A stretch of 59,106 nt of DNA from positions 1 to 59,106 of the forward strand of contig JAZSQL010000034.1 in NCBI GenBank assembly GCA_045537965.1. The letters run 5' to 3'. Shown here piece after piece: positions 1-59,106 of this stretch (the first letter of the stretch is position 1; the number at the start of each line of letters is the position of its first letter). The translations under genes were made by a program, and so were the position numbers. Under the pieces are notes generated by a model. That model was not told the origin of the DNA. It did not search any database and saw only the letters and a program-made list of their open reading frames with translations. The DNA is from Alphaproteobacteria bacterium. Its GTDB lineage: Bacteria > Pseudomonadota > Alphaproteobacteria > RF32 > CAG-239.

Positions 1-294
1 TATTGTTCCTCTTTTGCGTGTTTGGTCAGATTTTTTTTCAAAAAGGCTTTGTGGTTTTTGATTATCCTTAAAAAGTTCTTCAAAATCATTCATACACCCT
101 AAAGTTAAAGCAATATCAATTAAAGATTTAAGAGATATTTCTCCAAAACGCTCAAAACGCTTGATTGTACCCAAACTCACACCTGAACGAACAGATAACC
201 CTTGTTGTGTTAAATTCTGCTCTAAACGTTTGGCTTTCGCTTTATAAGCAATATCTTGCATAACTTCTTGCGGTGATTTTAATATAAAAGACAT
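1..294 (-). CDS. XRE/HipB-like HTH regulator, runs off window start (not in ORF track)
   Basis: Manual translation MSFILKSPQEVMQDIAYKAKAKRLEQNLTQQGLSVRSGVSLGTIKRFERFGEISLKSLIDIALTLG...RKRGTI; classic HTH_3 pattern; AAGGA RBS. Confidence 0.85.
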   Translation of the reverse strand, partial: MSFILKSPQEVMQDIAYKAKAKRLEQNLTQQGLSVRSGVSLGTIKRFERFGEISLKSLIDIALTLGCMNDFEELFKDNQKPQSLFEKKSDQTRKRGTI

Positions 295-323
295 TATATT
301 ATCCTTAATCAATATTTAACAGC

Positions 324-349
324 CTTATAGATATTATATTATCTATAAG
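324..349. promoter_or_regulatory. Palindromic operator upstream of the XRE gene
   Basis: CTTATAGATA-ttatat-TATCTATAAG perfect 10-bp inverted repeat 30 bp upstream of the ATG. Confidence 0.55.
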
Positions 350-384
350 AAATAAAATCAAGTAGAAAAGGATAATTTTTATTA

Positions 385-753
385 TTATCTCAAATTCCTC
401 AAAATCTGTTTCACGTCATCATTCGGAATATATTTTTCTGCATCATTATCTTCAAATCGATGATTGATTAGTTTTCCCTTCTTAATATAAGAAATGTTTA
501 TTGAGCTATCGCCATAGGTTTGGTGATAATGAACCAAAGGCAAATTTTTATAAGTAAAGCCTTTGTTCCAAAGATTAATCAAATTGCCGAGAGTGATTTT
601 ATCAATCTTATAACTGCCGTAAGGACAGGCAAAAGCGTTAATTATCAAACCTGAAATGACAAATTCGGCACAAGTCCTATTTTGTAACTTGTGCCGATTA
701 TTATAAATCCATTCGCAATGGCTCAAAAACCATTGTTTATCTAATATTCGCAT
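385..753 (-). CDS. Hypothetical protein
   Basis: 122-aa ORF with GAGG RBS, co-oriented with neighbours. Confidence 0.6.
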   Translation of the reverse strand: MRILDKQWFLSHCEWIYNNRHKLQNRTCAEFVISGLIINAFACPYGSYKIDKITLGNLINLWNKGFTYKNLPLVHYHQTYGDSSINISYIKKGKLINHRFEDNDAEKYIPNDDVKQILRNLR

Positions 754-806
754 TAAACCCTCACATTCTCAACGGCATTAGCATATTATATCTATGTGTT
801 GGTAAA

Positions 807-992
807 TCACTCTATGTATTCTACAATTTTGATGTCGGAAAAATCACCATATTGACTTTTATTGGCAATTTGACTTGCTTCTTTGATATCTTCTGCTTTT
901 ATAAAATCTAGGATTTGACAATTTTCAACTTCATTGCCTGAGTTATCATAAGTTGTTCCATCAGTTGTATAAACTATAAAATTTTTAATCAT
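807..992 (-). CDS. Small hypothetical protein
   Basis: 61-aa ORF, AAGGA RBS, directly downstream of recombinase. Confidence 0.6.
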   Translation of the reverse strand: MIKNFIVYTTDGTTYDNSGNEVENCQILDFIKAEDIKEASQIANKSQYGDFSDIKIVEYIE

Positions 993-1007
993 TTTATTTC
1001 CTTTTTC

Positions 1008-1592
1008 CTAAACCCTCACATTTTCTACTGCATTAGCAAGCATTTGTTGGTTGTAATTGAAGTAATGTTGAGTGGTTGAGATGTTTCTGTGATTGGCAAG
1101 TTTTTGCACTAAACAGATATTAACTCCAGAATTTACTAGCTTTGATACAAACAAGTGTCTGCCCAAATGACTTGCGCCTTTAATATTAAATTTGCGGTAA
1201 ATTGAGCTGAAAAGCCTACTTATGCTTACTCTGTTATATGGTTTATTGAGTTTCTGACTGGTAAAAAGATATGTTTCAGGGCTTAATTTCTCGCCCCATT
1301 TGGCTTGTAGGTGTTTCAAATATTCGCAAAACTCCTTCTTCAACTGACTATTCATATAGTATTCGCATTTATTCTTACCCTTGTTTTTATCGTAATCAAG
1401 ACAAATGACATCTTTGATTTTCAAATCATCGGTAAAAATATCTTTGATTTGCAGATAAGCAAAATTAATAGAACGCATGCCATTTAGACTGCAAAGGAAC
1501 ATCATACGAATTTGTTCGGCATGCTTCATGGATTTGATGAAATTCAAAATATCCTTAATTTTCTTATCATCTACAAAAACATCATTTGTCAT
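1008..1592 (-). CDS. Tyrosine recombinase, catalytic domain only (194 aa)
   Basis: Catalytic set visible: GMRSIN (R), NKGK (K), SHLGRH (HxxR), LANHRN (H), TQHY (Y). Confidence 0.92.
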   Translation of the reverse strand: MTNDVFVDDKKIKDILNFIKSMKHAEQIRMMFLCSLNGMRSINFAYLQIKDIFTDDLKIKDVICLDYDKNKGKNKCEYYMNSQLKKEFCEYLKHLQAKWGEKLSPETYLFTSQKLNKPYNRVSISRLFSSIYRKFNIKGASHLGRHLFVSKLVNSGVNICLVQKLANHRNISTTQHYFNYNQQMLANAVENVRV

Positions 1593-1604
1593 AATTACCT
1601 CTCT

Positions 1605-1973
1605 TTACAAATTGTAATACTTCTCAACTCTTTGGCGAAGGATTTGCTGTCCTTCTTTAATCAGCTCATTTAATTGGTTATTGTTAAAGCACTCTTTGAT
1701 TTGCTTTAAGTTCAAAGTCAGGTCATGCAATAAATGACATCCGACTTTACGCTTCTCACAATCAAGAACTCCATAATAAAACTTGCTCTTGCCTAAAAAT
1801 TGTTCAGAAAACTGTTGTTTGCTTTCTACAATTCCAAGCTCTTGCAAAAGCTCATAAGCCTTATTCAGATAATCTAAACCGTTATTTGCTTCTGCATCTT
1901 GGGGCTGTGGGGTTTTGCGTTTTATCATTTTGACTAACTCTTCCTTAAATTTGTTTTTCCAGTTCATCATCAA
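1605..1973 (-). CDS. DUF6626-like protein
   Basis: Motif AYELLQELGIVESKQQFSEQFLGKSKFYY; paralog at 17586-18071; family name from recall. Confidence 0.65.
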   Translation of the reverse strand: MMMNWKNKFKEELVKMIKRKTPQPQDAEANNGLDYLNKAYELLQELGIVESKQQFSEQFLGKSKFYYGVLDCEKRKVGCHLLHDLTLNLKQIKECFNNNQLNELIKEGQQILRQRVEKYYNL

Positions 1974-2013
1974 TCCTTTCTTATGGTATTTATTACCATT
2001 TGTAAGGTGTGAG

Positions 2014-2169
2014 CTATTTTTTCACCATTGCTTGATAAAATACGGTGTAGTCAATTTGTTGGGTCATGGTAGCAATTCCACCTTGAAGTTCCCATCCTTT
2101 CTTTATCTGCTCATTTACCCATTTTATCAATTCATCTATACTAGTTGAACAAATCACATCATATTGCAT
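2014..2169 (-). CDS. DUF1737-like small protein, 51 aa (not in ORF track)
   Basis: AAGGAG RBS; MQYDVICSTSIDELIKWVNEQIKKGWELQGGIATMTQQIDYTVFYQAMVKK with VN..I..GW.LQGG...YQAMVK signature. Confidence 0.8.
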   Translation of the reverse strand: MQYDVICSTSIDELIKWVNEQIKKGWELQGGIATMTQQIDYTVFYQAMVKK

Positions 2170-2178
2170 AGTCACTCC

Positions 2179-2505
2179 TTAATACTCATCAGCATACATT
2201 ATAGTCATAACTCGGTTGGTAAGTCTTGGTTTGCAGGCATTTGGTGAAAGAAAAAGGAAATTGTTGTCATAATAATCAATCTTCCAGAAAATCTTTTTGC
2301 CCTTAAAGGTTATCGCTCCAAAATCTCGCTCGCCATAAGGATTGTTATTTTCATCAAAGTTATTAAAATTACGGACTTTGTTGATAATGGTTGTAATATC
2401 TTCACTACTATTGCATCTGATACCTTCGGTTAAAATCAAAGTACCAAGCGAGGGATTAGCTCTGAATGCGTCATTTAGTTTAGCAATTTCCGATACATTA
2501 TTCAT
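2179..2505 (-). CDS. DUF3768 family protein
   Basis: IAKLNDAFR...NPYGERDFG...FWKIDYYD...RVMTIMYADEY signature. Confidence 0.88.
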   Translation of the reverse strand: MNNVSEIAKLNDAFRANPSLGTLILTEGIRCNSSEDITTIINKVRNFNNFDENNNPYGERDFGAITFKGKKIFWKIDYYDNNFLFLSPNACKPRLTNRVMTIMYADEY

Positions 2506-3025
2506 TGCAACTTTCCTCCAAATACAAATTGAACATCAAATCCACCAAGCCTTCTTTATCGTTGGCATAGTCCCAAACATTTTTACCTTTGTTGTTTTTG
2601 ATATCAGGGTCGGCACCATTATTGATAAAAAACTCAATCAAACCTAAACGCATCATTGCTTGCGGATGGTTTACTACTTTTATAAATGCTGTGTTTCCAT
2701 TATTATCTTGAGCATTGATATCACTTCCAGCTGAAAGCAAAAGGTTCAAACTAGCAGGATTGCTTCGTTTCTTTGCGGCAATCATAAAAGGAGTATCGCC
2801 TGAAATGTTACGAGAATGAACATCGCCACCGTGAGTCAAGAAAAGCTCAATGACCTCTGGCTCATAAAACTCACGGCAAGCGAACATAAAAGGCGTATAA
2901 CCGTTAGAATTGTAAGGTTTGTTTACATCAGCACCATTTTCAAGCAAAGTTTTGATAGTTGCGAAATCTTCACTATAAAGTGCTTTCATTAAATCATTAT
3001 CGTTACTAACCATTTGAATCTCCAT
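2498..3025 (-). CDS. Ankyrin repeat protein
   Basis: LLENGADVN, GYTPFMFA, GDTPFMIAA, DINAQDNNGNTA repeats; start may be 3013. Confidence 0.9.
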   Translation of the reverse strand: MEIQMVSNDNDLMKALYSEDFATIKTLLENGADVNKPYNSNGYTPFMFACREFYEPEVIELFLTHGGDVHSRNISGDTPFMIAAKKRSNPASLNLLLSAGSDINAQDNNGNTAFIKVVNHPQAMMRLGLIEFFINNGADPDIKNNKGKNVWDYANDKEGLVDLMFNLYLEESCNE

Positions 3026-3215
3026 GAAATTATAGGTAGCTTTAAATTGCCGCCCGGGATATCATGCAAAGATTCAGCTGTCAAGCCGCAAAATTAACAT
3101 TTTTTCACGATAATGCATTGATTCTAAAGAATTTCTTTTAAATACAGATGGTTGGGAATGTAACATTTATTACAAAAAGTAATGATAAATACCTTTATAA
3201 GCCAAAGGACGTGAT

Positions 3216-3524
3216 ATGAAGGTGTTGATTGAGACTGTTACAAACCGTAAAGGGTATAAGAATTTTAATGATATTGATAGTTTGGACAAGTTTTTAAACG
3301 AAAATCGTAAGAAAATCAAAAACTTCAAAATATTAAATGAAGCCTATAACGGCACTTTTGAAGAATTGCTACAAGATGTTATGAAGCGAGCTGATTTTCT
3401 AGGCAAGATGATAGGTTATGCCTTTTTTGAAATGACTGATAAAAGCGACAAATATAACAAATTGCTTCGAGCAATGGGACTTACCGCCGAAATCCAAGGT
3501 TTGGTCAGACCTTTTATAAAATGA
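3216..3524 (+). CDS. Hypothetical protein
   Basis: 102-aa ORF with AAGGA RBS. Confidence 0.6.
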   Translation: MKVLIETVTNRKGYKNFNDIDSLDKFLNENRKKIKNFKILNEAYNGTFEELLQDVMKRADFLGKMIGYAFFEMTDKSDKYNKLLRAMGLTAEIQGLVRPFIK

Positions 3525-3532
3525 CAAAATTC

Positions 3533-4096
3533 TTATTTGTTATAAACATTCGCAAGTTCTTGTTGTCCTTCTTTATTTAAGTGGACGGCATCTATATAAA
3601 TATTTGATAAATCCAGTAAGCTGAAGTTTGTATAAGCATCTAAATACTTGATTTGATGCGTTTTACACAGTTCTGCCAGTTTTTGATTAAATGTTTCAAC
3701 ATCTGCATTAAAACCCCATTTATCCTCATCAAGCCAATCTTGGTTTGGAAAAAGCTCTTCTCTAATGGGTAAAACTGACTGAACAACAATGTTAGAAGCT
3801 TTTGTTTTGGCTACTTTCAAGACTTCTTCATACTGATTGATAAGACTGGAAATGTCTATTTGGTTGGGTTTAGGATTTCCGGACAGCAAATTGTTAATGC
3901 CTACCGCTAAAAACAAAGTGTCATAATGATTGTCGTCTTGCTTGATTTTGCGTAAAACACCTTCAATTTGTTCGCCATTTTGCGCGAGTTTCAAAGCTTC
4001 ATTCCCCAAATAAAGCTCATCAAACCAGCTTTGATTATTGTTGCCATAACCAAATGCAATACTATCGCCATAAACACCAAATTTGTAGTTCATCAT
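3533..4096 (-). CDS. SGNH/GDSL hydrolase
   Basis: GDSI block I, GINN block III, DAVHL catalytic DxxH. Confidence 0.9.
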   Translation of the reverse strand: MMNYKFGVYGDSIAFGYGNNNQSWFDELYLGNEALKLAQNGEQIEGVLRKIKQDDNHYDTLFLAVGINNLLSGNPKPNQIDISSLINQYEEVLKVAKTKASNIVVQSVLPIREELFPNQDWLDEDKWGFNADVETFNQKLAELCKTHQIKYLDAYTNFSLLDLSNIYIDAVHLNKEGQQELANVYNK

Positions 4097-4597
4097 TTAT
4101 TCCAATAAGTTATTTTTATGAATATTATTAAAATATTTTCTAAGTTTTTGAATCTTCTTTGTTACTTGGCTCATATTTTCTTTATTGTTTTTTAGTTCGT
4201 TAGATTTAGACATTAATTCGCTAAGAATAGAGTATTTGTTATTTATTTCAATCATTCCATGCATGGGAATAATGATAAAATGAATATGACCGTTAGGTTT
4301 TTCATAAAACATATAAGCGATTTTTTCGCAATTAAATATTTCTATAATAGCCTTTTTACAATATGACATTAATTTATTCAGTTCTTGCAATTCATTTTCA
4401 GATAAATCCATATAATTTGAAACATGACGCATAGGAGATATAATAATCATTCCCGGATAAGCAATTTCAAAATCTTGACTTAAATCCCATAATTTTGATT
4501 GGTAAATTCGTCCTTCTTTAAATTTTGTATTATCTGAAACAATACATCCAGCACATGAAGTGTTTATTGTTTCATTAAAAATTGTTGTAAATTTCAT
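4097..4597 (-). CDS. HIT family protein
   Basis: N-terminal CxxC-like, PMRHV, GHIHFIIIP histidine-triad-like motif. Confidence 0.8.
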   Translation of the reverse strand: MKFTTIFNETINTSCAGCIVSDNTKFKEGRIYQSKLWDLSQDFEIAYPGMIIISPMRHVSNYMDLSENELQELNKLMSYCKKAIIEIFNCEKIAYMFYEKPNGHIHFIIIPMHGMIEINNKYSILSELMSKSNELKNNKENMSQVTKKIQKLRKYFNNIHKNNLLE

Positions 4598-4728
4598 ATT
4601 ATATTCCTTTTTATCTACATTTATTATTAATGCTATGTAAAACTAATTAAAAAATCATTATAAACTGAACTTTTTTCTTTGTTTTTTCGTTATATAGCCT
4701 GTAAGATGATGATGTTAGGAGATGTTTT

Positions 4729-5130
4729 ATGCGATATGTAATTGCTTTAATTTGTATGCTTTTTGCCGGCTCGGCTTGGGCTGATATGCGTTGCTCTACC
4801 AATTCTTTGGGTGTTACAACTTGTAAGGATAGTGGCGGTCGGGTTATCAAATCTCGCACAAATTCACTCGGTGTAACGACTTATACCGATAACAAAGGAA
4901 ATAAAGTAAAAGCCAAAACTAACTCTTTAGGCACAACAACCTATACCGGTAGCGATGGCACAAGAGGAACAGCAAGGATAAATTCGCTTGGGATGACTAC
5001 TTATAAAGATAATAAAGGCAACACTATAAAAGCTCGCACAAATTCATTAGGCGTTACAACCTATACCGACCAAAACGGCAAGAAAACCAAATGCCGAACA
5101 AATTCACTAGGTGTTACAAGGTGTAATTAA
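4729..5130 (+). CDS. Secreted 20-aa tandem-repeat protein
   Basis: Signal peptide (SAWA|D); six TNSLGxTT repeats at 60-bp period; AGGAG RBS. Confidence 0.85.
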   Translation: MRYVIALICMLFAGSAWADMRCSTNSLGVTTCKDSGGRVIKSRTNSLGVTTYTDNKGNKVKAKTNSLGTTTYTGSDGTRGTARINSLGMTTYKDNKGNTIKARTNSLGVTTYTDQNGKKTKCRTNSLGVTRCN

Positions 5131-5143
5131 AAAGGAATCTTTT

Positions 5144-5473
5144 TTATTCTGCATTATCATCCCAATCTTTTATTAAATAATCAAGGGCTTCTCTGTTGGT
5201 TATTTCCATAAAATTATCATCCCATCGTAAAGCTTCATCTATATCATAATCAACAGAAATCCACTTTCCTTTACCTTTATAAAACTCAACAATACCTTCA
5301 TCACCTCTACGATATACACCAACACCGCCATAGTAAGTATATTTGTTATTATCTAACTGTTCTTTAAGCCTCATTTTATTAACCTCAGTAGAATACATCA
5401 CAGCTTTTATGTGAGTAGGACATTTTATTTTACTTATTTTTTGTTTTATTTGCTTTACGTCATAATTTTTCAT
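5144..5473 (-). CDS. Hypothetical protein downstream of SAM riboswitch
   Basis: AAAGGAG RBS before ATG at 5473; the longer track ORF overlaps the terminator. Confidence 0.7.
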   Translation of the reverse strand: MKNYDVKQIKQKISKIKCPTHIKAVMYSTEVNKMRLKEQLDNNKYTYYGGVGVYRRGDEGIVEFYKGKGKWISVDYDIDEALRWDDNFMEITNREALDYLIKDWDDNAE

Positions 5474-5509
5474 AGTTTTCTCCTTTACAATCAAATATTG
5501 CCTAAAAGA

Positions 5510-5542
5510 GAAGAAAGAAAACCCATCGTTCACGATAGGTTT
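5510..5542 (-). terminator. Riboswitch expression-platform terminator
   Basis: Minus strand AAACCTATCG-tgaa-CGATGGGTTT followed by pyrimidine/U-rich tail. Confidence 0.75.
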
Positions 5543-5551
5543 GGAATGTTT

Positions 5552-5633
5552 CCTATTGTTCAAGCATTAGCACCGTGCATCTTGTCGGTTGCTGTGTGGT
5601 CTTTGGGCTTGTCCCTCGCACACTCTTTATAGG
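5552..5633 (-). ncRNA. SAM-I/IV-type riboswitch aptamer
   Basis: Minus strand CCTAT-AAAGAG-TGTGCGAGGGACAAGCCCAAAGACCACA-CAGCAACC...ACGGTGCTAATGCTTGAACA-ATAGG; AAGAG, GAGGGAC..GCCC, CAGCAACC, GGTGCTAA are SAM-I clan hallmarks; P4 absent. Confidence 0.85.
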
Positions 5634-5640
5634 CATTTTC

Positions 5641-5669
5641 ATCGTAACAAATATCTGATATATATGCAA
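5641..5669 (-). promoter_or_regulatory. sigma70 promoter for the riboswitch transcript
   Basis: TTGCAT-N17-TACGAT with TG extension, ~7 nt upstream of P1. Confidence 0.6.
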
Positions 5670-5687
5670 TTATAAATTTGTATTTTA

Positions 5688-5716
5688 TTGCAAATTAATA
5701 ATTTATTAGATACTAT
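5688..5716 (+). promoter_or_regulatory. sigma70 promoter of nuclease gene
   Basis: TTGCAA-N17-TACTAT. Confidence 0.55.
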
Positions 5717-5748
5717 CTTAAAATCAAAAACAGACAAAGTTGGTTAAT

Positions 5749-6903
5749 ATGGAAAAACAAGACCAAGAAGCACTAAAGAATTTTCTTCTAGATATAAATT
5801 GCTTAGATGAGCTTCAAAAATGGGAAAATCATTTCAATTTATTTGATGTCCTAAAAATATGCAGAACAGAGATAAGGCATAGCAATGTATTATCTTGGTT
5901 ATTAAATCCAAATGAAAATCATAATTTAGGCGATGCTTTCATTAAGAAAGTTTTTCAAGAGTTTATAAAAAATCAACCTAGCGCCAGTAAAGAGGTTATG
6001 CAGTTATTGTTGATGGATTTCTATAGCTTTTCTGTATATAGAGAATGGAAAAATATAGATATTTTGCTTGTTTCTGATGATGAGAAGCTAGTAATTGCGA
6101 TAGAAAATAAGGTTGGTTCTCATGAACACGATAATCAATTAAATCGTTACAAAGAAATTCTAAATAAAGAATTTCCCAAATATAAGAAGATATTGATATA
6201 TTTAACTCCAGATGGCGAAGAGCCCAGTGATGATGATTGGAGTGTTCTAACTTATGAAAGTATTGTTGAAAATTTAGAGATTATCAGAAAAAATGCAACA
6301 TTATCAACCGATGTGGCATTGATGATTGATAATTATATTGAAGTTATAAGGAGAGATATTATGGAAGATAAAGAGCTTATTGAGATTTGTAACAAAATAT
6401 ATAATAAGCACAAAAAAGCCTTAGACTTAATTTTTGAATATAGAATAGACCCATCTCAAGCCTCTAGCATTGTACGAGATATTTTGCAAGAAATGGCAGA
6501 TGAAGGTAAAATAATATATGATAATGCAAAAACTAGTACATATATTCGTTTTTATACCAAGGCAATGAATCAGTTTCTTCCTAATTTGGTTGGGCAAAAA
6601 GGGGCATGGGGTAACGAGCATTGTTATGCTTATGAATTTAAGATGATGAATGGAAAATTCAGGTTATCTTGTGTTTTAACCACTAAAAATCTTCCAGATA
6701 CAACAAGAGAAACGGTGCGTAAAATCGTATGCATAGAAAGACCCGCAAAAGAAAATCTGGATTTTCAATGGTTATCCGTGCATTTGAAAAAGCATAATAT
6801 TTCAGAGGATTGTGATGATAACGATAAAATAGTAGCGACTGTTAAAAGTGCTATAAACAGTCTTTTATCATGGGAAAAGGATATAATTAGTAAGATTGGA
6901 TAG
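5749..6903 (+). CDS. PD-(D/E)XK nuclease (PDDEXK_4-like)
   Basis: FNLFDVL..EIRHSNVLSWLLNP, REWKNIDILL, IENKVGSHEHDNQLNRY, YLTPDG. Confidence 0.9.
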   Translation: MEKQDQEALKNFLLDINCLDELQKWENHFNLFDVLKICRTEIRHSNVLSWLLNPNENHNLGDAFIKKVFQEFIKNQPSASKEVMQLLLMDFYSFSVYREWKNIDILLVSDDEKLVIAIENKVGSHEHDNQLNRYKEILNKEFPKYKKILIYLTPDGEEPSDDDWSVLTYESIVENLEIIRKNATLSTDVALMIDNYIEVIRRDIMEDKELIEICNKIYNKHKKALDLIFEYRIDPSQASSIVRDILQEMADEGKIIYDNAKTSTYIRFYTKAMNQFLPNLVGQKGAWGNEHCYAYEFKMMNGKFRLSCVLTTKNLPDTTRETVRKIVCIERPAKENLDFQWLSVHLKKHNISEDCDDNDKIVATVKSAINSLLSWEKDIISKIG

Positions 6904-6966
6904 GTTATTTTTTATATTATTCCAATTATTATAATTTGTTATATGTTATTTATTAATTCTTGACTC

Positions 6967-6991
6967 TGTATAAATATCTGATATTTATACA
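6967..6991. promoter_or_regulatory. Perfect palindrome (operator-like)
   Basis: TGTATAAATATC-T-GATATTTATACA. Confidence 0.55.
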
Positions 6992-7002
6992 ATTAATGCG
7001 AT

Positions 7003-7245
7003 TTAGTGAATTTAGCGACTACTAAATTTATTAAGTTAGGTGAGATTAGGAATCAATATCCTATCCGTGTTCCTGACGGAGGCATGGAATTTTAATTCAC
7101 AGGCCTTGGCATATCTGTAAAAAGACCCAAGATAACTTGTTATTTAGGATTCATAGCAAATTTTGAGATGTACATAAAAATTTGCAAGTGGTACGAACGC
7201 CACTATAAATAAGTCAGGTTTAACGACCTATCGATAGGCTTCGTT
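7003..7245 (+). ncRNA. Candidate structured RNA / long structured leader
   Basis: At least eight stems visible by eye in an ORF-free gap; GC richer than flanks. Confidence 0.55.
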
Positions 7246-7256
7246 GGAAAAATAAA

Positions 7257-7337
7257 ATGAAGTTTTATCTGAATATTAAATTAGATGTAGCAGCAATAAT
7301 TAAAGCAATTGCTTTTTTAATCTATGTTATATTTTAA
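7257..7337 (+). CDS. 26-aa hydrophobic peptide (type I toxin-like; not in ORF track)
   Basis: MKFYLNIKLDVAAIIKAIAFLIYVIF; GGA RBS; followed by terminator. Confidence 0.55.
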   Translation: MKFYLNIKLDVAAIIKAIAFLIYVIF

Positions 7338-7345
7338 TTTATTTG

Positions 7346-7373
7346 GTGAAGTAGCTAAATTTAGCTACTTCAC
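7346..7373. terminator. Bidirectional terminator
   Basis: Perfect palindrome GTGAAGTAGCTAAATTTAGCTACTTCAC between convergent ORFs. Confidence 0.75.
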
Positions 7374-7915
7374 TATTCATTATAAATCACAGCTCCGTTA
7401 TCTAAAAGTAGGTTTGCTATATCTATTTCTATTCGTTCTAATGCGATAAGAAGTGCTGTTTCGCGTTGGTAATTGAGCCAATTTACATCACAGCCTTTAT
7501 CAATTAACATCTGAATTACATCTAGTTTTTGCTCATCGGTCATATTTTCGTTCAGAATCACTGACATTATCGCATTATAGCCAAATATATCGGTTCGATT
7601 GATTTCGCTACCTTGCTCGAGCAGATATTCTATTGGTTCTATTGTAGAGCAAAAGTAGCAAGCAACCAAGAAAAGTGTAGCTCTTCGGCGGTTTATTGGT
7701 GTGTTAATTTGGAAATTTTCCATTTCTATCATCTTTTGTATCTCATCAACACAATCAATGCAAAGCTCCGCTTCGCTTTCATAATTAGCTACCGAAAACA
7801 GCGGTGCGTTCTTCACTCGCTCGGCAATCTGTTCCATTTTCTTTTGCATTTCGGGGAATTCATCGATATGAATTAGTTTTGAATAGGTCTGGTTTTCGGG
7901 ATTGAAAGTTAACAT
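7373..7915 (-). CDS. Ankyrin repeat protein
   Basis: YLLEQGSEINRTDIFGYNA, LIDKGCDVN, ETALLIA, LLLDNGA; AAGGAG RBS. Confidence 0.85.
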   Translation of the reverse strand: MLTFNPENQTYSKLIHIDEFPEMQKKMEQIAERVKNAPLFSVANYESEAELCIDCVDEIQKMIEMENFQINTPINRRRATLFLVACYFCSTIEPIEYLLEQGSEINRTDIFGYNAIMSVILNENMTDEQKLDVIQMLIDKGCDVNWLNYQRETALLIALERIEIDIANLLLDNGAVIYNE

Positions 7916-8252
7916 ATTTGCTCCTTTTTCTTCTTTACATAGGTATTTATCATTACAACTTGTAATTTTTTATTTTAGCAAATTCACTTATTTAACTGAT
8001 AAATACATGTGAAGTTAATAATTGCCTTTTACTTCATTAATATGTTTTTTAACAAATGAGTGCGATGGGAATTTCTATTGCACTTTTTTTGTTTTAAGTG
8101 AGTTAAATCCCTTTGATTTCCTTATGCTTGCTATTTTAATCAAAACAAATTTTGCTATTATAATAGCTATTTTATTTCTATTATAATTATATTATAGGAG
8201 CAAAAAACAGCTCTCAAGCCCTTGTGTATCAACAGTTTCAGCAAAGTGCGGC

Positions 8253-8396
8253 GGAAATATCTGTTTCCGTATAAGGAAATAACCGTTTCCGCATAAGGAA
8301 ATAACCGTTTCCGATAGTGGAAATATTCATTTCCATTTGGCGTTTTAGTGGAAATATTCATTTCCACTGAGGTTTTAGGTGGAAATATTCATTTCC
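8253..8396. repeat. Iteron-like array of six 16-bp palindromes GGAAAT-N4-RTTTCC
   Basis: Units start at 8253, 8275, 8297, 8319, 8350, 8381 (periods 22,22,22,31,31). Confidence 0.9.
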
Positions 8397-8477
8397 GGTA
8401 GCATTTTTTGTTAAAATTACAAAGTGTAAAATTTGCCGATAAATACTCATGTTAAAATACATATTAAAGGAATTAAA

Positions 8478-8624
8478 ATGAGTGAAAGACAAAGAAAGCT
8501 CACAATTACAGAGCGTTTAATTTTAACATATATCGGTTATAAAACCAATCGCAACTTCAAATTTTTTATGACAAACGAGACGCTGGCAAAGGCGATTTGC
8601 TGTAAAACTTCATCAACCAAAGTT
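8478..8624 (+). pseudogene. Truncated winged-HTH protein (paralog of 13221-13706)
   Basis: MSERQRKLTITERLILTYIGYKTNRNFKFFMTNETLAKAICCKTSSTKV matches copy 2, then similarity stops abruptly. Confidence 0.8.
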
Positions 8625-11492
8625 ATAAATTACACCGGCAGGCATATCTGGTGTTGCTTTTACAACAGCATTCATACCGGTCGGGTTCTTTTCTACATCA
8701 GGATTTTCTTTAATATATTCCAACAAATCCAAGCGAAATTCATTTAATCCCAAATCCATAATGGATATGCTTGAACCCATTTCTTCTATATCAACTACTT
8801 CGGTTTGCAACTTTTCAAGCTGTTGCTTACGATATGATAAATCTGGGTCGTCTTCCGGATTGATAACATTATCATTACCTCCTGCCGTTAAGTTTACAGC
8901 TTTCATTCTGCCTTCAACACGAGCTTTTAACTTGATATATTCATCTAATTCTACCGGAGCCCAGAAGTTTACAAGTTGGATTACTGTGTTTCTGCTTCCG
9001 ATACGGTCAATACGCCCGAAACGCTGGATAATGCGAACTGGGTTCCAATGGATATCATAGTTAATCAAGTAGTCGCAATCTTGTAGGTTTTGACCTTCGG
9101 AGATACAATCTGTTGCAATCAAAATATCAATGTTTGCAGGAATATCAGGCAATAACAAATGCTTTTCTTTTGATATTGGAGAAAAACAAGTCAAAACAGT
9201 ATTCATATCTTGCGGTAATTTGGCAATAGTGCTTTTACCTTCAACCGAACCACTGATTACAGCAGAATCTAAACCGAAGTTATCTTTTACATATTTTGAA
9301 ATATTGTCATATAAGTAGTTTGCAGTATCGGCAAAAGCTGTAAAGATTATAATTTTCTTGTTGTTATAATTGATTGGACGTTCAATCTTTTTCTTAATTT
9401 GCTCTTTTAAGGTTTGTAGCTTAAAGTCATCTTCAACCCCGATAGAGCTTGTTTCTTTATATAAATGTTCCAAAATATGAGCATCAGCTCTTAAATCTCG
9501 TTTCCAAGATTGATAATCCATATCTTTTAAGGATATGCTTATCTTGTTTCCGGTTGAAACATCATAATCGTCATCAAAGTCTTCAAATTCGCTAAAATCA
9601 TTGATTAGCTCATAATTGTTCTTTTTCTTTTCAAAAAGTTCAATGTTTTCAATAGTTCTGTTGATGCGTTCAATTATACGAGCCAATGTTTGGTTAAACG
9701 AATAAACAGAGCTTTCCATGCGTTTCATAAGGTTAATACTCATCAAACGACGAATACCTTGTTCACGGTCTGCTTGCTTGAAGAATACACCGTGGCTTAC
9801 ATCTCTTCCGTATTTTTCTTCATATTCATCACGTTTACTTTCGTAGATGTATGCTGATGGAGTGTAAACACATAAGGTTAATTGAAGTAAATCTGCAAAA
9901 ATCTCTTTATAGGATATTGTTCCTGCTTTTAAACTTAATTGCGGACGGTGATTAATTGGTAATAATCTGTCTGGGAATTTGCCAATATCCGAGGTATTAT
10001 AATATTTTTCAATATGTTTACGAGAACGAGCAATCGTTACACTATCAAGCAAATCAAAGAAATCAAAACTTAACATATTAAGCAAACGGCTTGCTGTTCT
10101 TTCTTCTATCGGTAGTTGATTCCAATGATTGTAGCTTCTTTGAGCTTCTCTAAATATTTGTTCTACATTTTTGCCTTCGCCCAGTTTTTCGTTTAATTGC
10201 TTTGCATTTCCTTCATAAGCAAGGGCAAGTTGGTTTTTCAAATCTATAAATTGATTGTTTACAGGTGTTGCAGAAAGCATTAAAACTTTGGTTCTTACAC
10301 CTTTTCTGATAACTTTGTTGAGCAATATATTATAGCGATTGTCTTTCTGTTCACCTTCATTGTCCAAATATGATTGACCACCGTTACGGAAGTTATGACT
10401 TTCATCAATAACCACTAAATCATAATTGCTCCAATTGATTTTGCCCAAATCAAGACCGTTTGATTTTCCTCTTACACGAGATAAATCTGTATGATAAAGA
10501 ACATCATAACGAAGTCTATCCGATGCAATCGGGTTATTTACATAGTTTTCTTTATAGGTTGTCCAGTTATCGCTTAACTTTTTAGGACATAGCACTAAAA
10601 CGTTTTTATTACGGTTTTCATAATATTTGATAACTGAAATTGCTGTAAATGTTTTACCAAGACCGACACTATCTGCTAAAATACAGCCATTGTATTTTTC
10701 CAGCTTATTAATAATGGCAAGACAAGCATCCTTTTGGAAGTTATAAAGTTTGTTCCAAATAGCACTTTCCTTAAATCCGGTAGCTGTGTTTGGCAAAACA
10801 TCTTCGTTAATATCATCCAAAAATTCATTAAAAATGTTAAAAAGTGTAAAGAAATAAACAAATTCCGGTGAATTTTCATTATAAACCGAGCTGATACTTT
10901 CAATAATTTCTTCTGTTACATCTTGTAATTGCTCTTTATCAGTCCAAAGTTCATTAAAGTGTTGAAGATATCCCTTACTCATAGGTGCTTCAAACTTATT
11001 GATGATACAAAAACAATTATTTCCTTTTTCACAACCTAAATCAACCGTTGTGAAGCCATTTACAGGATAATAAGCACAGCTTGTATTGTCTTCGTTTTCA
11101 ACATTAATAAGACCTGGAATTGTATGTCCTGTTTTGTTAGATTTGAAGCGAACTTTATTTTTAATCCATTCGGCACATTCTTTTGCAATAGCTTTTTGCG
11201 TTAGTTCATTACGAAGTTTTACTTCAAATTCTGTTCCATAGATGCTCTTTTCACGAGCCAGTCTTGGTATATAAAACTCTCTCTTTTCTTTTGGTGTCTT
11301 TTCGGTAATAAATGTCGGTGATGTAAAAATAAAGCGAAGTTCTTCAATATTTTCTAATTGCTTCTTTAATTCAGCAAAAGCATATATAGAAAAATATGCA
11401 GAAGCTATTGAAAGCTTTGCATTCTTCTTTATCTCAACGGTTAAATCATCTTTCAAAATAGATGATACGTTATCAAAGGCTTTAATCTCCAT
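8613..11492 (-). CDS. SNF2-family helicase with N-terminal PLD-like region, probably C-terminally truncated
   Basis: ADSVGLGKT (Walker A), DESHN, LSATP, ISEGQNLQ, QRFGRIDRIGS; ends at the junction with the truncated wHTH gene. Confidence 0.88.
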   Translation of the reverse strand: MEIKAFDNVSSILKDDLTVEIKKNAKLSIASAYFSIYAFAELKKQLENIEELRFIFTSPTFITEKTPKEKREFYIPRLAREKSIYGTEFEVKLRNELTQKAIAKECAEWIKNKVRFKSNKTGHTIPGLINVENEDNTSCAYYPVNGFTTVDLGCEKGNNCFCIINKFEAPMSKGYLQHFNELWTDKEQLQDVTEEIIESISSVYNENSPEFVYFFTLFNIFNEFLDDINEDVLPNTATGFKESAIWNKLYNFQKDACLAIINKLEKYNGCILADSVGLGKTFTAISVIKYYENRNKNVLVLCPKKLSDNWTTYKENYVNNPIASDRLRYDVLYHTDLSRVRGKSNGLDLGKINWSNYDLVVIDESHNFRNGGQSYLDNEGEQKDNRYNILLNKVIRKGVRTKVLMLSATPVNNQFIDLKNQLALAYEGNAKQLNEKLGEGKNVEQIFREAQRSYNHWNQLPIEERTASRLLNMLSFDFFDLLDSVTIARSRKHIEKYYNTSDIGKFPDRLLPINHRPQLSLKAGTISYKEIFADLLQLTLCVYTPSAYIYESKRDEYEEKYGRDVSHGVFFKQADREQGIRRLMSINLMKRMESSVYSFNQTLARIIERINRTIENIELFEKKKNNYELINDFSEFEDFDDDYDVSTGNKISISLKDMDYQSWKRDLRADAHILEHLYKETSSIGVEDDFKLQTLKEQIKKKIERPINYNNKKIIIFTAFADTANYLYDNISKYVKDNFGLDSAVISGSVEGKSTIAKLPQDMNTVLTCFSPISKEKHLLLPDIPANIDILIATDCISEGQNLQDCDYLINYDIHWNPVRIIQRFGRIDRIGSRNTVIQLVNFWAPVELDEYIKLKARVEGRMKAVNLTAGGNDNVINPEDDPDLSYRKQQLEKLQTEVVDIEEMGSSISIMDLGLNEFRLDLLEYIKENPDVEKNPTGMNAVVKATPDMPAGVIYNFG

Positions 11493-11654
11493 ATATCACC
11501 GTCTATATTATATACCAATCCACCATAAATAATACGGTTAAGATTTTCAAAAATCAATCTAAAAATCAAGCTATTATCAAGTATTTTCTAGGAGTTACAA
11601 AAGCACACAGTTTCATATAGTTACCTCTATTGACTAGACGGTGATATGTGGAGA
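11486..11654. promoter_or_regulatory. Promoter segment flanked by 20-bp inverted repeats (candidate invertible promoter)
   Basis: TCTCCATATATCACCGTCTA (11486-11505) vs TAGACGGTGATATGTGGAGA (11635-11654), 19/20; minus-strand TTGATT-N17-TATTAT and TGGTATAAT inside. Confidence 0.65.
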
Positions 11655-11735
11655 GTGTTTATTTTTAATACCAAATTCAACTAAAATCCTAGTAATTCCT
11701 ATAAATAGTTAAGTAAACTATTAAAGGAATTCATT

Positions 11736-12359
11736 ATGATTTATGGATATTGTAGAATCAGCACATCGCAACAAACTGTTCTTAACCAAAGGCACGAAAT
11801 ACAAGCTTTTGCCGAGAAAAACAATCTAAAAATTGATAAATGGCTTGATGAGGTCATTTCTTCCAGAAAACCTCTAAATGAGCGAAAACTAGGAAAATTA
11901 CTCAAAAAATTAAAAAAAGGCGATATCTTAATAGCTTCTGAGCTTTCTCGATTGGGAAGAAATCTGCTCGAAGTAATGGGAATTTTACAAAATTGCCTCG
12001 AAAAAGACTGTCAAATATGGACTTTGAAAGAAAATTATAGACTTGGAGCGGATATTCAATCAAAAGTTTTGGCTTTTGCCTTTTCCTTGGCTTCTGAAAT
12101 AGAACGTCAACTCATCTCTGAACGCACTAAAAATTCGCTTCAAAGGCTAAAAGATGAAGGAAAGCATTTGGGCAGACCATATGGTTTTACTTATAAAAAG
12201 CTTGAAAAAAAGCATAACAAAATAAAAGAATTGTTAGATAAAAATGTATCAAAATCAGAAATCGCAAGGCTTATGGGTTGTACTTGGGCTACTTTACATA
12301 GATATGTAAATGAGGCATTTCCTAATAAGGCATTACAAGATGTAATTTCAGAACCATAA
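11736..12359 (+). CDS. Serine recombinase, Mpi-like DNA invertase family
   Basis: MIYGYCRIST catalytic Ser, ELSRLGRN, IWTLKENYRLGADIQSKVLAFAF..EIERQLISERTK, GRP, C-terminal HTH. Confidence 0.9.
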   Translation: MIYGYCRISTSQQTVLNQRHEIQAFAEKNNLKIDKWLDEVISSRKPLNERKLGKLLKKLKKGDILIASELSRLGRNLLEVMGILQNCLEKDCQIWTLKENYRLGADIQSKVLAFAFSLASEIERQLISERTKNSLQRLKDEGKHLGRPYGFTYKKLEKKHNKIKELLDKNVSKSEIARLMGCTWATLHRYVNEAFPNKALQDVISEP

Positions 12360-12823
12360 TAAATCCGTCGTCTAATAGATATTTAGCGTTTTATATTGTC
12401 GCATTTTATTGTCTTTTATTCTGATTATGTTCCATATTGCGTGTGAAATGTTATAAAGTCAATTGTTTTATTAAATTTGCTAAGTGTAGATAACATCTAT
12501 GTTAAACAATATAGCCAAACTCAACAAAGTTTAACATTTTATATTTCAGCCTTAACAACACAAAAATAAAATACTAGTAAAATAGCCAATTACAGAGAAA
12601 ATGTTAAAAAATGTGTCTTCTTTAACATTTAAATATTTGTCAAATTTATATGAAGCTCTATCATATTTTTAATAAATTTAATCTGTTCTTTCATTTCTAA
12701 AATTTCCTCTCTGTGCTCTATAAAAAAGTTGATATTAATACTCAATTTTATAGTATTTTCACTATAACTTGACGCACCAATTTGGAGAGGGTTGGCAAAA
12801 TTTTTTGCTAACCCTACGTTTTG

Positions 12824-12969
12824 GATTCCTGCGAATAAGCCGATTATGACCGTTCATCAAAAAATGCTCCTGTGATACACCCCTGTGTTGCACCTGTAAA
12901 ATCAGCATTTTTTAGAAAAAAGCCAAAAAAATACCTAACACTTTCAGTATGTTAGTTAAAATTTGGCAG
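12824..12969 (+). repeat. Direct copy of tRNA-Trp-adjacent att arm (19494-19639)
   Basis: GATTCCTGCG..CGTTCA..AAAATGCTCCTGTGATACAC..AGCATTTTT..CCTAAC..GTTAG..TGGCAG collinear over 146 bp. Confidence 0.85.
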
Positions 12970-13220
12970 ACAGAATTGTAATAAATCAGAAAGAAAATCT
13001 GCTCAAATCTATAGTGTCTTTGTTAACCATTACAACGAAATATTGGCAATAAAAGACCAAGTTAAATTTACCAAAAATATGTTAGCAGCTTAATGTGATT
13101 TTTAAAGATGCAAAATCGCAGAAATCTAACAAAACTGCTAGATTTTTACGATTCTTCTATTGTTGTTTCTAAAAGTTTATTGATTCTTATATAAGTATCT
13201 AAGTAATAGTTTGTGTTGTC

Positions 13221-13706
13221 TTATATAAGATTATTTTTATTAAACATCCCTTCAATATCCTCCAAATCAATACCTTTTGATGCCAAAATGGACATCAGGG
13301 TTTCTAGTGCGTTTTTGTAGTTATCTCGTTCATTTTCTAAAGATTTAATACGGTTTTGAGCTTCTTTTAACTCGTTTTTATAATATTCGGCATCACGCTG
13401 ATAGTTCGTCAATTCTTGCAAGAGGTAGGTCTTTTCCACATTGCTCATGTTAACCCCGTCTAACGGACAAAATTTGCGTTCAGAGAGCGATAATTGTCTT
13501 CTGCCTCTATCATCACAGGTTTTTATCAAATACCCCTCACGGACGAGTTTATTTACCAAAACTTTTGTTGAAGCAACCGTGCAACAAATCGCCTCTGCCA
13601 AAGTCTCGTTATTCATAAAAAATTTGAAACCGTTATTTGTCTTTAAACCAATGTAAGTTAATATAAAACGCTAGGTAATTGAAAGCTCTGCTTTACTTCT
13701 ACTCAT
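13221..13706 (-). pseudogene. wHTH + coiled-coil protein with in-frame TAG at codon 12
   Basis: AAGGAG RBS, MSRSKAELSIT*RFILTYIGLKTNNGFKFFMNNETLAEAICC...; TAG (13671-13673) aligns to GAG in copy 1. Confidence 0.8.
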
Positions 13707-13785
13707 ATTTTCTCCTTAATATATTTTTTTAACATGAGTATTTATCGGCAGATTTTACATTTTGTAATTTTAACAAAAATAGCGG

Positions 13786-13897
13786 CGAAATATATATTTC
13801 CGGTAGGAAAATGTATATTTCCGCTAAAACCCCGAATGGAAATGTATATTTCCACTGGTGGAAATGGTTATTTCCGTAAGTGGAAACGTATATTTCC
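13786..13897. repeat. Iteron-like array, five units (copy 2)
   Basis: Units near 13786, 13807, 13838, 13860, 13882, consensus GGAAAY-N4-ATTTCC (first two units degenerate at the 5' end). Confidence 0.88.
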
Positions 13898-14228
13898 GCC
13901 GCACTTTGCTGAAACTGTTGATACACAAGGCTTTGAGAACAGTTTTTTGCTCCTATAATAGTATTATAATATAATTAAAATAGCTATTATAATAGGCAAT
14001 TTTTTGTTTTGATTAAAATAGCAAACCAAAGGAATTGTAATTACTTAATATAAAATATGGATGTGATTTAATTCCCAGGAATTAAAAAGAAATCAGAAAC
14101 GGGCGATGTGGATTTCATAACAAAAAAAGAGCTGTAGGAAATTACTACAGCTCCAATTTGTTAAAAAACATATTAGTGTGAAGTAAGGCAATATTAACTT
14201 CACATATATTTATTTCAAAACAAACATA

Positions 14229-14345
14229 TTTTCCCGTTCGGTAAAAATAATTCATTTAATAAGTAAAATGAATAAAAATATACCGATCGGTAAAATTTAC
14301 TTGATTTTAATTTTATTTGCTTTATAATTTTACCGAGAGGTAAAA
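14229..14345 (+). promoter_or_regulatory. hipBA promoter with three palindromic operators
   Basis: TTTTCCCGTTCGGTAAAA (14229), TATACCGATCGGTAAA (14279), TTTTACCGAGAGGTAAAA (14328); TTGATT-N16-TATAAT between operators 2 and 3. Confidence 0.8.
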
Positions 14346-14347
14346 TT

Positions 14348-14554
14348 ATGAAAATTAAAAACATCAAAGATATTGCATCTAAAATAAAAGATGAAAGAAA
14401 AAAACAAAATTTAACTCAAACCCAGTTGGCAGGACTTTGTAATGTGGGATTGCGTTTTATTGTTGATTTGGAAGCTGGCAAAGAAACTTGCCAAGTTGGT
14501 AAGGTTTTATTGGTTCTAGATATATTAGGTATTGATTTGATTACGGAGGATTAA
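14348..14554 (+). CDS. hipB: HipB-like XRE antitoxin
   Basis: RKKQNLTQTQLAGLCNVGLRFIVDLEAGKET..GKVL; directly upstream of hipA. Confidence 0.9.
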   Translation: MKIKNIKDIASKIKDERKKQNLTQTQLAGLCNVGLRFIVDLEAGKETCQVGKVLLVLDILGIDLITED

Positions 14555-14555
14555 T

Positions 14556-15785
14556 ATGCCGATTTTAGATGTATATTTCTATGGCAAATTGGTTGGTAAA
14601 CTAACCGAAAAGAACTCTCACTTGAACTTTAAGTATCTGCCGGATGTCACCACACCTATATCCATAAATTTACCGCTTCAAGAGAATTCTTTTTCAGACA
14701 AAGAAACTCGCAGTTTTTTCAATAATTTGCTTCCGGAAGAAGGAATAAGAGATGCGGTCGCTCGTTATAAACAAATATCAAGTAATAATCCCTTTGCACT
14801 ATTAAAAGAAATCGGCGGTGAATGTGCCGGTGCTGTTGAATTGTATCCTGAAGGTGTTTCAAGAGAAGCAGAAACAAGTGAATTAAAACCGATATCAACT
14901 AAGAAAATATCTGAGGTTTTATTAAATCAAGCCCAAATACCTCTACTTACAGGAGAAGAAATCCGCTTATCTCTTGCCGGTGCCCAACAAAAAATAGCAT
15001 TATGTATAATTCCTGATGATAGTGATAACTATTACTTACCTTGTGGAGAATATATTTCTACCCATATCATAAAACCACAAAACCCATATTTTGAAGACAT
15101 TATATATAATGAGAACTTTTGTATGAGATTAGCTGGCAAAATCGGTTTACCGACAGCACATTCGGATATTAGAGAATTTAACGGAGTAAAAGCCTATATT
15201 GTCAAACGATTTGACAGAGAAAATAATTCATTAAAACTATCCGGTTTAGAAAGAATACATCAAGAAGATTTTTGCCAAGCATTGATGTTGCCTGATAAAA
15301 AATATCAAAAAGAAGGCGGAGCAAGCATAAAACAATGTTATAAACTAATCAGAAATGCTGATTTCGTAAGAAAAGCCGATACTCTTATTACATATTTGCA
15401 AACAATAGTGTTTAATTTTATTATCGGCAATTCAGATGCTCATGGAAAAAACTTTTCATTGCTTCATAAAAAAGGCAAATACGAGCTTTCGCCATTATAT
15501 GATTTGGTTTCAACGCAGGTCTATGAAACACTCTCAGTCAATATGGCAATGTCTGTTGATGGCGAATATAATCCAAATCACATAACAAAGCAACATTTCT
15601 TAAATTTGGCAAAAGACTTGGAAATTAAACCTAATGTAATGGAAAACATTATAAATGATTTGGCTGACAAAATATTAAAAACTGTTTCTGAATTAAAAAA
15701 CGAATTACAAGCACAAGATTTATATTCCCCGATAATTGATAAGATTGAGCTTCTTATAAGCAAAAGAATAAAACAGCTAGTTTAG
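14556..15785 (+). CDS. hipA: HipA Ser/Thr kinase toxin
   Basis: FFNNLLPE, SLAGAQQK, RFDR, HQEDFCQA, IGNSDAHGKNFS, LSPLYD. Confidence 0.95.
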   Translation: MPILDVYFYGKLVGKLTEKNSHLNFKYLPDVTTPISINLPLQENSFSDKETRSFFNNLLPEEGIRDAVARYKQISSNNPFALLKEIGGECAGAVELYPEGVSREAETSELKPISTKKISEVLLNQAQIPLLTGEEIRLSLAGAQQKIALCIIPDDSDNYYLPCGEYISTHIIKPQNPYFEDIIYNENFCMRLAGKIGLPTAHSDIREFNGVKAYIVKRFDRENNSLKLSGLERIHQEDFCQALMLPDKKYQKEGGASIKQCYKLIRNADFVRKADTLITYLQTIVFNFIIGNSDAHGKNFSLLHKKGKYELSPLYDLVSTQVYETLSVNMAMSVDGEYNPNHITKQHFLNLAKDLEIKPNVMENIINDLADKILKTVSELKNELQAQDLYSPIIDKIELLISKRIKQLV

Positions 15786-15826
15786 AATTTTATAAATGTA
15801 AGATTACAACTTGTAAAAATAAATAT

Positions 15827-16822
15827 GTGTCAAGAACAGAAAGCCATCAGAGCCGGACAGTTCTTAAGATACAAAGAAAAAATACATTATTTAGAGGTTT
15901 AATAATTTGTGGAGTAACTAATAGACAATGTCCTTGTGAAGTTAAAAAAGGAATATATTCATATATAACTTGTTGGAAAAATAATAATTCAAGAATTTAT
16001 ATAAAAGAACAAGAACTCACTAGAAGAATAAGTTCAATTCTTAATCGTATAAATCTTCCCAATAGTGTTATAACAGAACTACAACAAGAACTTAAATCAG
16101 CCAAAGTATCTGAAAGAAAATTTAATTCAGAAGAGATTAAAAGACTTAAAACGGAACAAGAAAAACTTAAACAAAAATTAGATACACTGTTTGATTTGCG
16201 TCTTGATGGAGAACTTGACCGAGAATCATTTGATATCAAGAGGAACGATATACAAATTAAAATAGAACGCATAAAAAGAAGGATTTTTGCGCATGAAAAA
16301 GCCGATAACAGCTTTGACGAAACAATTTTAGGATTATTAGATATAGCTACACAAGCAGGATATGTATTTGAAAAATCATCTAATATAGAATTAAAAAGAC
16401 TTTTATTAAAATTTGTATTTGAAAAAATAACTTTAACGGAAGGTGTAATTAGCTACAAATTAAGATTTCCTTTTAATGAATTCGTAAATATTAACACCCC
16501 GAAAGGAAATAAACCATTACCATACGAACCAACGCAAAACCAAGTAAATCAAGATGTATATGGAAATGATAACGAAAAGGTACAATTTGGGTATATGAAA
16601 TCTTGCGAACTCGCTGAAAGCCTTAAAAATCAAGGGCTAGCGAAAATTTCCGCTAACCCTCTCCAATTTGGCAGGGGCAGTAAGAAGCCCTGTTATATTT
16701 TCTACAACCAACTGATTTATATATATAAATTTTTCAAAAAATGCCATTTTTTAATGATATTGTGTATCACTTTGATGACAAAATTATCATGCCAAAAACC
16801 GTTGTGTCAAGCCGCATTTTAA
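15827..16822 (+). pseudogene. C-terminal fragment of large serine integrase (Zn-ribbon + coiled coil), reading through att
   Basis: LFRGLIICG...Y.Y..C...YIKEQEL, long coiled coil, KRLLLKFVFEKITL; no N-terminal catalytic domain or RBS. Confidence 0.7.
16669..16685. repeat. att core: duplicate of tRNA-Trp 3' end
   Basis: TGGCAGGGGCAGTAAGA identical to 19634-19650. Confidence 0.92.
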
Positions 16823-17141
16823 CCAATTACGGATTTTAATCGTTTTTAGATAAATAAAAATGAGTAGATTTTATTTTTGACATGGTCGCTCCATTTTTGA
16901 TATTATCTATTCATAGCCGACAGTTAGGAAGTAAGTCGGCACTTCCTAACACAATTTGAGAACAGTTTTTATTAGAAATCTTTATACTTGAAATCAAAAC
17001 CAGTAGAACACAACACTAATTGAAATCAATCTATATATAGAATTTATGGTGTTGGACTTCCACCCATATTTATTTTAGAGAAAACCACATCAAAAGTAGT
17101 TTCGTGGTTATAATAAATTATTATCAAAAGGATAAAACCAA

Positions 17142-17552
17142 ATGAATTATGAAATAACATTTCAACCAAACAAATACAATGCATCAGATAGAGAATTGAT
17201 ATTAAATTTCAAAAAAGCATTGATGAGATATTATAAAAAATTATTGAAAGCAAGATATAACAAACACAAAGATAGACAATATAAAATGGATATTGATATA
17301 TCACACGGAAATAGTGAATATTCATCTACACACCCACATTTACACATAAAAGCGGATATTCCGACAAATGAAATTCAGTTTTTTATGGACTTCATCAAAA
17401 GTTATCTAAAAACAAAATATCCTAAATTAACGGCTCATTGCGGTGGTTTAATTAGTGATTTAGATAATTTGAAAGCAGGACTTTATAACCTTAATCAATC
17501 TGTCAAATATTATAATGAACAAGATATACAAGACGGCAATTACATTGTTTAA
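17142..17552 (+). CDS. Small HUH-endonuclease/rolling-circle Rep-like protein
   Basis: N-terminal ITF (motif 1-like), HPHLHI (HUH), downstream Tyr (GLYNL); AAAGGA RBS. Confidence 0.55.
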   Translation: MNYEITFQPNKYNASDRELILNFKKALMRYYKKLLKARYNKHKDRQYKMDIDISHGNSEYSSTHPHLHIKADIPTNEIQFFMDFIKSYLKTKYPKLTAHCGGLISDLDNLKAGLYNLNQSVKYYNEQDIQDGNYIV

Positions 17553-17585
17553 TTGATAAATACCTATGAAACAAAAGGTGAAACA

Positions 17586-18071
17586 ATGAATATGATAATA
17601 AATGGATTTAAAGAGCGAATAAAGACATTAAGGGATAGAAACAAGCAAATAGACACAGAATTAGAAAAAGACTCCACAGAGTCAAAAAAAGCGGCTTTAA
17701 CAGATGAAAAAGAAGATAACCTTAATCAAATCAGAAAACAACGCACCGAAAAATACGAATATGAACAAATAAGTGAAAGCACAGAGTATATGAAGAAGTG
17801 CTATCTGTATCTTAAAAAATTAGGCATCATAAAATCACAACATCAATTTAGTCGTGAATTTTTGAATAAATCACAAGATTATATGTCTATGTTATTATGT
17901 GAATCACGAAAACCAGCAATCAATGCAATAAACAACCTATTACATAATCTAAATGAGTTATATTCACTTTATGAGGAATTTGACAACAAAGAAGCAATAA
18001 ATCGCAATCTTTATTATTTAATTGATAAAGGGCAACGCATTATTACCAAAAGAATATTGTCATATTTGTAA
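17586..18071 (+). CDS. Coiled coil + DUF6626-like protein
   Basis: CYLYLKKLGIIKSQHQFSREFLNKSQDY; paralog of 1605-1973. Confidence 0.65.
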   Translation: MNMIINGFKERIKTLRDRNKQIDTELEKDSTESKKAALTDEKEDNLNQIRKQRTEKYEYEQISESTEYMKKCYLYLKKLGIIKSQHQFSREFLNKSQDYMSMLLCESRKPAINAINNLLHNLNELYSLYEEFDNKEAINRNLYYLIDKGQRIITKRILSYL

Positions 18072-18081
18072 AGGTTAATAA

Positions 18082-18267
18082 ATGGAATTAACTATCGCAT
18101 ATCATAAATTGATGTCATTTAATAAGAAATATACCTACATAATGAAAGACGGACAAATTGTTTTCAATAATGGTTGGGCTTGGATTGTAGTATTCCAAGC
18201 CCTTAATAAAAGAAACTTCGCTATTGTAAAATATTTTAATGGTAATTATTCGGTGGTTGAGATGTAG
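18082..18267 (+). CDS. Small hypothetical protein
   Basis: 61-aa ORF, AAGGT RBS, operonic. Confidence 0.5.
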   Translation: MELTIAYHKLMSFNKKYTYIMKDGQIVFNNGWAWIVVFQALNKRNFAIVKYFNGNYSVVEM

Positions 18268-18387
18268 TCCATTATATTATTAAAACATTACATATTCATT
18301 AACCTATATCACCATAAGCAACCTATATTGGATATAGTGTATAAAACATAACATAGTACCATTGTTTTAATCTATATCTACATATCG

Positions 18388-18822
18388 TTAAAGATTTCTG
18401 TTATATTTTTTTTCTAATATCTTTTTATAAGCATCTGCTCTTTTTTGCTCTTTGCTTTTAGGTTGACATCCTTTGCGAGGTCTTACTCTTTCAGCTTGTC
18501 TTAATTCTCGTTCTTTTAATGCCAATTGGTCAACATCTTTATTTTTTTCATCTAATCGCATTCTACCTATTTTATTTCTTTTATATTCTGTTTGATACTG
18601 GGCTTCATTAAGTTCATAAACCTCCCATTCTCTATCCTTATCTCCTTTTACAAAGTTATCTAAATCTTCTGAAGATTTACCTTTAAGGATATCTTCATCA
18701 GGATGAATAGGTGTGGTAATATGAGATTCTGTAATGACATCATTGTTCATCTCTAATATAATTTCTCGTTCATAAATACCTTCATCTCCAACACGCTCCT
18801 CAAGCATAAAATATTTTTTCAT
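18388..18822 (-). CDS. Hypothetical protein
   Basis: AGGAG RBS before MKKYF. Confidence 0.65.
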   Translation of the reverse strand: MKKYFMLEERVGDEGIYEREIILEMNNDVITESHITTPIHPDEDILKGKSSEDLDNFVKGDKDREWEVYELNEAQYQTEYKRNKIGRMRLDEKNKDVDQLALKERELRQAERVRPRKGCQPKSKEQKRADAYKKILEKKYNRNL

Positions 18823-19001
18823 ATTACATCTCCTAAAATATTGCGTTAAACCGAACATTTAAATTCAATATCTATATTTGTCATATCATATTTTTGTATA
18901 ATATTCAATAACAAATAAAAACAAAGATTTCCTAATGTTTGGTTAGCATATCTCACAACTCCTTAAAATGTTGTGAAAATCTTTCCCTTTATTTTCAATC
19001 T

Positions 19002-19166
19002 GTTGGAAGACCAAAGGGTAGGAAAAATACAATTACAAAGCTAACGGGTAAAGAAGAGTTGATAGAAAATTTATTAGCACAGAATATCCAAAAAACAAAA
19101 ATAGCAGAAATGTTAAACGTTGATTATAAAACACTATATACATATCTAAAACAAAAGGCGGAATAA
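19002..19166 (+). pseudogene. C-terminal GRP/HTH remnant of serine resolvase/invertase
   Basis: VGRPKGRKN..KL...KTKIAEMLNVDYKTLYTYL; no catalytic domain. Confidence 0.75.
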
Positions 19167-19181
19167 ATCCGCCCTTTATAA

Positions 19182-19441
19182 TTACAATCCAAAATTCTCT
19201 TTATATCGGTAATAAGTTGGTTTAGTAATTCCATATTTTTTAAGAATTTCACATACTCGCACCTTATTTTTTATATCACTTTTCAATTCTTCTTGTTGTA
19301 AAATAGATATTTTTTTACATCTCTCTTTACTATAAACACCTTTCTGTTTAGCGATAGCAATACCCTCGGCTTGACGCATTTTAATCATATTTCTTTCAAA
19401 TTCAGCTATAGAACCAATGATTTGAAGTGTTAATTTATTAA
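19182..19441 (-). pseudogene. C-terminal remnant of a second serine resolvase
   Basis: NKLTLQIIGSIAEFERNMIKMRQAEGIAIAKQKGVY...GITKPTYYRY. Confidence 0.8.
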
Positions 19442-19633
19442 TGTATTAAATACACCAGAGATGTAGGGATTCTGGCTCTGAAATAATAGGTATGATTCCT
19501 GCGTATAAGTCGGTTATGCCCGTTCATAAAAAAATGCTCCTGTGATACACTCTTGTGATACACAACAAAAACTAGCATTTTTTATAAAACATCAAAAAAA
19601 TTGCCTAACTAAATCAATTAGTTAGGCAAAATA

Positions 19634-19709
19634 TGGCAGGGGCAGTAAGATTCGAACTCACGACACCCGGTTTTGGAGACCGGTGCTCTACCAACTGAGC
19701 TATACCCCT
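19634..19709 (-). tRNA. trnW: tRNA-Trp(CCA)
   Basis: AGGGGTATAGCTCAGTTGGTAGAGCACCGGTCTCCAAAACCGGGTGTCGTGAGTTCGAATCTTACTGCCCCTGCCA, 76 nt, encoded CCA end. Confidence 0.98.
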
Positions 19710-19773
19710 AGCTAATAAAGTGATTTCACTAATACATAACATTTGCCAATAAATCAAGCTTTTTTTTCATTTA

Positions 19774-20655
19774 TTAGTCAATTTGTTCTAATGTTGCACT
19801 TTCAGCATCTAATCTATATGAAACTCCGCATTTTAAAACAAATCTTTCCTTAAAATGCCCATAATTAAAATCTTTAATTATCGGAATATTAACCTGTTGT
19901 GCAAAATCATCTACTACACTTTCAACACTACCATGTGTTTCATGATTCTCACACTCACTAAACTTACCAAACACTATTCCTTTAACACCCTTAAATGTTG
20001 GATTATATTTTAGTTGGGTAAGCATTAGTTTCAACTTATAAGATTTTTCGCACTCATCTTCTAACAACAAAATTTTATTAGTCAAATCTGGATAATACGG
20101 TGTTCCTGACAAATCAGAAATTGCAGACATATTTCCACCAATTAAAATTCCTTCTACAACACCTTTATTTACACAACTTCCTGATTGTGCTACAAATTTA
20201 ACATTATTCAAAAAACTCCTAAAACCATCATCGACCAAACTATTTATTCTACCATCTCTAAAATCATATTCTGGAGTAAAACCAGTAAGATAAGGATTAC
20301 CAGTTTTAGCATATACCGCAAATTGCAACGAAGTCGTATCAGAAAAACCTATAATAGGTTTTTCATATTTTTTTACTATATCAAAATCTAAATACTCTAA
20401 AACCCTCAATGCTGATGCACCACCATGAACTGCAACTAAAGCATCTATAGCCTCATCCTTATAAGCTGCCATAATATCTTCAGCCTTCTCTCTAGCCTGA
20501 AATGTATCAAGCATTGTACCCTTTAATACCGTTGGCATCATTACAACTTCTAGACCTAGTGCTTTGAAATATTGCAACCATAAATCTTGGTTAAATGTCC
20601 TTTTTGATAGCATAACCGAAGGAGAAATAATCGCAATTTTTTTTATTTTCCTCAT
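19774..20655 (-). CDS. ldcA: LD-carboxypeptidase (S66 family)
   Basis: IISPS, HGG, GFSDTT, GGN, LLLED, YGH. Confidence 0.9.
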   Translation of the reverse strand: MRKIKKIAIISPSVMLSKRTFNQDLWLQYFKALGLEVVMMPTVLKGTMLDTFQAREKAEDIMAAYKDEAIDALVAVHGGASALRVLEYLDFDIVKKYEKPIIGFSDTTSLQFAVYAKTGNPYLTGFTPEYDFRDGRINSLVDDGFRSFLNNVKFVAQSGSCVNKGVVEGILIGGNMSAISDLSGTPYYPDLTNKILLLEDECEKSYKLKLMLTQLKYNPTFKGVKGIVFGKFSECENHETHGSVESVVDDFAQQVNIPIIKDFNYGHFKERFVLKCGVSYRLDAESATLEQID

Positions 20656-20664
20656 TTTATCTCC

Positions 20665-21609
20665 TTATCTAACCGACTGATCAATTGGATTAAATCTCAA
20701 ACGCAGGACACGCCACTCATCATATTTTTCAGCATATTTTTCAGACAATATTTTATATGGTGCACAAATATATACAGCTCTTTTAGCGCTATCTGCAACT
20801 GAACGAAAATGATTATCTGTATTATACCTTGTTGTATTTTGAACTTCTACCGAACGCACACTACCATCTTGATTAAGCTGTGCTTTAATTTCGATAATCA
20901 TATCTTCAATACCCATCGCACCAGGATCTAAATTCCAACAAGCTCTAAGTTGTCCAGCTAAAGCATCCATCTCCGAAATTGAAAGCTCGCTAAAATAAGA
21001 ACCTACTGTTCCTCCTTCAACTCCCATATTAGCAACATTTGTTCCTTCTTTAATTGTTGCCACAGAACTAACATTTGCTTCTTTTTCCAAAGCATCAACG
21101 CTAGCCAACAAACTCTTCAATGGATTTGCTAATTGCGGTTCTTCTTTTTTCTCTTGTTTTTTTACTTCTTTTTTAGGTTCTTGTTTTTTTATTTGCTCTT
21201 TTTTAGGCTGAGACTTCTTAGGCTGTGTTTTGAGCTTAGGCTTTTTAGGTTGCGGAGCAACTAAAAAATCTTTTTTAGCTTCTTCTGGTTTTGCTGCAGG
21301 CTTTTGTTCCTTTGGTTCTTCATTAATTTTTTCTTTTTTTACTTCTGGCTCAATTTTGGGTTTTGTTTCTTCTTTTGTATATTTATTTTCAATCTTACGT
21401 TTTACTTGACTAGCCTCTTTATCCTCATCACCAAATTTTGCTTTTGGTGGAAGATTTGTCATTTCAGATATTTTAACATCTTTCAAATCTACAATTATAG
21501 GAACTTGGCTTGGTTGGGAGCGATTCCACCAAAACATAGGCACCTCTATAATAAGTAGCAGAAAAACCGCTATGTGCAAAGCTATTGATTTTTTCAGTGC
21601 CGAATTCAT
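20665..21609 (-). CDS. tolA: TolA-like protein
   Basis: N-terminal TM with SIALH, K/P/E-rich linker, C-terminal ACWN..SAKRAV domain; follows tolQR. Confidence 0.85.
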   Translation of the reverse strand: MNSALKKSIALHIAVFLLLIIEVPMFWWNRSQPSQVPIIVDLKDVKISEMTNLPPKAKFGDEDKEASQVKRKIENKYTKEETKPKIEPEVKKEKINEEPKEQKPAAKPEEAKKDFLVAPQPKKPKLKTQPKKSQPKKEQIKKQEPKKEVKKQEKKEEPQLANPLKSLLASVDALEKEANVSSVATIKEGTNVANMGVEGGTVGSYFSELSISEMDALAGQLRACWNLDPGAMGIEDMIIEIKAQLNQDGSVRSVEVQNTTRYNTDNHFRSVADSAKRAVYICAPYKILSEKYAEKYDEWRVLRLRFNPIDQSVR

Positions 21610-21615
21610 TTTAAT

Positions 21616-22044
21616 TTACTTTTTCCTATTAAGCTTAGGTTCTGTCTTTAATCCAACCTTATCAAATCCTACTTCTTTCAAAATAGCCATCAAACCAATA
21701 ACTCGACCATATTCTGCTCCAGTATCACCAGAAATCGTAACTGTAACTTCATTGTTTTGTTTTTTGATAGCATTAAGCTTTCCTACAATTTTATCTGCTG
21801 AAACTTCCGTCTGTCCAATATAGTAATAACCATCTTTATCAACACTAATATTAATTGATGTATCTTCTCCCTCCAAAGCTTTTCCGCCAACTTTAGGCAA
21901 ATCAAGTGCAATACCTGATGTCATTAATGGTGCGGCCACCATAAATACCACCAACAAAACCATCATAATATCCATCAAATTGGTGATATTAATTTCTGAA
22001 TTAAGCTGATAACGGGTTGACCTGCGTCTAGTATTAATTTTCAT
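21616..22044 (-). CDS. tolR: TolR
   Basis: EINITNLMDIMMVLLVVFMVAAP, GD..AEYG. Confidence 0.92.
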   Translation of the reverse strand: MKINTRRRSTRYQLNSEINITNLMDIMMVLLVVFMVAAPLMTSGIALDLPKVGGKALEGEDTSINISVDKDGYYYIGQTEVSADKIVGKLNAIKKQNNEVTVTISGDTGAEYGRVIGLMAILKEVGFDKVGLKTEPKLNRKK

Positions 22045-22046
22045 TT

Positions 22047-22784
22047 TTACTCACCTGCCATTTCTGCCCTAATAGCTGTATCATCAATCTCACGTGATAA
22101 AATAGTTGAAAACTCCGACATAAATGCTTCTAACTTTTTAGCATATCTATCCAAATCAGACGAAATCTTATTATAAGCAACTACAGCAGGAATAGCCGCA
22201 ATCAAACCAAATGCCGTTGTAAACAAAGCCTCAGCAATACCAGGAGCCATTGCTGACAAAGAATTACTTTGCGTTAAAGCAATTGCGTTAAAACTATTAA
22301 TAATTCCCCAAACTGTACCAAACAAACCAACAAGTGGTGCAACTGACCCCGTAGATGCCAGAAAACCTAAACGAGTTTCCAAAGCATCTAGATCTTTATC
22401 CATAGTAACCACCATTGCTTTTTCTATACGTTGCTGTAACGAAACACCCCGCAAACCCCTATCAGTTTTCGATTTCAAAATGTTAGTACGCTTCCACTCT
22501 TTCATTGCTGCAACAAACATATCTGCCATAGGTTCATTAGGATGAGTTCCCAAGGCATCATACAGTCTATCTAACGAACCACCAGACCAAAATTTTTCCT
22601 CAAACTTAGCTGTGCGTTGTTTCAACTGGCGAAGCGTTCCTATTTTTTCAAAAATAATAGCCCATGACCAAACAGAAGCTAAAATCAAACCAATCAAAAC
22701 TGCCTTGGTAACCGTATCTGCCGACCACAACAAATCCCACATAGAAGAATTATTAGCAACTTCCTTTATTACTTCTGTTTCCAT
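22047..22784 (-). CDS. tolQ: TolQ
   Basis: FEEKFWSG, GLFGTVWGI, APGIAEAL..TAFGL..AIPA. Confidence 0.95.
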   Translation of the reverse strand: METEVIKEVANNSSMWDLLWSADTVTKAVLIGLILASVWSWAIIFEKIGTLRQLKQRTAKFEEKFWSGGSLDRLYDALGTHPNEPMADMFVAAMKEWKRTNILKSKTDRGLRGVSLQQRIEKAMVVTMDKDLDALETRLGFLASTGSVAPLVGLFGTVWGIINSFNAIALTQSNSLSAMAPGIAEALFTTAFGLIAAIPAVVAYNKISSDLDRYAKKLEAFMSEFSTILSREIDDTAIRAEMAGE

Positions 22785-22935
22785 TATATTTTCCCTAAAC
22801 AAAAAACAAACTTATCACAATTTTATTTACAACATAGCAAAAAACATTAAATTTTCAATTAATCAAATTAAGTTTTTAGCAAAAAAATAAAAACAACAAA
22901 ACAACTAAAAAATAGTTCAAGTAATTGAAAATTAT

Positions 22936-23376
22936 CTAAACTAGTTTTTCCATTAATAACCTTGGTATTCTCACAGGTTTTTTAGTTGCCAAGGATATGT
23001 GAGCAACTTTAATATTTATTGCCACCAAAACATCTTGCCCACGCCTTATTTCTTGATGCATTGTTGCTGTAACTCCTCCCAGATTAGTAACTCTACAACT
23101 AACAATCAATTCATCATCTAAAACAGCTGGAGCCATATAATCAGCCTCACAACGACGTACAACCCAAGCTGTCTTTTCAGGACTTTGCAAATCATCTTGT
23201 TGCTTTGCACCCAAAGAGCGAATAAATTCAGTACGACATCTCTCTGCAAAACGTAAATAATTTGCATAATAGACTATACCTCCAGCATCAGTATCTTCAT
23301 AATAAACTCTAACAGGAAACAAAAACTCTTTATCAACTAATTCACCTTTAGCTGGTGCAACAGACTTAACTATCAT
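22936..23376 (-). CDS. ybgC: Tol-pal associated acyl-CoA thioesterase
   Basis: RVYYEDTDAGGIVYYANYL. Confidence 0.93.
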   Translation of the reverse strand: MIVKSVAPAKGELVDKEFLFPVRVYYEDTDAGGIVYYANYLRFAERCRTEFIRSLGAKQQDDLQSPEKTAWVVRRCEADYMAPAVLDDELIVSCRVTNLGGVTATMHQEIRRGQDVLVAINIKVAHISLATKKPVRIPRLLMEKLV

Positions 23377-23379
23377 ATT

Positions 23380-24429
23380 CTATCCTTCCAATAAATCTAA
23401 TTGTGGATTATATTTTTCTTTTTTTAACTTAGGAACACCCAAATATTGACACCCCAAATCTGAAATAACACGTCCTCTAGGCGTTCTTTGTAAAAAACCC
23501 AATTTTAACAAAAATGGTTCAATAACTTCCTCTATAGTATCACGTTCTTCAGATAAAGCCGCTGCCAAAGTATCTGCTCCAACAGGACCTCCTCCATAAT
23601 TTTGTAAAATGCAATTTAAATAGCGTCTATCAAAAGCATCTAAACCAAAATCATCAACATCTAGTCTTTTTAATGCCCCATCAGCAATCTTATTATCTAT
23701 TTCAACAGCTCCGCAAACAGCACCAAAGTCTCTTACTCTACGTAACAAACGCCCTGCAACACGAGGAGTACCTCTAGAGCGTTTCGCTATTTCTAATGCA
23801 CCCACTTCAGACAACGGCATATCCAAAAGCCTTGCTCCTCGCAACACAATTTTTTGCAAATCTTCTGGTGAATAAAAATCAAGCCTTAAAGGAATACCAA
23901 ACCTTTCTCTTAACGGTGTTGAAAGCATACCTGAACGAGTTGTAGCTCCAACTAATGTGAAAGGTTGTAAATCAATTCTAACTGATCTTGCTGATGGTCC
24001 CTCGCCAATAATCAAGTCAAGCTGAAAGTCTTCCATTGCTGAGTAAAGCACTTCTTCAATTGCTGGATTTAAACGGTGAATTTCATCAATAAACAAAACA
24101 TCATTACGTTCAAGGTTTGTTAAAATCGCAGCTAAATCACCCGATTTTGAAATCATCGGAGCTGATGTAGCTCTAAAACCAACGCCTAATTCTTTCGCTA
24201 CAATTGAGGCTAAAGTTGTTTTACCAAGCCCTGGAGGACCAAATAATAATACATGGTCTAAAGCATCACCGCGTCCCCTCGCTGCATCAATAAAAACCTT
24301 CAAATTTTCACAAACAGATTTTTGCCCAACAAAATCAGCCAAACAATTTGGTCGCAAACTAACTGGCATAGCTGTATTATTTTCATCATCTGCCTGCTTT
24401 TGAGGACTAACAACTCTTTCATCAATCAT
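23380..24429 (-). CDS. ruvB: Holliday junction helicase RuvB
   Basis: [32 protein letters not shown]. Confidence 0.98.
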
Positions 24430-24572
24430 CTAATCTGCTCCTTAGTGAATTTTCTTAATTAGACTATACAATAAAGCATAAGCTTGCAAGTATCTTTTTT
24501 CATTTTTAGAACAAAAAAAGAACAGTTAGTAAATATTATTAATATTTTAAAGCTTTACATCAAGCCAAATAT

Positions 24573-25013
24573 ATGTTACAAGCAAAAGCGATAAAGTTTA
24601 TTATTAATTTAAATCCTATGAAAAAAGATCAATTATTTAGAGTATTTGACTTCATAATAACACCAAATAAAAGTGTTATTTACAATGAAGAAAGTCTTGT
24701 CGACGTCCAAAAAGAAATTATTCTTGGTGGCGAGGACTTTACTCTCCAACTACAAGAAGGAGAAAAAACAAAAGATATTGTTTCTTTAAAAGAAATAATG
24801 GCTATTGATGGACGATTCATCATAAGCACCAGAAGAAACAAAGTAAAAAAAATCTCAATCATCTTTGCTGACAGAACCGATATCCAAAAATGGATTGATT
24901 TAGTTCATGAGTTTTGTTGTTTTAAAACATTAGATGATCCCCAAATAAAGCTATTAAATATATGGGAAGCAAATATGGTTAAGTTGACTTACTACGTCAA
25001 CAAAACTAATTAA
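24573..25013 (+). CDS. Hypothetical protein
   Basis: 146-aa ORF (start may be MKKDQ) followed by terminator. Confidence 0.6.
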   Translation: MLQAKAIKFIINLNPMKKDQLFRVFDFIITPNKSVIYNEESLVDVQKEIILGGEDFTLQLQEGEKTKDIVSLKEIMAIDGRFIISTRRNKVKKISIIFADRTDIQKWIDLVHEFCCFKTLDDPQIKLLNIWEANMVKLTYYVNKTN

Positions 25014-25017
25014 TCTG

Positions 25018-25056
25018 AATCCCGAAAATTGATTCAACAATTTTCGGGATTTTTTT
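25018..25056 (+). terminator. Intrinsic terminator
   Basis: AATCCCGAAAATTG-attcaa-CAATTTTCGGGATT + T run. Confidence 0.85.
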
Positions 25057-25079
25057 GCATATCCAATTTAAAACTAAAA

Positions 25080-28000
25080 TTACGCCATACCTTTATAAGC
25101 TGTACCATGCGAATAACTTGTACGATTAGTACTTTGCGAAACATCTCTAGGACTAACTATATTATCAACCGTACTTTTAATTGAGCTACCCGGTTTGAAT
25201 GGTGTTTCGTTTGCATCATTACATAATGTATTAAGAGAATCTTGGTCAATATAATTCCTCATCGCACCAACATTACACAGATTAATACACTCTATCGCAC
25301 ATGGCTTACTTTCCCTACCATTTTTATCAAAATATTGACAAATTCCATTTGATCTCAAAATCATTTTTTCTCCACCTTCATTTTTTATTTCCACCTTATC
25401 AATATTACCTTTTCCATCAGCATAAGCTGTTGAATTTCCATATACAACTTGCTTAATATGACCATTTTCTTCAGTTACCTGCATATCATTATGATTATGA
25501 TATGTAGTAATTTCTTTAACGCCATCTTTTGTAATTGTAGAAACTAACTTATATTCTTCACCATTTTTTTCATAATTTAAGGTCTTATTTTCATTCAAAT
25601 ATGTTTCTGTTTTTGTATCACCTTTCGTCCCAATAATTACCCCCTTATTAGGATCATATTCTAATATTTCTCTAACTTCTCCTTCTTCATATATTTTAGT
25701 TATTTCAACACCTGTCTTCATATCTGTTTCAGTTTCTGATATAACATTACCATCTTCATAACGTTTATCTATACAAATATCTCCACGAATTATCTCTAAT
25801 GAAGTGATCTCTCCTGATTCATCAAATTTTTGATCTTGAATTTCTCCGCTAACTTTCGATTCTACATGCCGAGAAACAAGTTTACCTTCTTCATATTTAT
25901 CAACAGTTTTTCCTGTATTATCATCTTTTTCTACTGAAACAAGTTTATCTCCTTCATATTTAGAAGTTGTTGTTTGTTCAGAATTTTTTTCAATATATGA
26001 AGTCCTATGTCCTTCTCCATCATAACAAGTTGTTTTTGTTCCTTCTTTTGACAAAACTATTACTTCTTTTTCTCCAGTTTCAGCATTAGTATGAGTAATC
26101 GTAGCTTTTTGAAGATTACCACCGTCTTCATCATGTTCATACTCTATTTTTGTTGTACAACCATCCTTATCTTTAGGAATAAACGAATCTGCTTGTCCAT
26201 CTCCATCCCCATCAATACCTACAAAAACTTTGCCACTTTCAATCATCTCTATAAGGCCTGTATTCTCATTCAAATATGGCTTGCCGTTAACCACATTTTC
26301 ATAAGCTTCTTCCATAATATCTACTAAATAAGCTTTTTGCATTATAGCTCCCGCAATACCCATTTGTTCACCCGTCTCTTCACTTTTATCTTTTGCTACA
26401 TCTAATAATTCTTGCACTTCATTAGGAACTTCCGAAAAACCTTCTGACAATTTTGCATCTGGATTTTTGTTAAGATTTTTTGTCATATCATACCATTCAT
26501 TTCTTTGTTCAAATGTAGCACTATCATCCAGCTTATTTACATATATTTTCCCATCCCTAATAACTTTTATTTCATTCATATCATCATTTATTATAACTTT
26601 TGACGTTTCAGTCTCAAATGTTGCTGTATTATCAATTTTCGAATAGCTAGCTGTTACATCTGTTTTCCCATCACCATCATTATCCCTATAATTTATCTCT
26701 GCTGTGTCCGTATTCTCCTGCTTAACTATTCTAGTAACATTCTCACCTTCATAACTAGTACGTGTAACTGTGTTGTTTGAATCATCATATTCGGTTTTAT
26801 GTATCAACACTTCTTCACCACTTTTTATATCAAAACATTCCAATGCCCTACCTTGACTATCAAAAGTTTCTTTACTCATAGGTCCTTCAGGTCCCACATA
26901 CACAACCTCTTTCTCTCCTGTTGCATCATTCGTATATACAACTTTAACAACATCAAACTTGGAACCATTTGCCTCACTGTGATAACCTCTCTCAACCTGC
27001 GTATCAAAACCTTCTCTTCCAACAACTTCATACACACCTTTACCATCATTCCCAACATCTACCTGAATCGTTTTTCCAACCTCAACGCTCTCTGTTTGAA
27101 TCCCTGTATTGTTACCAGCATTGAGCTCTTCATAAGTTCCTTCCAACTTGTTATCTATAATATGCCCATTTTCATCAAAACCAGCTCTTGCAGCACCATG
27201 AATCGCCTCTAACTGTTCAGCACTAAATCCCCCATCTTCCATCATCTGCTTAAGTTCTGCGGAATTCTTCCATTCTCCACCCAAAATTTCATTCACAGCC
27301 TTAGGATTCGCATCAAAAAGCCTATCTAACTGTGTCTCATTAGCTTGCTCATATTGAGGCTCTGGTACAACTTCCGCTCTTTCCGGAGCAAATTCAGGAC
27401 CTTTATCATGCTCTATATGATCAGCTCTAGTCTGTAGAGATGTATTAACAACATTTTCATCTTTCGTTATCTGCTGATTTGTTTCCATTGTTGATACAGT
27501 ACTTGCTCCAGAACCATTATCAAGATTGCTTGCCTGATAATCATTAATAATTTCACCAGCATAATGCCCTGCCACACGACCAGTTACCATACCCACAACA
27601 AAACTAGCTCCAGCTACAGCTGCAGTCTTCCATTTTTTTCCTTCAGGTGCTTTACGATATGCATCAATTACATTACTTGCACCTAGAAGTAAACCAGATC
27701 CTCTTACTGCTGTTTGAGCAATAGATAATACCGCTGGATTTGCAAAAACTTGAGCAGCTCCCAAACCTCCTAAACAAGCTGTAGCTGCACTCAAACATGT
27801 ACTTGCAACACGTTTAGGATTTGCTTTCATATATTGCCAAAAACTAAGCTTTTGCCCTTTTACCTTAGCAGCTTCCCTTTCTGCTTTAAAACTAGCATAT
27901 AATCCATAAGCAGATTTAGCAAAAGATGCAGCACCAACCACAGCAATACCAGCTGGACCAAAACTAGCACCTATTCCATAAGCAATACCCCAACCTCCTG

Positions 28001-29486
28001 AAGATAATGCTGCCTTGCCTATGGTATATAAAGATCCATGACGCTTTTCACATTTCTTATCAACCGAATCTATTTGCTTTTTATGTTCTTGAGCTATAGA
28101 TTTGTATTTTGGCTTCAATCTTAAACGTTTAGCTACTGTAGCCTTTGCATCATTAGATGTAACATGAAAAGCAGCCAAAGATGCTTGTGATATTTCAATT
28201 TTCTTATCACTATCAATAATATTTTTAAATTGTTTCTCAAATTCTTCCTTTGCATTATCTCGATTAATTGTTCCTTTAAGTACACCTTCTGAAGCATGCA
28301 TTTTTAAAATACCCAACTGCAAACGAGTCGCATATTCTTCACGAAAGGCCTCTTCTGTTATCTCACCTTTCGTAGTATTAGCTAAAAACATTACCGTTTC
28401 TTGACGAACCTGCTCCCTAAACAGAGCTTTCATTTCATCATCATCTTTTCCTTTAAATTTTTCTCGACCAAAAGTTTTCAGCTCACCTGTAAAAACTATT
28501 CTATCTAAAATAGTATTAATTTCTTCCAAATCTTTATTAACCAGTGGTAGTTTTGCTTCATACTGCGCTTTTGCTTCTTCGAATACCTTTTTTCCTTTTT
28601 CTACAGTTTTTTTATTAGACTCATTCTTATCCAAATTTTCCAACAAAACACCAAAGTTGGCTATTTTCTGTGGTTCCACTAACTCAGATGTCTTTATTTT
28701 CTGAACTTTCTTAACAGCCCAATTTTCTAACTTTTTCCTATCACTTTCATCAAGATCCTCACACTGCAAAGCTCCTGCTAAAACAGATATTTCAAGAATA
28801 CTTTCATCACTATATTTGTTTAAAATAACCTTCACATCCCTAAGTTCTGTTGGAGATATTGCCTCATATTTAGCCCCCTCTTTAGTAAAAAGCTGTTCAT
28901 CTGAGGGCATTTTATTAAGAACTTCAAGATTAACCTTTACTGTTTCAACATCAACTAATTGAGTTTCTTCAATACCATGATATTCTTCAAAAGCTTTGAT
29001 CTCTGCATCAATAGAACTTTTAACCTCTTGAGCATTATTTTTTAAATCTTCATCTTTGCTAACTTCTGCAACAGTTCTCAACAAATCTTGTAATACATAT
29101 TTATCATCTGACTTAAGAATAACACTATCACCATTAATATAAGCTTGTGCTTTTTTTACAATTATGGCATCAAGATCTTTAACTTTATCAGAATTTCCTT
29201 TTACTAATCCAATTCTTAGTTCATAAAGATCACTAGGTGTCATATCATCAACACCTTTATCAAAAAATTCTTCAGCATTATTTTTATTAAATTTAGCGTT
29301 CTCTTCCAAAGTCTGTCGCTTAGTTCCAATTTTTTGTTTTAATTCTGCGATTCTATTCTTATTATCATCCGTTATATCGACCGCATTAAGCTGACTGCTA
29401 AGAATATTAATTTCATACAATGATAAATCCGAAAGATCCATCCCTTCTAAACCAGTCAAAACTACATCAACATTTTCATTTTCCAT
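25080..29486 (-). CDS. Large orphan protein (1468 aa): helical N-terminus, Gly/Ala hydrophobic core, acidic beta-repeat C-terminus
   Basis: Uninterrupted ORF, GAGGAG RBS; DxDGDG motifs; no recognisable family. Confidence 0.85.
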   Translation of the reverse strand: MENENVDVVLTGLEGMDLSDLSLYEINILSSQLNAVDITDDNKNRIAELKQKIGTKRQTLEENAKFNKNNAEEFFDKGVDDMTPSDLYELRIGLVKGNSDKVKDLDAIIVKKAQAYINGDSVILKSDDKYVLQDLLRTVAEVSKDEDLKNNAQEVKSSIDAEIKAFEEYHGIEETQLVDVETVKVNLEVLNKMPSDEQLFTKEGAKYEAISPTELRDVKVILNKYSDESILEISVLAGALQCEDLDESDRKKLENWAVKKVQKIKTSELVEPQKIANFGVLLENLDKNESNKKTVEKGKKVFEEAKAQYEAKLPLVNKDLEEINTILDRIVFTGELKTFGREKFKGKDDDEMKALFREQVRQETVMFLANTTKGEITEEAFREEYATRLQLGILKMHASEGVLKGTINRDNAKEEFEKQFKNIIDSDKKIEISQASLAAFHVTSNDAKATVAKRLRLKPKYKSIAQEHKKQIDSVDKKCEKRHGSLYTIGKAALSSGGWGIAYGIGASFGPAGIAVVGAASFAKSAYGLYASFKAEREAAKVKGQKLSFWQYMKANPKRVASTCLSAATACLGGLGAAQVFANPAVLSIAQTAVRGSGLLLGASNVIDAYRKAPEGKKWKTAAVAGASFVVGMVTGRVAGHYAGEIINDYQASNLDNGSGASTVSTMETNQQITKDENVVNTSLQTRADHIEHDKGPEFAPERAEVVPEPQYEQANETQLDRLFDANPKAVNEILGGEWKNSAELKQMMEDGGFSAEQLEAIHGAARAGFDENGHIIDNKLEGTYEELNAGNNTGIQTESVEVGKTIQVDVGNDGKGVYEVVGREGFDTQVERGYHSEANGSKFDVVKVVYTNDATGEKEVVYVGPEGPMSKETFDSQGRALECFDIKSGEEVLIHKTEYDDSNNTVTRTSYEGENVTRIVKQENTDTAEINYRDNDGDGKTDVTASYSKIDNTATFETETSKVIINDDMNEIKVIRDGKIYVNKLDDSATFEQRNEWYDMTKNLNKNPDAKLSEGFSEVPNEVQELLDVAKDKSEETGEQMGIAGAIMQKAYLVDIMEEAYENVVNGKPYLNENTGLIEMIESGKVFVGIDGDGDGQADSFIPKDKDGCTTKIEYEHDEDGGNLQKATITHTNAETGEKEVIVLSKEGTKTTCYDGEGHRTSYIEKNSEQTTTSKYEGDKLVSVEKDDNTGKTVDKYEEGKLVSRHVESKVSGEIQDQKFDESGEITSLEIIRGDICIDKRYEDGNVISETETDMKTGVEITKIYEEGEVREILEYDPNKGVIIGTKGDTKTETYLNENKTLNYEKNGEEYKLVSTITKDGVKEITTYHNHNDMQVTEENGHIKQVVYGNSTAYADGKGNIDKVEIKNEGGEKMILRSNGICQYFDKNGRESKPCAIECINLCNVGAMRNYIDQDSLNTLCNDANETPFKPGSSIKSTVDNIVSPRDVSQSTNRTSYSHGTAYKGMA

Positions 29487-29532
29487 TGAAATTCTCCTCA
29501 GACCAACAGTATCTTAAAACACCTATATGACC

Positions 29533-29559
29533 ATTTTACCCCCCCCGATTTTTTGTCAA
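29533..29559 (-). promoter_or_regulatory. sigma70 promoter with G8 tract in spacer
   Basis: TTGACA-aaaaatcGGGGGGGG-TAAAAT (15-bp spacer). Confidence 0.65.
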
Positions 29560-29600
29560 CTTTTTTCGCTAAAACATATAATATTTAACAAAATTGTAAC

Positions 29601-29633
29601 AAAAAAAGGAAGCTTTCATCAAAGCTTCCTTTT
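29601..29633 (-). terminator. Intrinsic terminator of mre/EAL operon
   Basis: AAAAGGAAGCTTT-catc-AAAGCTTCCTTTT with A run on the left. Confidence 0.85.
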
Positions 29634-29648
29634 AAACATTACAAAAAT

Positions 29649-30884
29649 TTAAAGTTTTCTCTTTATATTAGCTGCGTTCAAAAGCCTTTGAACATACCGT
29701 CCCTGATACAAATTAATTCCCAACGCATTTCCTGCTTCTATTGCATTAACATCGTCTATCCGACAAAGAATAATTTTTGCCCTTTCCGCTTTATTCATAT
29801 AATCCATAAAATGCTTATCTTCATTAAATATTTCAACCAATGATGGATGCCATACAAATTTCATCAAATCACAATCTAAATTTTTCCTATTTAGGTATTT
29901 CAATTTATCTACTGTAATACCATCAATACAAATCTTATATCCTCTAGCTTTAGCAAATGTTTTTGCCAAAATGAATGACCTAATATCACTAAAAATGTCA
30001 ACCAACTGCAACTCTAAAATAATACTCTGCCTCATTGAGCCACTTATGCTATCATCAAAACGTAAAAATTCATTTGACAATATTGTTGAAACATTAATGT
30101 TAACACTAAAATTACCAATAAGTGAACCATCATCATGACGTGAAATTATCTCCAAAACACGTCTATCCAAAGTTTCCGTTAAAGCTAAAAACAACCAGGG
30201 ATTTGCCGTAATATCAACATCTGGCAACAAAGAATCTCTCATATCTGGTATAGAAACAAAAACTTCTTCAAAAACTCTTTGCGGGGCCGACTTTCCTATA
30301 ACTGCACAAATTGCTTGTCGCCTAATAAAGCTAGAAAAATCCGCTACTGATATAATTTTTTGCACCTTAGCCAGCATATCTGGTGTAAACTCTTTATTAA
30401 AACGACGATTAGATGTATTAAAAAAAGAATTTTTCTTATATTCTTCTACTTTTTCACCTTTAACTTGTGAAGAATGACAACTAATCACCACTTTTTTAGA
30501 AAAATCAGAATACTCACTAGCCAAATCATAAATTAATGCTATACCACATTCTTCTAGACCAGCAGAGGATTTAATCTTATTATCATCATTCAACAAAAAC
30601 TTTATTCTAACCAAACTAGATGATATTTCATCAGCAACTTTTTTATTAAAAACCAATAAAATATCTTCATTTGGCAAAGTAAACATCTTAGCCATTCCAT
30701 TTTTTACTTGCGACATAAATATATCACATATCGCTTTTCTATTTGAAACTGTAGCGACATCAGCTTGCAAACTATGAACATTAAAATACAATACACTAAA
30801 ATTATCATGATTTAAGCAAAACTTATTTATATCATCAAGAATGACTACTTCCTTTTTGATGTTTTGTGTCTGATATTCTACCAT
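29649..30884 (-). CDS. Degenerate EAL-domain protein
   Basis: Q-(A)I, SVNIN, ILELQ, ICIDG, MKF, YQGRY pattern of the EAL fold without ExL/DDFG. Confidence 0.7.
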   Translation of the reverse strand: MVEYQTQNIKKEVVILDDINKFCLNHDNFSVLYFNVHSLQADVATVSNRKAICDIFMSQVKNGMAKMFTLPNEDILLVFNKKVADEISSSLVRIKFLLNDDNKIKSSAGLEECGIALIYDLASEYSDFSKKVVISCHSSQVKGEKVEEYKKNSFFNTSNRRFNKEFTPDMLAKVQKIISVADFSSFIRRQAICAVIGKSAPQRVFEEVFVSIPDMRDSLLPDVDITANPWLFLALTETLDRRVLEIISRHDDGSLIGNFSVNINVSTILSNEFLRFDDSISGSMRQSIILELQLVDIFSDIRSFILAKTFAKARGYKICIDGITVDKLKYLNRKNLDCDLMKFVWHPSLVEIFNEDKHFMDYMNKAERAKIILCRIDDVNAIEAGNALGINLYQGRYVQRLLNAANIKRKL

Positions 30885-30887
30885 TTT

Positions 30888-32192
30888 CTATTCCGCTACC
30901 TTTTCCAAAAAATCCTTATACTGACATTCATTTCTAAATGCCCCCGCAATTAATCTTTTACGTTTTAAGCAATCTTGCGCCGAACAAATCTTACCATTTG
31001 GACATTTTGCCCTAATCATAGCTGTTTCTATTGCATCAACATACGGACCTTGAAAAGCTCTAATATTATTTTTAATTCCCCAACGTATTGCCTTATCATC
31101 TAGACATTTAGCCAAAATAAATTTATCAGCCCCTATCCCCTCAACTACAAACTTAATATTATCATCACTAATTTCATAATCTTCCATCAAGGCATGCCAA
31201 AATATTTTAATATAATCTGGTTCCAAATATGCAATATTTAATGTCTGCAACATTTCAATACTTGCTGCATCAATCAATATCTGATGTCCTGCTTGATGCA
31301 GTAAAGTCTTCGCATCAGAATAAGCTCTTAGATTATTTAAGATATCCATTACCTGAACTTCCGCAATAATCTTTTGCCCATTTTCTGCCAATCGCTTCGC
31401 AAAATCCTCAAATTCTGATGTAAATATAGTTGATAGATTCAGATTAAGACTTATTTTTTCTGGCTTATTTTTAATGTCTGAAAACATAAAAGAATACATT
31501 GTCTTTTTATCTAAAGTTTGTGTCAAATATAGAAACAGCCACTTATTACCAACCAAATCTACATTCTGATCAAATCTCTTACTCAAATCTTTCACAGCCA
31601 CAAAATATTCTTCAAACATCAATCTAAATTTTGTTGAACTCTCGAATTTCAAGACACTCTGATGCTTTATCAAATCAACAATATTTATCTCATCTAAGTG
31701 TTCCTTAACAATATCAATTTGCCCTGCATCTAACGGATGTCTATACGAATCAATATCTGTCGAAAAATCATCTTGTAAAAAACCCTCTATTTTTCTATAT
31801 AACTCATCAAATTCTTCTGGCATATACAGATGAGTAAATTCACCTGAACTATGGCTTGTCCATATCGGATCAGTAATCAAACCTTGCCTTAACTTATCAA
31901 CAGCATCAACAACGACTTTTTCTGTAATATTTTTACCCAAAATAGCAAAATCTCCATTTGACAACACAAACATAGCACTATCTGCTATTGCCACCAAATC
32001 ATCAAACAATCTAGCTATAATTTTAACAAAACGAGGATGCCTATTTTTAGGCTTAAGCTTTGAAACATTAACGTACAAAACTTTATAATCAGTTCGATTC
32101 TTAGAAACACGATCCAAAGTTTCTAATAAATATTTTTCTGTATCAAATTTATTAAAAGCCACTTTACGCACCCTTCTAAATAACATCAACAA
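30888..32192 (-). CDS. Degenerate EAL-domain protein with Cys-rich tail
   Basis: SLNLN, IAEVQ, ILIDA, PDYIKI, FQGPY; paralog of downstream gene. Confidence 0.7.
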   Translation of the reverse strand: MLMLFRRVRKVAFNKFDTEKYLLETLDRVSKNRTDYKVLYVNVSKLKPKNRHPRFVKIIARLFDDLVAIADSAMFVLSNGDFAILGKNITEKVVVDAVDKLRQGLITDPIWTSHSSGEFTHLYMPEEFDELYRKIEGFLQDDFSTDIDSYRHPLDAGQIDIVKEHLDEINIVDLIKHQSVLKFESSTKFRLMFEEYFVAVKDLSKRFDQNVDLVGNKWLFLYLTQTLDKKTMYSFMFSDIKNKPEKISLNLNLSTIFTSEFEDFAKRLAENGQKIIAEVQVMDILNNLRAYSDAKTLLHQAGHQILIDAASIEMLQTLNIAYLEPDYIKIFWHALMEDYEISDDNIKFVVEGIGADKFILAKCLDDKAIRWGIKNNIRAFQGPYVDAIETAMIRAKCPNGKICSAQDCLKRKRLIAGAFRNECQYKDFLEKVAE

Positions 32193-32246
32193 TATTGTAA
32201 TATTGGTTTACTACCAAATGCAAGTTAATATATTTATTTTTCCAAC

Positions 32247-33386
32247 TCAGTCTTTACCAATATTAATATTACGATTAGTATTAACCGCCAAAATAATTCC
32301 AAAACCAGTCATTACCGAAATAATAACTGTTCCTCCATAAGAAATCAACGGCAATGGTACTCCAACAACAGGCAACAAACCTAAGACCATAGCAATATTA
32401 ATTATGACATACAAAAAATAACTAGTTGTTAAACCTATTGCCACTAATTTACCAAAATAACTAGAACTCCTAAGCGCAAAAACAAAACTACAAGCTATAA
32501 TCAAAAAGTTTATCAAAATAACTAATACTGCACCAATCAATCCAAATTCTTCTGACAACATCGTAAAAATAAAATCAGTATGTTTCTCTGGCAAAAAATT
32601 TAAATGACTTTGCGTACCATTCAAAAAACCTTTTCCAAAAACCCCTCCTGATCCCAAAGCAATCTTAGATTGAATTATATGATATCCTGTCCCTAAAGGA
32701 TCTCTTTCTGGATTTAAAAACGTTAGCACCCTATTTTTTTGATAATCATGCAAAAAATGCCACCCTATAGGCAACGAAACAATACCCCCTAAAATGATAA
32801 TAGCAAACTTCCATAATTGTACCCCTACAACAAAAAACATTGCTCCCGCTGTGAACAATAGCATTAATGCAGTTCCCAAATCTGGTTGTATCAAAACCAA
32901 CCCTACAGGGATCATTACCATTAAAATCGGTATTATTATCCCTTTAATTGTTTCAATACTCTGTAAAGTTCGTGAATTAAAATAACGAGCCAATGCCAGT
33001 ACTAATGCTATTTTCATCAATTCTGAAGGCTGCAATTTCATAAATCCTAGATTAATCCAGCGCTGAGCTCCCATCCCCACATGTCCACCTATTTCAACTA
33101 AAATCAATAACCCTAATATCCCAAAATAAAATAAATAGGCAAACCGCAAAAAAACTCTAATATCCATAAACGCCATAAACAACATAACAGCAAATCCCAA
33201 ACCAAACCTCATCAATTGAGGTCCTGCCCATGGTTGCCAACTTCCATTTGCTGCTGAATAAAGCATTATTATACCTATTGCTGCTAATATAAAAATCATT
33301 AGCACGTACGAAAAGCTAATTCCCCAAAACTTTTCCTTAAAACTAAGGTTTCTATTTCTAAAACTTGTTTCATATGCTTTGTACAT
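32247..33386 (-). CDS. rodA: Rod shape-determining protein RodA
   Basis: GAQRWI, QPSELMK, QPDLGT, PEKHTDF, SYGG. Confidence 0.96.
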   Translation of the reverse strand: MYKAYETSFRNRNLSFKEKFWGISFSYVLMIFILAAIGIIMLYSAANGSWQPWAGPQLMRFGLGFAVMLFMAFMDIRVFLRFAYLFYFGILGLLILVEIGGHVGMGAQRWINLGFMKLQPSELMKIALVLALARYFNSRTLQSIETIKGIIIPILMVMIPVGLVLIQPDLGTALMLLFTAGAMFFVVGVQLWKFAIIILGGIVSLPIGWHFLHDYQKNRVLTFLNPERDPLGTGYHIIQSKIALGSGGVFGKGFLNGTQSHLNFLPEKHTDFIFTMLSEEFGLIGAVLVILINFLIIACSFVFALRSSSYFGKLVAIGLTTSYFLYVIINIAMVLGLLPVVGVPLPLISYGGTVIISVMTGFGIILAVNTNRNINIGKD

Positions 33387-33394
33387 ATTTTACC

Positions 33395-35215
33395 TCAATC
33401 GATAGGTCTATCTGTTTCATCTAGCTGTAGTGCTTCTTGCAGCATTTGAGCTGCTATAGGTACTGCCACTGTTCCCGAACCACCATGTTCAACTAAAACA
33501 GCAATTCCATATTTTGGTTTATCAACAGGAGCATAAGCAACAAACAAAGCATGATTACGATACTTCCATGGCAAATCTTCTTGCTTCAATATTCCTGTTT
33601 GTCTTTCTTTCATACTAATACGGCGAACTTGTGTTGTCCCCGTTTTCCCAGCCATCTTTTGCCCTTTAAAATCAAATCTATGCAAATAGGCTGTTCCTCC
33701 AGGTTCATTAACTACATCATACATACCTTTTTTTATAATATCCATATTCTGCTGAGAAACATCTATTTTTTTCAATTTAAGTTTATTGTTAGCATCAATT
33801 TTCTTAAAAGTTGGGCTAACTTCATAACCTCCATTGGCAATACGTGAAACCATTGTTACTAACTGAATCGGCGTTGTTAAAATATAACCTTGCCCAATTC
33901 CTGAAATAATACTTTCTCCTTGCTGCCACGACTCTCCAAAACGTCTTTTCTTCCACTCAATATTAGGAATAAGTCCGCTTTTTTCATTTTCAAGCCCTAT
34001 ATTTGTCTTTTCTCCCAAACCGAACTTTCTAGCCATTGATGCAATTTTACCAATTCCCATCTTCTGAGCAGTTTCATAAAAGAAAACATCACACGAATGT
34101 TGCAAAGCTTGAACTACATCAATATAACCATGTCCAGCATCTTTCCAACAATGGAACGTATGATTACCTAATTCCATTTTACCAGCACAAAAAGAGCGTG
34201 TTTTCTTATTATTTATCCCTCCTTCCAAAGCAGCTAATCCTACAATCATCTTAAAAGTAGAACCAGGGGAATATAATCCTGAAACAGCTTTATTTAATAA
34301 CGGATTCTTTTCATTAGATTGCAAACTATTCCATTTTTCTTCTGATAAACCTCTCGTAAACATATTAGGATCAAAAGCTGGGGCCGATGCAAAAGCTAAC
34401 ACCTCACCAGTATCAACCTTCATCATTACTATTGCACCACTCTCTTCTCCTAAAAGCTCGTATGCTTTTTTTTGTAAGCGCAAATCCAAACTCAAATCAA
34501 CTCTATTACCTTCAATACCATCTTCCCGTTCAATCTCTTTCATAATACGTCCAACAGCATTAACTTCTAATTTCAAATTACCTGCTTGACCACGTAATGA
34601 TTTTTCATAAATTTTTTCAATACCCGATTTGCCTATCTTAAAACCAGGTATTTCTAACAATGGATCATCTTTTTCATCACTATCAGCAACAGCCGATACA
34701 TACCCAATAATATGCGCAAAAATATTACCATATGGATAATATCTAGACAATCCTTCATCAATAAACACTCCTGGCAAATCTGAAGCATTAAGTAAAATCT
34801 GCGTAACTTGCTCCCAACTTAGGTTATCTTTTATTTTGATTGGAACAAAACTTCTATTACGACGTAAATCTTTTCGAATACGTTTTTCTTCGTCATCACT
34901 TAAAAACATAATCTTTTTAAATGCGGCCAATGTTTCATCAACATTTGTAGTTTGTTCAGCTACCATCAACGCTTGAAAATTTTGCCTATTCCCCGCTAAT
35001 ATCTCCTGATGTCTATCATAAATAATTCCCCTTGGAGGAACCAATAAACGAGTTGAAATTCTATTTTCATCAGCTAATGTCTTATATTTCTCTGCTTGAT
35101 AAACCTGTAAATAGTACAAACGAAAAACAATTAAAAACAACAAAAACAGCTGCACTCCGCCCAAAAATAGCGACCTAGCAATTAAAACTTTACCTTTGTC
35201 ATTATCGCGATTCAT
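33395..35215 (-). CDS. mrdA: Penicillin-binding protein 2
   Basis: PGSTFK, SCD, KTGT motifs. Confidence 0.96.
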   Translation of the reverse strand: MNRDNDKGKVLIARSLFLGGVQLFLLFLIVFRLYYLQVYQAEKYKTLADENRISTRLLVPPRGIIYDRHQEILAGNRQNFQALMVAEQTTNVDETLAAFKKIMFLSDDEEKRIRKDLRRNRSFVPIKIKDNLSWEQVTQILLNASDLPGVFIDEGLSRYYPYGNIFAHIIGYVSAVADSDEKDDPLLEIPGFKIGKSGIEKIYEKSLRGQAGNLKLEVNAVGRIMKEIEREDGIEGNRVDLSLDLRLQKKAYELLGEESGAIVMMKVDTGEVLAFASAPAFDPNMFTRGLSEEKWNSLQSNEKNPLLNKAVSGLYSPGSTFKMIVGLAALEGGINNKKTRSFCAGKMELGNHTFHCWKDAGHGYIDVVQALQHSCDVFFYETAQKMGIGKIASMARKFGLGEKTNIGLENEKSGLIPNIEWKKRRFGESWQQGESIISGIGQGYILTTPIQLVTMVSRIANGGYEVSPTFKKIDANNKLKLKKIDVSQQNMDIIKKGMYDVVNEPGGTAYLHRFDFKGQKMAGKTGTTQVRRISMKERQTGILKQEDLPWKYRNHALFVAYAPVDKPKYGIAVLVEHGGSGTVAVPIAAQMLQEALQLDETDRPID

Positions 35216-35733
35216 AGACCATCACTCTGAATAAATTTATTTTGCACAGCTCCCAAAACAACTGAAACTAATGGATACAATGCTACTCCTATCAAATAAC
35301 AAAAAATCAACATAGATAGAGGCAAAAAGGTACTATAAAAGAATGAAACCACAAGCCATTTAACTAACAATGTTGACAAACAAAGAGCCATAAAACCATA
35401 CCACACAACTACAAACGGTTTTGCATTAAAAAACTTACGAGTATTGTAAATAAGCACATACATTACTAAATAAGCCAAAAAACCACTTCCTAAAATAGCC
35501 GAACTAATAGCTGCATTTGCTATTCCCAAAACCACTATTGATGTTAATCCAAATAAATCAGGTCTATGCAACATCCAAAAATAAATACAAGCCAGTCCTA
35601 AATCTGGACGTATATTATTAAACATTGCTAAATTAATCGGAATATAGGCCAAAAGCATAAAAACAATTGACGTCAAAATTGGCAACAATCTTTGAAATAA
35701 GGAGACTACATTTTCTTCAAAATCATCTCTCAT
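35212..35733 (-). CDS. mreD: MreD
   Basis: Hydrophobic, YFW..RPDL; between mreC and mrdA. Confidence 0.85.
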   Translation of the reverse strand: MRDDFEENVVSLFQRLLPILTSIVFMLLAYIPINLAMFNNIRPDLGLACIYFWMLHRPDLFGLTSIVVLGIANAAISSAILGSGFLAYLVMYVLIYNTRKFFNAKPFVVVWYGFMALCLSTLLVKWLVVSFFYSTFLPLSMLIFCYLIGVALYPLVSVVLGAVQNKFIQSDGL

Positions 35734-36589
35734 TATGATCCTCTTTATCTGAGTGCAAAAGCCCATCTATACCATATTTAACAATTTTCACATATTCAAG
35801 TCTTTCTAATGATGTAAACGGTTTTACTTTTATTTCATTTTTACTAACATCTACAACCTGTCCCACTGGCAATCCTGCAGGAAACACTCCTGACACTCCT
35901 GACGTAACAATTTTATCCCCAACATTAATTTTTGCATCCAAAGGAACAAATATTAATTTAGGAATCGCAGTATTATCACCTGACAAAATACCTCTAATTC
36001 TTGTCTTTTCAGTCATAACAGGAATGTTCAAATTAATATCCGTAATTAAAATAATCTTCGCATAATAGGCTGTAACCTTGTCAACTCTGCCAACAACCCC
36101 TTTATCTGACAAAACCACATCACCTTTAGCCACACTCCTGTTTCCAACATAAGCAACCATAGAATGAGCAAATGCATCACTTTCTTCAGCTACAACTCTA
36201 GCTGAAACAAAGTCTACTTCAGGTAAAGAAACATAATTTAACAAATCTGATAACAATTTATTTTCAATCTCTAATGCTTCATATTTATCCTTAAGCAATC
36301 TAAGTTTTCTATTTTCTTCCAACAATTCTTCATTATCTTGTTTTATTGTGACCAAATTACTAAAAAAGTCATACCCCTGTGTCAACATTTTTGCAGGAAC
36401 TACTAAAACATCAACAATAGCACCAACCAGATTTGTTGTAATTCCACTAGATTGTTCTAATAAAGTATTTTGATTTTTACTAAATAACATCAAAGCTAAT
36501 GCCGCTAAAAACAAAATAACCAGCGCAAATTTTTTGGCTAGTAATTTAAGCTGGTTAAGATGCAAAAACAAATTTCTGCGGCGCTTCAT
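35723..36589 (-). CDS. mreC: MreC
   Basis: Coiled coil, GVVGRV, TSG.SGVFPAGLPVG. Confidence 0.95.
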   Translation of the reverse strand: MKRRRNLFLHLNQLKLLAKKFALVILFLAALALMLFSKNQNTLLEQSSGITTNLVGAIVDVLVVPAKMLTQGYDFFSNLVTIKQDNEELLEENRKLRLLKDKYEALEIENKLLSDLLNYVSLPEVDFVSARVVAEESDAFAHSMVAYVGNRSVAKGDVVLSDKGVVGRVDKVTAYYAKIILITDINLNIPVMTEKTRIRGILSGDNTAIPKLIFVPLDAKINVGDKIVTSGVSGVFPAGLPVGQVVDVSKNEIKVKPFTSLERLEYVKIVKYGIDGLLHSDKEDHNER

Positions 36590-36673
36590 TAATATTCCCT
36601 TATACTTTCCACCTAAAGAGCCTGCATTGATATTATCACACAGACCCTTTAGTACAGAAAAAGATAAACAAAA

Positions 36674-37765
<1,092 letters not shown>

Positions 37766-37826
37766 TCATTTGATGTGCAAGAATAAAGTATTTTGTTCAC
37801 AAGAAAAACTATTTTATAGATAAATT

Positions 37827-38726
37827 CTATTCAATAACTAAATGTGCGATATTTTTAAGGCGATTTCTAAACCATGTGAGTTGCCTTTTGGCATATTGAC
37901 GAGTATGCAATTTAGCTTGTTTTACAGCATCTTCTAACAAACATTCACCATTCAAATAAGCTATTAATTCAGGAACACCTATTGCCTTCATAACAGGCAA
38001 ATTTTTATCTAATCCTCTTTCTTTTAAAGCTTCAACTTCAAGCAACGCCCCATTTTGCATCATCCAATCAAACCTTAACGAACATTTATCTTCTAATTTA
38101 CTTAATTGTGGCAACAATACAATTGTATTAAAATCAGCTTCTGGCAAATAATTAATCAATGGCTCATCAAACCATTCATTTATCGATTTTCCTGTATCTA
38201 AAAATATCTCTAAAGCCCTTCTAACTCTAGTTACATCATTAGGATTTACTCTAGATGCTCCTCCTTCATCGCACTTTTTTAAAGCTTCATAAACTTCTGA
38301 TACTCCACCTTTTTCAAGCATTATTCGAACTTTTTCTTTGACGCTAACTTTAGTTTCTGGTATTGGAGACACCCCCTTTATCAAGCTTTCAATATAAAAA
38401 CCCGTTCCCCCAACTACAATCGGTAATTTTCCCTTTTTCCAACTATCTTTAATAACCTTTACTGCTAGATTTAACCATTCAGAAACTGAACCATTTTTTT
38501 CTGGTTCAAAAATTTCATATAACAGATGCTCTACCTGCTGTTTATCCTCCTTTGATGGAACTGCAGAAATAATTGGAATGGTTCTATATACCTGTGAAGC
38601 ATCAGCATTGATAACAACACCATTATACCTACAAGCCAAATCCAAAGCCAATGCAGATTTTCCAGATGCTGTAGGTCCCGCAATTACAATTACTGTATTT
38701 AGCTTTATGTTATTTAAATCAATCAC
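37827..38726 (-). CDS. miaA: tRNA dimethylallyltransferase
   Basis: GPTASGKS, NADASQVY, VGGTGFY, YAKRQLTW; GTG start overlapping ddl end inferred. Confidence 0.95.
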   Translation of the reverse strand: MIDLNNIKLNTVIVIAGPTASGKSALALDLACRYNGVVINADASQVYRTIPIISAVPSKEDKQQVEHLLYEIFEPEKNGSVSEWLNLAVKVIKDSWKKGKLPIVVGGTGFYIESLIKGVSPIPETKVSVKEKVRIMLEKGGVSEVYEALKKCDEGGASRVNPNDVTRVRRALEIFLDTGKSINEWFDEPLINYLPEADFNTIVLLPQLSKLEDKCSLRFDWMMQNGALLEVEALKERGLDKNLPVMKAIGVPELIAYLNGECLLEDAVKQAKLHTRQYAKRQLTWFRNRLKNIAHLVIE

Positions 38727-39633
38727 TAAGCCCCCTACACTTAGCCCCCTCAACCAATTTTGCACACAAATCAGCATATGAGATTCCTGCATATTTAGCC
38801 TGCTCAGGAACCAATGATAAAGCTGTCATACCAGGGTTTGTATTAATCTCCAACAAAACTACCCCATCGTCTTCATTCCAACGTAAATCAACACGCGAAA
38901 CAGTATTACAGCCTAAAGCTTGGTGCAATTTTTCTGCATATGCTTTACATATTTCACTAACCTCATAAGGTATTTCTGCTGGCAGTACATGTTCTGTCTT
39001 TCCCGCTGTATATTTTGCATTGTAATCATAAAATTCATTACTAGCTTTCAACTCTGTAACGACATGTGCTTTATCTTCTAAACACATCACTGTTAACTCA
39101 TGACCTGGAATATATTTCTCTACTAATATTTCTCTATCAATATTTTTATACTTAACTTTCAATACATCTTCAGGTGTTTCGACAATAAACACCCCCACTG
39201 ATGAACCATCAGATACAGGCTTAACTACATATGGCATAGGAACTATTGTACCATTCTTAAAAAACTCTCTAGCCGTCATCTTTTGACTTTGTGCTACCCT
39301 AATACCACAAGTTTTTGCTACGTATTTAGTCAAATGCTTATCCATACCAACAGCCGATGCCCTCATTCCTGAATGTGTATAAGGAATTTGCAATAAATCC
39401 AACATTCCTTGAATTGCACCGTCTTCACCCCAATTACCATACAATCCATTAAATACTACATCAGGCTTTTCTTTCTGCAAGGTTTTTACAAGATCCCAAG
39501 CATTTTGCAGATCATACAAAACAACATCATATCCTTTTGTTTTTAGAGCATTAACAATATCATTTCCTGATGAAAGACTAACATCTCTTTCTGCTGAAAA
39601 ACCACCCATTAAAACCAAAACTTTCTTAGCCAC
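38719..39633 (-). CDS. ddl: D-Ala-D-Ala ligase
   Basis: GG.SAERDVSL, GEDG, GSSVG, EINTNPGMT. Confidence 0.96.
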   Translation of the reverse strand: MAKKVLVLMGGFSAERDVSLSSGNDIVNALKTKGYDVVLYDLQNAWDLVKTLQKEKPDVVFNGLYGNWGEDGAIQGMLDLLQIPYTHSGMRASAVGMDKHLTKYVAKTCGIRVAQSQKMTAREFFKNGTIVPMPYVVKPVSDGSSVGVFIVETPEDVLKVKYKNIDREILVEKYIPGHELTVMCLEDKAHVVTELKASNEFYDYNAKYTAGKTEHVLPAEIPYEVSEICKAYAEKLHQALGCNTVSRVDLRWNEDDGVVLLEINTNPGMTALSLVPEQAKYAGISYADLCAKLVEGAKCRGLSD

Positions 39634-39704
39634 TTCTTTATTTCCTTTAAATTATAAATTTTTGTGTTATGGTATGCCAAAATGTTAAAGAAAGAATAAA
39701 CTCA

Positions 39705-40484
39705 ATGCAAAAATTTACAACCTTTTTTTTAATCGCCATTCTATTGCCTACGGTTGCTAACGCTTTTTCCGTAAAACATCGTTTTTTTGTGACCGTTGGA
39801 GCTTTCGACGCAAGTATTACAGAATTTACCTATGAGCTTCTTCCATCTAATTACAAAATAACTTCTAATGTTTCAACCAACGGTTTTTTCGATTCTATCT
39901 ACCCTTTTCAAGCTACTTACCAAACATCAGGTAAAATAAATAATGATAAAATGATAACAACGGACTACAATTACCAATCAAAATCTCGTTTTAAGTCTCG
40001 CGGTAAAAAAGTGTTCTTTAACGAAAAAGGTGAACCCCAATACCAAATATCAACCAAAAATGGTAAAGATAAAAAACGAAATTTTGAACCAAGCCCTACT
40101 CCCGCCGACACTTTTGATCTTCAAACTATTTTTGCCAAAATTGCTAAACAATACTACGAACTTGGATTTTGCGATTCAAAACTGGCCGTATACGACGGCA
40201 AACGCCGTTTTGATGTTATAATAAAAGATAAAGGAAAATCCAAGCTAACCGCTAATAAACATTCTTTTTATACAGGGGAAGCTGCCTTATGTTCAATGCA
40301 TATTGATAAACTTTTATCCGAAGATGATGACACTTTGTGGCAATTTTCAGCCAACAAACCTATATTTTTTTGGATAGCCAAATACGCAAATAGCAACTAC
40401 CCTTTCATTGCCCAAATATCTATAAAAAATACTCCTTTGGGCGAACTTAACGCTTACACAACGCAAATTACTATCGAGGAATAA
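39705..40484 (+). CDS. DUF3108-like exported protein
   Basis: Signal peptide (ANA|F), YDGKRRFD motif. Confidence 0.7.
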   Translation: MQKFTTFFLIAILLPTVANAFSVKHRFFVTVGAFDASITEFTYELLPSNYKITSNVSTNGFFDSIYPFQATYQTSGKINNDKMITTDYNYQSKSRFKSRGKKVFFNEKGEPQYQISTKNGKDKKRNFEPSPTPADTFDLQTIFAKIAKQYYELGFCDSKLAVYDGKRRFDVIIKDKGKSKLTANKHSFYTGEAALCSMHIDKLLSEDDDTLWQFSANKPIFFWIAKYANSNYPFIAQISIKNTPLGELNAYTTQITIEE

Positions 40485-40486
40485 TA

Positions 40487-41884
40487 ATGTTAGACAAAGC
40501 TGAACTTCTATTGCCAGCAGGCTCATTAGTAAAACTTAAAACTGCTATTTTATATGGTGCTGATGCTGTTTATGCTGGTACCCCAGACATGTGTTTACGT
40601 GCCCAATCAAAATTTTCACTAGAAGAATTAAAAGAAGGTATTGATTATGTTCATTCTCATGGCAAAAAAATATACCTAACATTAAATCTTTTTATGCACA
40701 ATCGAGATGTTGAAAAACTACCAACTTTCGTAGAAACTCTACGTCAACTCAAACCTGACGGTGTTTTAATTGCCGACCCTGGTGTCTTTCAATATGTAAA
40801 AGAAAATGCACCTGAACTTAACCTTTTTGTTTCTACCCAAGCCAATATATGCTCATGGACCGCTGTTAAATTTTGGCAATCACAAGGAGCCAAACTCTGC
40901 GTTCTTGGTCGAGAAGTAACTTTTGCTGAGGCTAAAGAAATTAGAGAAAAATGCCCCGACATATTACTTGAAACTTTTATGCATGGTGCAATGTGTATGT
41001 CTTATTCTGGACGTTGCTTAATCTCGAACTATCTTGCTGACCGTTCAGCAAACCAAGGTAAATGTGCACATTGTTGTCGTTGGCATTATAAACTACATCT
41101 CCGCCTTAAAGATGGAACCATTAAAGAACTTACAATTGATGAAAATAATAAAGATTCTTTCGAGTTTTTACTAGAAGAAGAATTTCGTCCTGGTGAATAT
41201 TTTGAAGTTGTTGAAGATGAACATGGAGGATATTTCTTAAACTCTAAAGATATGTGCCTAATGCCAAGACTACCAGATTTATTATCTGTCGGCATAGACT
41301 CCCTAAAAGTTGAAGGACGTAACAAAACCGAATATTATGCTGGTATTGTAGCTCGTACTTACCGTCAAGCAATTGATGATTGGTACAAAAATCCTAATAA
41401 CTGGAATTATCATAAATACATGCCAGAGCTTGAAACTCTTCAAAATAGAGGATATTGCCTCGGTTTCCACGATGGAAAATTAACTAACATAAGTCAAAAC
41501 TATGAATATACTAGAACCCTTGGAGATTGGTTGTTTGCAGGATCAATTATTGAATGGCAGGGAAATGAAGCAATCTTTGAAATTCGCAACTTTATTAATG
41601 CTAACGAAGAATTCGAATTCCTTATCCCCAACTCTTTAGATATTATAAAACTAAAACTTAACGAATTTGAAGACGCCACAACAGCAGAAATAACCTCAAA
41701 AGTATCTGCAGGACAAAATAAATCTATACGTATTAAACCAGAAAATTGGAACTGTCCTATAGAAGAAATAAAAAAATTATTACCCCAATATACAATTGCT
41801 CGTAAATACGCTCCAATATCTGGCGAAAACAAAGCAATGCTAGACAATAAAAAACAAGAATTTTGCACACTTTGCAATGACTAG
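40487..41884 (+). CDS. U32 family protein (TrhP/YegQ-like tRNA hydroxylation)
   Basis: ELLLPAG, GADAVY, HGAMCMSYSGRC, CAHCCRW, SLKVEGR. Confidence 0.92.
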   Translation: MLDKAELLLPAGSLVKLKTAILYGADAVYAGTPDMCLRAQSKFSLEELKEGIDYVHSHGKKIYLTLNLFMHNRDVEKLPTFVETLRQLKPDGVLIADPGVFQYVKENAPELNLFVSTQANICSWTAVKFWQSQGAKLCVLGREVTFAEAKEIREKCPDILLETFMHGAMCMSYSGRCLISNYLADRSANQGKCAHCCRWHYKLHLRLKDGTIKELTIDENNKDSFEFLLEEEFRPGEYFEVVEDEHGGYFLNSKDMCLMPRLPDLLSVGIDSLKVEGRNKTEYYAGIVARTYRQAIDDWYKNPNNWNYHKYMPELETLQNRGYCLGFHDGKLTNISQNYEYTRTLGDWLFAGSIIEWQGNEAIFEIRNFINANEEFEFLIPNSLDIIKLKLNEFEDATTAEITSKVSAGQNKSIRIKPENWNCPIEEIKKLLPQYTIARKYAPISGENKAMLDNKKQEFCTLCND

Positions 41885-42360
41885 TGCTTTGTTTTAGAGT
41901 TTCCCAATAAAAAGGCTGCTACATTTTGCAGCCTTTCCATTCTATTCATACTTTCATTATCACCAATTTCTGAATAAACTTTTTGTAAATACGTAGTCAC
42001 TCTTATAATCCTTTTTGCTTTATCAGAAATTCCGATCTTAGACTTTTCAATTGCTTCCAAAATTTTATTGCCTAACTTTACTTTTGTTTGTGGTGATTGA
42101 AGTAATTTTTGTGCTTTTTCCCACAAATCTATAGCTTCTACATATTTAGCCTCTTTCATCTTCGATTGAGCTAATTTATCATATGCCCAAAAAAGCAAAG
42201 TATTTCTCTTCAGAGAATCTTCTGCCAAACACTCCGCATTACTTTCACAAAAAGATATAACATCATCAAAAGCCTTATATTTTTGTTCTGGCTCCAATTC
42301 TCCAACTTTTGCTGCCATTATATAAGCTTCTACAATATTTTGTGGGATATTTTCCTTCAT
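41881..42360 (-). CDS. Hypothetical helical (TPR-like) protein
   Basis: 159-aa helical ORF, ATGA-coupled to upstream gene. Confidence 0.6.
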   Translation of the reverse strand: MKENIPQNIVEAYIMAAKVGELEPEQKYKAFDDVISFCESNAECLAEDSLKRNTLLFWAYDKLAQSKMKEAKYVEAIDLWEKAQKLLQSPQTKVKLGNKILEAIEKSKIGISDKAKRIIRVTTYLQKVYSEIGDNESMNRMERLQNVAAFLLGNSKTKH

Positions 42361-42686
42361 TGTTTAGTTTCCTGTTTTACTTTAGCTTTATATCCACATT
42401 TTTCACAATCTAAACCACCATCTGCAAGACAATAATCCTCTCTGGATAAATCATTTTCTTGAAATACTTTGCAACTATCACACAAACATCCTTTATCTTC
42501 ATTAATGCAATTGCTTTTACCAAAAGCACAAAACATCTTTTCATAATGTTCAATATTTTCTATTCCATCTATCAACTTAACCATATTAATTGGATAACTT
42601 TTAACTTTACATCCAGCTGTATAAGATGGGCAATCTGAACATAAACATTTTTTTAAATTCTCTGAAGTTCTTGGTACTGGAAACAT
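42357..42686 (-). CDS. DUF2769-like Cys-rich protein
   Basis: CLCSDCPSY...FCAFGKSNC...GCLCDSCKV...YC; AAGGAG RBS. Confidence 0.75.
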   Translation of the reverse strand: MFPVPRTSENLKKCLCSDCPSYTAGCKVKSYPINMVKLIDGIENIEHYEKMFCAFGKSNCINEDKGCLCDSCKVFQENDLSREDYCLADGGLDCEKCGYKAKVKQETKQ

Positions 42687-42844
42687 ATCTAATACTCCTT
42701 TCTAAAAAATATCATCTCTTTTGAAATATGCTCTAAATATTCCTAAAACAATAAATCTTTGTATTAGATATTTTTACTTGCCATTAGTACTAATTTTGCA
42801 TAACATACCAACTACTTTTATTTCAAATGCAAAGGACATTACAA

Positions 42845-44002
42845 ATGACATTTCTCTTCTCAAGCGAAGCTGTATCTGAAGGACATCCTGACAAAGTTTG
42901 CGATGCCATATCTGATGCCATAGTTGATTTATACTTAAATCACGATAAAAAAGCTCGTACAGCTATTGAAACACTTGCAACAACTAACCAAGTCATTATT
43001 TCGGGCGAAACTTCTTCTAGCATATCTATATCTCACGAAGAAATCGAAAATACCGTTCGTCAAACAGTTAAAAATATTGGCTATGAACAAAAAGGATTTT
43101 CATGGAGCGATATTAATATCCAAAGCTATCTTCACAAACAATCTGCAGATATTGCCCTAGGGGTAGATAACCTTGGTGCTGGCGATCAAGGCATTATGTT
43201 TGGATATGCTAAAAAAGAACAAAATATTGACACAAACTATATGCCACTTGCTATATATCTAGCCAATAAAATCCTTCATTCCCTTAGTTGTGCTCGTCAC
43301 TCAAAAGAAATCAAAGGAATTCTTCCTGATGCCAAAAGTCAAGTAACTATCGAATATGATAAAAACAATCAACCTATTGGCATAAAAAAGGTTGTTTTAT
43401 CAACTCAACACGAATCTTGGCTCAATCAAGATGAAATCAGAGATATTGCTCATCACTATATTCGTTCATCACTACCTAATGGTTGGACAATTGATGATAA
43501 CAATATTTTAGTTAATCCGACTGGACGCTTCGTAATTGGTGGTCCTGATGGCGATACTGGACTTACTGGGCGTAAAATAATTGTTGATACCTATGGCGGA
43601 TACGCTCCTCATGGTGGCGGTGCGTTTTCTGGTAAAGATCCAACAAAAGTAGATCGTTCTGCTGCATATATGCTACGCTATATTGCAAAAAATATTGTCG
43701 CAGCAAATTTAGCTGACGAGTGTACTTTGCAAGTATCATATGCTATCGGAGTAAAAGATCCGCTTTCTCTATATATAGACACAAAAAATACTGCTAGAGT
43801 AGATGAAAAAAAATTACTAAATACAATTAAAGATATGTTTGATTTAACCCCTGCAGGAATAATAAAACAACTAAAACTACAAAATCCTATTTACTTTCCA
43901 ACTTCATCTTATGGACATTTCGGACGAAATTCTACGGTAGACGGATTTTTCACTTGGGAACAGCTTGATTATACAGAGGAATTAAAAAATGCTTTCAAAT
44001 AA
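42845..44002 (+). CDS. metK: S-adenosylmethionine synthetase
   Basis: EGHPDK, GAGDQG, GGGAFSGKD. Confidence 0.98.
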   Translation: MTFLFSSEAVSEGHPDKVCDAISDAIVDLYLNHDKKARTAIETLATTNQVIISGETSSSISISHEEIENTVRQTVKNIGYEQKGFSWSDINIQSYLHKQSADIALGVDNLGAGDQGIMFGYAKKEQNIDTNYMPLAIYLANKILHSLSCARHSKEIKGILPDAKSQVTIEYDKNNQPIGIKKVVLSTQHESWLNQDEIRDIAHHYIRSSLPNGWTIDDNNILVNPTGRFVIGGPDGDTGLTGRKIIVDTYGGYAPHGGGAFSGKDPTKVDRSAAYMLRYIAKNIVAANLADECTLQVSYAIGVKDPLSLYIDTKNTARVDEKKLLNTIKDMFDLTPAGIIKQLKLQNPIYFPTSSYGHFGRNSTVDGFFTWEQLDYTEELKNAFK

Positions 44003-44711
44003 CAAACCAAAATTTTATGGACGCCGCCAAGGTCGCAAAATACGTAAAGCAAAATCAAGTCTTTTAGAACGTTTTCTTCCAGAAGTTGCTCTTGATACAA
44101 ACTCTCCCATCAATAAAGATGTTTTTGGTTCTCCCATCAATGATATTTGCTTAGAAATAGGCTTTGGTAATGGTGAACATATTGCTGGACAATCGTTAAA
44201 TAATCCTCAAACTGGATTTATCGGTGCCGAAGTATTCAAAAATGGTGTTGCTAACTTACTAACATTAATAACTGGTATTAAAGAAAATTCTGATATACCA
44301 AACGAAATAAAACTTCTTCCTTCTCGTTGCGACAATTTAAGAATTTGGAGCGAAGATGTCCGTATTTTATTTTCACAAATACCTGATGGCTTATTAAGTA
44401 AAATATTTTTACTTTTTCCTGACCCATGGCCCAAAAAACGCCACGCTTCACGGCGATTTATTAACCCAGATAATCTTAAAGAAATTGCACGCATACTAAA
44501 AAAAGGTGGTATTTTACGTGTTGCTACAGACCATAAAATATATAAAGGTTGGACATTACGTTGCCTCAAAGAAGACAAAAATTTCCAATGGACAGCTAAA
44601 ACATCTTCTGACTGGCGAAATCCTCCTACAGATTGGATTGAAACCAAATATCAACGTAAAGCAATACGTGAAGGACGTAGACCCGTATTTTTAGACTTTG
44701 AACGTCTTTAA
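43989..44711 (+). CDS. trmB: tRNA m7G46 methyltransferase
   Basis: LEIGFGNGE, FPDPWPKKRH, ATD, TKYQ. Confidence 0.96.
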   Translation: MLSNNKPKFYGRRQGRKIRKAKSSLLERFLPEVALDTNSPINKDVFGSPINDICLEIGFGNGEHIAGQSLNNPQTGFIGAEVFKNGVANLLTLITGIKENSDIPNEIKLLPSRCDNLRIWSEDVRILFSQIPDGLLSKIFLLFPDPWPKKRHASRRFINPDNLKEIARILKKGGILRVATDHKIYKGWTLRCLKEDKNFQWTAKTSSDWRNPPTDWIETKYQRKAIREGRRPVFLDFERL

Positions 44712-44765
44712 TAACCAAAAAAGCCTCCTATATATAAAACATAAAAATATAATAAGGAGGCTTTT

Positions 44766-46127
44766 ATGATTGAAAAAAAACAACATATTTCTCCCATGCT
44801 TATCCTTGTAGCTATAACAGCTTCTCTTGGAGGATTGTTATCAGGATTTGATATGGGAGTAATTTCAGGTGCATTACTATACATTAACGAAACATGGCAA
44901 CTAAGTTCATTATCTCAAGGTTGGCTTGTTTCATCTGCAATAGTTGGTTCTGTAATTGGTGCCGCTGCTAATGGATTTTTAGCTGATATTTATGGTCGTA
45001 AAAAAATTATCATTGCAACAGCTCTTATTTTTATAATCGGCTCTCTGATGTGTGCATATGCCACCACCATAAATTGGTTAATATTCTCAAGAATAATCAT
45101 CGGTATAGCTGTAGGTATGATAAGTTTTGTTGCTCCAATATATCTTTCAGAATTGGCTCCAGAAAAAATTCGTGGACAATTAGTATCTTTATACCAATTA
45201 GCCTTAACTGCAGGTATTTTACTTTCATACATGGTAAACCGAATATTTGCTTTAGCTGAATACAATTGGAGATGGATGTTAGGCGCTGGAGCATTACCCG
45301 CCATTATTTTGTTAATAGGTATTTTATTCCTTCACGATACACCACGTTGGTTAATCAGTAAAAATAAAATCGATGAAGCTCGTAATGTCTTCAACAAAAT
45401 ATATCCGCAAAAAGATGTTGAGCAACATATCAACGAGATTAAAGAAACTCTAGCATCTTCGACCAATCAAGAAAAAATAAAACTACAGAAATGGATGTTT
45501 ATGCCTATTTTTGTAGGTGTTGGTTTAATGTTTGTGCAAATATGTACAGGTATTAACACAATAATTTATTACACCCCTACCATATTCAATTTAGCTGGAT
45601 TTGCCGATAATATTAGTGCACTATATGCTACTATTGGAATTGGTGTTGTAAACTTTCTTATGACTTTTGTTGCTATTGCTTATATTGATCGCTTTGGTCG
45701 CAAACCTCTACTATACATAGGTTTAACAGGAATGTTATTAAGCCTATTTACTCTTTCTGCTTCTTTTGCAATGGGAGAAAGTGGTAAATGGATTGCTGTA
45801 GCATCAGTAGTAGTTTATATAGCATCTTTTGCCATGAGTTTAGGTCCTATTTGCTGGATTATGGTTTCAGAAATAATGCCTCTTAAAATTCGTGGGTTTG
45901 CAATGTCCGCAGCAACTGTTGCTAATTTTGCTTTTAACTTTATTGTTGTATTAAGCTTCCTACCTATGATTGAAATATGGGGCAAAAGTACATCTTTTGC
46001 AATCTTTGGCTTTATAACAATACTCTCTTTATTGTTTGTATACTTCTTTGTACCAGAAACCAAAGGAATTTCTCTTGAAAAAATTGAAGAAAACTGGCAT
46101 AAAGGTATATCACCACGCAAGTTTTAG
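44766..46127 (+). CDS. MFS sugar porter
   Basis: GGLLSGFD.GVISGA, GRKK, ELAP..IRG, PETKG.SLE. Confidence 0.93.
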   Translation: MIEKKQHISPMLILVAITASLGGLLSGFDMGVISGALLYINETWQLSSLSQGWLVSSAIVGSVIGAAANGFLADIYGRKKIIIATALIFIIGSLMCAYATTINWLIFSRIIIGIAVGMISFVAPIYLSELAPEKIRGQLVSLYQLALTAGILLSYMVNRIFALAEYNWRWMLGAGALPAIILLIGILFLHDTPRWLISKNKIDEARNVFNKIYPQKDVEQHINEIKETLASSTNQEKIKLQKWMFMPIFVGVGLMFVQICTGINTIIYYTPTIFNLAGFADNISALYATIGIGVVNFLMTFVAIAYIDRFGRKPLLYIGLTGMLLSLFTLSASFAMGESGKWIAVASVVVYIASFAMSLGPICWIMVSEIMPLKIRGFAMSAATVANFAFNFIVVLSFLPMIEIWGKSTSFAIFGFITILSLLFVYFFVPETKGISLEKIEENWHKGISPRKF

Positions 46128-46146
46128 ATTTCAATAAGGACTAGAT

Positions 46147-47205
46147 ATGAAAATTTTGGTAGGAATGAGCGGCGGCGTTGACTCTACAGTCGCCGCTCTA
46201 TTATTAAAACAAGCAGGTCACGACGTTATTGGTGCCACAATGACCATCTGGGATAATTCTGATACATTCCGCCAACTAACTGGCAAAGGATGTTTCTCTC
46301 CTCATGATAATGATATTCAGCAAGCTAAACAAATGTGCCAAAATCTAAATATCCCACATATTATAGTTGACTGTACCAAACAATTTAAACAAATTGTTCT
46401 TGCAAATTTTCGTAGTGAATATCAGTCAGGCAGAACACCCAATCCATGTATAGTATGTAATTCTAAGATAAAATTTAATATTTTACCAAATGCTGCTCGT
46501 TCACAAAATATAGAATTTGATAAATTTGCAACAGGTCATTATGCTCGATTATATTATGATGAAACATCTAAACTATACCAAATAATGAGAGGAATAGATC
46601 AAAAAAAAGATCAATCATACTTTCTCTACAGATTAACCCAAGAACAACTATCCCAAATTATCCTTCCGCTGGGAAATAAAACGAAACCAGAAATACGCGA
46701 ATTGGCTAAAAAAGCTGGACTATCAGTATCTGACAAACCAGATAGCCAAGATTTCTATACAGGTCCTCTTAATGATATATTACAATTTACTCATCAGAAA
46801 GGTACTTTTAAAAACAAAAGCGGACAAATATTAGGAACACACAATGGCTACTGGCAATTTACCATCGGTCAACGTAGAGGGCTTGGTATATCATCAGACC
46901 GCCCACTATATGTTATAGATATAATAAAAGAAAATAATGAAGTAATTCTTGGATATTCTGAAGAATGTATCCAGACATCACTCATTGCAACAGATCTAAT
47001 ATGGCAAATACCCACTCCAACAACCAAATTCAATTGTCAAGCTCGTATCCGCTCCTCACAAACACCTTTTAATGTTACTGTACAACCTAAAGATAATAAT
47101 ATAATTGCGGTAACATTTACCACACCCCAAAGTGCAATAACACCAGGACAATCAATAGTTTTGAATGATGACGAAAAAATTATTGGTGGAGGGATAATTT
47201 ACTAA
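46147..47205 (+). CDS. mnmA: tRNA 2-thiouridylase
   Basis: MSGGVDS, TPNPC..CN, ATGHY, KDQSYFL, TIGQRRG, TPGQ. Confidence 0.96.
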   Translation: MKILVGMSGGVDSTVAALLLKQAGHDVIGATMTIWDNSDTFRQLTGKGCFSPHDNDIQQAKQMCQNLNIPHIIVDCTKQFKQIVLANFRSEYQSGRTPNPCIVCNSKIKFNILPNAARSQNIEFDKFATGHYARLYYDETSKLYQIMRGIDQKKDQSYFLYRLTQEQLSQIILPLGNKTKPEIRELAKKAGLSVSDKPDSQDFYTGPLNDILQFTHQKGTFKNKSGQILGTHNGYWQFTIGQRRGLGISSDRPLYVIDIIKENNEVILGYSEECIQTSLIATDLIWQIPTPTTKFNCQARIRSSQTPFNVTVQPKDNNIIAVTFTTPQSAITPGQSIVLNDDEKIIGGGIIY

Positions 47206-47208
47206 AAA

Positions 47209-47943
47209 CTAAAGCCACGTAAGCACAACTGAGAAAAATATAGGAACAGACAAATTGTCATCAATCTCTATCTTATCCTCATATACTTCAGCTAAAGTTG
47301 CAACTAAACAAGCAATAACACTTTCCCCTCCAAATGGATAAATCGGAAAAAACAACAAATTTATTATAACTGCCGTCAAGAAAAATGCTAACGTACCCTC
47401 TAGCGTTTTATTTTTATAAATTTTTATCTTTCCTATAGAACGACCAACTAAGGCCGCAGCACTATCTGATATCAACATCACAGTCAAAGCTATAGCAGCA
47501 ACCTCTTTACCAAAAAAGCAAAGACACAACAATGCTGAAGTCAAAACATAAATAGCACCTGTAAACTGAAAATGCTCTCTAGATGTCTCTTTATTCCTTA
47601 GCGTTCTAAAAAACAAAACACCAAAAGACTTTCTTGCCCAAGGATATTTCTTAAAATTACCATATTCTAAAATAATATTACCTACTAATATGATCAGCAA
47701 TATTGGTATCAAAACAATTTTTGGCATAAAATAAATTGCTGCTGGTATCCAAAGAGAACTAAGATGAATTGCTTTACGAAACAATTCCTTTTTAAAAGCC
47801 TTATCCTTACATAATTGCTGATACAACAAATCAGCACTTTGCCAATTAGCCTCCCAGTTTAATTGACGTTTGATTGATTTAAATACTTTATTATAGTCTG
47901 ACCTATAATTTTTAAAATCCCACATATTTTTCTCATTTAGCAA
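47209..47943 (-). CDS. Dolichol/phytol kinase-like (CTP transferase family) membrane protein
   Basis: RKAIH, D.AAALVG, KTLEG, DDNL. Confidence 0.85.
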   Translation of the reverse strand: MLNEKNMWDFKNYRSDYNKVFKSIKRQLNWEANWQSADLLYQQLCKDKAFKKELFRKAIHLSSLWIPAAIYFMPKIVLIPILLIILVGNIILEYGNFKKYPWARKSFGVLFFRTLRNKETSREHFQFTGAIYVLTSALLCLCFFGKEVAAIALTVMLISDSAAALVGRSIGKIKIYKNKTLEGTLAFFLTAVIINLLFFPIYPFGGESVIACLVATLAEVYEDKIEIDDNLSVPIFFSVVLTWL

Positions 47944-48055
47944 GCAATCTCTACAGGGATATTAAAAAAACAAATCTATAATCTCAAGAAAAAAACAAAT
48001 TATGTGGAAAAATAAAAAAATACACTTATATCTTTATAAACAAAAGGAGGAAAAT

Positions 48056-48289
48056 ATGATTTCAGAAAAACCCAAAGGAACAATCACTAAAGATTTTTCA
48101 AATTTAAAATATACCGATATAGATAATCAAGATTTTATTATCAAACCTCTAAAAAAAATGCGTCTGATCGACTCAATCATAGGACTTGATGACGAATGTG
48201 AATTTGAAAAAAATATGTATAACTTTGGTGATGAAGAGGATTTACCAAATTCAGATAGAGCTACTGATAAACGTTGTAAAAATAACTAA
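48056..48289 (+). CDS. Small hypothetical protein
   Basis: AAGGAGG RBS; followed by terminator. Confidence 0.6.
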   Translation: MISEKPKGTITKDFSNLKYTDIDNQDFIIKPLKKMRLIDSIIGLDDECEFEKNMYNFGDEEDLPNSDRATDKRCKNN

Positions 48290-48294
48290 CCACT

Positions 48295-48324
48295 AAAAAA
48301 CCGACTATTGAATAGTCGGTTTTT
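48295..48324. terminator. Bidirectional terminator
   Basis: AAAAAACCGACTATT-g-AATAGTCGGTTTTT between convergent genes. Confidence 0.85.
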
Positions 48325-48327
48325 AAT

Positions 48328-48831
48328 TTACATACTATCCTCAGCTTCTTCTTTATTATGTAAGTATGCACTCTTAGCCATAGCAATAATTAAATCATAC
48401 AAATGTCTTGCAGCTTGTCGATTACTAATTTTATAATAGGCTCGAACAAGCTCCAATGTTTCTTGTTTACACATAGGATCTACACTAAAAGCTTCAACAT
48501 CTTCATTTAATGATATACCCGCTTCAGGATTACTAAACATCCTAGGGCTTTGTTTAGCAATAACTTTATCCATATCATCATAAAAAAACGAAATTGGTGC
48601 TTCCAATACTATACTAAAATCCCATAAACGACTAGCACTAACACGATTAAGCCCTTTTTCATACTTTTGGATCTGCTGAAAAGTAAGACCTAACATATCC
48701 CCTAATTTTTCTTGGCTCCAACCAAGCAAATTACGACGCATCTTAATACGTTTTCCTACATAAATATCAACAGGATTTGGTTCACCTTGTGGTGTTCTAC
48801 CTCTAGATGCTTTACGCGACACTGATTTCAT
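48328..48831 (-). CDS. XRE HTH regulator (lnt-associated alphaproteobacterial type)
   Basis: PNPVDIYVG.RI..RR, GLTFQQIQKYEKGLNRVSASRL. Confidence 0.93.
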   Translation of the reverse strand: MKSVSRKASRGRTPQGEPNPVDIYVGKRIKMRRNLLGWSQEKLGDMLGLTFQQIQKYEKGLNRVSASRLWDFSIVLEAPISFFYDDMDKVIAKQSPRMFSNPEAGISLNEDVEAFSVDPMCKQETLELVRAYYKISNRQAARHLYDLIIAMAKSAYLHNKEEAEDSM

Positions 48832-48901
48832 CTTTTAATCCTCACAAAAACTCTCTAACAACAATCACGATATTTATTATAACACAAAATGCTATAAATA
48901 T

Positions 48902-50464
48902 TTATTTACTATTATCTAATAATCGCCTTACATATCCTGCTCTTATAATGCCTAAAAATAATAAAATCAAGCAAAATACTAAAGTTAATCTATTACCAAA
49001 ATAGCTATACAATGTTTTATATCCTAGCGCACTATCAATATTTATATCTAAAATTCCCTTATAATTTAATGGTAATTTTCCCTTTTCAACTCCACACGGA
49101 TTAAAAACACCGCTAATTCCATTATTAGCCGCACGAACAATAGTAATTCCTTCTTCAACTGCTCGCATTTTAGCAGCTACCCAATGTTGATAAGGACCTA
49201 CCGAGTCACCATACCAACCATCATTAGTTAAATTAACTAAAAAATCTGGTCTATTATTTTGATTTACAACTTCACCAGGAAAAATAGCCTCATAACATAT
49301 AATTCCTCCAAAAGACGGCAAACCATCAATTTTAATAACTTTAGGACCATTTCCTTTACCGAATGTCCCTATTGCATTAGCTACTGGTCTAATAAAACTA
49401 GGCAGATATTCTCGCAACGGAATATACTCACCAAAAGGAACCAAATGTGATTTATGATAATAATCTACAACTTCGCCATTTTTACCTAGAACCACCATTG
49501 AATTATAGAGTTGATATTCATTAAATACAAAATCATACGTTACCATTCCTGCCAATAAATAACTTCCTTTTTGCAAAATTGGTTCTAATTTTTGTTGATG
49601 TTCTTTATCCCTATCTAACATAAATGGTGATGCTGTCTCCCCCCAAACAATAAAATTAGGAATTTTTTCTTTTTTCTCTGCTGATAAGTTAAGATATTCA
49701 TTAAAATTATGTTCCATTAACTCTTTATTCCACTTCATTGTTTGTGGTATACTTGGTTGAACAATTCTAACAACTATATCTGTTTCTACAACGCTAGAAT
49801 TAAGCAAACGCAAAAAACCAAATAACCATAAAACAAAAAATATAAAAATTATTGAAACAATCGCAAAAATAAAATTTTTCTTATTTTTAGCAACCAACCA
49901 AAGCCCTATAACACTGTATGATAACACTGATAAAAGAGATAAAAGATAACTTCCACCTACCGATGCTAGTTGTATCATTTCATCAGAAAATGCTAAAGAA
50001 TACCCCATCAAATTCCAAGGAAAACCCGTAAATAAAAAACTTCTTATCCATTCACCAATTACTAGCGATGACGCAAATATTATCCATTTCTGCCAATTAT
50101 ACTTTCCTAATATTACACAACAAGCAGGAATTGCAAAAAATAAACCAAAAAATCCACCCGCAGCCAACAAAATTATTGGATACAGACAACCAAACTTTTC
50201 CGCTTCAATAAAAAGCGCATTACCAATCCAACTAAAACCAAAAGCAAAATGAGCAAAACCAAACCAATAACCAATAGCAAAAGCCTTTTTAGCTGTCTTA
50301 ATATTAAGCAAAAGCCACATTAATATCGAAAATGCAACAAATGGTGCTATTATCCAATACCTTGGAGCAAAACCTAAAACACTAACTAAACCAGCAATAA
50401 AAGCTATAGTTTTTCTATATTCTTTCTCTGCTACACCATTATTCGTCATTTTCTTTTTGCTCAT
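48902..50464 (-). CDS. lnt: Apolipoprotein N-acyltransferase
   Basis: GFPWN, WGET, K.HLVPFGEY, ICYE, TNDGW, N.GIS. Confidence 0.96.
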   Translation of the reverse strand: MSKKKMTNNGVAEKEYRKTIAFIAGLVSVLGFAPRYWIIAPFVAFSILMWLLLNIKTAKKAFAIGYWFGFAHFAFGFSWIGNALFIEAEKFGCLYPIILLAAGGFFGLFFAIPACCVILGKYNWQKWIIFASSLVIGEWIRSFLFTGFPWNLMGYSLAFSDEMIQLASVGGSYLLSLLSVLSYSVIGLWLVAKNKKNFIFAIVSIIFIFFVLWLFGFLRLLNSSVVETDIVVRIVQPSIPQTMKWNKELMEHNFNEYLNLSAEKKEKIPNFIVWGETASPFMLDRDKEHQQKLEPILQKGSYLLAGMVTYDFVFNEYQLYNSMVVLGKNGEVVDYYHKSHLVPFGEYIPLREYLPSFIRPVANAIGTFGKGNGPKVIKIDGLPSFGGIICYEAIFPGEVVNQNNRPDFLVNLTNDGWYGDSVGPYQHWVAAKMRAVEEGITIVRAANNGISGVFNPCGVEKGKLPLNYKGILDINIDSALGYKTLYSYFGNRLTLVFCLILLFLGIIRAGYVRRLLDNSK

Positions 50465-51323
50465 TTTCTCTAATAATAAGAGCCTTCTTCACTTGACAAT
50501 AATCAGCTTCCAATATTCTGAACTTAATACCGTTCAAACCTTCAACTACTTCACTTTGTTCTGGAACTCGCTGAATAAAGTGTAAAATTAAAGCATTTAC
50601 AGTATCTACTTCATCAACGACTTCCTCATCTAACCCTTTATATAAATCAAGACCACAAGCTTCATTTATTTCTTCCAACTCCGCTTTACCATCTACCAAA
50701 ATATTACCATTTGTCTGATTGCAAATTACAGGATTCTCTTCCTGATCATACTCATCCTCAATATCACCTACAATTTCTTCCAATAAATCCTCTATTGTAA
50801 CCAAACCATCAACACCACCATAATCATCTACAACAACAGCTATATGAATTTTTTCTTGCTGCATTTCTTTCAACAAATCCGAAACTCCTTTTTCAGCCGA
50901 TACAAACTTAATTTTATCGCTTAAAATATCTGCAGCCTTCAAATCCTTTTGATTATTTAAAACCCCTCTAACCAAATCAATAACATGAACAATACCAACA
51001 ATATCATCCATTGAATCACCATAAATAGGTATACGCGAATGCCCCCTTTCGATCATGAGCTCCGCTAGATCAATAACATTGCCATCTTTAGGAAATGCCA
51101 CTATTTCAGCCCTAGGTATCATAATATTGCCACATTTACGATCACGCAAATCCAACAAATTATTGAGCATCATCTGCTCATGTTCGTTAAAATCATCATC
51201 ACCATTTTCAACAGCCTCTTCTATAAGATCTTCTATAGTTTCTCTTACTGTTTCTACTGGTTTAGGCTTAAACCATCTTGTAAAAATATTTCCACTATCT
51301 ACCGAACTATCTTCTTCCGACAT
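50439..51323 (-). CDS. corC: CBS/CorC-HlyC protein
   Basis: MIPR, HSRIPIY, VVDDYGG..GLVTIEDLLEEIVGDIEDEYD. Confidence 0.92.
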   Translation of the reverse strand: MSEEDSSVDSGNIFTRWFKPKPVETVRETIEDLIEEAVENGDDDFNEHEQMMLNNLLDLRDRKCGNIMIPRAEIVAFPKDGNVIDLAELMIERGHSRIPIYGDSMDDIVGIVHVIDLVRGVLNNQKDLKAADILSDKIKFVSAEKGVSDLLKEMQQEKIHIAVVVDDYGGVDGLVTIEDLLEEIVGDIEDEYDQEENPVICNQTNGNILVDGKAELEEINEACGLDLYKGLDEEVVDEVDTVNALILHFIQRVPEQSEVVEGLNGIKFRILEADYCQVKKALIIRENEQKENDE

Positions 51324-51333
51324 CTTTTATACA

Positions 51334-51858
51334 CTACCCTTCATACGGATTATTAATACCAAACTTTTTTAAGATTTCAATTTCAATGCTTTCCATCTCT
51401 TCAGCTTCATCATCTTCTTGATGATCATAACCAAACAAATGCAAAATTCCATGCACCAACAAATGAGCAAAATGATTTTTCAAAGGAACCTTTTTCTCAT
51501 CAGCTTCTCTATTCAACGTTTCTAAGGCTATAATAATATCACCCAATTCAATATTCTCAACACCACCAACAACATCAAAAAACGCATCATCATCTATATT
51601 TGCAAAGGACAATACATTTGTCGGCTTATCCTTACCTCTAAATTCATAATTAAGACTTTGTACGTGCTCATCATTACTCAAAGCCAAAGTAACAAATATC
51701 GGCTGTCCTTTCCAACCATCAAAACCCAAATCTTTTTTGTGTAAAAAATCTACAACTTCCTCAAAAACAAACTCAGACCATATTCCTATATCCTCAAGAC
51801 TTATTTTCCATCGGTCATCTTCAATTACAACATCAAGTTGATTACTACTCATCACCAT
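51334..51858 (-). CDS. ybeY: rRNA maturation RNase YbeY
   Basis: FRGKDKPTNVLSF, HGILHLFGYDH. Confidence 0.96.
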   Translation of the reverse strand: MVMSSNQLDVVIEDDRWKISLEDIGIWSEFVFEEVVDFLHKKDLGFDGWKGQPIFVTLALSNDEHVQSLNYEFRGKDKPTNVLSFANIDDDAFFDVVGGVENIELGDIIIALETLNREADEKKVPLKNHFAHLLVHGILHLFGYDHQEDDEAEEMESIEIEILKKFGINNPYEG

Positions 51859-52810
51859 ACTCTTTTTTACTTTTTTCCTCATAAGCCTTGACAATTTTAG
51901 CAACCAAACCATGTCTAACCACATCAGCTGCAGAAAATCTTACCGAACCTATATTTGATGTTCCTTTCAAAACTTCTAAAGCATCTCTCAAACCTGAAAC
52001 AACACCTCTAGGCAAATCCACCTGACTTAAATCACCATTAATAACCATCCGTGAATTTTCGCCCAAACGAGTTAAAAACATTTTCATTTGCATTGGTGTA
52101 GTATTTTGCGCTTCATCCAAAATTATAAACGCATTAGACAAAGTACGCCCACGCATAAATGCTAATGGTGCAATCTCAATCTCACCAAGTGCAATTTTTT
52201 TATCAACTTGCTCTGCAGGCAACATTTCATACAACGCATCATAAAGAGGACGTAAATAAGGATCTACCTTATCCTTTAAATCACCTGGCAAGAAACCTAA
52301 GTTTTCACCAGCCTCAACAGCTGGACGAGACAAAATAATCTTATCTATAGTTCCTTCCAACATCATCGAAACAGCCAAAGCAACAGCTAAATAAGTTTTA
52401 CCTGTACCAGCAGGTCCCAAACCAAACACTAATTCATTTTGCATCATTGTCTGAATATATTCAGCCTGTGTCGCTGAACGAGGATAAATATGGCGTTTTT
52501 TAGTCTTCAAAACAATATTACTTAAATCTTGAGCTGTTTGAGTATCAACATTATCACCACTTAACCTAACAGCAGCTTTAACTTCTTGCTCACCAATTTC
52601 AATACCTCTACTAACCTTATTATACAAAACATCTATGGCTGTCTTTGCTTGATCAATAGAACTTTTCTCTCCTTTAATAGTAATATTATTACCAAACGAA
52701 ACTATTTCCACGCCCAAAATTTTTTCCAATAGTTTTAAATTTGCATCCTGTGCCCCAACCATTTGTTGAACCAGCGTATTATTAAACAATTCAAACGAAA
52801 TCTCAGCCAT
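51845..52810 (-). CDS. phoH: PhoH-like ATPase
   Basis: GPAGTGKT, RPAVEAGE, MRGRT, DEAQN. Confidence 0.95.
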   Translation of the reverse strand: MAEISFELFNNTLVQQMVGAQDANLKLLEKILGVEIVSFGNNITIKGEKSSIDQAKTAIDVLYNKVSRGIEIGEQEVKAAVRLSGDNVDTQTAQDLSNIVLKTKKRHIYPRSATQAEYIQTMMQNELVFGLGPAGTGKTYLAVALAVSMMLEGTIDKIILSRPAVEAGENLGFLPGDLKDKVDPYLRPLYDALYEMLPAEQVDKKIALGEIEIAPLAFMRGRTLSNAFIILDEAQNTTPMQMKMFLTRLGENSRMVINGDLSQVDLPRGVVSGLRDALEVLKGTSNIGSVRFSAADVVRHGLVAKIVKAYEEKSKKEYGDE

Positions 52811-52818
52811 ATTTAACC

Positions 52819-54147
52819 TCATACAATCTCACCTGACAACGAATTCATTGTCGCTTCATTAACTTTAACATTCACAATTTTGTTCAAAAGTCCTTTATCT
52901 GCATCAGCATGAAGATTCTGCATATATGGTGTTCTACCAACCAACTGCCCCTGATGTCGACCTTTACTTTCAAACAATACTGGTAACACTTTACCAACTA
53001 ATTCTTTATTAAACTTTAATTGATAGTCAAATAATTTACTTTGCAAAATTGCTAATCGTTCTTTTTTAACTTTTTCTTCGACTTGATTTAGCATAACAGA
53101 TGCTGGTGTTCCAGGTCTGCGAGAATACTTGAACGAAAAGGCTTGAATATATTTTACCTTATCAACCACATCTAAAGTTGCTTGAAAATCAGCATCTGTT
53201 TCCCCTGGAAAACCAACAATAAAATCCGAAGAAAAACCAAGTTTAGGATTTGCTTCTCTCAATCGAGCGATAATCTCCAAGTATTGCGATGAATTATGTC
53301 TTCTGTTCATTGCTTTTAATATTACATCTGAACCAGATTGTATTGGCAAATGCAAATAAGGCATAAGCTTATCAATGTTCCTATGACAATCTACCAATTC
53401 ATCATTAACATCTGCAGGATATGATGTTGTATATCTAATGCGTTTCAACCCATCAATTTCATTTAATCGATTAAGCAAATACGCCAAATTACGCTCTTTA
53501 CCATTAACATCTTCACCATGGTAAGAATTAACATTCTGCCCCAATAAATTAATTTCTAACGTACCGCCATCAACCAAGCGTTGAGCCTCTTTTATAACAT
53601 CTTCAATTGGTCTAGATGTTTCAATTCCTCGAGTATAAGGTACAACACAATAGGTGCAAAAATTATTACATCCTTCTTGAATAGCCAAATATGAACAGCC
53701 ACCATTACTACTATTGTTAGGCAAAAAATCAAATTTCGATTCGGCAGGAAATTCTGTATCAATTATCGTTTCACCAATTTTTCTTTCAATTTTTGCTAAA
53801 ATTTCTGGTAACCTATGATATGTCAAAGGTCCCAATGCAAAATCAACATATTCGGCTCTTTTTGCTATTTGTTCATCTTCAGCTTGAACCACACAACCAA
53901 TAACACCAATGATTGTCTTTTTACCTTCCAGCTCACGTTCTTGTTTAATAAGATTAATACGCCCCAAATCAGAAAACAACTTTTCAGTTGCTTTTTCCCT
54001 AATATGACAGGTATTAAAAATTACTAAATCTGCTTGCCTAATTGAAGAAGCTGAACTAAACCCCAAGTCCTCTAAAATAGCTGCCACTCTTTGTGAATCA
54101 TAAACATTCATCTGACAACCAAAAGTTTTAATATAGTATTTTTTCAT
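52819..54147 (-). CDS. miaB: tRNA methylthiotransferase MiaB
   Basis: TFGCQMN, NTCHIREKA, CNNFCTYC radical-SAM motif, TRAM tail. Confidence 0.97.
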   Translation of the reverse strand: MKKYYIKTFGCQMNVYDSQRVAAILEDLGFSSASSIRQADLVIFNTCHIREKATEKLFSDLGRINLIKQERELEGKKTIIGVIGCVVQAEDEQIAKRAEYVDFALGPLTYHRLPEILAKIERKIGETIIDTEFPAESKFDFLPNNSSNGGCSYLAIQEGCNNFCTYCVVPYTRGIETSRPIEDVIKEAQRLVDGGTLEINLLGQNVNSYHGEDVNGKERNLAYLLNRLNEIDGLKRIRYTTSYPADVNDELVDCHRNIDKLMPYLHLPIQSGSDVILKAMNRRHNSSQYLEIIARLREANPKLGFSSDFIVGFPGETDADFQATLDVVDKVKYIQAFSFKYSRRPGTPASVMLNQVEEKVKKERLAILQSKLFDYQLKFNKELVGKVLPVLFESKGRHQGQLVGRTPYMQNLHADADKGLLNKIVNVKVNEATMNSLSGEIV

Positions 54148-54303
54148 CTTTACTTTCAAATTTTCAAATATATCACGCAACTTATGATAACGATAAACGA
54201 TTTTTTTATTTTTTTCAAGGTTGTTGTCCGTTTTTAATTGAACTTTTACCATATTTTTGTTATTGTTTATATAACAAGGAACTTTTTTCACAGGAGATTT
54301 TTT

Positions 54304-54750
54304 ATGTCAAACAACAATATGGAGAACCAAATGAGCTACATTTCTGAAATGACTGAAGAAGAAAAAATAATATTTCTTAGGGTGTTAGTTGCTCTAGCTC
54401 GTTCCGATAACAATTTTGATGATGAAGAAAAAGCATTCATCAAAGATATTGCTATTATATTTGGCATAACAAAAGACAAAATAGATGACATCCTTCTTCC
54501 GTTGACAGATGAGGAAGTTATTAAAAAAGCTTCCAAAATAAAGAAACGTCAAGCAGCTCTTCAACTAATAAAAGAAGCTTGCTTGCTAGCAAATTCTGAT
54601 GGCGACTTATCTGATAGAGAAATCATTCTTATCGGCAAGATAGGACAAGCAATGGGAATTGAATTAGAAAAAATAGAACAAATTAGCAAGTGGGTTATAG
54701 ATCGCATAGTTTGGCTTGAAGAAGGTAAACTTATTTTTGAACAGCTTTAA
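54304..54750 (+). CDS. TerB-like protein
   Basis: LARSD..D.EE and LANSDG...RE repeats; AGGAG RBS. Confidence 0.8.
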   Translation: MSNNNMENQMSYISEMTEEEKIIFLRVLVALARSDNNFDDEEKAFIKDIAIIFGITKDKIDDILLPLTDEEVIKKASKIKKRQAALQLIKEACLLANSDGDLSDREIILIGKIGQAMGIELEKIEQISKWVIDRIVWLEEGKLIFEQL

Positions 54751-54776
54751 TATTTTTTAGATAAGGAGTTGCTCCT

Positions 54777-55940
54777 ATGGAAAAAATGATTGTAAATTTA
54801 GATGATATAACTGTTGAGAACATCCCAAATTTTTCAGCTTATGAAGAATTTAAGAATGAACTTGGCTTTGAACTGGAAAATCGTCAATTTATTCGCACTT
54901 ACCTTCCTCCTGAAATAAAAGCAAGAAACGACGCTCTTTCTTCAGCCATAGGTTTTATGCACCCTGAACATTTGCGTATGAAAGCAAATGAATTACTTAA
55001 AAGCCAACAAATAGATGGAAAATATGATGATTTAATCGATCTTATGGCGTCTAAAAACAACAATAATTACAACCAATTCAGCTCTATGTGGAGTCCTCTT
55101 ATTTGGCAAGCTCGCGAAGATTCTTCACAACAAAAAGTTGAAATTTCTACTAAAAATGGCAAAAAAAGTATTGACGCCTTTGATATAGACTATTTAATTG
55201 CCGAAAGTTTGCAACACCTATATTCATCAGAAGATCCTGCAGCTGAATACTATGATTGGTGTGAACGCCAACAAAAAATTGAAGTTGATATCAATACCTG
55301 TGGAACTACCGAAGATGAGATTGCTACTCGTAACTCTTTTATTGGTTTTTTAGACGACCGTGAAACAGAAATAAAACGAATTATACAACTCTATGCGGGG
55401 GCTGCTTTCAACACCAACTGTCGCATGCAAGAAAGTGCTCAAGAAAAACTCAAATTTTTAACGTTCAAACTAGGTGAATTAAGACGCTTACGTCAACGCA
55501 CCGAAAACACAAAATCCCACGCCGACTCAAACGAGTATTTTGAACAAAGAGAGCGCCGTCAACAACAAATAGCAACATCTGTTACATCTGGTCTTGTTGC
55601 TATGGAAGCCCTATCTCTTGGAGATAAACAACTCGCAGAACATGCCTTTAAAGTATCCATTGAGCATGGTTTAGGAGAAACTTTTGTTAACATGCGTCCC
55701 GAAACTCAAACTGTTGAACAAGCAAATAATAAAATTCAATCTGCTCACAACAACCGAGCTCAAATGGAAGCAATGTTCGCTGCGCTACGCAACGGAAAAA
55801 CCGTTGAACAGTGGAAAAACGAAAACCAAAATTCTAATAATAACACATATCATAGCTCTACTATTAGGAGTAATGTAAGAAACTTACGTGGTTGGGAAAT
55901 TACAAGATTTCGTGAAGCTACTAATAGAATGTCTGCTTAA
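54777..55940 (+). CDS. Hypothetical protein (387 aa)
   Basis: Long ORF, AAGGAG RBS. Confidence 0.8.
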   Translation: MEKMIVNLDDITVENIPNFSAYEEFKNELGFELENRQFIRTYLPPEIKARNDALSSAIGFMHPEHLRMKANELLKSQQIDGKYDDLIDLMASKNNNNYNQFSSMWSPLIWQAREDSSQQKVEISTKNGKKSIDAFDIDYLIAESLQHLYSSEDPAAEYYDWCERQQKIEVDINTCGTTEDEIATRNSFIGFLDDRETEIKRIIQLYAGAAFNTNCRMQESAQEKLKFLTFKLGELRRLRQRTENTKSHADSNEYFEQRERRQQQIATSVTSGLVAMEALSLGDKQLAEHAFKVSIEHGLGETFVNMRPETQTVEQANNKIQSAHNNRAQMEAMFAALRNGKTVEQWKNENQNSNNNTYHSSTIRSNVRNLRGWEITRFREATNRMSA

Positions 55941-56030
55941 AATAGTGTTTATAATTGACATATCTCGAAACTTGCGTTATGCAAGTAGATAGTGTTGTGT
56001 TATATTTAACAAAATATCAGGAGATTTTAT

Positions 56031-56333
56031 ATGGTTATTTTCGATCCATTTTTAGAAATTTTAGGATTTATTGTAGATATTTACTTCAAAATAGTTGTTG
56101 TTCAAGTTGTTTTATATTGGCTTATCCATTTTAAAATACTAGAGCCATCAAACAAATATGCAACAAAAACTGTTGAGTTGCTTGATAAAGCAACTGTCCC
56201 TGTATATAACAAAATCAAATCAAAAATTCCAACAGTATTTTCTGGAATTGACTTTGCTCCATTTGGTGTTTTGTTAGTTCTATACTTTATTAGTCGTGTA
56301 ATCACAAGTCTACGCATTTTACTTGTAGGTTAA
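56031..56333 (+). CDS. yggT: YggT family membrane protein
   Basis: T.PVY..I...IP...GIDFAP; precedes DUF167-folD. Confidence 0.85.
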   Translation: MVIFDPFLEILGFIVDIYFKIVVVQVVLYWLIHFKILEPSNKYATKTVELLDKATVPVYNKIKSKIPTVFSGIDFAPFGVLLVLYFISRVITSLRILLVG

Positions 56334-56334
56334 T

Positions 56335-56646
56335 TTGTTTTTTGACGAAACGACAAAAGGAATTATTTTAAGAGTTAGGCTTAGTCCTAACTCTTCTTGT
56401 TGCAAAATAAATGGTATATTCAAAACTCCTGATGGTTTAGAATACTTAAAAATCAACATTATTAGCGTAGCAGAAAAAGGAAAAGCCAACCAAGAACTAA
56501 TATCTTGGTTAGCAAAAAAATTAAAAACAGCCAAATCAAATATCTCTATTATATCTGGAGAACTTGACAGATACAAAAAAATTCTTATAACTGCAGATAA
56601 ATCAACCATTATGCCTATACTACAGGCTTGGATAGGAAAGGAATAA
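56335..56646 (+). CDS. DUF167/YggU family protein
   Basis: VRLSPNS, GKANQELI, I.I.SGE..RYK. Confidence 0.88.
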   Translation: MFFDETTKGIILRVRLSPNSSCCKINGIFKTPDGLEYLKINIISVAEKGKANQELISWLAKKLKTAKSNISIISGELDRYKKILITADKSTIMPILQAWIGKE

Positions 56647-56651
56647 CAATC

Positions 56652-57542
56652 ATGACTGCTCATATAATTGATGGTAAAAGTATCGCCAAGCAAATACGTG
56701 ATAACTTAAAGAACAAAATAGGCATAAATAATTCTACTATATCCCCAACCTTAGCTGTAATTTTAGTCGGCGATAACGAGGCCAGCCAAATTTATGTAAG
56801 AAACAAAAAAAAGGCTGCTGACGAAGTTGGTATTAATTGTCAAATATTTGAGTTATCATCATCAATTGGTGAAAATGCACTATTAGAAGTTATTGAACAA
56901 CTAAACACAGATGAAAATATTCATGGTATTATTGTCCAATTGCCATTACCAAAACATATTGATGCACTCAAGATATTATCTAAAATAAACCCATTGAAAG
57001 ATGTTGATGGTTTCAGCCCATATAATGCAGGTCTTTTGTCTTACAATGACCAAAAAGCTTTTATTTCTGCAACACCAAAAGGAATTTTAGAGCTTTTAAA
57101 ATCAACAGGAACCGAACTTGCAGGTAAACATGCTGTTATCATTGGGCGTTCCAATATTGTTGGCAAGCCTGTATCAATGTTATTACTCAATAATGACTGT
57201 ACCGTAACCATAACCCATTCCAAAACTAAAGAAATTGCCTCAATTTTACGCACTGCTGATATCGTTATTGCTGCATGCGGACAGGCTAAACTTGTTAAAT
57301 CTGACTGGATTAAAGAAGGAGCTATTATTATTGATGTGGGCATCAATCGTGAAAATGGCAAACTTTGCGGTGATGTTGATTTTGAAAATGTTAAAGAAAA
57401 AGCATCTTATATAACTCCTGTCCCTGGTGGCGTAGGTCCCATGACTATTGCTATGCTTTTATCCAATACACACGAAGCTTTTTGTCTTCAAAAAAATCAA
57501 AAACAATGTTGTTGCAAAGATAAAAAGTGTCACTGCCACTAA
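56652..57542 (+). CDS. folD: Methylene-THF dehydrogenase/cyclohydrolase
   Basis: VQLPLP, KDVDG, GRSNIVGKP, PVPGGVGPMT. Confidence 0.98.
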   Translation: MTAHIIDGKSIAKQIRDNLKNKIGINNSTISPTLAVILVGDNEASQIYVRNKKKAADEVGINCQIFELSSSIGENALLEVIEQLNTDENIHGIIVQLPLPKHIDALKILSKINPLKDVDGFSPYNAGLLSYNDQKAFISATPKGILELLKSTGTELAGKHAVIIGRSNIVGKPVSMLLLNNDCTVTITHSKTKEIASILRTADIVIAACGQAKLVKSDWIKEGAIIIDVGINRENGKLCGDVDFENVKEKASYITPVPGGVGPMTIAMLLSNTHEAFCLQKNQKQCCCKDKKCHCH

Positions 57543-57602
57543 AAAAATAAAAAAACAATATTATATACTCCTGTAGTTTTTGCAAAGCTTCAGGAGTTTT
57601 TT

Positions 57603-57968
57603 ATGTCAAATAATGTGGTTTTTATGCTAGATAATGATAAAGTTTTTCTGGAGCTATATTCCAAATTGCTACAGACTAAAGGGTGGCAAGTTTTTGCTAC
57701 AGACAACCTTTTTCTTCTAACCAAATACGCTAAAACAGCTCAACCAGAATGGATATTTATTGATCAAAATTTTGCTAATCATCATGAAAAAGAAATAGTA
57801 AAAATCATTGACAAAGCCATAGATTTTAAACGCCCGCACTATGCAATAATGAGCAATCACATAACATCAAAATATATGAAGAAGCAAGACAACATCGAAT
57901 TTGTATACAAACCTTATATTTTAGAAAAAATAATACAAATATCAGAAAATAGTTGCAATCCTCACTAG
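57603..57968 (+). CDS. Single-domain response regulator (divergent receiver)
   Basis: LDND, PEWIFID (phospho-Asp), IMS, YKP. Confidence 0.7.
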   Translation: MSNNVVFMLDNDKVFLELYSKLLQTKGWQVFATDNLFLLTKYAKTAQPEWIFIDQNFANHHEKEIVKIIDKAIDFKRPHYAIMSNHITSKYMKKQDNIEFVYKPYILEKIIQISENSCNPH

Positions 57969-58017
57969 ATTGTTTAGTATTCCAAAGTCTTTAGTAAAAA
58001 ATATTTTGGAAACAAAA

Positions 58018-58617
58018 ATGATAAATTGGTTCAACAATCTAGTTCAAAGAACTTATGACATTATGCTATCTCTCTCAGCAAAGCCCAATGCTATGGCTTT
58101 TTTATTCATTGTCGCTTTTGCTGAAAGTTCTTTTTTTCCCATACCACCAGATGTCATGTTAATACCAATGATACTAGCGACCCCCAACAAAGCTTGGCAA
58201 ATAGCTGGGATAGCAACTATTGCTAGCGTTTTAGGTGGATATTTTGGCTATGGAATTGGTGTTTTTGCCTTTGACATGATTGCCAAACCTATTCTTGAAT
58301 TTTACAATGCTTTAGAACAATTTCATCAATTTGAAAATTATTATCACCAATATGGTGCTTGGATTGTTTTTGGTGCTGGTATAACTCCCTTTCCATACAA
58401 AATAATAACCATTGCTAGTGGCGTTGTTCATCTAGATTTAGTAGTATTTACAGTTGCCAGTATCCTCGCCCGAGGAATGCGCTTTTTCCTTGTTGCTTGG
58501 TTGCTAAAAAAATATGGTGAACCAATGAAGGCATTTATTGAAAAACATCTTGGAATACTTTCTATTTTGTTTTTAATCTTACTGATAGGTGGTTTTGCCC
58601 TAATTAAATACTTCTAA
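58018..58617 (+). CDS. DedA/YqaA family membrane protein
   Basis: AESSFFPIPPD, SVLGG..GY, TPFPYK, RG.RF. Confidence 0.92.
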   Translation: MINWFNNLVQRTYDIMLSLSAKPNAMAFLFIVAFAESSFFPIPPDVMLIPMILATPNKAWQIAGIATIASVLGGYFGYGIGVFAFDMIAKPILEFYNALEQFHQFENYYHQYGAWIVFGAGITPFPYKIITIASGVVHLDLVVFTVASILARGMRFFLVAWLLKKYGEPMKAFIEKHLGILSILFLILLIGGFALIKYF

Positions 58618-58805
58618 AAACACGACTATTTTAGCATTGGATGATAAATTAAGAGTGACAATAATGGGGCTCGTTTCACTTACTCAAAGTGTGACTGTGC
58701 TAAGGAGATTCTTCAATTAAAAAGCTTGGAATAACTTTATTTATTCAAACGGTAACTTTGATTATATTTCATTGATAATATTTTGTAAAAACAGATGGTT
58801 ACCAA

Positions 58806-59004
58806 CCTAAAACCTTGCAAAAAACTGAACAGTTTTTTTCAATATATATTTTAATTATATAGCAAAAAAAGTAAAAAAGCAATTAACTTGTTTTTATTAC
58901 ATGTTTTCAATGTGTTATATTCTTTTTATTTTTTTTATTTTCACTTTAAATATTCGTTCAAAAAACCTTGAAAAAAACTGTTCAGTTTTTTGCAAGGTTT
59001 TAGG
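58806..59004. promoter_or_regulatory. Candidate invertible promoter: perfect 37-bp inverted repeats
   Basis: 58806-58842 is the exact reverse complement of 58968-59004; minus-strand TTGCTT-N17-TATAAT at 58882-58854. Confidence 0.8.
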
Positions 59005-59034
59005 GATAGGTTTAGATATAAAGGAGATAAGGTT

Positions 59035-59106
59035 ATGAAAAAATATTTGCTTTTAGGTACTAGTTTAATTGTAGCTTCTTCGGCTTATGCTATTACGTGT
59101 GAACAA
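59035..59106 (+). CDS. Secreted protein, 5' partial
   Basis: AAGGAG RBS; MKKYLLLGTSLIVASSAYA|ITCEQ signal peptide; runs off window. Confidence 0.8.
   Translation, partial: MKKYLLLGTSLIVASSAYAITCEQ

Follow-up and report, generated by a model that had tools for sequence, protein, structure and literature searches.

The locus described here lies on a 59-kb stretch of DNA from an uncultured gut alphaproteobacterium, which is called the window below. It consists of a gene for a SNF2-family helicase, a pair of inverted repeats that enclose a predicted promoter, and a gene for a small serine recombinase (Table 1). The placement of the host among the Alphaproteobacteria agrees with the related genomes, which are metagenome-assembled genomes (MAGs) of gut Alphaproteobacteria.

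Table 1. Genes, predicted recombination sites and other features of the locus, in window coordinates.
Feature	Positions	Strand	Basis or description
SNF2-family helicase, PADLOC 'HKD+Snf2' candidate defence family, 959 aa, 3'-truncated	8613..11492	-	Pfam, PADLOC
Putative left crossover site (arm A)	11486..11505	none	Outer half-site TCTCCATATATC, centre AC 11498-11499, inner half-site CGTCTA
Probably invertible 129-bp interior with predicted promoter	11506..11634	-	Promoter scan; reversed in L041/L121
Putative right crossover site (arm B)	11635..11654	none	Inner half-site TAGACG, centre GT 11641-11642, outer half-site GATATGTGGAGA
Recombinase leader, 81 nt	11655..11735	+	Small conserved palindrome inside
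Small serine DNA invertase, Mpi-family, 207 aa, intact	11736..12359	+	Pfam Resolvase, NF009949
Third partial site (C)	12361..12374	none	AAATCC-GT-CGTCTA, direct orientation to arm B by GT centre

The arms, TCTCCATATATCACCGTCTA on the left and TAGACGGTGATATGTGGAGA on the right, were delimited by a repeat search. Each is 20 nt long, and they are complementary at 19 of 20 places (95%) and enclose 129 nt. Inverted repeats of at least 19/20 with a spacing of 50-300 bp are found at two places in the window; the second, at 58805-59005, belongs to an unrelated family. The same scan returned nothing in 20 block-shuffled windows, and the search and this control together bear out the repeats claimed in the initial annotation. 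The helicase ATG falls within the outer half-site of arm A (CAT at 11490-11492) and is preceded in this arm by GGTGA, while the sole mismatch between the arms places a GTG at the matching position of arm B. The overlap of the left repeat with the ribosome-binding site and start codon had been read in the same way. Across the family, the sites have the layout of the Hin/Gin type, with half-sites of ~12 bp, a non-palindromic 2-bp centre, dyad symmetry and two inverted sites. The centres in related loci are AC, TC, TT, AG, CT or CC. In the window, the inner half-site agrees with the outer one at only 4 of 12 places.

A consensus scan predicts a promoter, TTGATT-17-TATTAT, on the minus strand of the interior (11557 to 11529) and aimed at the helicase, and a TATAAT adjoins the left arm inside the interior. 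The scan returned 9 promoter-like sites versus 5.9 ± 2.1 in shuffles. TTGATT-17-TATTAT is presumably an active promoter. It would reach the ATG in the left arm, and therefore the assembled orientation is read as helicase ON, as had been proposed.

The recombinase ORF contains no stops. The intact serine recombinase of the initial annotation was found as described, at a distance from the right arm of 81 nt rather than 82. Its resemblance to Mpi also holds: the protein matches the NCBIfam model NF009949 ('master DNA invertase Mpi family') over profile positions 1-196 of 203 with 275.5 bits, a small margin above the cut-off of 272 (274.9 bits in a genome-wide search). Pfam Resolvase covers residues 2-143 (E 1.2e-30), and HTH_7 covers residues 155-193 with 21.2 bits, below its cut-off of 23.8; an N-terminal Resolvase domain followed by a C-terminal helix-turn-helix is the layout of small serine recombinases. 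The N-terminus is MIYGYCRISTSQQ and includes YCRISTSQQ, in which the serine of R-x-S-T would be the nucleophile, as in resolvases. Among solved structures, the closest are 4m6f (E 2e-11) and 3uj3 (E 8.5e-11), both chains named DNA-invertase, together with gamma-delta resolvase. A conserved palindrome in the leader, AATAGTT-5-AACTATT at 11704-11722, stands directly before the ribosome-binding site of the gene.

The genome holds five full-length paralogues of this recombinase. Mpi acts globally on distant loci, whereas 20-mers that match the arms with at most 4 mismatches in 20 are confined in this genome to three places: the local pair, a degenerate pair that belongs to the C57 paralogue, and a lone copy on C46. 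Because only its local site pair is present, the enzyme appears to act on its own adjacent pair alone and to be no 'master' in the sense of one enzyme serving many distant loci. From its adjacency, we infer that this recombinase is the enzyme that flips the segment.

Orientation of the interior in genomes and metagenomes

Comparison of the orientation across genomes, as the initial annotation had suggested, recovered the reversed form at the orthologous locus of another MAG (L041/L121). The flanks of this locus are identical to those of the window at 380 of 400 places on the left and 329 of 401 on the right, and the same arms enclose a 129-bp interior that is reversed relative to that of the window. 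Only the reversed interior can be aligned, with 85/130 places identical and a score of 122, versus 38 forward; shuffled controls (n=300) gave a mean score of 39.3 with a standard deviation of 7.1 and a maximum of 63, so that the forward score is at background level. TTGATT-17-TATTAT is found in L121 at an equal offset on the opposite strand. The reversed interior of L041 is only 65% identical to that of the window, and its flanks are 82-95% identical. The window and its two close relatives, G050 and G049, share one common orientation.

Four metagenome runs (X1, X4, X9 and X10) were searched as Logan contigs built with k=31, and each sample may mix several strains. In X1, one record reproduces 10900-11505 with 0 differences and then continues into GTCAATAGAG, the reverse complement of 11625-11634, which is the flipped left junction. 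A second record is a 169-nt contig of arm, interior and arm, and a third covers 11625-12145 with the unflipped right junction, so that one junction per orientation was recovered from this run. The long contigs of X4 carry unflipped junctions, and a 40-nt contig of the same run has only its last 30 letters placed on 11486-11515, the geometry expected of a flipped right junction. Flipped and unflipped junctions are therefore found in two gut metagenome runs, directly in X1 and by geometry in X4. Breakage of the k=31 graph at the 20-bp repeat likewise indicates that both orientations are present. X9 yielded unflipped contigs only and the interior was unmatched in X10 at 88% likeness, neither of which bears on absence of the flipped form. 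A pattern of helicase plus left arm matched 0 stretches of JGI metagenome contigs, and a right-arm pattern matched 12, none of them related to the locus beyond the 21-mer. Because metagenomes may hold several strains, the two orientations may stem from different strains as well as from one clone. The invertible promoter of the initial annotation is upheld by the opposite orientation in the other MAG and in these contigs. Both orientations thus occur at the locus in nature, as expected beside an enzyme of a family that inverts short promoter segments between inverted repeats, and we consider it highly probable that the 129-bp segment is a phase-variation switch of the invertible-promoter ('inverton') kind.

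The switched gene and the related loci

The helicase carries the Pfam domains SNF2-rel_dom, Helicase_C and ResIII, and it matches the PADLOC model PDLC01075 ('HKD+Snf2') with 407 bits, which agrees with the defence type assigned to it earlier. Residues 7-942 lie on profile positions 6-824 of 948, short of full length; the relative L146 covers 10-947. An HxK motif is absent throughout the 959 residues, despite the name of the model. The closest homologues have 1083-1091 aa, and one of them, P0001 (1088 aa), is 99% identical. The helicase stops matching its full-length relatives at ~8625, which corresponds to residue 955 of ~1088, and the last ~133 residues are gone. When residues 931-1088 of P0001 are compared with the genome, only the first 26 (931-956) are present, at 8702-8625. 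A tblastn search of the genome (58 contigs, E <= 1e-5) returned no match to DUF4391, type III Mod or type III Res. Of the phase-variable defence operon that had been proposed, the switch and a defence-type helicase stand; the operon as a whole does not, given the truncated helicase and the absent partner genes. An anti-phage defence phenotype is doubtful in this genome for the same reasons, and the switch probably still flips here but drives a remnant.

Related loci were collected through the recombinase. An arm pair was found in 35 of 88 distinct recombinase upstream regions by a position-aware screen that allowed at most 3 mismatches in 16, with the right arm ~100 nt before the ATG and a gap of 90-140 bp; an earlier screen at no more than 1 mismatch in 14 missed many pairs. 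Four AT-rich pairs that are not site-like were dropped, which leaves 31 of 88 loci in which the pair lies at a constant distance from the recombinase gene. The arm sequences vary from locus to locus and keep their complementarity, that is, they co-vary. Many left arms have dyad symmetry, for example TCTCCATAAATG-AC-CATTTATGGAGA in L021. An orientation census of the 31 interiors placed 17 with L003 and 4 with the window and left 10 unassigned, and the promoter motifs of the L003 group face the recombinase. In L146 and G072, the switch heads an operon of SNF2 helicase, DUF4391, type III Mod and type III Res, and in G049 it heads a complete BREX-1 operon. Other switched targets in relatives are a type ISP restriction enzyme, glycosyltransferases and a methyltransferase. 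Because the targets include the SNF2-DUF4391-Mod-Res operon and BREX type 1, the switch family gives on/off heterogeneity of anti-phage systems. Among the 27 loci listed, seven have a left ORF whose start coincides with the CAT of the outer half-site, at an offset of 1-3. Two of these ORFs encode the helicase, and the others BrxA, the type ISP enzyme, GT2, GT11 and a 179-aa product; an eighth such ORF of 33 aa was left out of the count. Among 79 helicase loci from many phyla, an Mpi-like gene adjoins the helicase only in L146 (80% identical), and L160 has a distant serine recombinase (27% identical).

The sister genome G050, which is 97-98% identical to the window, lacks exactly 726 bp that hold the recombinase gene. 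The join falls exactly on the GT dinucleotide in the middle of the right arm, and the right-hand end of the deletion is site C. At the junction, TAGACG-GT-CGTCTA, the two parents share only GT. This natural deletion fixes the crossover point without an experiment. No site like C follows the recombinase gene in 10 other loci inspected, and it is particular to the locus in the window. A loss of this kind would release a circle that carries the invertase gene and a hybrid site. The module of G049 is 87% identical to that of the window over 11488-12313 and 95% over the first 253 nt, and one and the same module thus precedes two unrelated targets, the helicase in the window and brxA in G049. The homology begins inside the outer half-site, and both targets use the ATG of that half-site. 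One may speculate, at rather long odds, that arm, promoter, arm and invertase form a portable cassette that travels from one defence locus to the next through site-specific recombination of its own and is able to lock a locus when it excises its own gene. If so, gut Alphaproteobacteria would own a mobile 'on/off knob' for newly acquired defence systems.

Proposed mechanism and competing readings

Both arms are best read as crossover sites of a small serine invertase, in each of which a 12-bp outer half-site and an inner half-site flank a non-palindromic dinucleotide, AC in the left arm and GT in the right. The adjacent Mpi-family invertase would most likely bind both sites, cut at the central dinucleotides, rotate and rejoin the ends, and the segment would thereby be reversed. 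In the ON state, a sigma-70-type promoter would read leftwards through the inner half-site and the centre, where GGTGA resembles a Shine-Dalgarno sequence, to the ATG in the outer half-site. In the OFF state, it would read rightwards through the leader into the invertase gene, and the helicase would be silent.

The segment could instead have been inverted in the past and in other strains and be frozen ON here, where it would be without biological consequence now that its operon has been destroyed. The truncation of the helicase at residue 955 and the absence of the partner genes suit this view, as do the mismatch between the arms, the orientation shared by G050 and G049 and the loss of the recombinase gene from G050. 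We nevertheless hold it to be unlikely, since the recombinase ORF is intact and scores above the family cut-off, the arms still match at 19 of 20 places, and the X1 contig bears the flipped junction next to 606 nt of helicase identical to the window. Very close strains therefore still flip, or flipped recently. Regulation of the recombinase gene and its neighbour in the manner of res, with the arms as operator or accessory binding sites and no inversion, would fit the location of the sites in a region of divergent promoters, like that of res in Tn3-type elements, and protein bound to the left arm would cover the start region of the target on DNA. It is very improbable, however, because the reversed interior of L041, the flipped junction of X1 and the presence of both interior orientations across paralogous loci all need inversion.

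The initial annotation had also raised an RNA hairpin, in which the arms pair in the mRNA and mask the ribosome-binding site and ATG. A 201-nt RNA that spans both arms does fold with the arms paired (-49.8 kcal/mol, z = -4.4), but such a fold is the trivial outcome of any inverted repeat. Because the conserved promoter lies between the arms and the transcript carries the left arm only, this alternative is unsupported; the 129-nt loop, the dyad-symmetric arms and the deletion that ends at an arm centre suit a recombination site and not an attenuator, and we regard the hairpin as scarcely credible. Inversion of the promoter segment is the reading retained below.

Relation to known switches

Invertible promoters are most familiar from the surface structures of Bacteroides, and the switch found here in an uncultured gut bacterium is of that known kind. 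As in Bacteroides fragilis, an enzyme that matches NF009949 accompanies a short promoter segment with ~20-bp inverted repeats and ON/OFF states in a gut commensal. The window differs from the Mpi system in its alphaproteobacterial host, in the restriction- and BREX-type targets of its family, in the start codon and GGTGA inside the putative crossover site, and in the predicted OFF-state promoter that faces the invertase gene. Mpi, a serine recombinase, inverts 13 regions, of which seven are polysaccharide promoters (PMC4747536, PMC5903667). The Mpi repeat consensus is absent from the consulted parts of PMC10403206 and PMC4747536.

The likeness to Hin/hix of Salmonella and to Gin, Cin and Pin lies in the serine invertase and in dyad-symmetric sites whose half-sites, of the type ...CAAAAACC, surround a centre of 2 bp. 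Inversion by those enzymes requires an enhancer bound by Fis and acts on a segment of ~1-3 kb that contains or adjoins the invertase gene, whereas the segment in the window measures 129 bp and the invertase gene lies outside it. The switch also resembles fimS of E. coli, in which a promoter switch adjoins a recombinase gene, and orientation-dependent expression of the recombinase, as for fimE, would be expected. FimB and FimE are tyrosine recombinases, the fimS segment is 314 bp long, and the two switches have no sequence relation. ON/OFF control of a type III restriction-modification unit is shared with the type III mod 'phasevarions' of Haemophilus, Neisseria and Helicobacter. Phasevarion mod genes vary by slippage of simple repeats within the gene, whereas the family described here would use promoter inversion.

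Invertase-driven heterogeneity of anti-phage systems is also described for programmed inversions that alter genes, namely those of BREX PglX, of DISARM-like systems and of type I hsdS (PMC9881135). There, coding segments are recombined and specificity is changed, whereas in the window a promoter before the first gene would turn the whole unit on or off. The same study reports that Mpi-family recombinases are enriched beside gene-altering inversion targets, with an odds ratio of 16.1 (PMC9881135). A search by title and abstract returned no printed precedent for a promoter inverton before a BREX or a type III R-M/SNF2 operon, which is not proof of absence, and the main text of DeepInverton has 0 occurrences of 'BREX' or 'serine'. 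In uncultured gut Alphaproteobacteria, the Mpi enzyme family is thus associated with the switching of whole anti-phage systems (an SNF2-headed type III restriction operon, BREX type 1 and a type ISP enzyme). Such switching would let a population keep costly or self-toxic defences in part of its cells only. In the present genome, what is switched is a remnant, and the practical weight is accordingly small. For the reading of MAGs, the assembled orientation of such a segment is one of two states.

Arms, crossover point and a natural deletion

The host genome (1.58 Mb, 33% G+C) is assembled in 58 contigs, and the window is the complete contig C4 of 59,106 bp. Two inverted repeats (arms) of 20 nt each, 19/20 complementary and 129 nt apart, lie between a SNF2 helicase gene and a small serine recombinase gene. 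The window has two places with comparable inverted repeats spaced 50-300 bp apart, against 0 of 20 block-shuffled copies. The repeat search and the sequence agree with the initial annotation on the arms, on the overlap of the left arm with the helicase ATG and on the mismatch that yields GTG in the right arm. The recombinase is intact, as had been claimed, but its ATG is 81 nt from the right arm rather than 82 bp.

Recombinase relatives in this genome, in others of its genus and in public genomes supplied 88 distinct upstream regions for comparison. In 35 of them an inverted arm pair was found (no more than 3 mismatches in 16), its right arm ~100 nt ahead of the recombinase start codon and its gap 90-140 bp; 31 are left once the pairs of L035, L011, L057 and L099 are removed as AT-rich and not site-like. 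L035 is a paralogue on contig C57; each copy in its true, degenerate arm pair differs from the window arm at 4 positions. The arms vary in sequence from locus to locus while complementarity is kept (examples include TCTACAAAAACCACCC..., CATAAACCACCGTTTA and TTCAAAAATCACCGTTTTTG). They constitute two invertase sites that are conserved as a pair and co-vary. Many left arms have dyad symmetry around a 2-bp centre, as in TCTCCATAAATG-AC-CATTTATGGAGA of L021, and the centres are non-palindromic (mostly AC; also TC, TT, AG, CT and CC), an architecture shared with the crossover sites hix and gix of Hin/Gin-type invertases.

The crossover point is indicated by a deletion in the related genome G050, which is 97-98% identical to the window over the helicase end and the switch and lacks exactly 726 bp containing the recombinase gene. 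The junction, TAGACG-GT-CGTCTA, has two parents in the window, the right arm (TAGACG-GT-GATATG...) and AAATCC-GT-CGTCTA (12361-12374), with only the letters GT in common. A serine recombinase would be expected to leave such a product, joined over 2 bp in the arm centre. By this join the crossover falls at 11641-11642 and, symmetrically, at the AC of 11498-11499. In G050 the promoter still points toward the helicase, and the right arm's outer half and the enzyme gene are gone. G050 is thus a derivative locked ON by nature, barring action of a paralogue on the remainder. A third site after the recombinase gene was found in none of 10 other loci inspected.

Features of the switch, its surroundings and related elements (window coordinates unless a contig is named)
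Feature	Position	Strand or place	Remarks
PDC-S26-like protein and HipA kinase	5740-6903, 14348-15785
Region with iteron-like repeats	8100-8625		repeat units at ~8270-8420
SNF2 helicase ORF	8613-11492	-	959 aa; SNF2-related, Helicase_C and ResIII domains
Left arm	11486-11505		contains helicase ATG as CAT 11490-11492
Promoter-like motif	11557 to 11529	-	TTGATT-17-TATTAT
Right arm	11635-11654		sole mismatch to left arm changes helicase-ATG position to GTG
Small palindrome	11704-11722		AATAGTT-5-AACTATT
Small serine recombinase ORF	11736-12359	right of switch	207 aa; Resolvase domain E 1.2e-30, weak HTH_7
Mpi-family fragments	18999-19163, 19194-19415	opposite strands	match C-terminal part of the model
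Diverged recombinase-like left genes	C51:2488-3051, C57:71732-72292; L008, L009, L015, L055, L062, L063
Six-copy cassette	C17:163-341, C35:47605-47783, C39:835-1012, C48:62-240, C57:79127-79305, C42:12491-12665
Second inverted-repeat family	58805-59005; C38:80-420, C49:4845-5020, C6:13667-13845		often near contig ends

Orientation of the promoter segment

A promoter scan finds a minus-strand motif pointing toward the helicase, where promoter elements had been annotated. The scan returned 9 promoter-like sites against 5.9 +/- 2.1 in shuffles, so the motif by itself is weak evidence of a promoter. The better argument is that the motif is kept in an interior of 65% identity. That interior comes from the orthologous locus of another metagenome-assembled genome (L041/L121), which is identical to the window at 380/400 positions of the helicase 5' end and at 329/401 on the recombinase side. 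It has the same arms and an interior of 129 bp, which matches the window's in reverse (85/130 identical, score 122) rather than forward (score 38); shuffled controls (n=300) gave a mean of 39.3, an sd of 7.1 and a maximum of 63. The motif stands at equal offset in the two interiors on opposite strands.

Logan contigs (k=31) from four animal-gut metagenome runs of four studies were placed on window 10900-12800. They derive from mixed communities, not clonal reads, and run X1 gave one junction per orientation. Its 2541-nt contig follows 10900-11505 with zero differences, after which comes GTCAATAGAG, or 11625-11634 read in reverse complement. This is the flipped left junction. A second X1 contig, covering 11625-12145, holds the unflipped right junction, and a third, of 169 nt, is an exact arm-interior-arm. 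The long contigs of run X4 (10900-11515 and 11486-11664) contain unflipped junctions. An X4 contig of 40 nt matches by its final 30 letters only, on 11486-11515, and its size (k+9) and geometry are as expected of the flipped right junction. At k=31, a 20-bp repeat can split the graph only where both orientations occur. Run X9 gave unflipped contigs only, and in run X10 no contig was placed on the interior at 88% likeness; neither run bears on absence of the flipped state. Among the interiors of 31 paralogous loci, 17 group with L003, whose orientation faces the recombinase as judged by promoter motifs, 4 group with the window and 10 are unassigned. The close genomes G050 and G049 share the window's orientation. 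Comparison across genomes, proposed earlier as a check, thus found both orientations (L041/L121 reversed, X1 with the flipped junction), and the switch is very probably a real invertible promoter.

The alternative first offered was an RNA hairpin, in which the arms pair in the transcript. Such a hairpin does form in silico when both arms are transcribed (z = -4.4), but a conserved promoter sits between the arms and the other evidence demands DNA exchange, which tells against this explanation. An operator-only role of the arms is ruled out by the reversed interiors. A fossil switch, functional in relatives and idle in this genome, is less likely, because the X1 contig is identical over 606 nt yet bears the flipped junction.

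Downstream of the promoter, the minus strand runs through the inner half-site and the centre as TAGACGGTGATAT-ATG, with the ATG in the outer half-site. GGTGA is a potential pairing partner of the 16S rRNA anti-Shine-Dalgarno region. Exchange at the centre would not move the outer half-sites, and the two inner half-sites do not differ, so the ribosome-binding site and start codon would be unchanged in both states and inversion would alter promoter direction alone. In the flipped state, which is that of L041, the promoter would face the recombinase gene and its 81-nt leader, and recombinase expression should depend on orientation. A small palindrome directly precedes the recombinase ribosome-binding site. 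It is retained in paralogues, with altered letters in L014, and may act as an operator or fold as an RNA hairpin.

Genes under the switch

Against PADLOC models, the helicase scores 407 bits with the candidate family 'HKD+Snf2' (PDLC01075), its residues 7-942 falling on positions 6-824 of the 948-position profile; no HxK motif is found in its 959 aa. Its closest relatives have 1083-1091 aa (the homologue P0001, at 1088 aa, is 99% identical), and it diverges from full-length relatives after residue 955. None of the 58 contigs encodes the missing ~133 C-terminal residues. Beyond the break (~8625) lie iteron-like repeats (an ~18-nt unit three times, an ~21-nt unit twice) and the start of a short plus-strand ORF near 8486. 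This region resembles the boundary of an insertion or replacement by which the rest of the operon was lost. At the related locus L146, the helicase (1090 aa) heads an operon with DUF4391 (227 aa), a type III methyltransferase (PDLC03634, 730 bits) and a type III restriction enzyme, and all four genes stand in line in G072, the genome of L041. None of the three partners is found in the present genome at E <= 1e-5. With the helicase truncated and its partners absent, the switch in the window drives a remnant. The earlier reading as a phase-variable defence operon therefore holds for the switch but not for the operon, whose switched gene is broken here.

The same module (87% identical over 11488-12313, same arms) stands in G049 ahead of a complete BREX type 1 operon (brxA, brxB, brxC, pglX, pglZ, brxL), and it is possibly portable. 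The left neighbours of 18 family switches comprise 2 more helicases, 1 BrxA, 1 type ISP restriction enzyme, 2 GT2 glycosyltransferases, 1 GT11, 1 methyltransferase, 3 of no recognised type, 6 weak recombinase-type matches (5 of them helix-turn-helix only) and L037, which has no Pfam match. The recombinase-like reading of L037 and other left neighbours comes from tblastn and sequence inspection. In 7 of the 27 loci listed, the left ORF starts on the CAT of the outer half-site (helicase twice, BrxA, type ISP enzyme, GT2, GT11 and a 179-aa ORF), a count that leaves out one 33-aa ORF.

Beyond this lineage, the helicase family occurs in many phyla at ~40-65% identity. Its members (L146-L224) include Bacillota, Bacteroidota, Spirochaetota, Saccharibacteria and others, a pattern that fits horizontal spread. 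An Mpi-like gene stands beside the helicase at 1/79 loci outside the lineage (L146 only), so the switch belongs to the lineage and not to the helicase. The surroundings of the switch have the look of a defence island, with a PD-(D/E)XK protein matching PADLOC candidate PDC-S26 (412 bits), a HipA kinase and a small HTH gene upstream of HipA.

The Mpi family and its promoter switches

NCBI's model assigns the recombinase to the family of Mpi, the Bacteroides fragilis invertase, as the initial annotation had suggested, and the locus works like the Mpi promoter switches. It differs in being local, its own arm pair being the sole match in the genome, and in the phylum of its host. It also targets anti-phage systems, and the target's translation start is inside the crossover site. 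Where inversions alter the genes for BREX PglX or DISARM-like proteins, Mpi-family genes are enriched nearby (PMC9881135); phage survival in B. fragilis is shaped by phase-variable loci and restriction systems (PMC11761130). Literature titles and abstracts yielded no promoter inverton ahead of a BREX or SNF2/type III operon, which is no proof of absence. The extensions over known promoter switches are the defence targets, a module that may be portable, and a deletion in nature that locks the switch ON and locates the crossover.

The best solved-structure relatives of the recombinase are the DNA-invertase chains 4m6f and 3uj3 and gamma-delta resolvase (E 2e-11 to 6e-10). The Mpi-family model has 11 matches in the genome. 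Three are above the cut-off (on C44, with one TAA stop, the window recombinase, and on C57), those on C51 and C14 are slightly below it, and the rest are 2 weak divergent partner genes plus fragments. Two short fragments in the window are what is left of another invertase gene. The left gene of many paralogous switches encodes a diverged recombinase-like protein whose N-terminus is without R-x-S-T (e.g. GYLDNSQ, GYIQNNED) and which appears to be a dead invertase copy. A six-copy cassette with conserved flanks has Hin-like dyad sites (CCTCTACAAAAAC...GTTTTTGTAGAGG) and, as interior, ~137 nt with TTGCTT-17-TATACT. All 6/6 copies have one orientation and several are at contig ends; the copies may form a family of promoter switches at several loci, served in trans. 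The window also carries a second, unrelated inverted-repeat family with perfect arms of ~39 nt and a gap of ~125 nt, which recurs on three other contigs.

Follow-up and report, generated by a model that had tools for sequence, protein, structure and literature searches.

The window, by which we mean the whole 59,106-nt stretch of DNA analysed here (contig C4 of a 1,583,875-bp genome in 58 contigs), carries at its right end a 199-bp unit (58806-59004) that is probably a site-specific promoter-inversion switch of the Mpi kind for the gene of a secreted protein; inversion at this locus is what we infer from the sequence comparisons described below. In the mechanism that we propose, two recombinase-binding dyads in opposite orientation would flank a 125-bp segment bearing the sole recognisable promoter of the gene. 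A Mpi-family small serine invertase encoded elsewhere would bind both dyads, cut at their central dinucleotides and rotate the segment. As assembled, the segment would have its promoter firing into the non-coding left flank, leaving the gene OFF; once the segment is inverted, the promoter would drive transcription across the right dyad and leader and into the gene (ON). About 20 cassettes, with two classes of site, would work in this way upstream of paralogous genes for secreted, Cys-rich, Lcl_C-like proteins, and a cell population would therefore display varying subsets of these proteins.

Structure of the cassette and of the gene behind it

The features of the window to which the text refers are as follows.

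11736-12359, plus strand: Mpi-family small serine recombinase of 207 aa (Pfam Resolvase, E 1.2e-30, and HTH_7), a possible trans-acting invertase
58618-58805, no strand assigned: left flank ("L flank"), non-coding, from the upstream 215-aa ORF (which ends at 58617) to the left repeat
58806-58842, no strand assigned: left arm of the repeat, holding the dyad TTGCAAAAAACTG-AA-CAGTTTTTTTCAA (58815-58842), with AA at 58828-58829 as the proposed crossover dinucleotide
58843-58967, no strand assigned: putative invertible segment of 125 nt, a class A promoter cassette
58854-58882, minus strand: promoter motif TTGCTT (58882-58877), 17-nt spacer and TATAAT (58859-58854), reading leftwards, away from the ORF
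58968-59004, no strand assigned: right arm of the repeat; dyad at 58962-59001 with centre TT at 58981-58982
59005-59034, plus strand: leader ("R flank") with the ribosome-binding site AAGGAG (59021-59026), conserved among paralogs
59035-59106, plus strand: start of the gene for a secreted Cys-rich protein, with ATG at 59035 and a signal peptide ending in AYA; 258 aa in all

The two arms, each of 37 nt and 125 nt apart, are 100% complementary, as the original prediction had stated. The runner-up among the perfect inverted repeats of the 59-kb window (gap 20-300 nt) measured 13 nt, and the longest arm in 100 first-order shuffles had a mean of 12.9 nt and a maximum of 17 nt; chance therefore does not explain the 37 nt observed. 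Each arm was also found to be a dyad around an asymmetric 2-nt centre, again as predicted. The half-sites of the left dyad (58815-58827 and 58830-58842) surround AA, and the right dyad (half-sites 58962-58980 and 58983-59001) has the sequence of the left one with TT at its centre, so that the two dyads stand in opposite orientation (AA versus TT). A serine invertase would be expected to cut at these AA and TT centres.

The 125-nt segment contains the promoter motif on the minus strand, with the spacing and direction that had been predicted. The description of this motif as near-consensus did not hold, since TTGCTT agrees with the E. coli consensus TTGACA at only 3 of 6 positions. For this reason the motif was missing from a consensus scan of 58400-59106, which returned three promoter-like sites, no more than in shuffles (3.5 +/- 2.0); the minus strand carried all three and the plus strand had none. 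TTGCTT is nevertheless conserved in the genus, and the same motif, at the same spacing, was found in the cassettes of the closest relative (G042) and in the upstream regions of two further genomes (G018 and G004). Judged by this cross-species comparison, TTGCTT-N17-TATAAT is the promoter of the secreted-protein family, because in the eight loci in which it lies outside repeats (six in G018, two in G004) it points at the gene without exception. These loci identify the direction of the motif, and the motif faces away from the ORF in the window, in agreement with the predicted OFF state of this copy.

The left flank is itself part of a repeated unit: 58702-58935, comprising flank and some of the cassette, is 97% identical to positions 30073-30306 of contig C20, and the last ~30 nt of the flank also precede the class A cassettes of C6 and C38. 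An Rfam search of the left flank assigned no family, the sole match (E 0.19) being far under the gathering score. A terminator scan from the upstream ORF to the gene found no terminator-like site, so that the gene could be expressed to some degree by read-through even when "OFF". Nothing firm came from simple scans of the flanks for terminators.

Past the right repeat, the predicted ribosome-binding site and signal-peptide ORF were both present. The ORF begins MKKYLLLGTSLIVASSAYA, exits the window and continues at C57:70-843, contigs C4 and C57 being joined by an overlap of 141 nt; overlaps of this length suggest an assembler word size of 141. Copies of 59016-59091, a stretch that takes in the ribosome-binding site and the beginning of the ORF, were found with 97-99% identity on C17, C25, C35, C44, C56 and C57. 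The genes behind the cassettes are paralogs, near letter-identical in leader and signal peptide and divergent beyond. The 258-aa product of the window's gene (P0001) has 41 matches in its own genome, and the protein is present in 49 of the 55 other genomes of the genus. It showed a weak match to Lcl_C (E 1.2e-7, 32.5 bits versus a cut-off of 34.9), a domain matched by 8 of 14 aligned family members (best E 1.7e-10); the family thus combines a Cys-rich N-terminal part with an Lcl_C-like C-terminal part. A search with the P0001 sequence gave no significant relative of solved structure, and a search with the family profile gave one weak match, 4eps (E 4.7e-4).

Dispersed cassettes and Mpi-family recombinases

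The 20-nt core of the class A site occurred at 13 places in the genome, as compared with none for a reversed-pattern control. After contig overlaps had been merged, these sites delimited class A cassettes on C4, C6, C20, C38 (two) and C49 with C15, and a variant single class A site lies upstream of a 682-aa Cys-rich ORF on C14. The segment in the window is 96-98% identical to cassettes on C6, C38 and C49 and to partial copies on C20 and C15, and 92% identical to the second copy on C38 over a stretch that includes part of the left flank. Its core is also homologous to the cassettes of G042 and to those of a second class (class B) in the same genome. The class B repeat, AAACCAACGTTTTTGTAGAGGC and its complement, is distinct from the class A site; its right site is the dyad CCTCTACAAAAACG-TT-GGTTTTTGTAGAGG, its centres are likewise AA and TT, and its segment, with the core homologous to class A, bears the promoter TTGCTT-N17-TATACT. 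Matches to the promoter core numbered 7 for class A (6 loci) and 14 for class B, on 18 contigs, and class B left junctions gave 16 matches. The cassettes of the genome thus number about 6 in class A and about 14 in class B, or some 20 switches in 1.58 Mb. Most of them stand upstream of genes for Cys-rich, Lcl_C-like secreted proteins. Outside the mraZ locus on C49, most copies share the left flank and the gene leader. Most contig ends of the assembly fall inside cassettes or the genes behind them, which explains the fragmentation of this metagenome-assembled genome.

No recombinase gene was found near the window's cassette, within 47 kb on the left or 6 kb on the right (C57). This agrees with the predicted absence of an adjacent recombinase on the left, where the nearest resolvase-family gene is that at 11736. 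Conversely, no class A or class B site was found beside the recombinase genes. Among 12 resolvase-domain matches in the genome, five are ORFs of 195-215 aa with 55-87% mutual identity, and all five match the NCBIfam model NF009949, "master DNA invertase Mpi family", with E values from 2e-80 to 6e-88. This is an equivalog model for Mpi with a cut-off of 272 bits, which is exceeded by the recombinases on C44 (293.9), at 11736 in the window (275.5) and on C57 (272.5); those on C14 (269.3) and C51 (269.2) score just below it. The best relative of solved structure for these recombinases is the Gin DNA invertase (4m6f, E 2.1e-13). The closest Bacteroidales recombinase that we found shares 49-60% identity with the recombinases compared and 49-53% with the five of this genome. 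Mpi-type genes at E <= 1e-20 were present in 42 of the 55 other genomes of the genus.

The gene at 11736, which had been put forward as a candidate for the trans-acting invertase, thus belongs to the Mpi family, yet it was not the best candidate. An inverted repeat of its own (20 nt, 129 nt apart) separates it from a divergent ORF of 959 aa, and long imperfect inverted repeats enclose the 5.9-kb region in which the gene is located. The C44 paralog has an autotransporter gene as its neighbour in each of the four genomes examined (G000, G042, G018 and G004), its counterpart is the sole Mpi-type match (E <= 1e-20) in G018, a genome with many sites, and the Mpi-type recombinase on C1 of G042 is 100% identical to it. 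Because of this conserved neighbourhood, because G018 has only its counterpart, and because the 11736 gene has a local repeat, we regard the C44 paralog as the better candidate for the invertase, as far as sequence and gene context can tell. Individual paralogs may be paired with individual site classes.

Orientation of the cassettes and alternative explanations

Seven starts of family genes were visible with a whole cassette. The promoter faces away from the gene in six of them, including that in the window, and faces the gene in one, the paralog that starts at C38:120 on the minus strand, where a class A cassette abuts the leader with its promoter end; the other six starts have the far end at this place. 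Since C38 was built from 141-nt words, the ON-type junction is present in the reads. It lies inside an 85% palindrome that starts at the first base of the contig, and what looks like a "toggle" of two divergent genes on C38 could instead reflect an assembly path across two loci. The junctions counted in the assembly were all of the OFF type (16/16 class B left junctions and 4/4 class A junctions of the L type), which is expected of a strongly OFF-biased switch and equally of a fixed arrangement.

Public sequencing runs were examined as Logan contigs (k = 31), with 24 runs listed for the stretch and 20, from nine studies, having part of it; no RNA data set was among those listed as containing it. 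The perfect 37-nt repeat exceeds the 31-nt words, so that the orientation at 58806-59004 is hidden in such contigs. We therefore compared the locus on C49 with four runs from four studies, as this is the only class A locus that can be resolved with k = 31 contigs (perfect repeat of only 20 nt, unique flanks, next to mraZ). No strand-changing joint at C49 was listed in any of the four runs, two of which lacked the cassette there: on a 27-kb contig of run X2 and a 5-kb contig of run X6, C49:4874 joins directly to the C15 flank, indicating that in these strains a single dyad, with no cassette, separates mraZ from the next gene. In run X4, the left-flank contig stops at C49:4867, one base before the positions that tell the orientation, which fits a mixed population or a mixture of strains and is not counted here as evidence.

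A second feature of X2 and X6 concerns class B. In both runs the piece matching the first part of C49 extends to position 104 and is followed by 42 nt of the R flank instead of the L flank. The class B repeat ends with position C49:104, by the promoter end, and the R flank otherwise always occurs at the far end; the join therefore appears to be the predicted class B ON junction. The aligned length of these pieces ending at C49:104 is at least 30 nt, as inferred from the shortest pieces tabulated, and at 90% likeness an ordinary OFF junction could not reach such a length. Exact-pattern scans of metagenome contigs found neither the class A junction nor the class B right dyad.

Comparison with relatives gave the stronger evidence on inversion. 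A DNA search in 40 relatives returned only short site-like matches, and the 18-nt core of the class A site was found in none of the 55 other genomes of the genus. In G042, all 12 loci examined have a segment of equal length between TATAGCATTTAAACC-AC-CGTTTAAATGCTATA dyads, with a distance of 48-50 nt from site to ATG. The promoter faces away from the gene in 10 of the 12 loci and towards it in two (L122 and L127), in which the flanks are unchanged and the segment aligns solely as its reverse complement; this contrast is one between paralogous loci and not within one population. In G018, a 65-nt module between TGTTGCAAAAAAAGG-NN-CCTTTTTTTGCAACA dyads has one orientation at four loci and is inverted at two, and a promoter module of 120 nt is directed away from its neighbouring gene at two loci, a third copy lying between two divergent paralogs. 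The modules of 65-77 nt in G018 and G004 follow a fixed promoter and form, in one orientation, a dyad hairpin with a U tract (-23.7 kcal/mol); when flipped, they have no U tract. These species-specific repeats within a kept architecture look like binding sites that have co-evolved with their recombinase. Three genomes have many family matches and no Mpi-type match at E <= 1e-20 (G043 with 47, G064 with 19 and G058 with 16). In 18 stretches of G043 and G064, seven family gene starts were seen, none of which had an upstream inverted repeat of at least 12 nt or the promoter motif; this control is weak, because the family genes of these genomes stand in tandem arrays and their upstream regions are coding. 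Taken together, the 13 sites, the second site class, the paralogous genes, the match to the Mpi family and the occurrence of both orientations in relatives support the original prediction of a trans-acting promoter-inversion system for secreted proteins, as a reading of the sequences.

One possible explanation for the excess of OFF-type arrangements is that the family derives from invertible cassettes, of which this copy, or every copy in the species, no longer inverts, the gene being silent or expressed by read-through. The uniformly OFF-type junctions, the six of seven gene starts in that state and the lack of a strand-changing joint at C49 in the four runs are all consistent with such a fossil. 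However, all 37 nt of the repeat match although the cassette copies diverge by 2-4%, and a decaying site would not remain perfect; moreover, five intact Mpi-family genes have been retained, an ON junction was seen on C38, and the ON junction predicted for class B appears to be present in X2 and X6. We thus consider this explanation improbable, and prefer a switch in which the window's copy would still invert and in which expression of the gene would follow its orientation.

A further explanation is that the cassette is a mobile promoter element, either MITE-like or spread by recombination, whose terminal repeats serve its spread and not a programmed inversion. Terminal inverted repeats of 37 nt are indeed present, the copies are dispersed, and the locus on C49 is polymorphic for presence and absence, with a single dyad in X2 and X6 versus dyad-cassette-dyad in this genome. 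Dispersed copies with target duplications had been named beforehand as a finding that would speak against a switch; the copies proved to be dispersed, but the flanks of the six class A loci showed no direct target duplication. The dyad centres, AA versus TT, mark the two sites as inverted and not direct copies, and the one "naked" insertion, that on C49, sits at a pre-existing dyad. Most copies share left flank and gene leader, as in a duplicated gene family, and transposition does not account for the exact inversions with unchanged flanks in G042. Mobility in place of inversion is accordingly very unlikely in our view. The empty site on C49 could also be a secondary deletion at a 6-nt sequence, CAATAT, common to the inner and outer half-sites.

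Finally, we give hardly any credence to the idea that the palindromes are operators or terminator hairpins of a fixed regulatory region and the repeat a by-product of identical binding sites: the arms are palindromic and foldable, with -16.1 kcal/mol (z -2.9) for the right arm, and the dyad sites of G042 were scored as terminator-like by a scan, but the left arm folds no better than shuffles (z -0.6), and this idea leaves unexplained the segment found in both orientations in relatives, the kept opposite centre dinucleotides and a promoter that faces away from the only nearby gene.

Implications and comparison with known systems

Gut Bacteroides are the textbook case of a master serine invertase that inverts promoters throughout a genome, and to our knowledge such global inversion is little documented outside that group. 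The system described here very probably represents global promoter inversion of the Mpi kind in a different host, where it would control a family of secreted proteins. Searches of article texts, the inverton survey PMC11602134 among them, turned up no account of invertible promoters for this lineage, nor one of phase variation among DUF1566/Lcl_C proteins; supplementary tables of inverton surveys may contain loci of this kind. Recombinases of the Mpi family would be put to the same use in an unrelated, uncultured, small-genome bacterium of the animal gut, with secreted proteins rather than capsules under control and at a very high density of switches (about 20 in 1.6 Mb). Under selection by immunity and phages, gut bacteria would then have converged on phase variation of their surface or secreted proteins. 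Related invertases whose sites differ, from classes A and B to the variants of G042, G018 and G004, also form a natural set of candidate orthogonal recombinase-site pairs.

A bolder extension of the promoter-inversion reading, which we put forward as rather unlikely, is that the cassettes are not just flipped but also redistributed, with solitary dyads as landing pads at which a cassette is gained or lost, and with promoter-less invertible modules in relatives by which the hairpin of a site becomes a terminator. These would be parts of a genus-wide modular kit of invertible promoters and terminators, with diversifying Mpi-like invertases and species-specific sites. If this were true, such a kit could rewire which genes phase-vary, housekeeping operons included. 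With regard to landing pads, we note that a cassette stands upstream of mraZ in this genome and is absent there from the strains of X2 and X6.

Among known systems, a promoter-inversion switch such as we propose comes closest to that of Bacteroides fragilis, in which the serine recombinase Mpi inverts 13 regions in trans, seven of them polysaccharide promoters, according to two reports (PMC4747536, PMC10403206). The recombinases of this genome match NF009949, and here too there are many unlinked, repeat-flanked promoter segments with no recombinase adjacent. In contrast to B. fragilis, the switches would act on individual genes from a single family of secreted proteins and not on capsule operons, and about 20 switches in 1.58 Mb come with two site classes and five recombinase paralogs. 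The host also differs from Bacteroides in having a -10 box of the sigma-70 type, strong Shine-Dalgarno sequences and autotransporters.

The likeness to Hin, Gin and Cin lies in the proteins and their sites. The recombinases of this genome are of the small serine type and carry a C-terminal helix-turn-helix, and Gin is their best solved relative. Sites of the hix and gix type are dyads of A-tract half-sites around an asymmetric 2-nt centre, and the sites described here are likewise dyads of two A-tract half-sites with an asymmetric 2-nt centre, set in inverted orientation. In the Hin, Gin and Cin systems the invertase gene lies inside or beside its one segment, and inversion depends on an enhancer bound by Fis; here, no cassette with enough visible flank has a recombinase beside it, and many segments would be served. 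The cwpV switch of Clostridioides difficile represents another design, in which the promoter lies outside the segment, a terminator is formed in one orientation and the recombinase is of the tyrosine type. Only the 65-77-nt modules of G018 and G004, with their fixed promoter and a hairpin and U tract in one orientation, resemble cwpV, whereas the switch in the window carries its promoter inside the segment.

Class A cassettes ahead of mraZ and at the start of contig C38

One class A cassette (a predicted invertible promoter segment of the kind found in the window) lies ahead of mraZ-rsmH rather than a secreted-protein gene, and another, as assembled, lies between two paralogs, the genes for Cys-rich secreted proteins behind such cassettes.

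Source genome G000, C49 (locus L100) 4848-5023 with C15:1-145: class A cassette, promoter towards mraZ, 215 nt upstream of mraZ-rsmH
G000, C38:1-497: 85% palindrome, 5' ends of two paralogs facing across a single class A cassette

When contigs from the public sequencing runs X2 and X6 were compared with C49 and C15, the place ahead of mraZ was found in both runs to hold one dyad, without the cassette. The join lies within the 6-nt CAATAT, common to the inner and outer half-sites, and therefore either gain or loss of the cassette could have occurred at this place. The start of contig C38 coincides exactly with an end of the palindrome. Either the arrangement is a toggle serving two genes, or the assembly path has passed through two loci.

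Elements of the left flanks

Two elements were found in the left flanks, the non-coding stretches before the left repeat of the cassettes.

Window 58666-58712; C6:13380-13450; C38:4040-4080: repeated element of about 40 nt, in either orientation
Window 58761-58789, minus strand: TTTACA-17-TATAAT (11/12), leftward like the cassette promoter

The repeated element follows the pattern …CTTAGCA.AGT.ACA.TTTGAG.AAGTG.AAC…, and an Rfam search with its window copy gave no match. Comparison of the flanks showed that TTTACA-17-TATAAT also occurs in the C20 flank and is absent from the remaining flanks; it may have arisen by chance in AT-rich DNA.

Surroundings of the Mpi-family recombinase genes

Some of the Mpi-family genes, which encode small serine recombinases, are accompanied by the following features.

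Window 8118-8624 and 13560-14034: long imperfect inverted repeats, 76-91% complementary, enclosing 8118-14034
Window 11486-11505 and 11635-11654: 20-nt inverted repeat (95%), between a divergent 959-aa ORF and the Mpi-family gene at 11736
C57:71693-72337: weak resolvase-like ORF (E 7.7e-6), divergent, head to head with an Mpi-family gene
C51:2488-3084: weak resolvase-like ORF (E 1.2e-4), placed likewise

The long repeats enclose the 959-aa ORF, the gene at 11736 and a 131-aa ORF, and this region may act as a local switch in its own right or be a mobile unit. The recombinases at C44:21780-22376 of G000 and C1:159946-160551 of the relative G042 are 100% identical across two species representatives, and their adjoining ORFs are nearly identical too. 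The cassette sites of these genomes have only one half-site in common, GCGTTTAAACC or GCATTTAAACC.

Promoter-less modules and dyad centres in G018 and G004

In these relatives, dyads also occur around modules without a promoter, or singly.

G018 L091, L093, L094, L095, L096, L084; G004 L086, L088: 65-77-nt module flanked by a dyad on each side, with a fixed promoter upstream
G018 L032 (C22), about 1522; G004 L033 (C3), about 1510: solitary class-A-like dyad, adjoining a small ORF near a tRNA or tmRNA-like stretch

With the module in one orientation, CUUUUUU comes after the hairpin formed by the first dyad (-23.7 kcal/mol); at loci with the module flipped, it does not. The module may be an invertible terminator. 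Some dyads of G018 (loci L084, L092 and L095) have the palindromic centre GGATCC, and other G018 dyads have AA, TT or GT. Since GGATCC is palindromic, such a dyad has no direction, and with a symmetric site centre, a serine recombinase could carry out deletion besides inversion.
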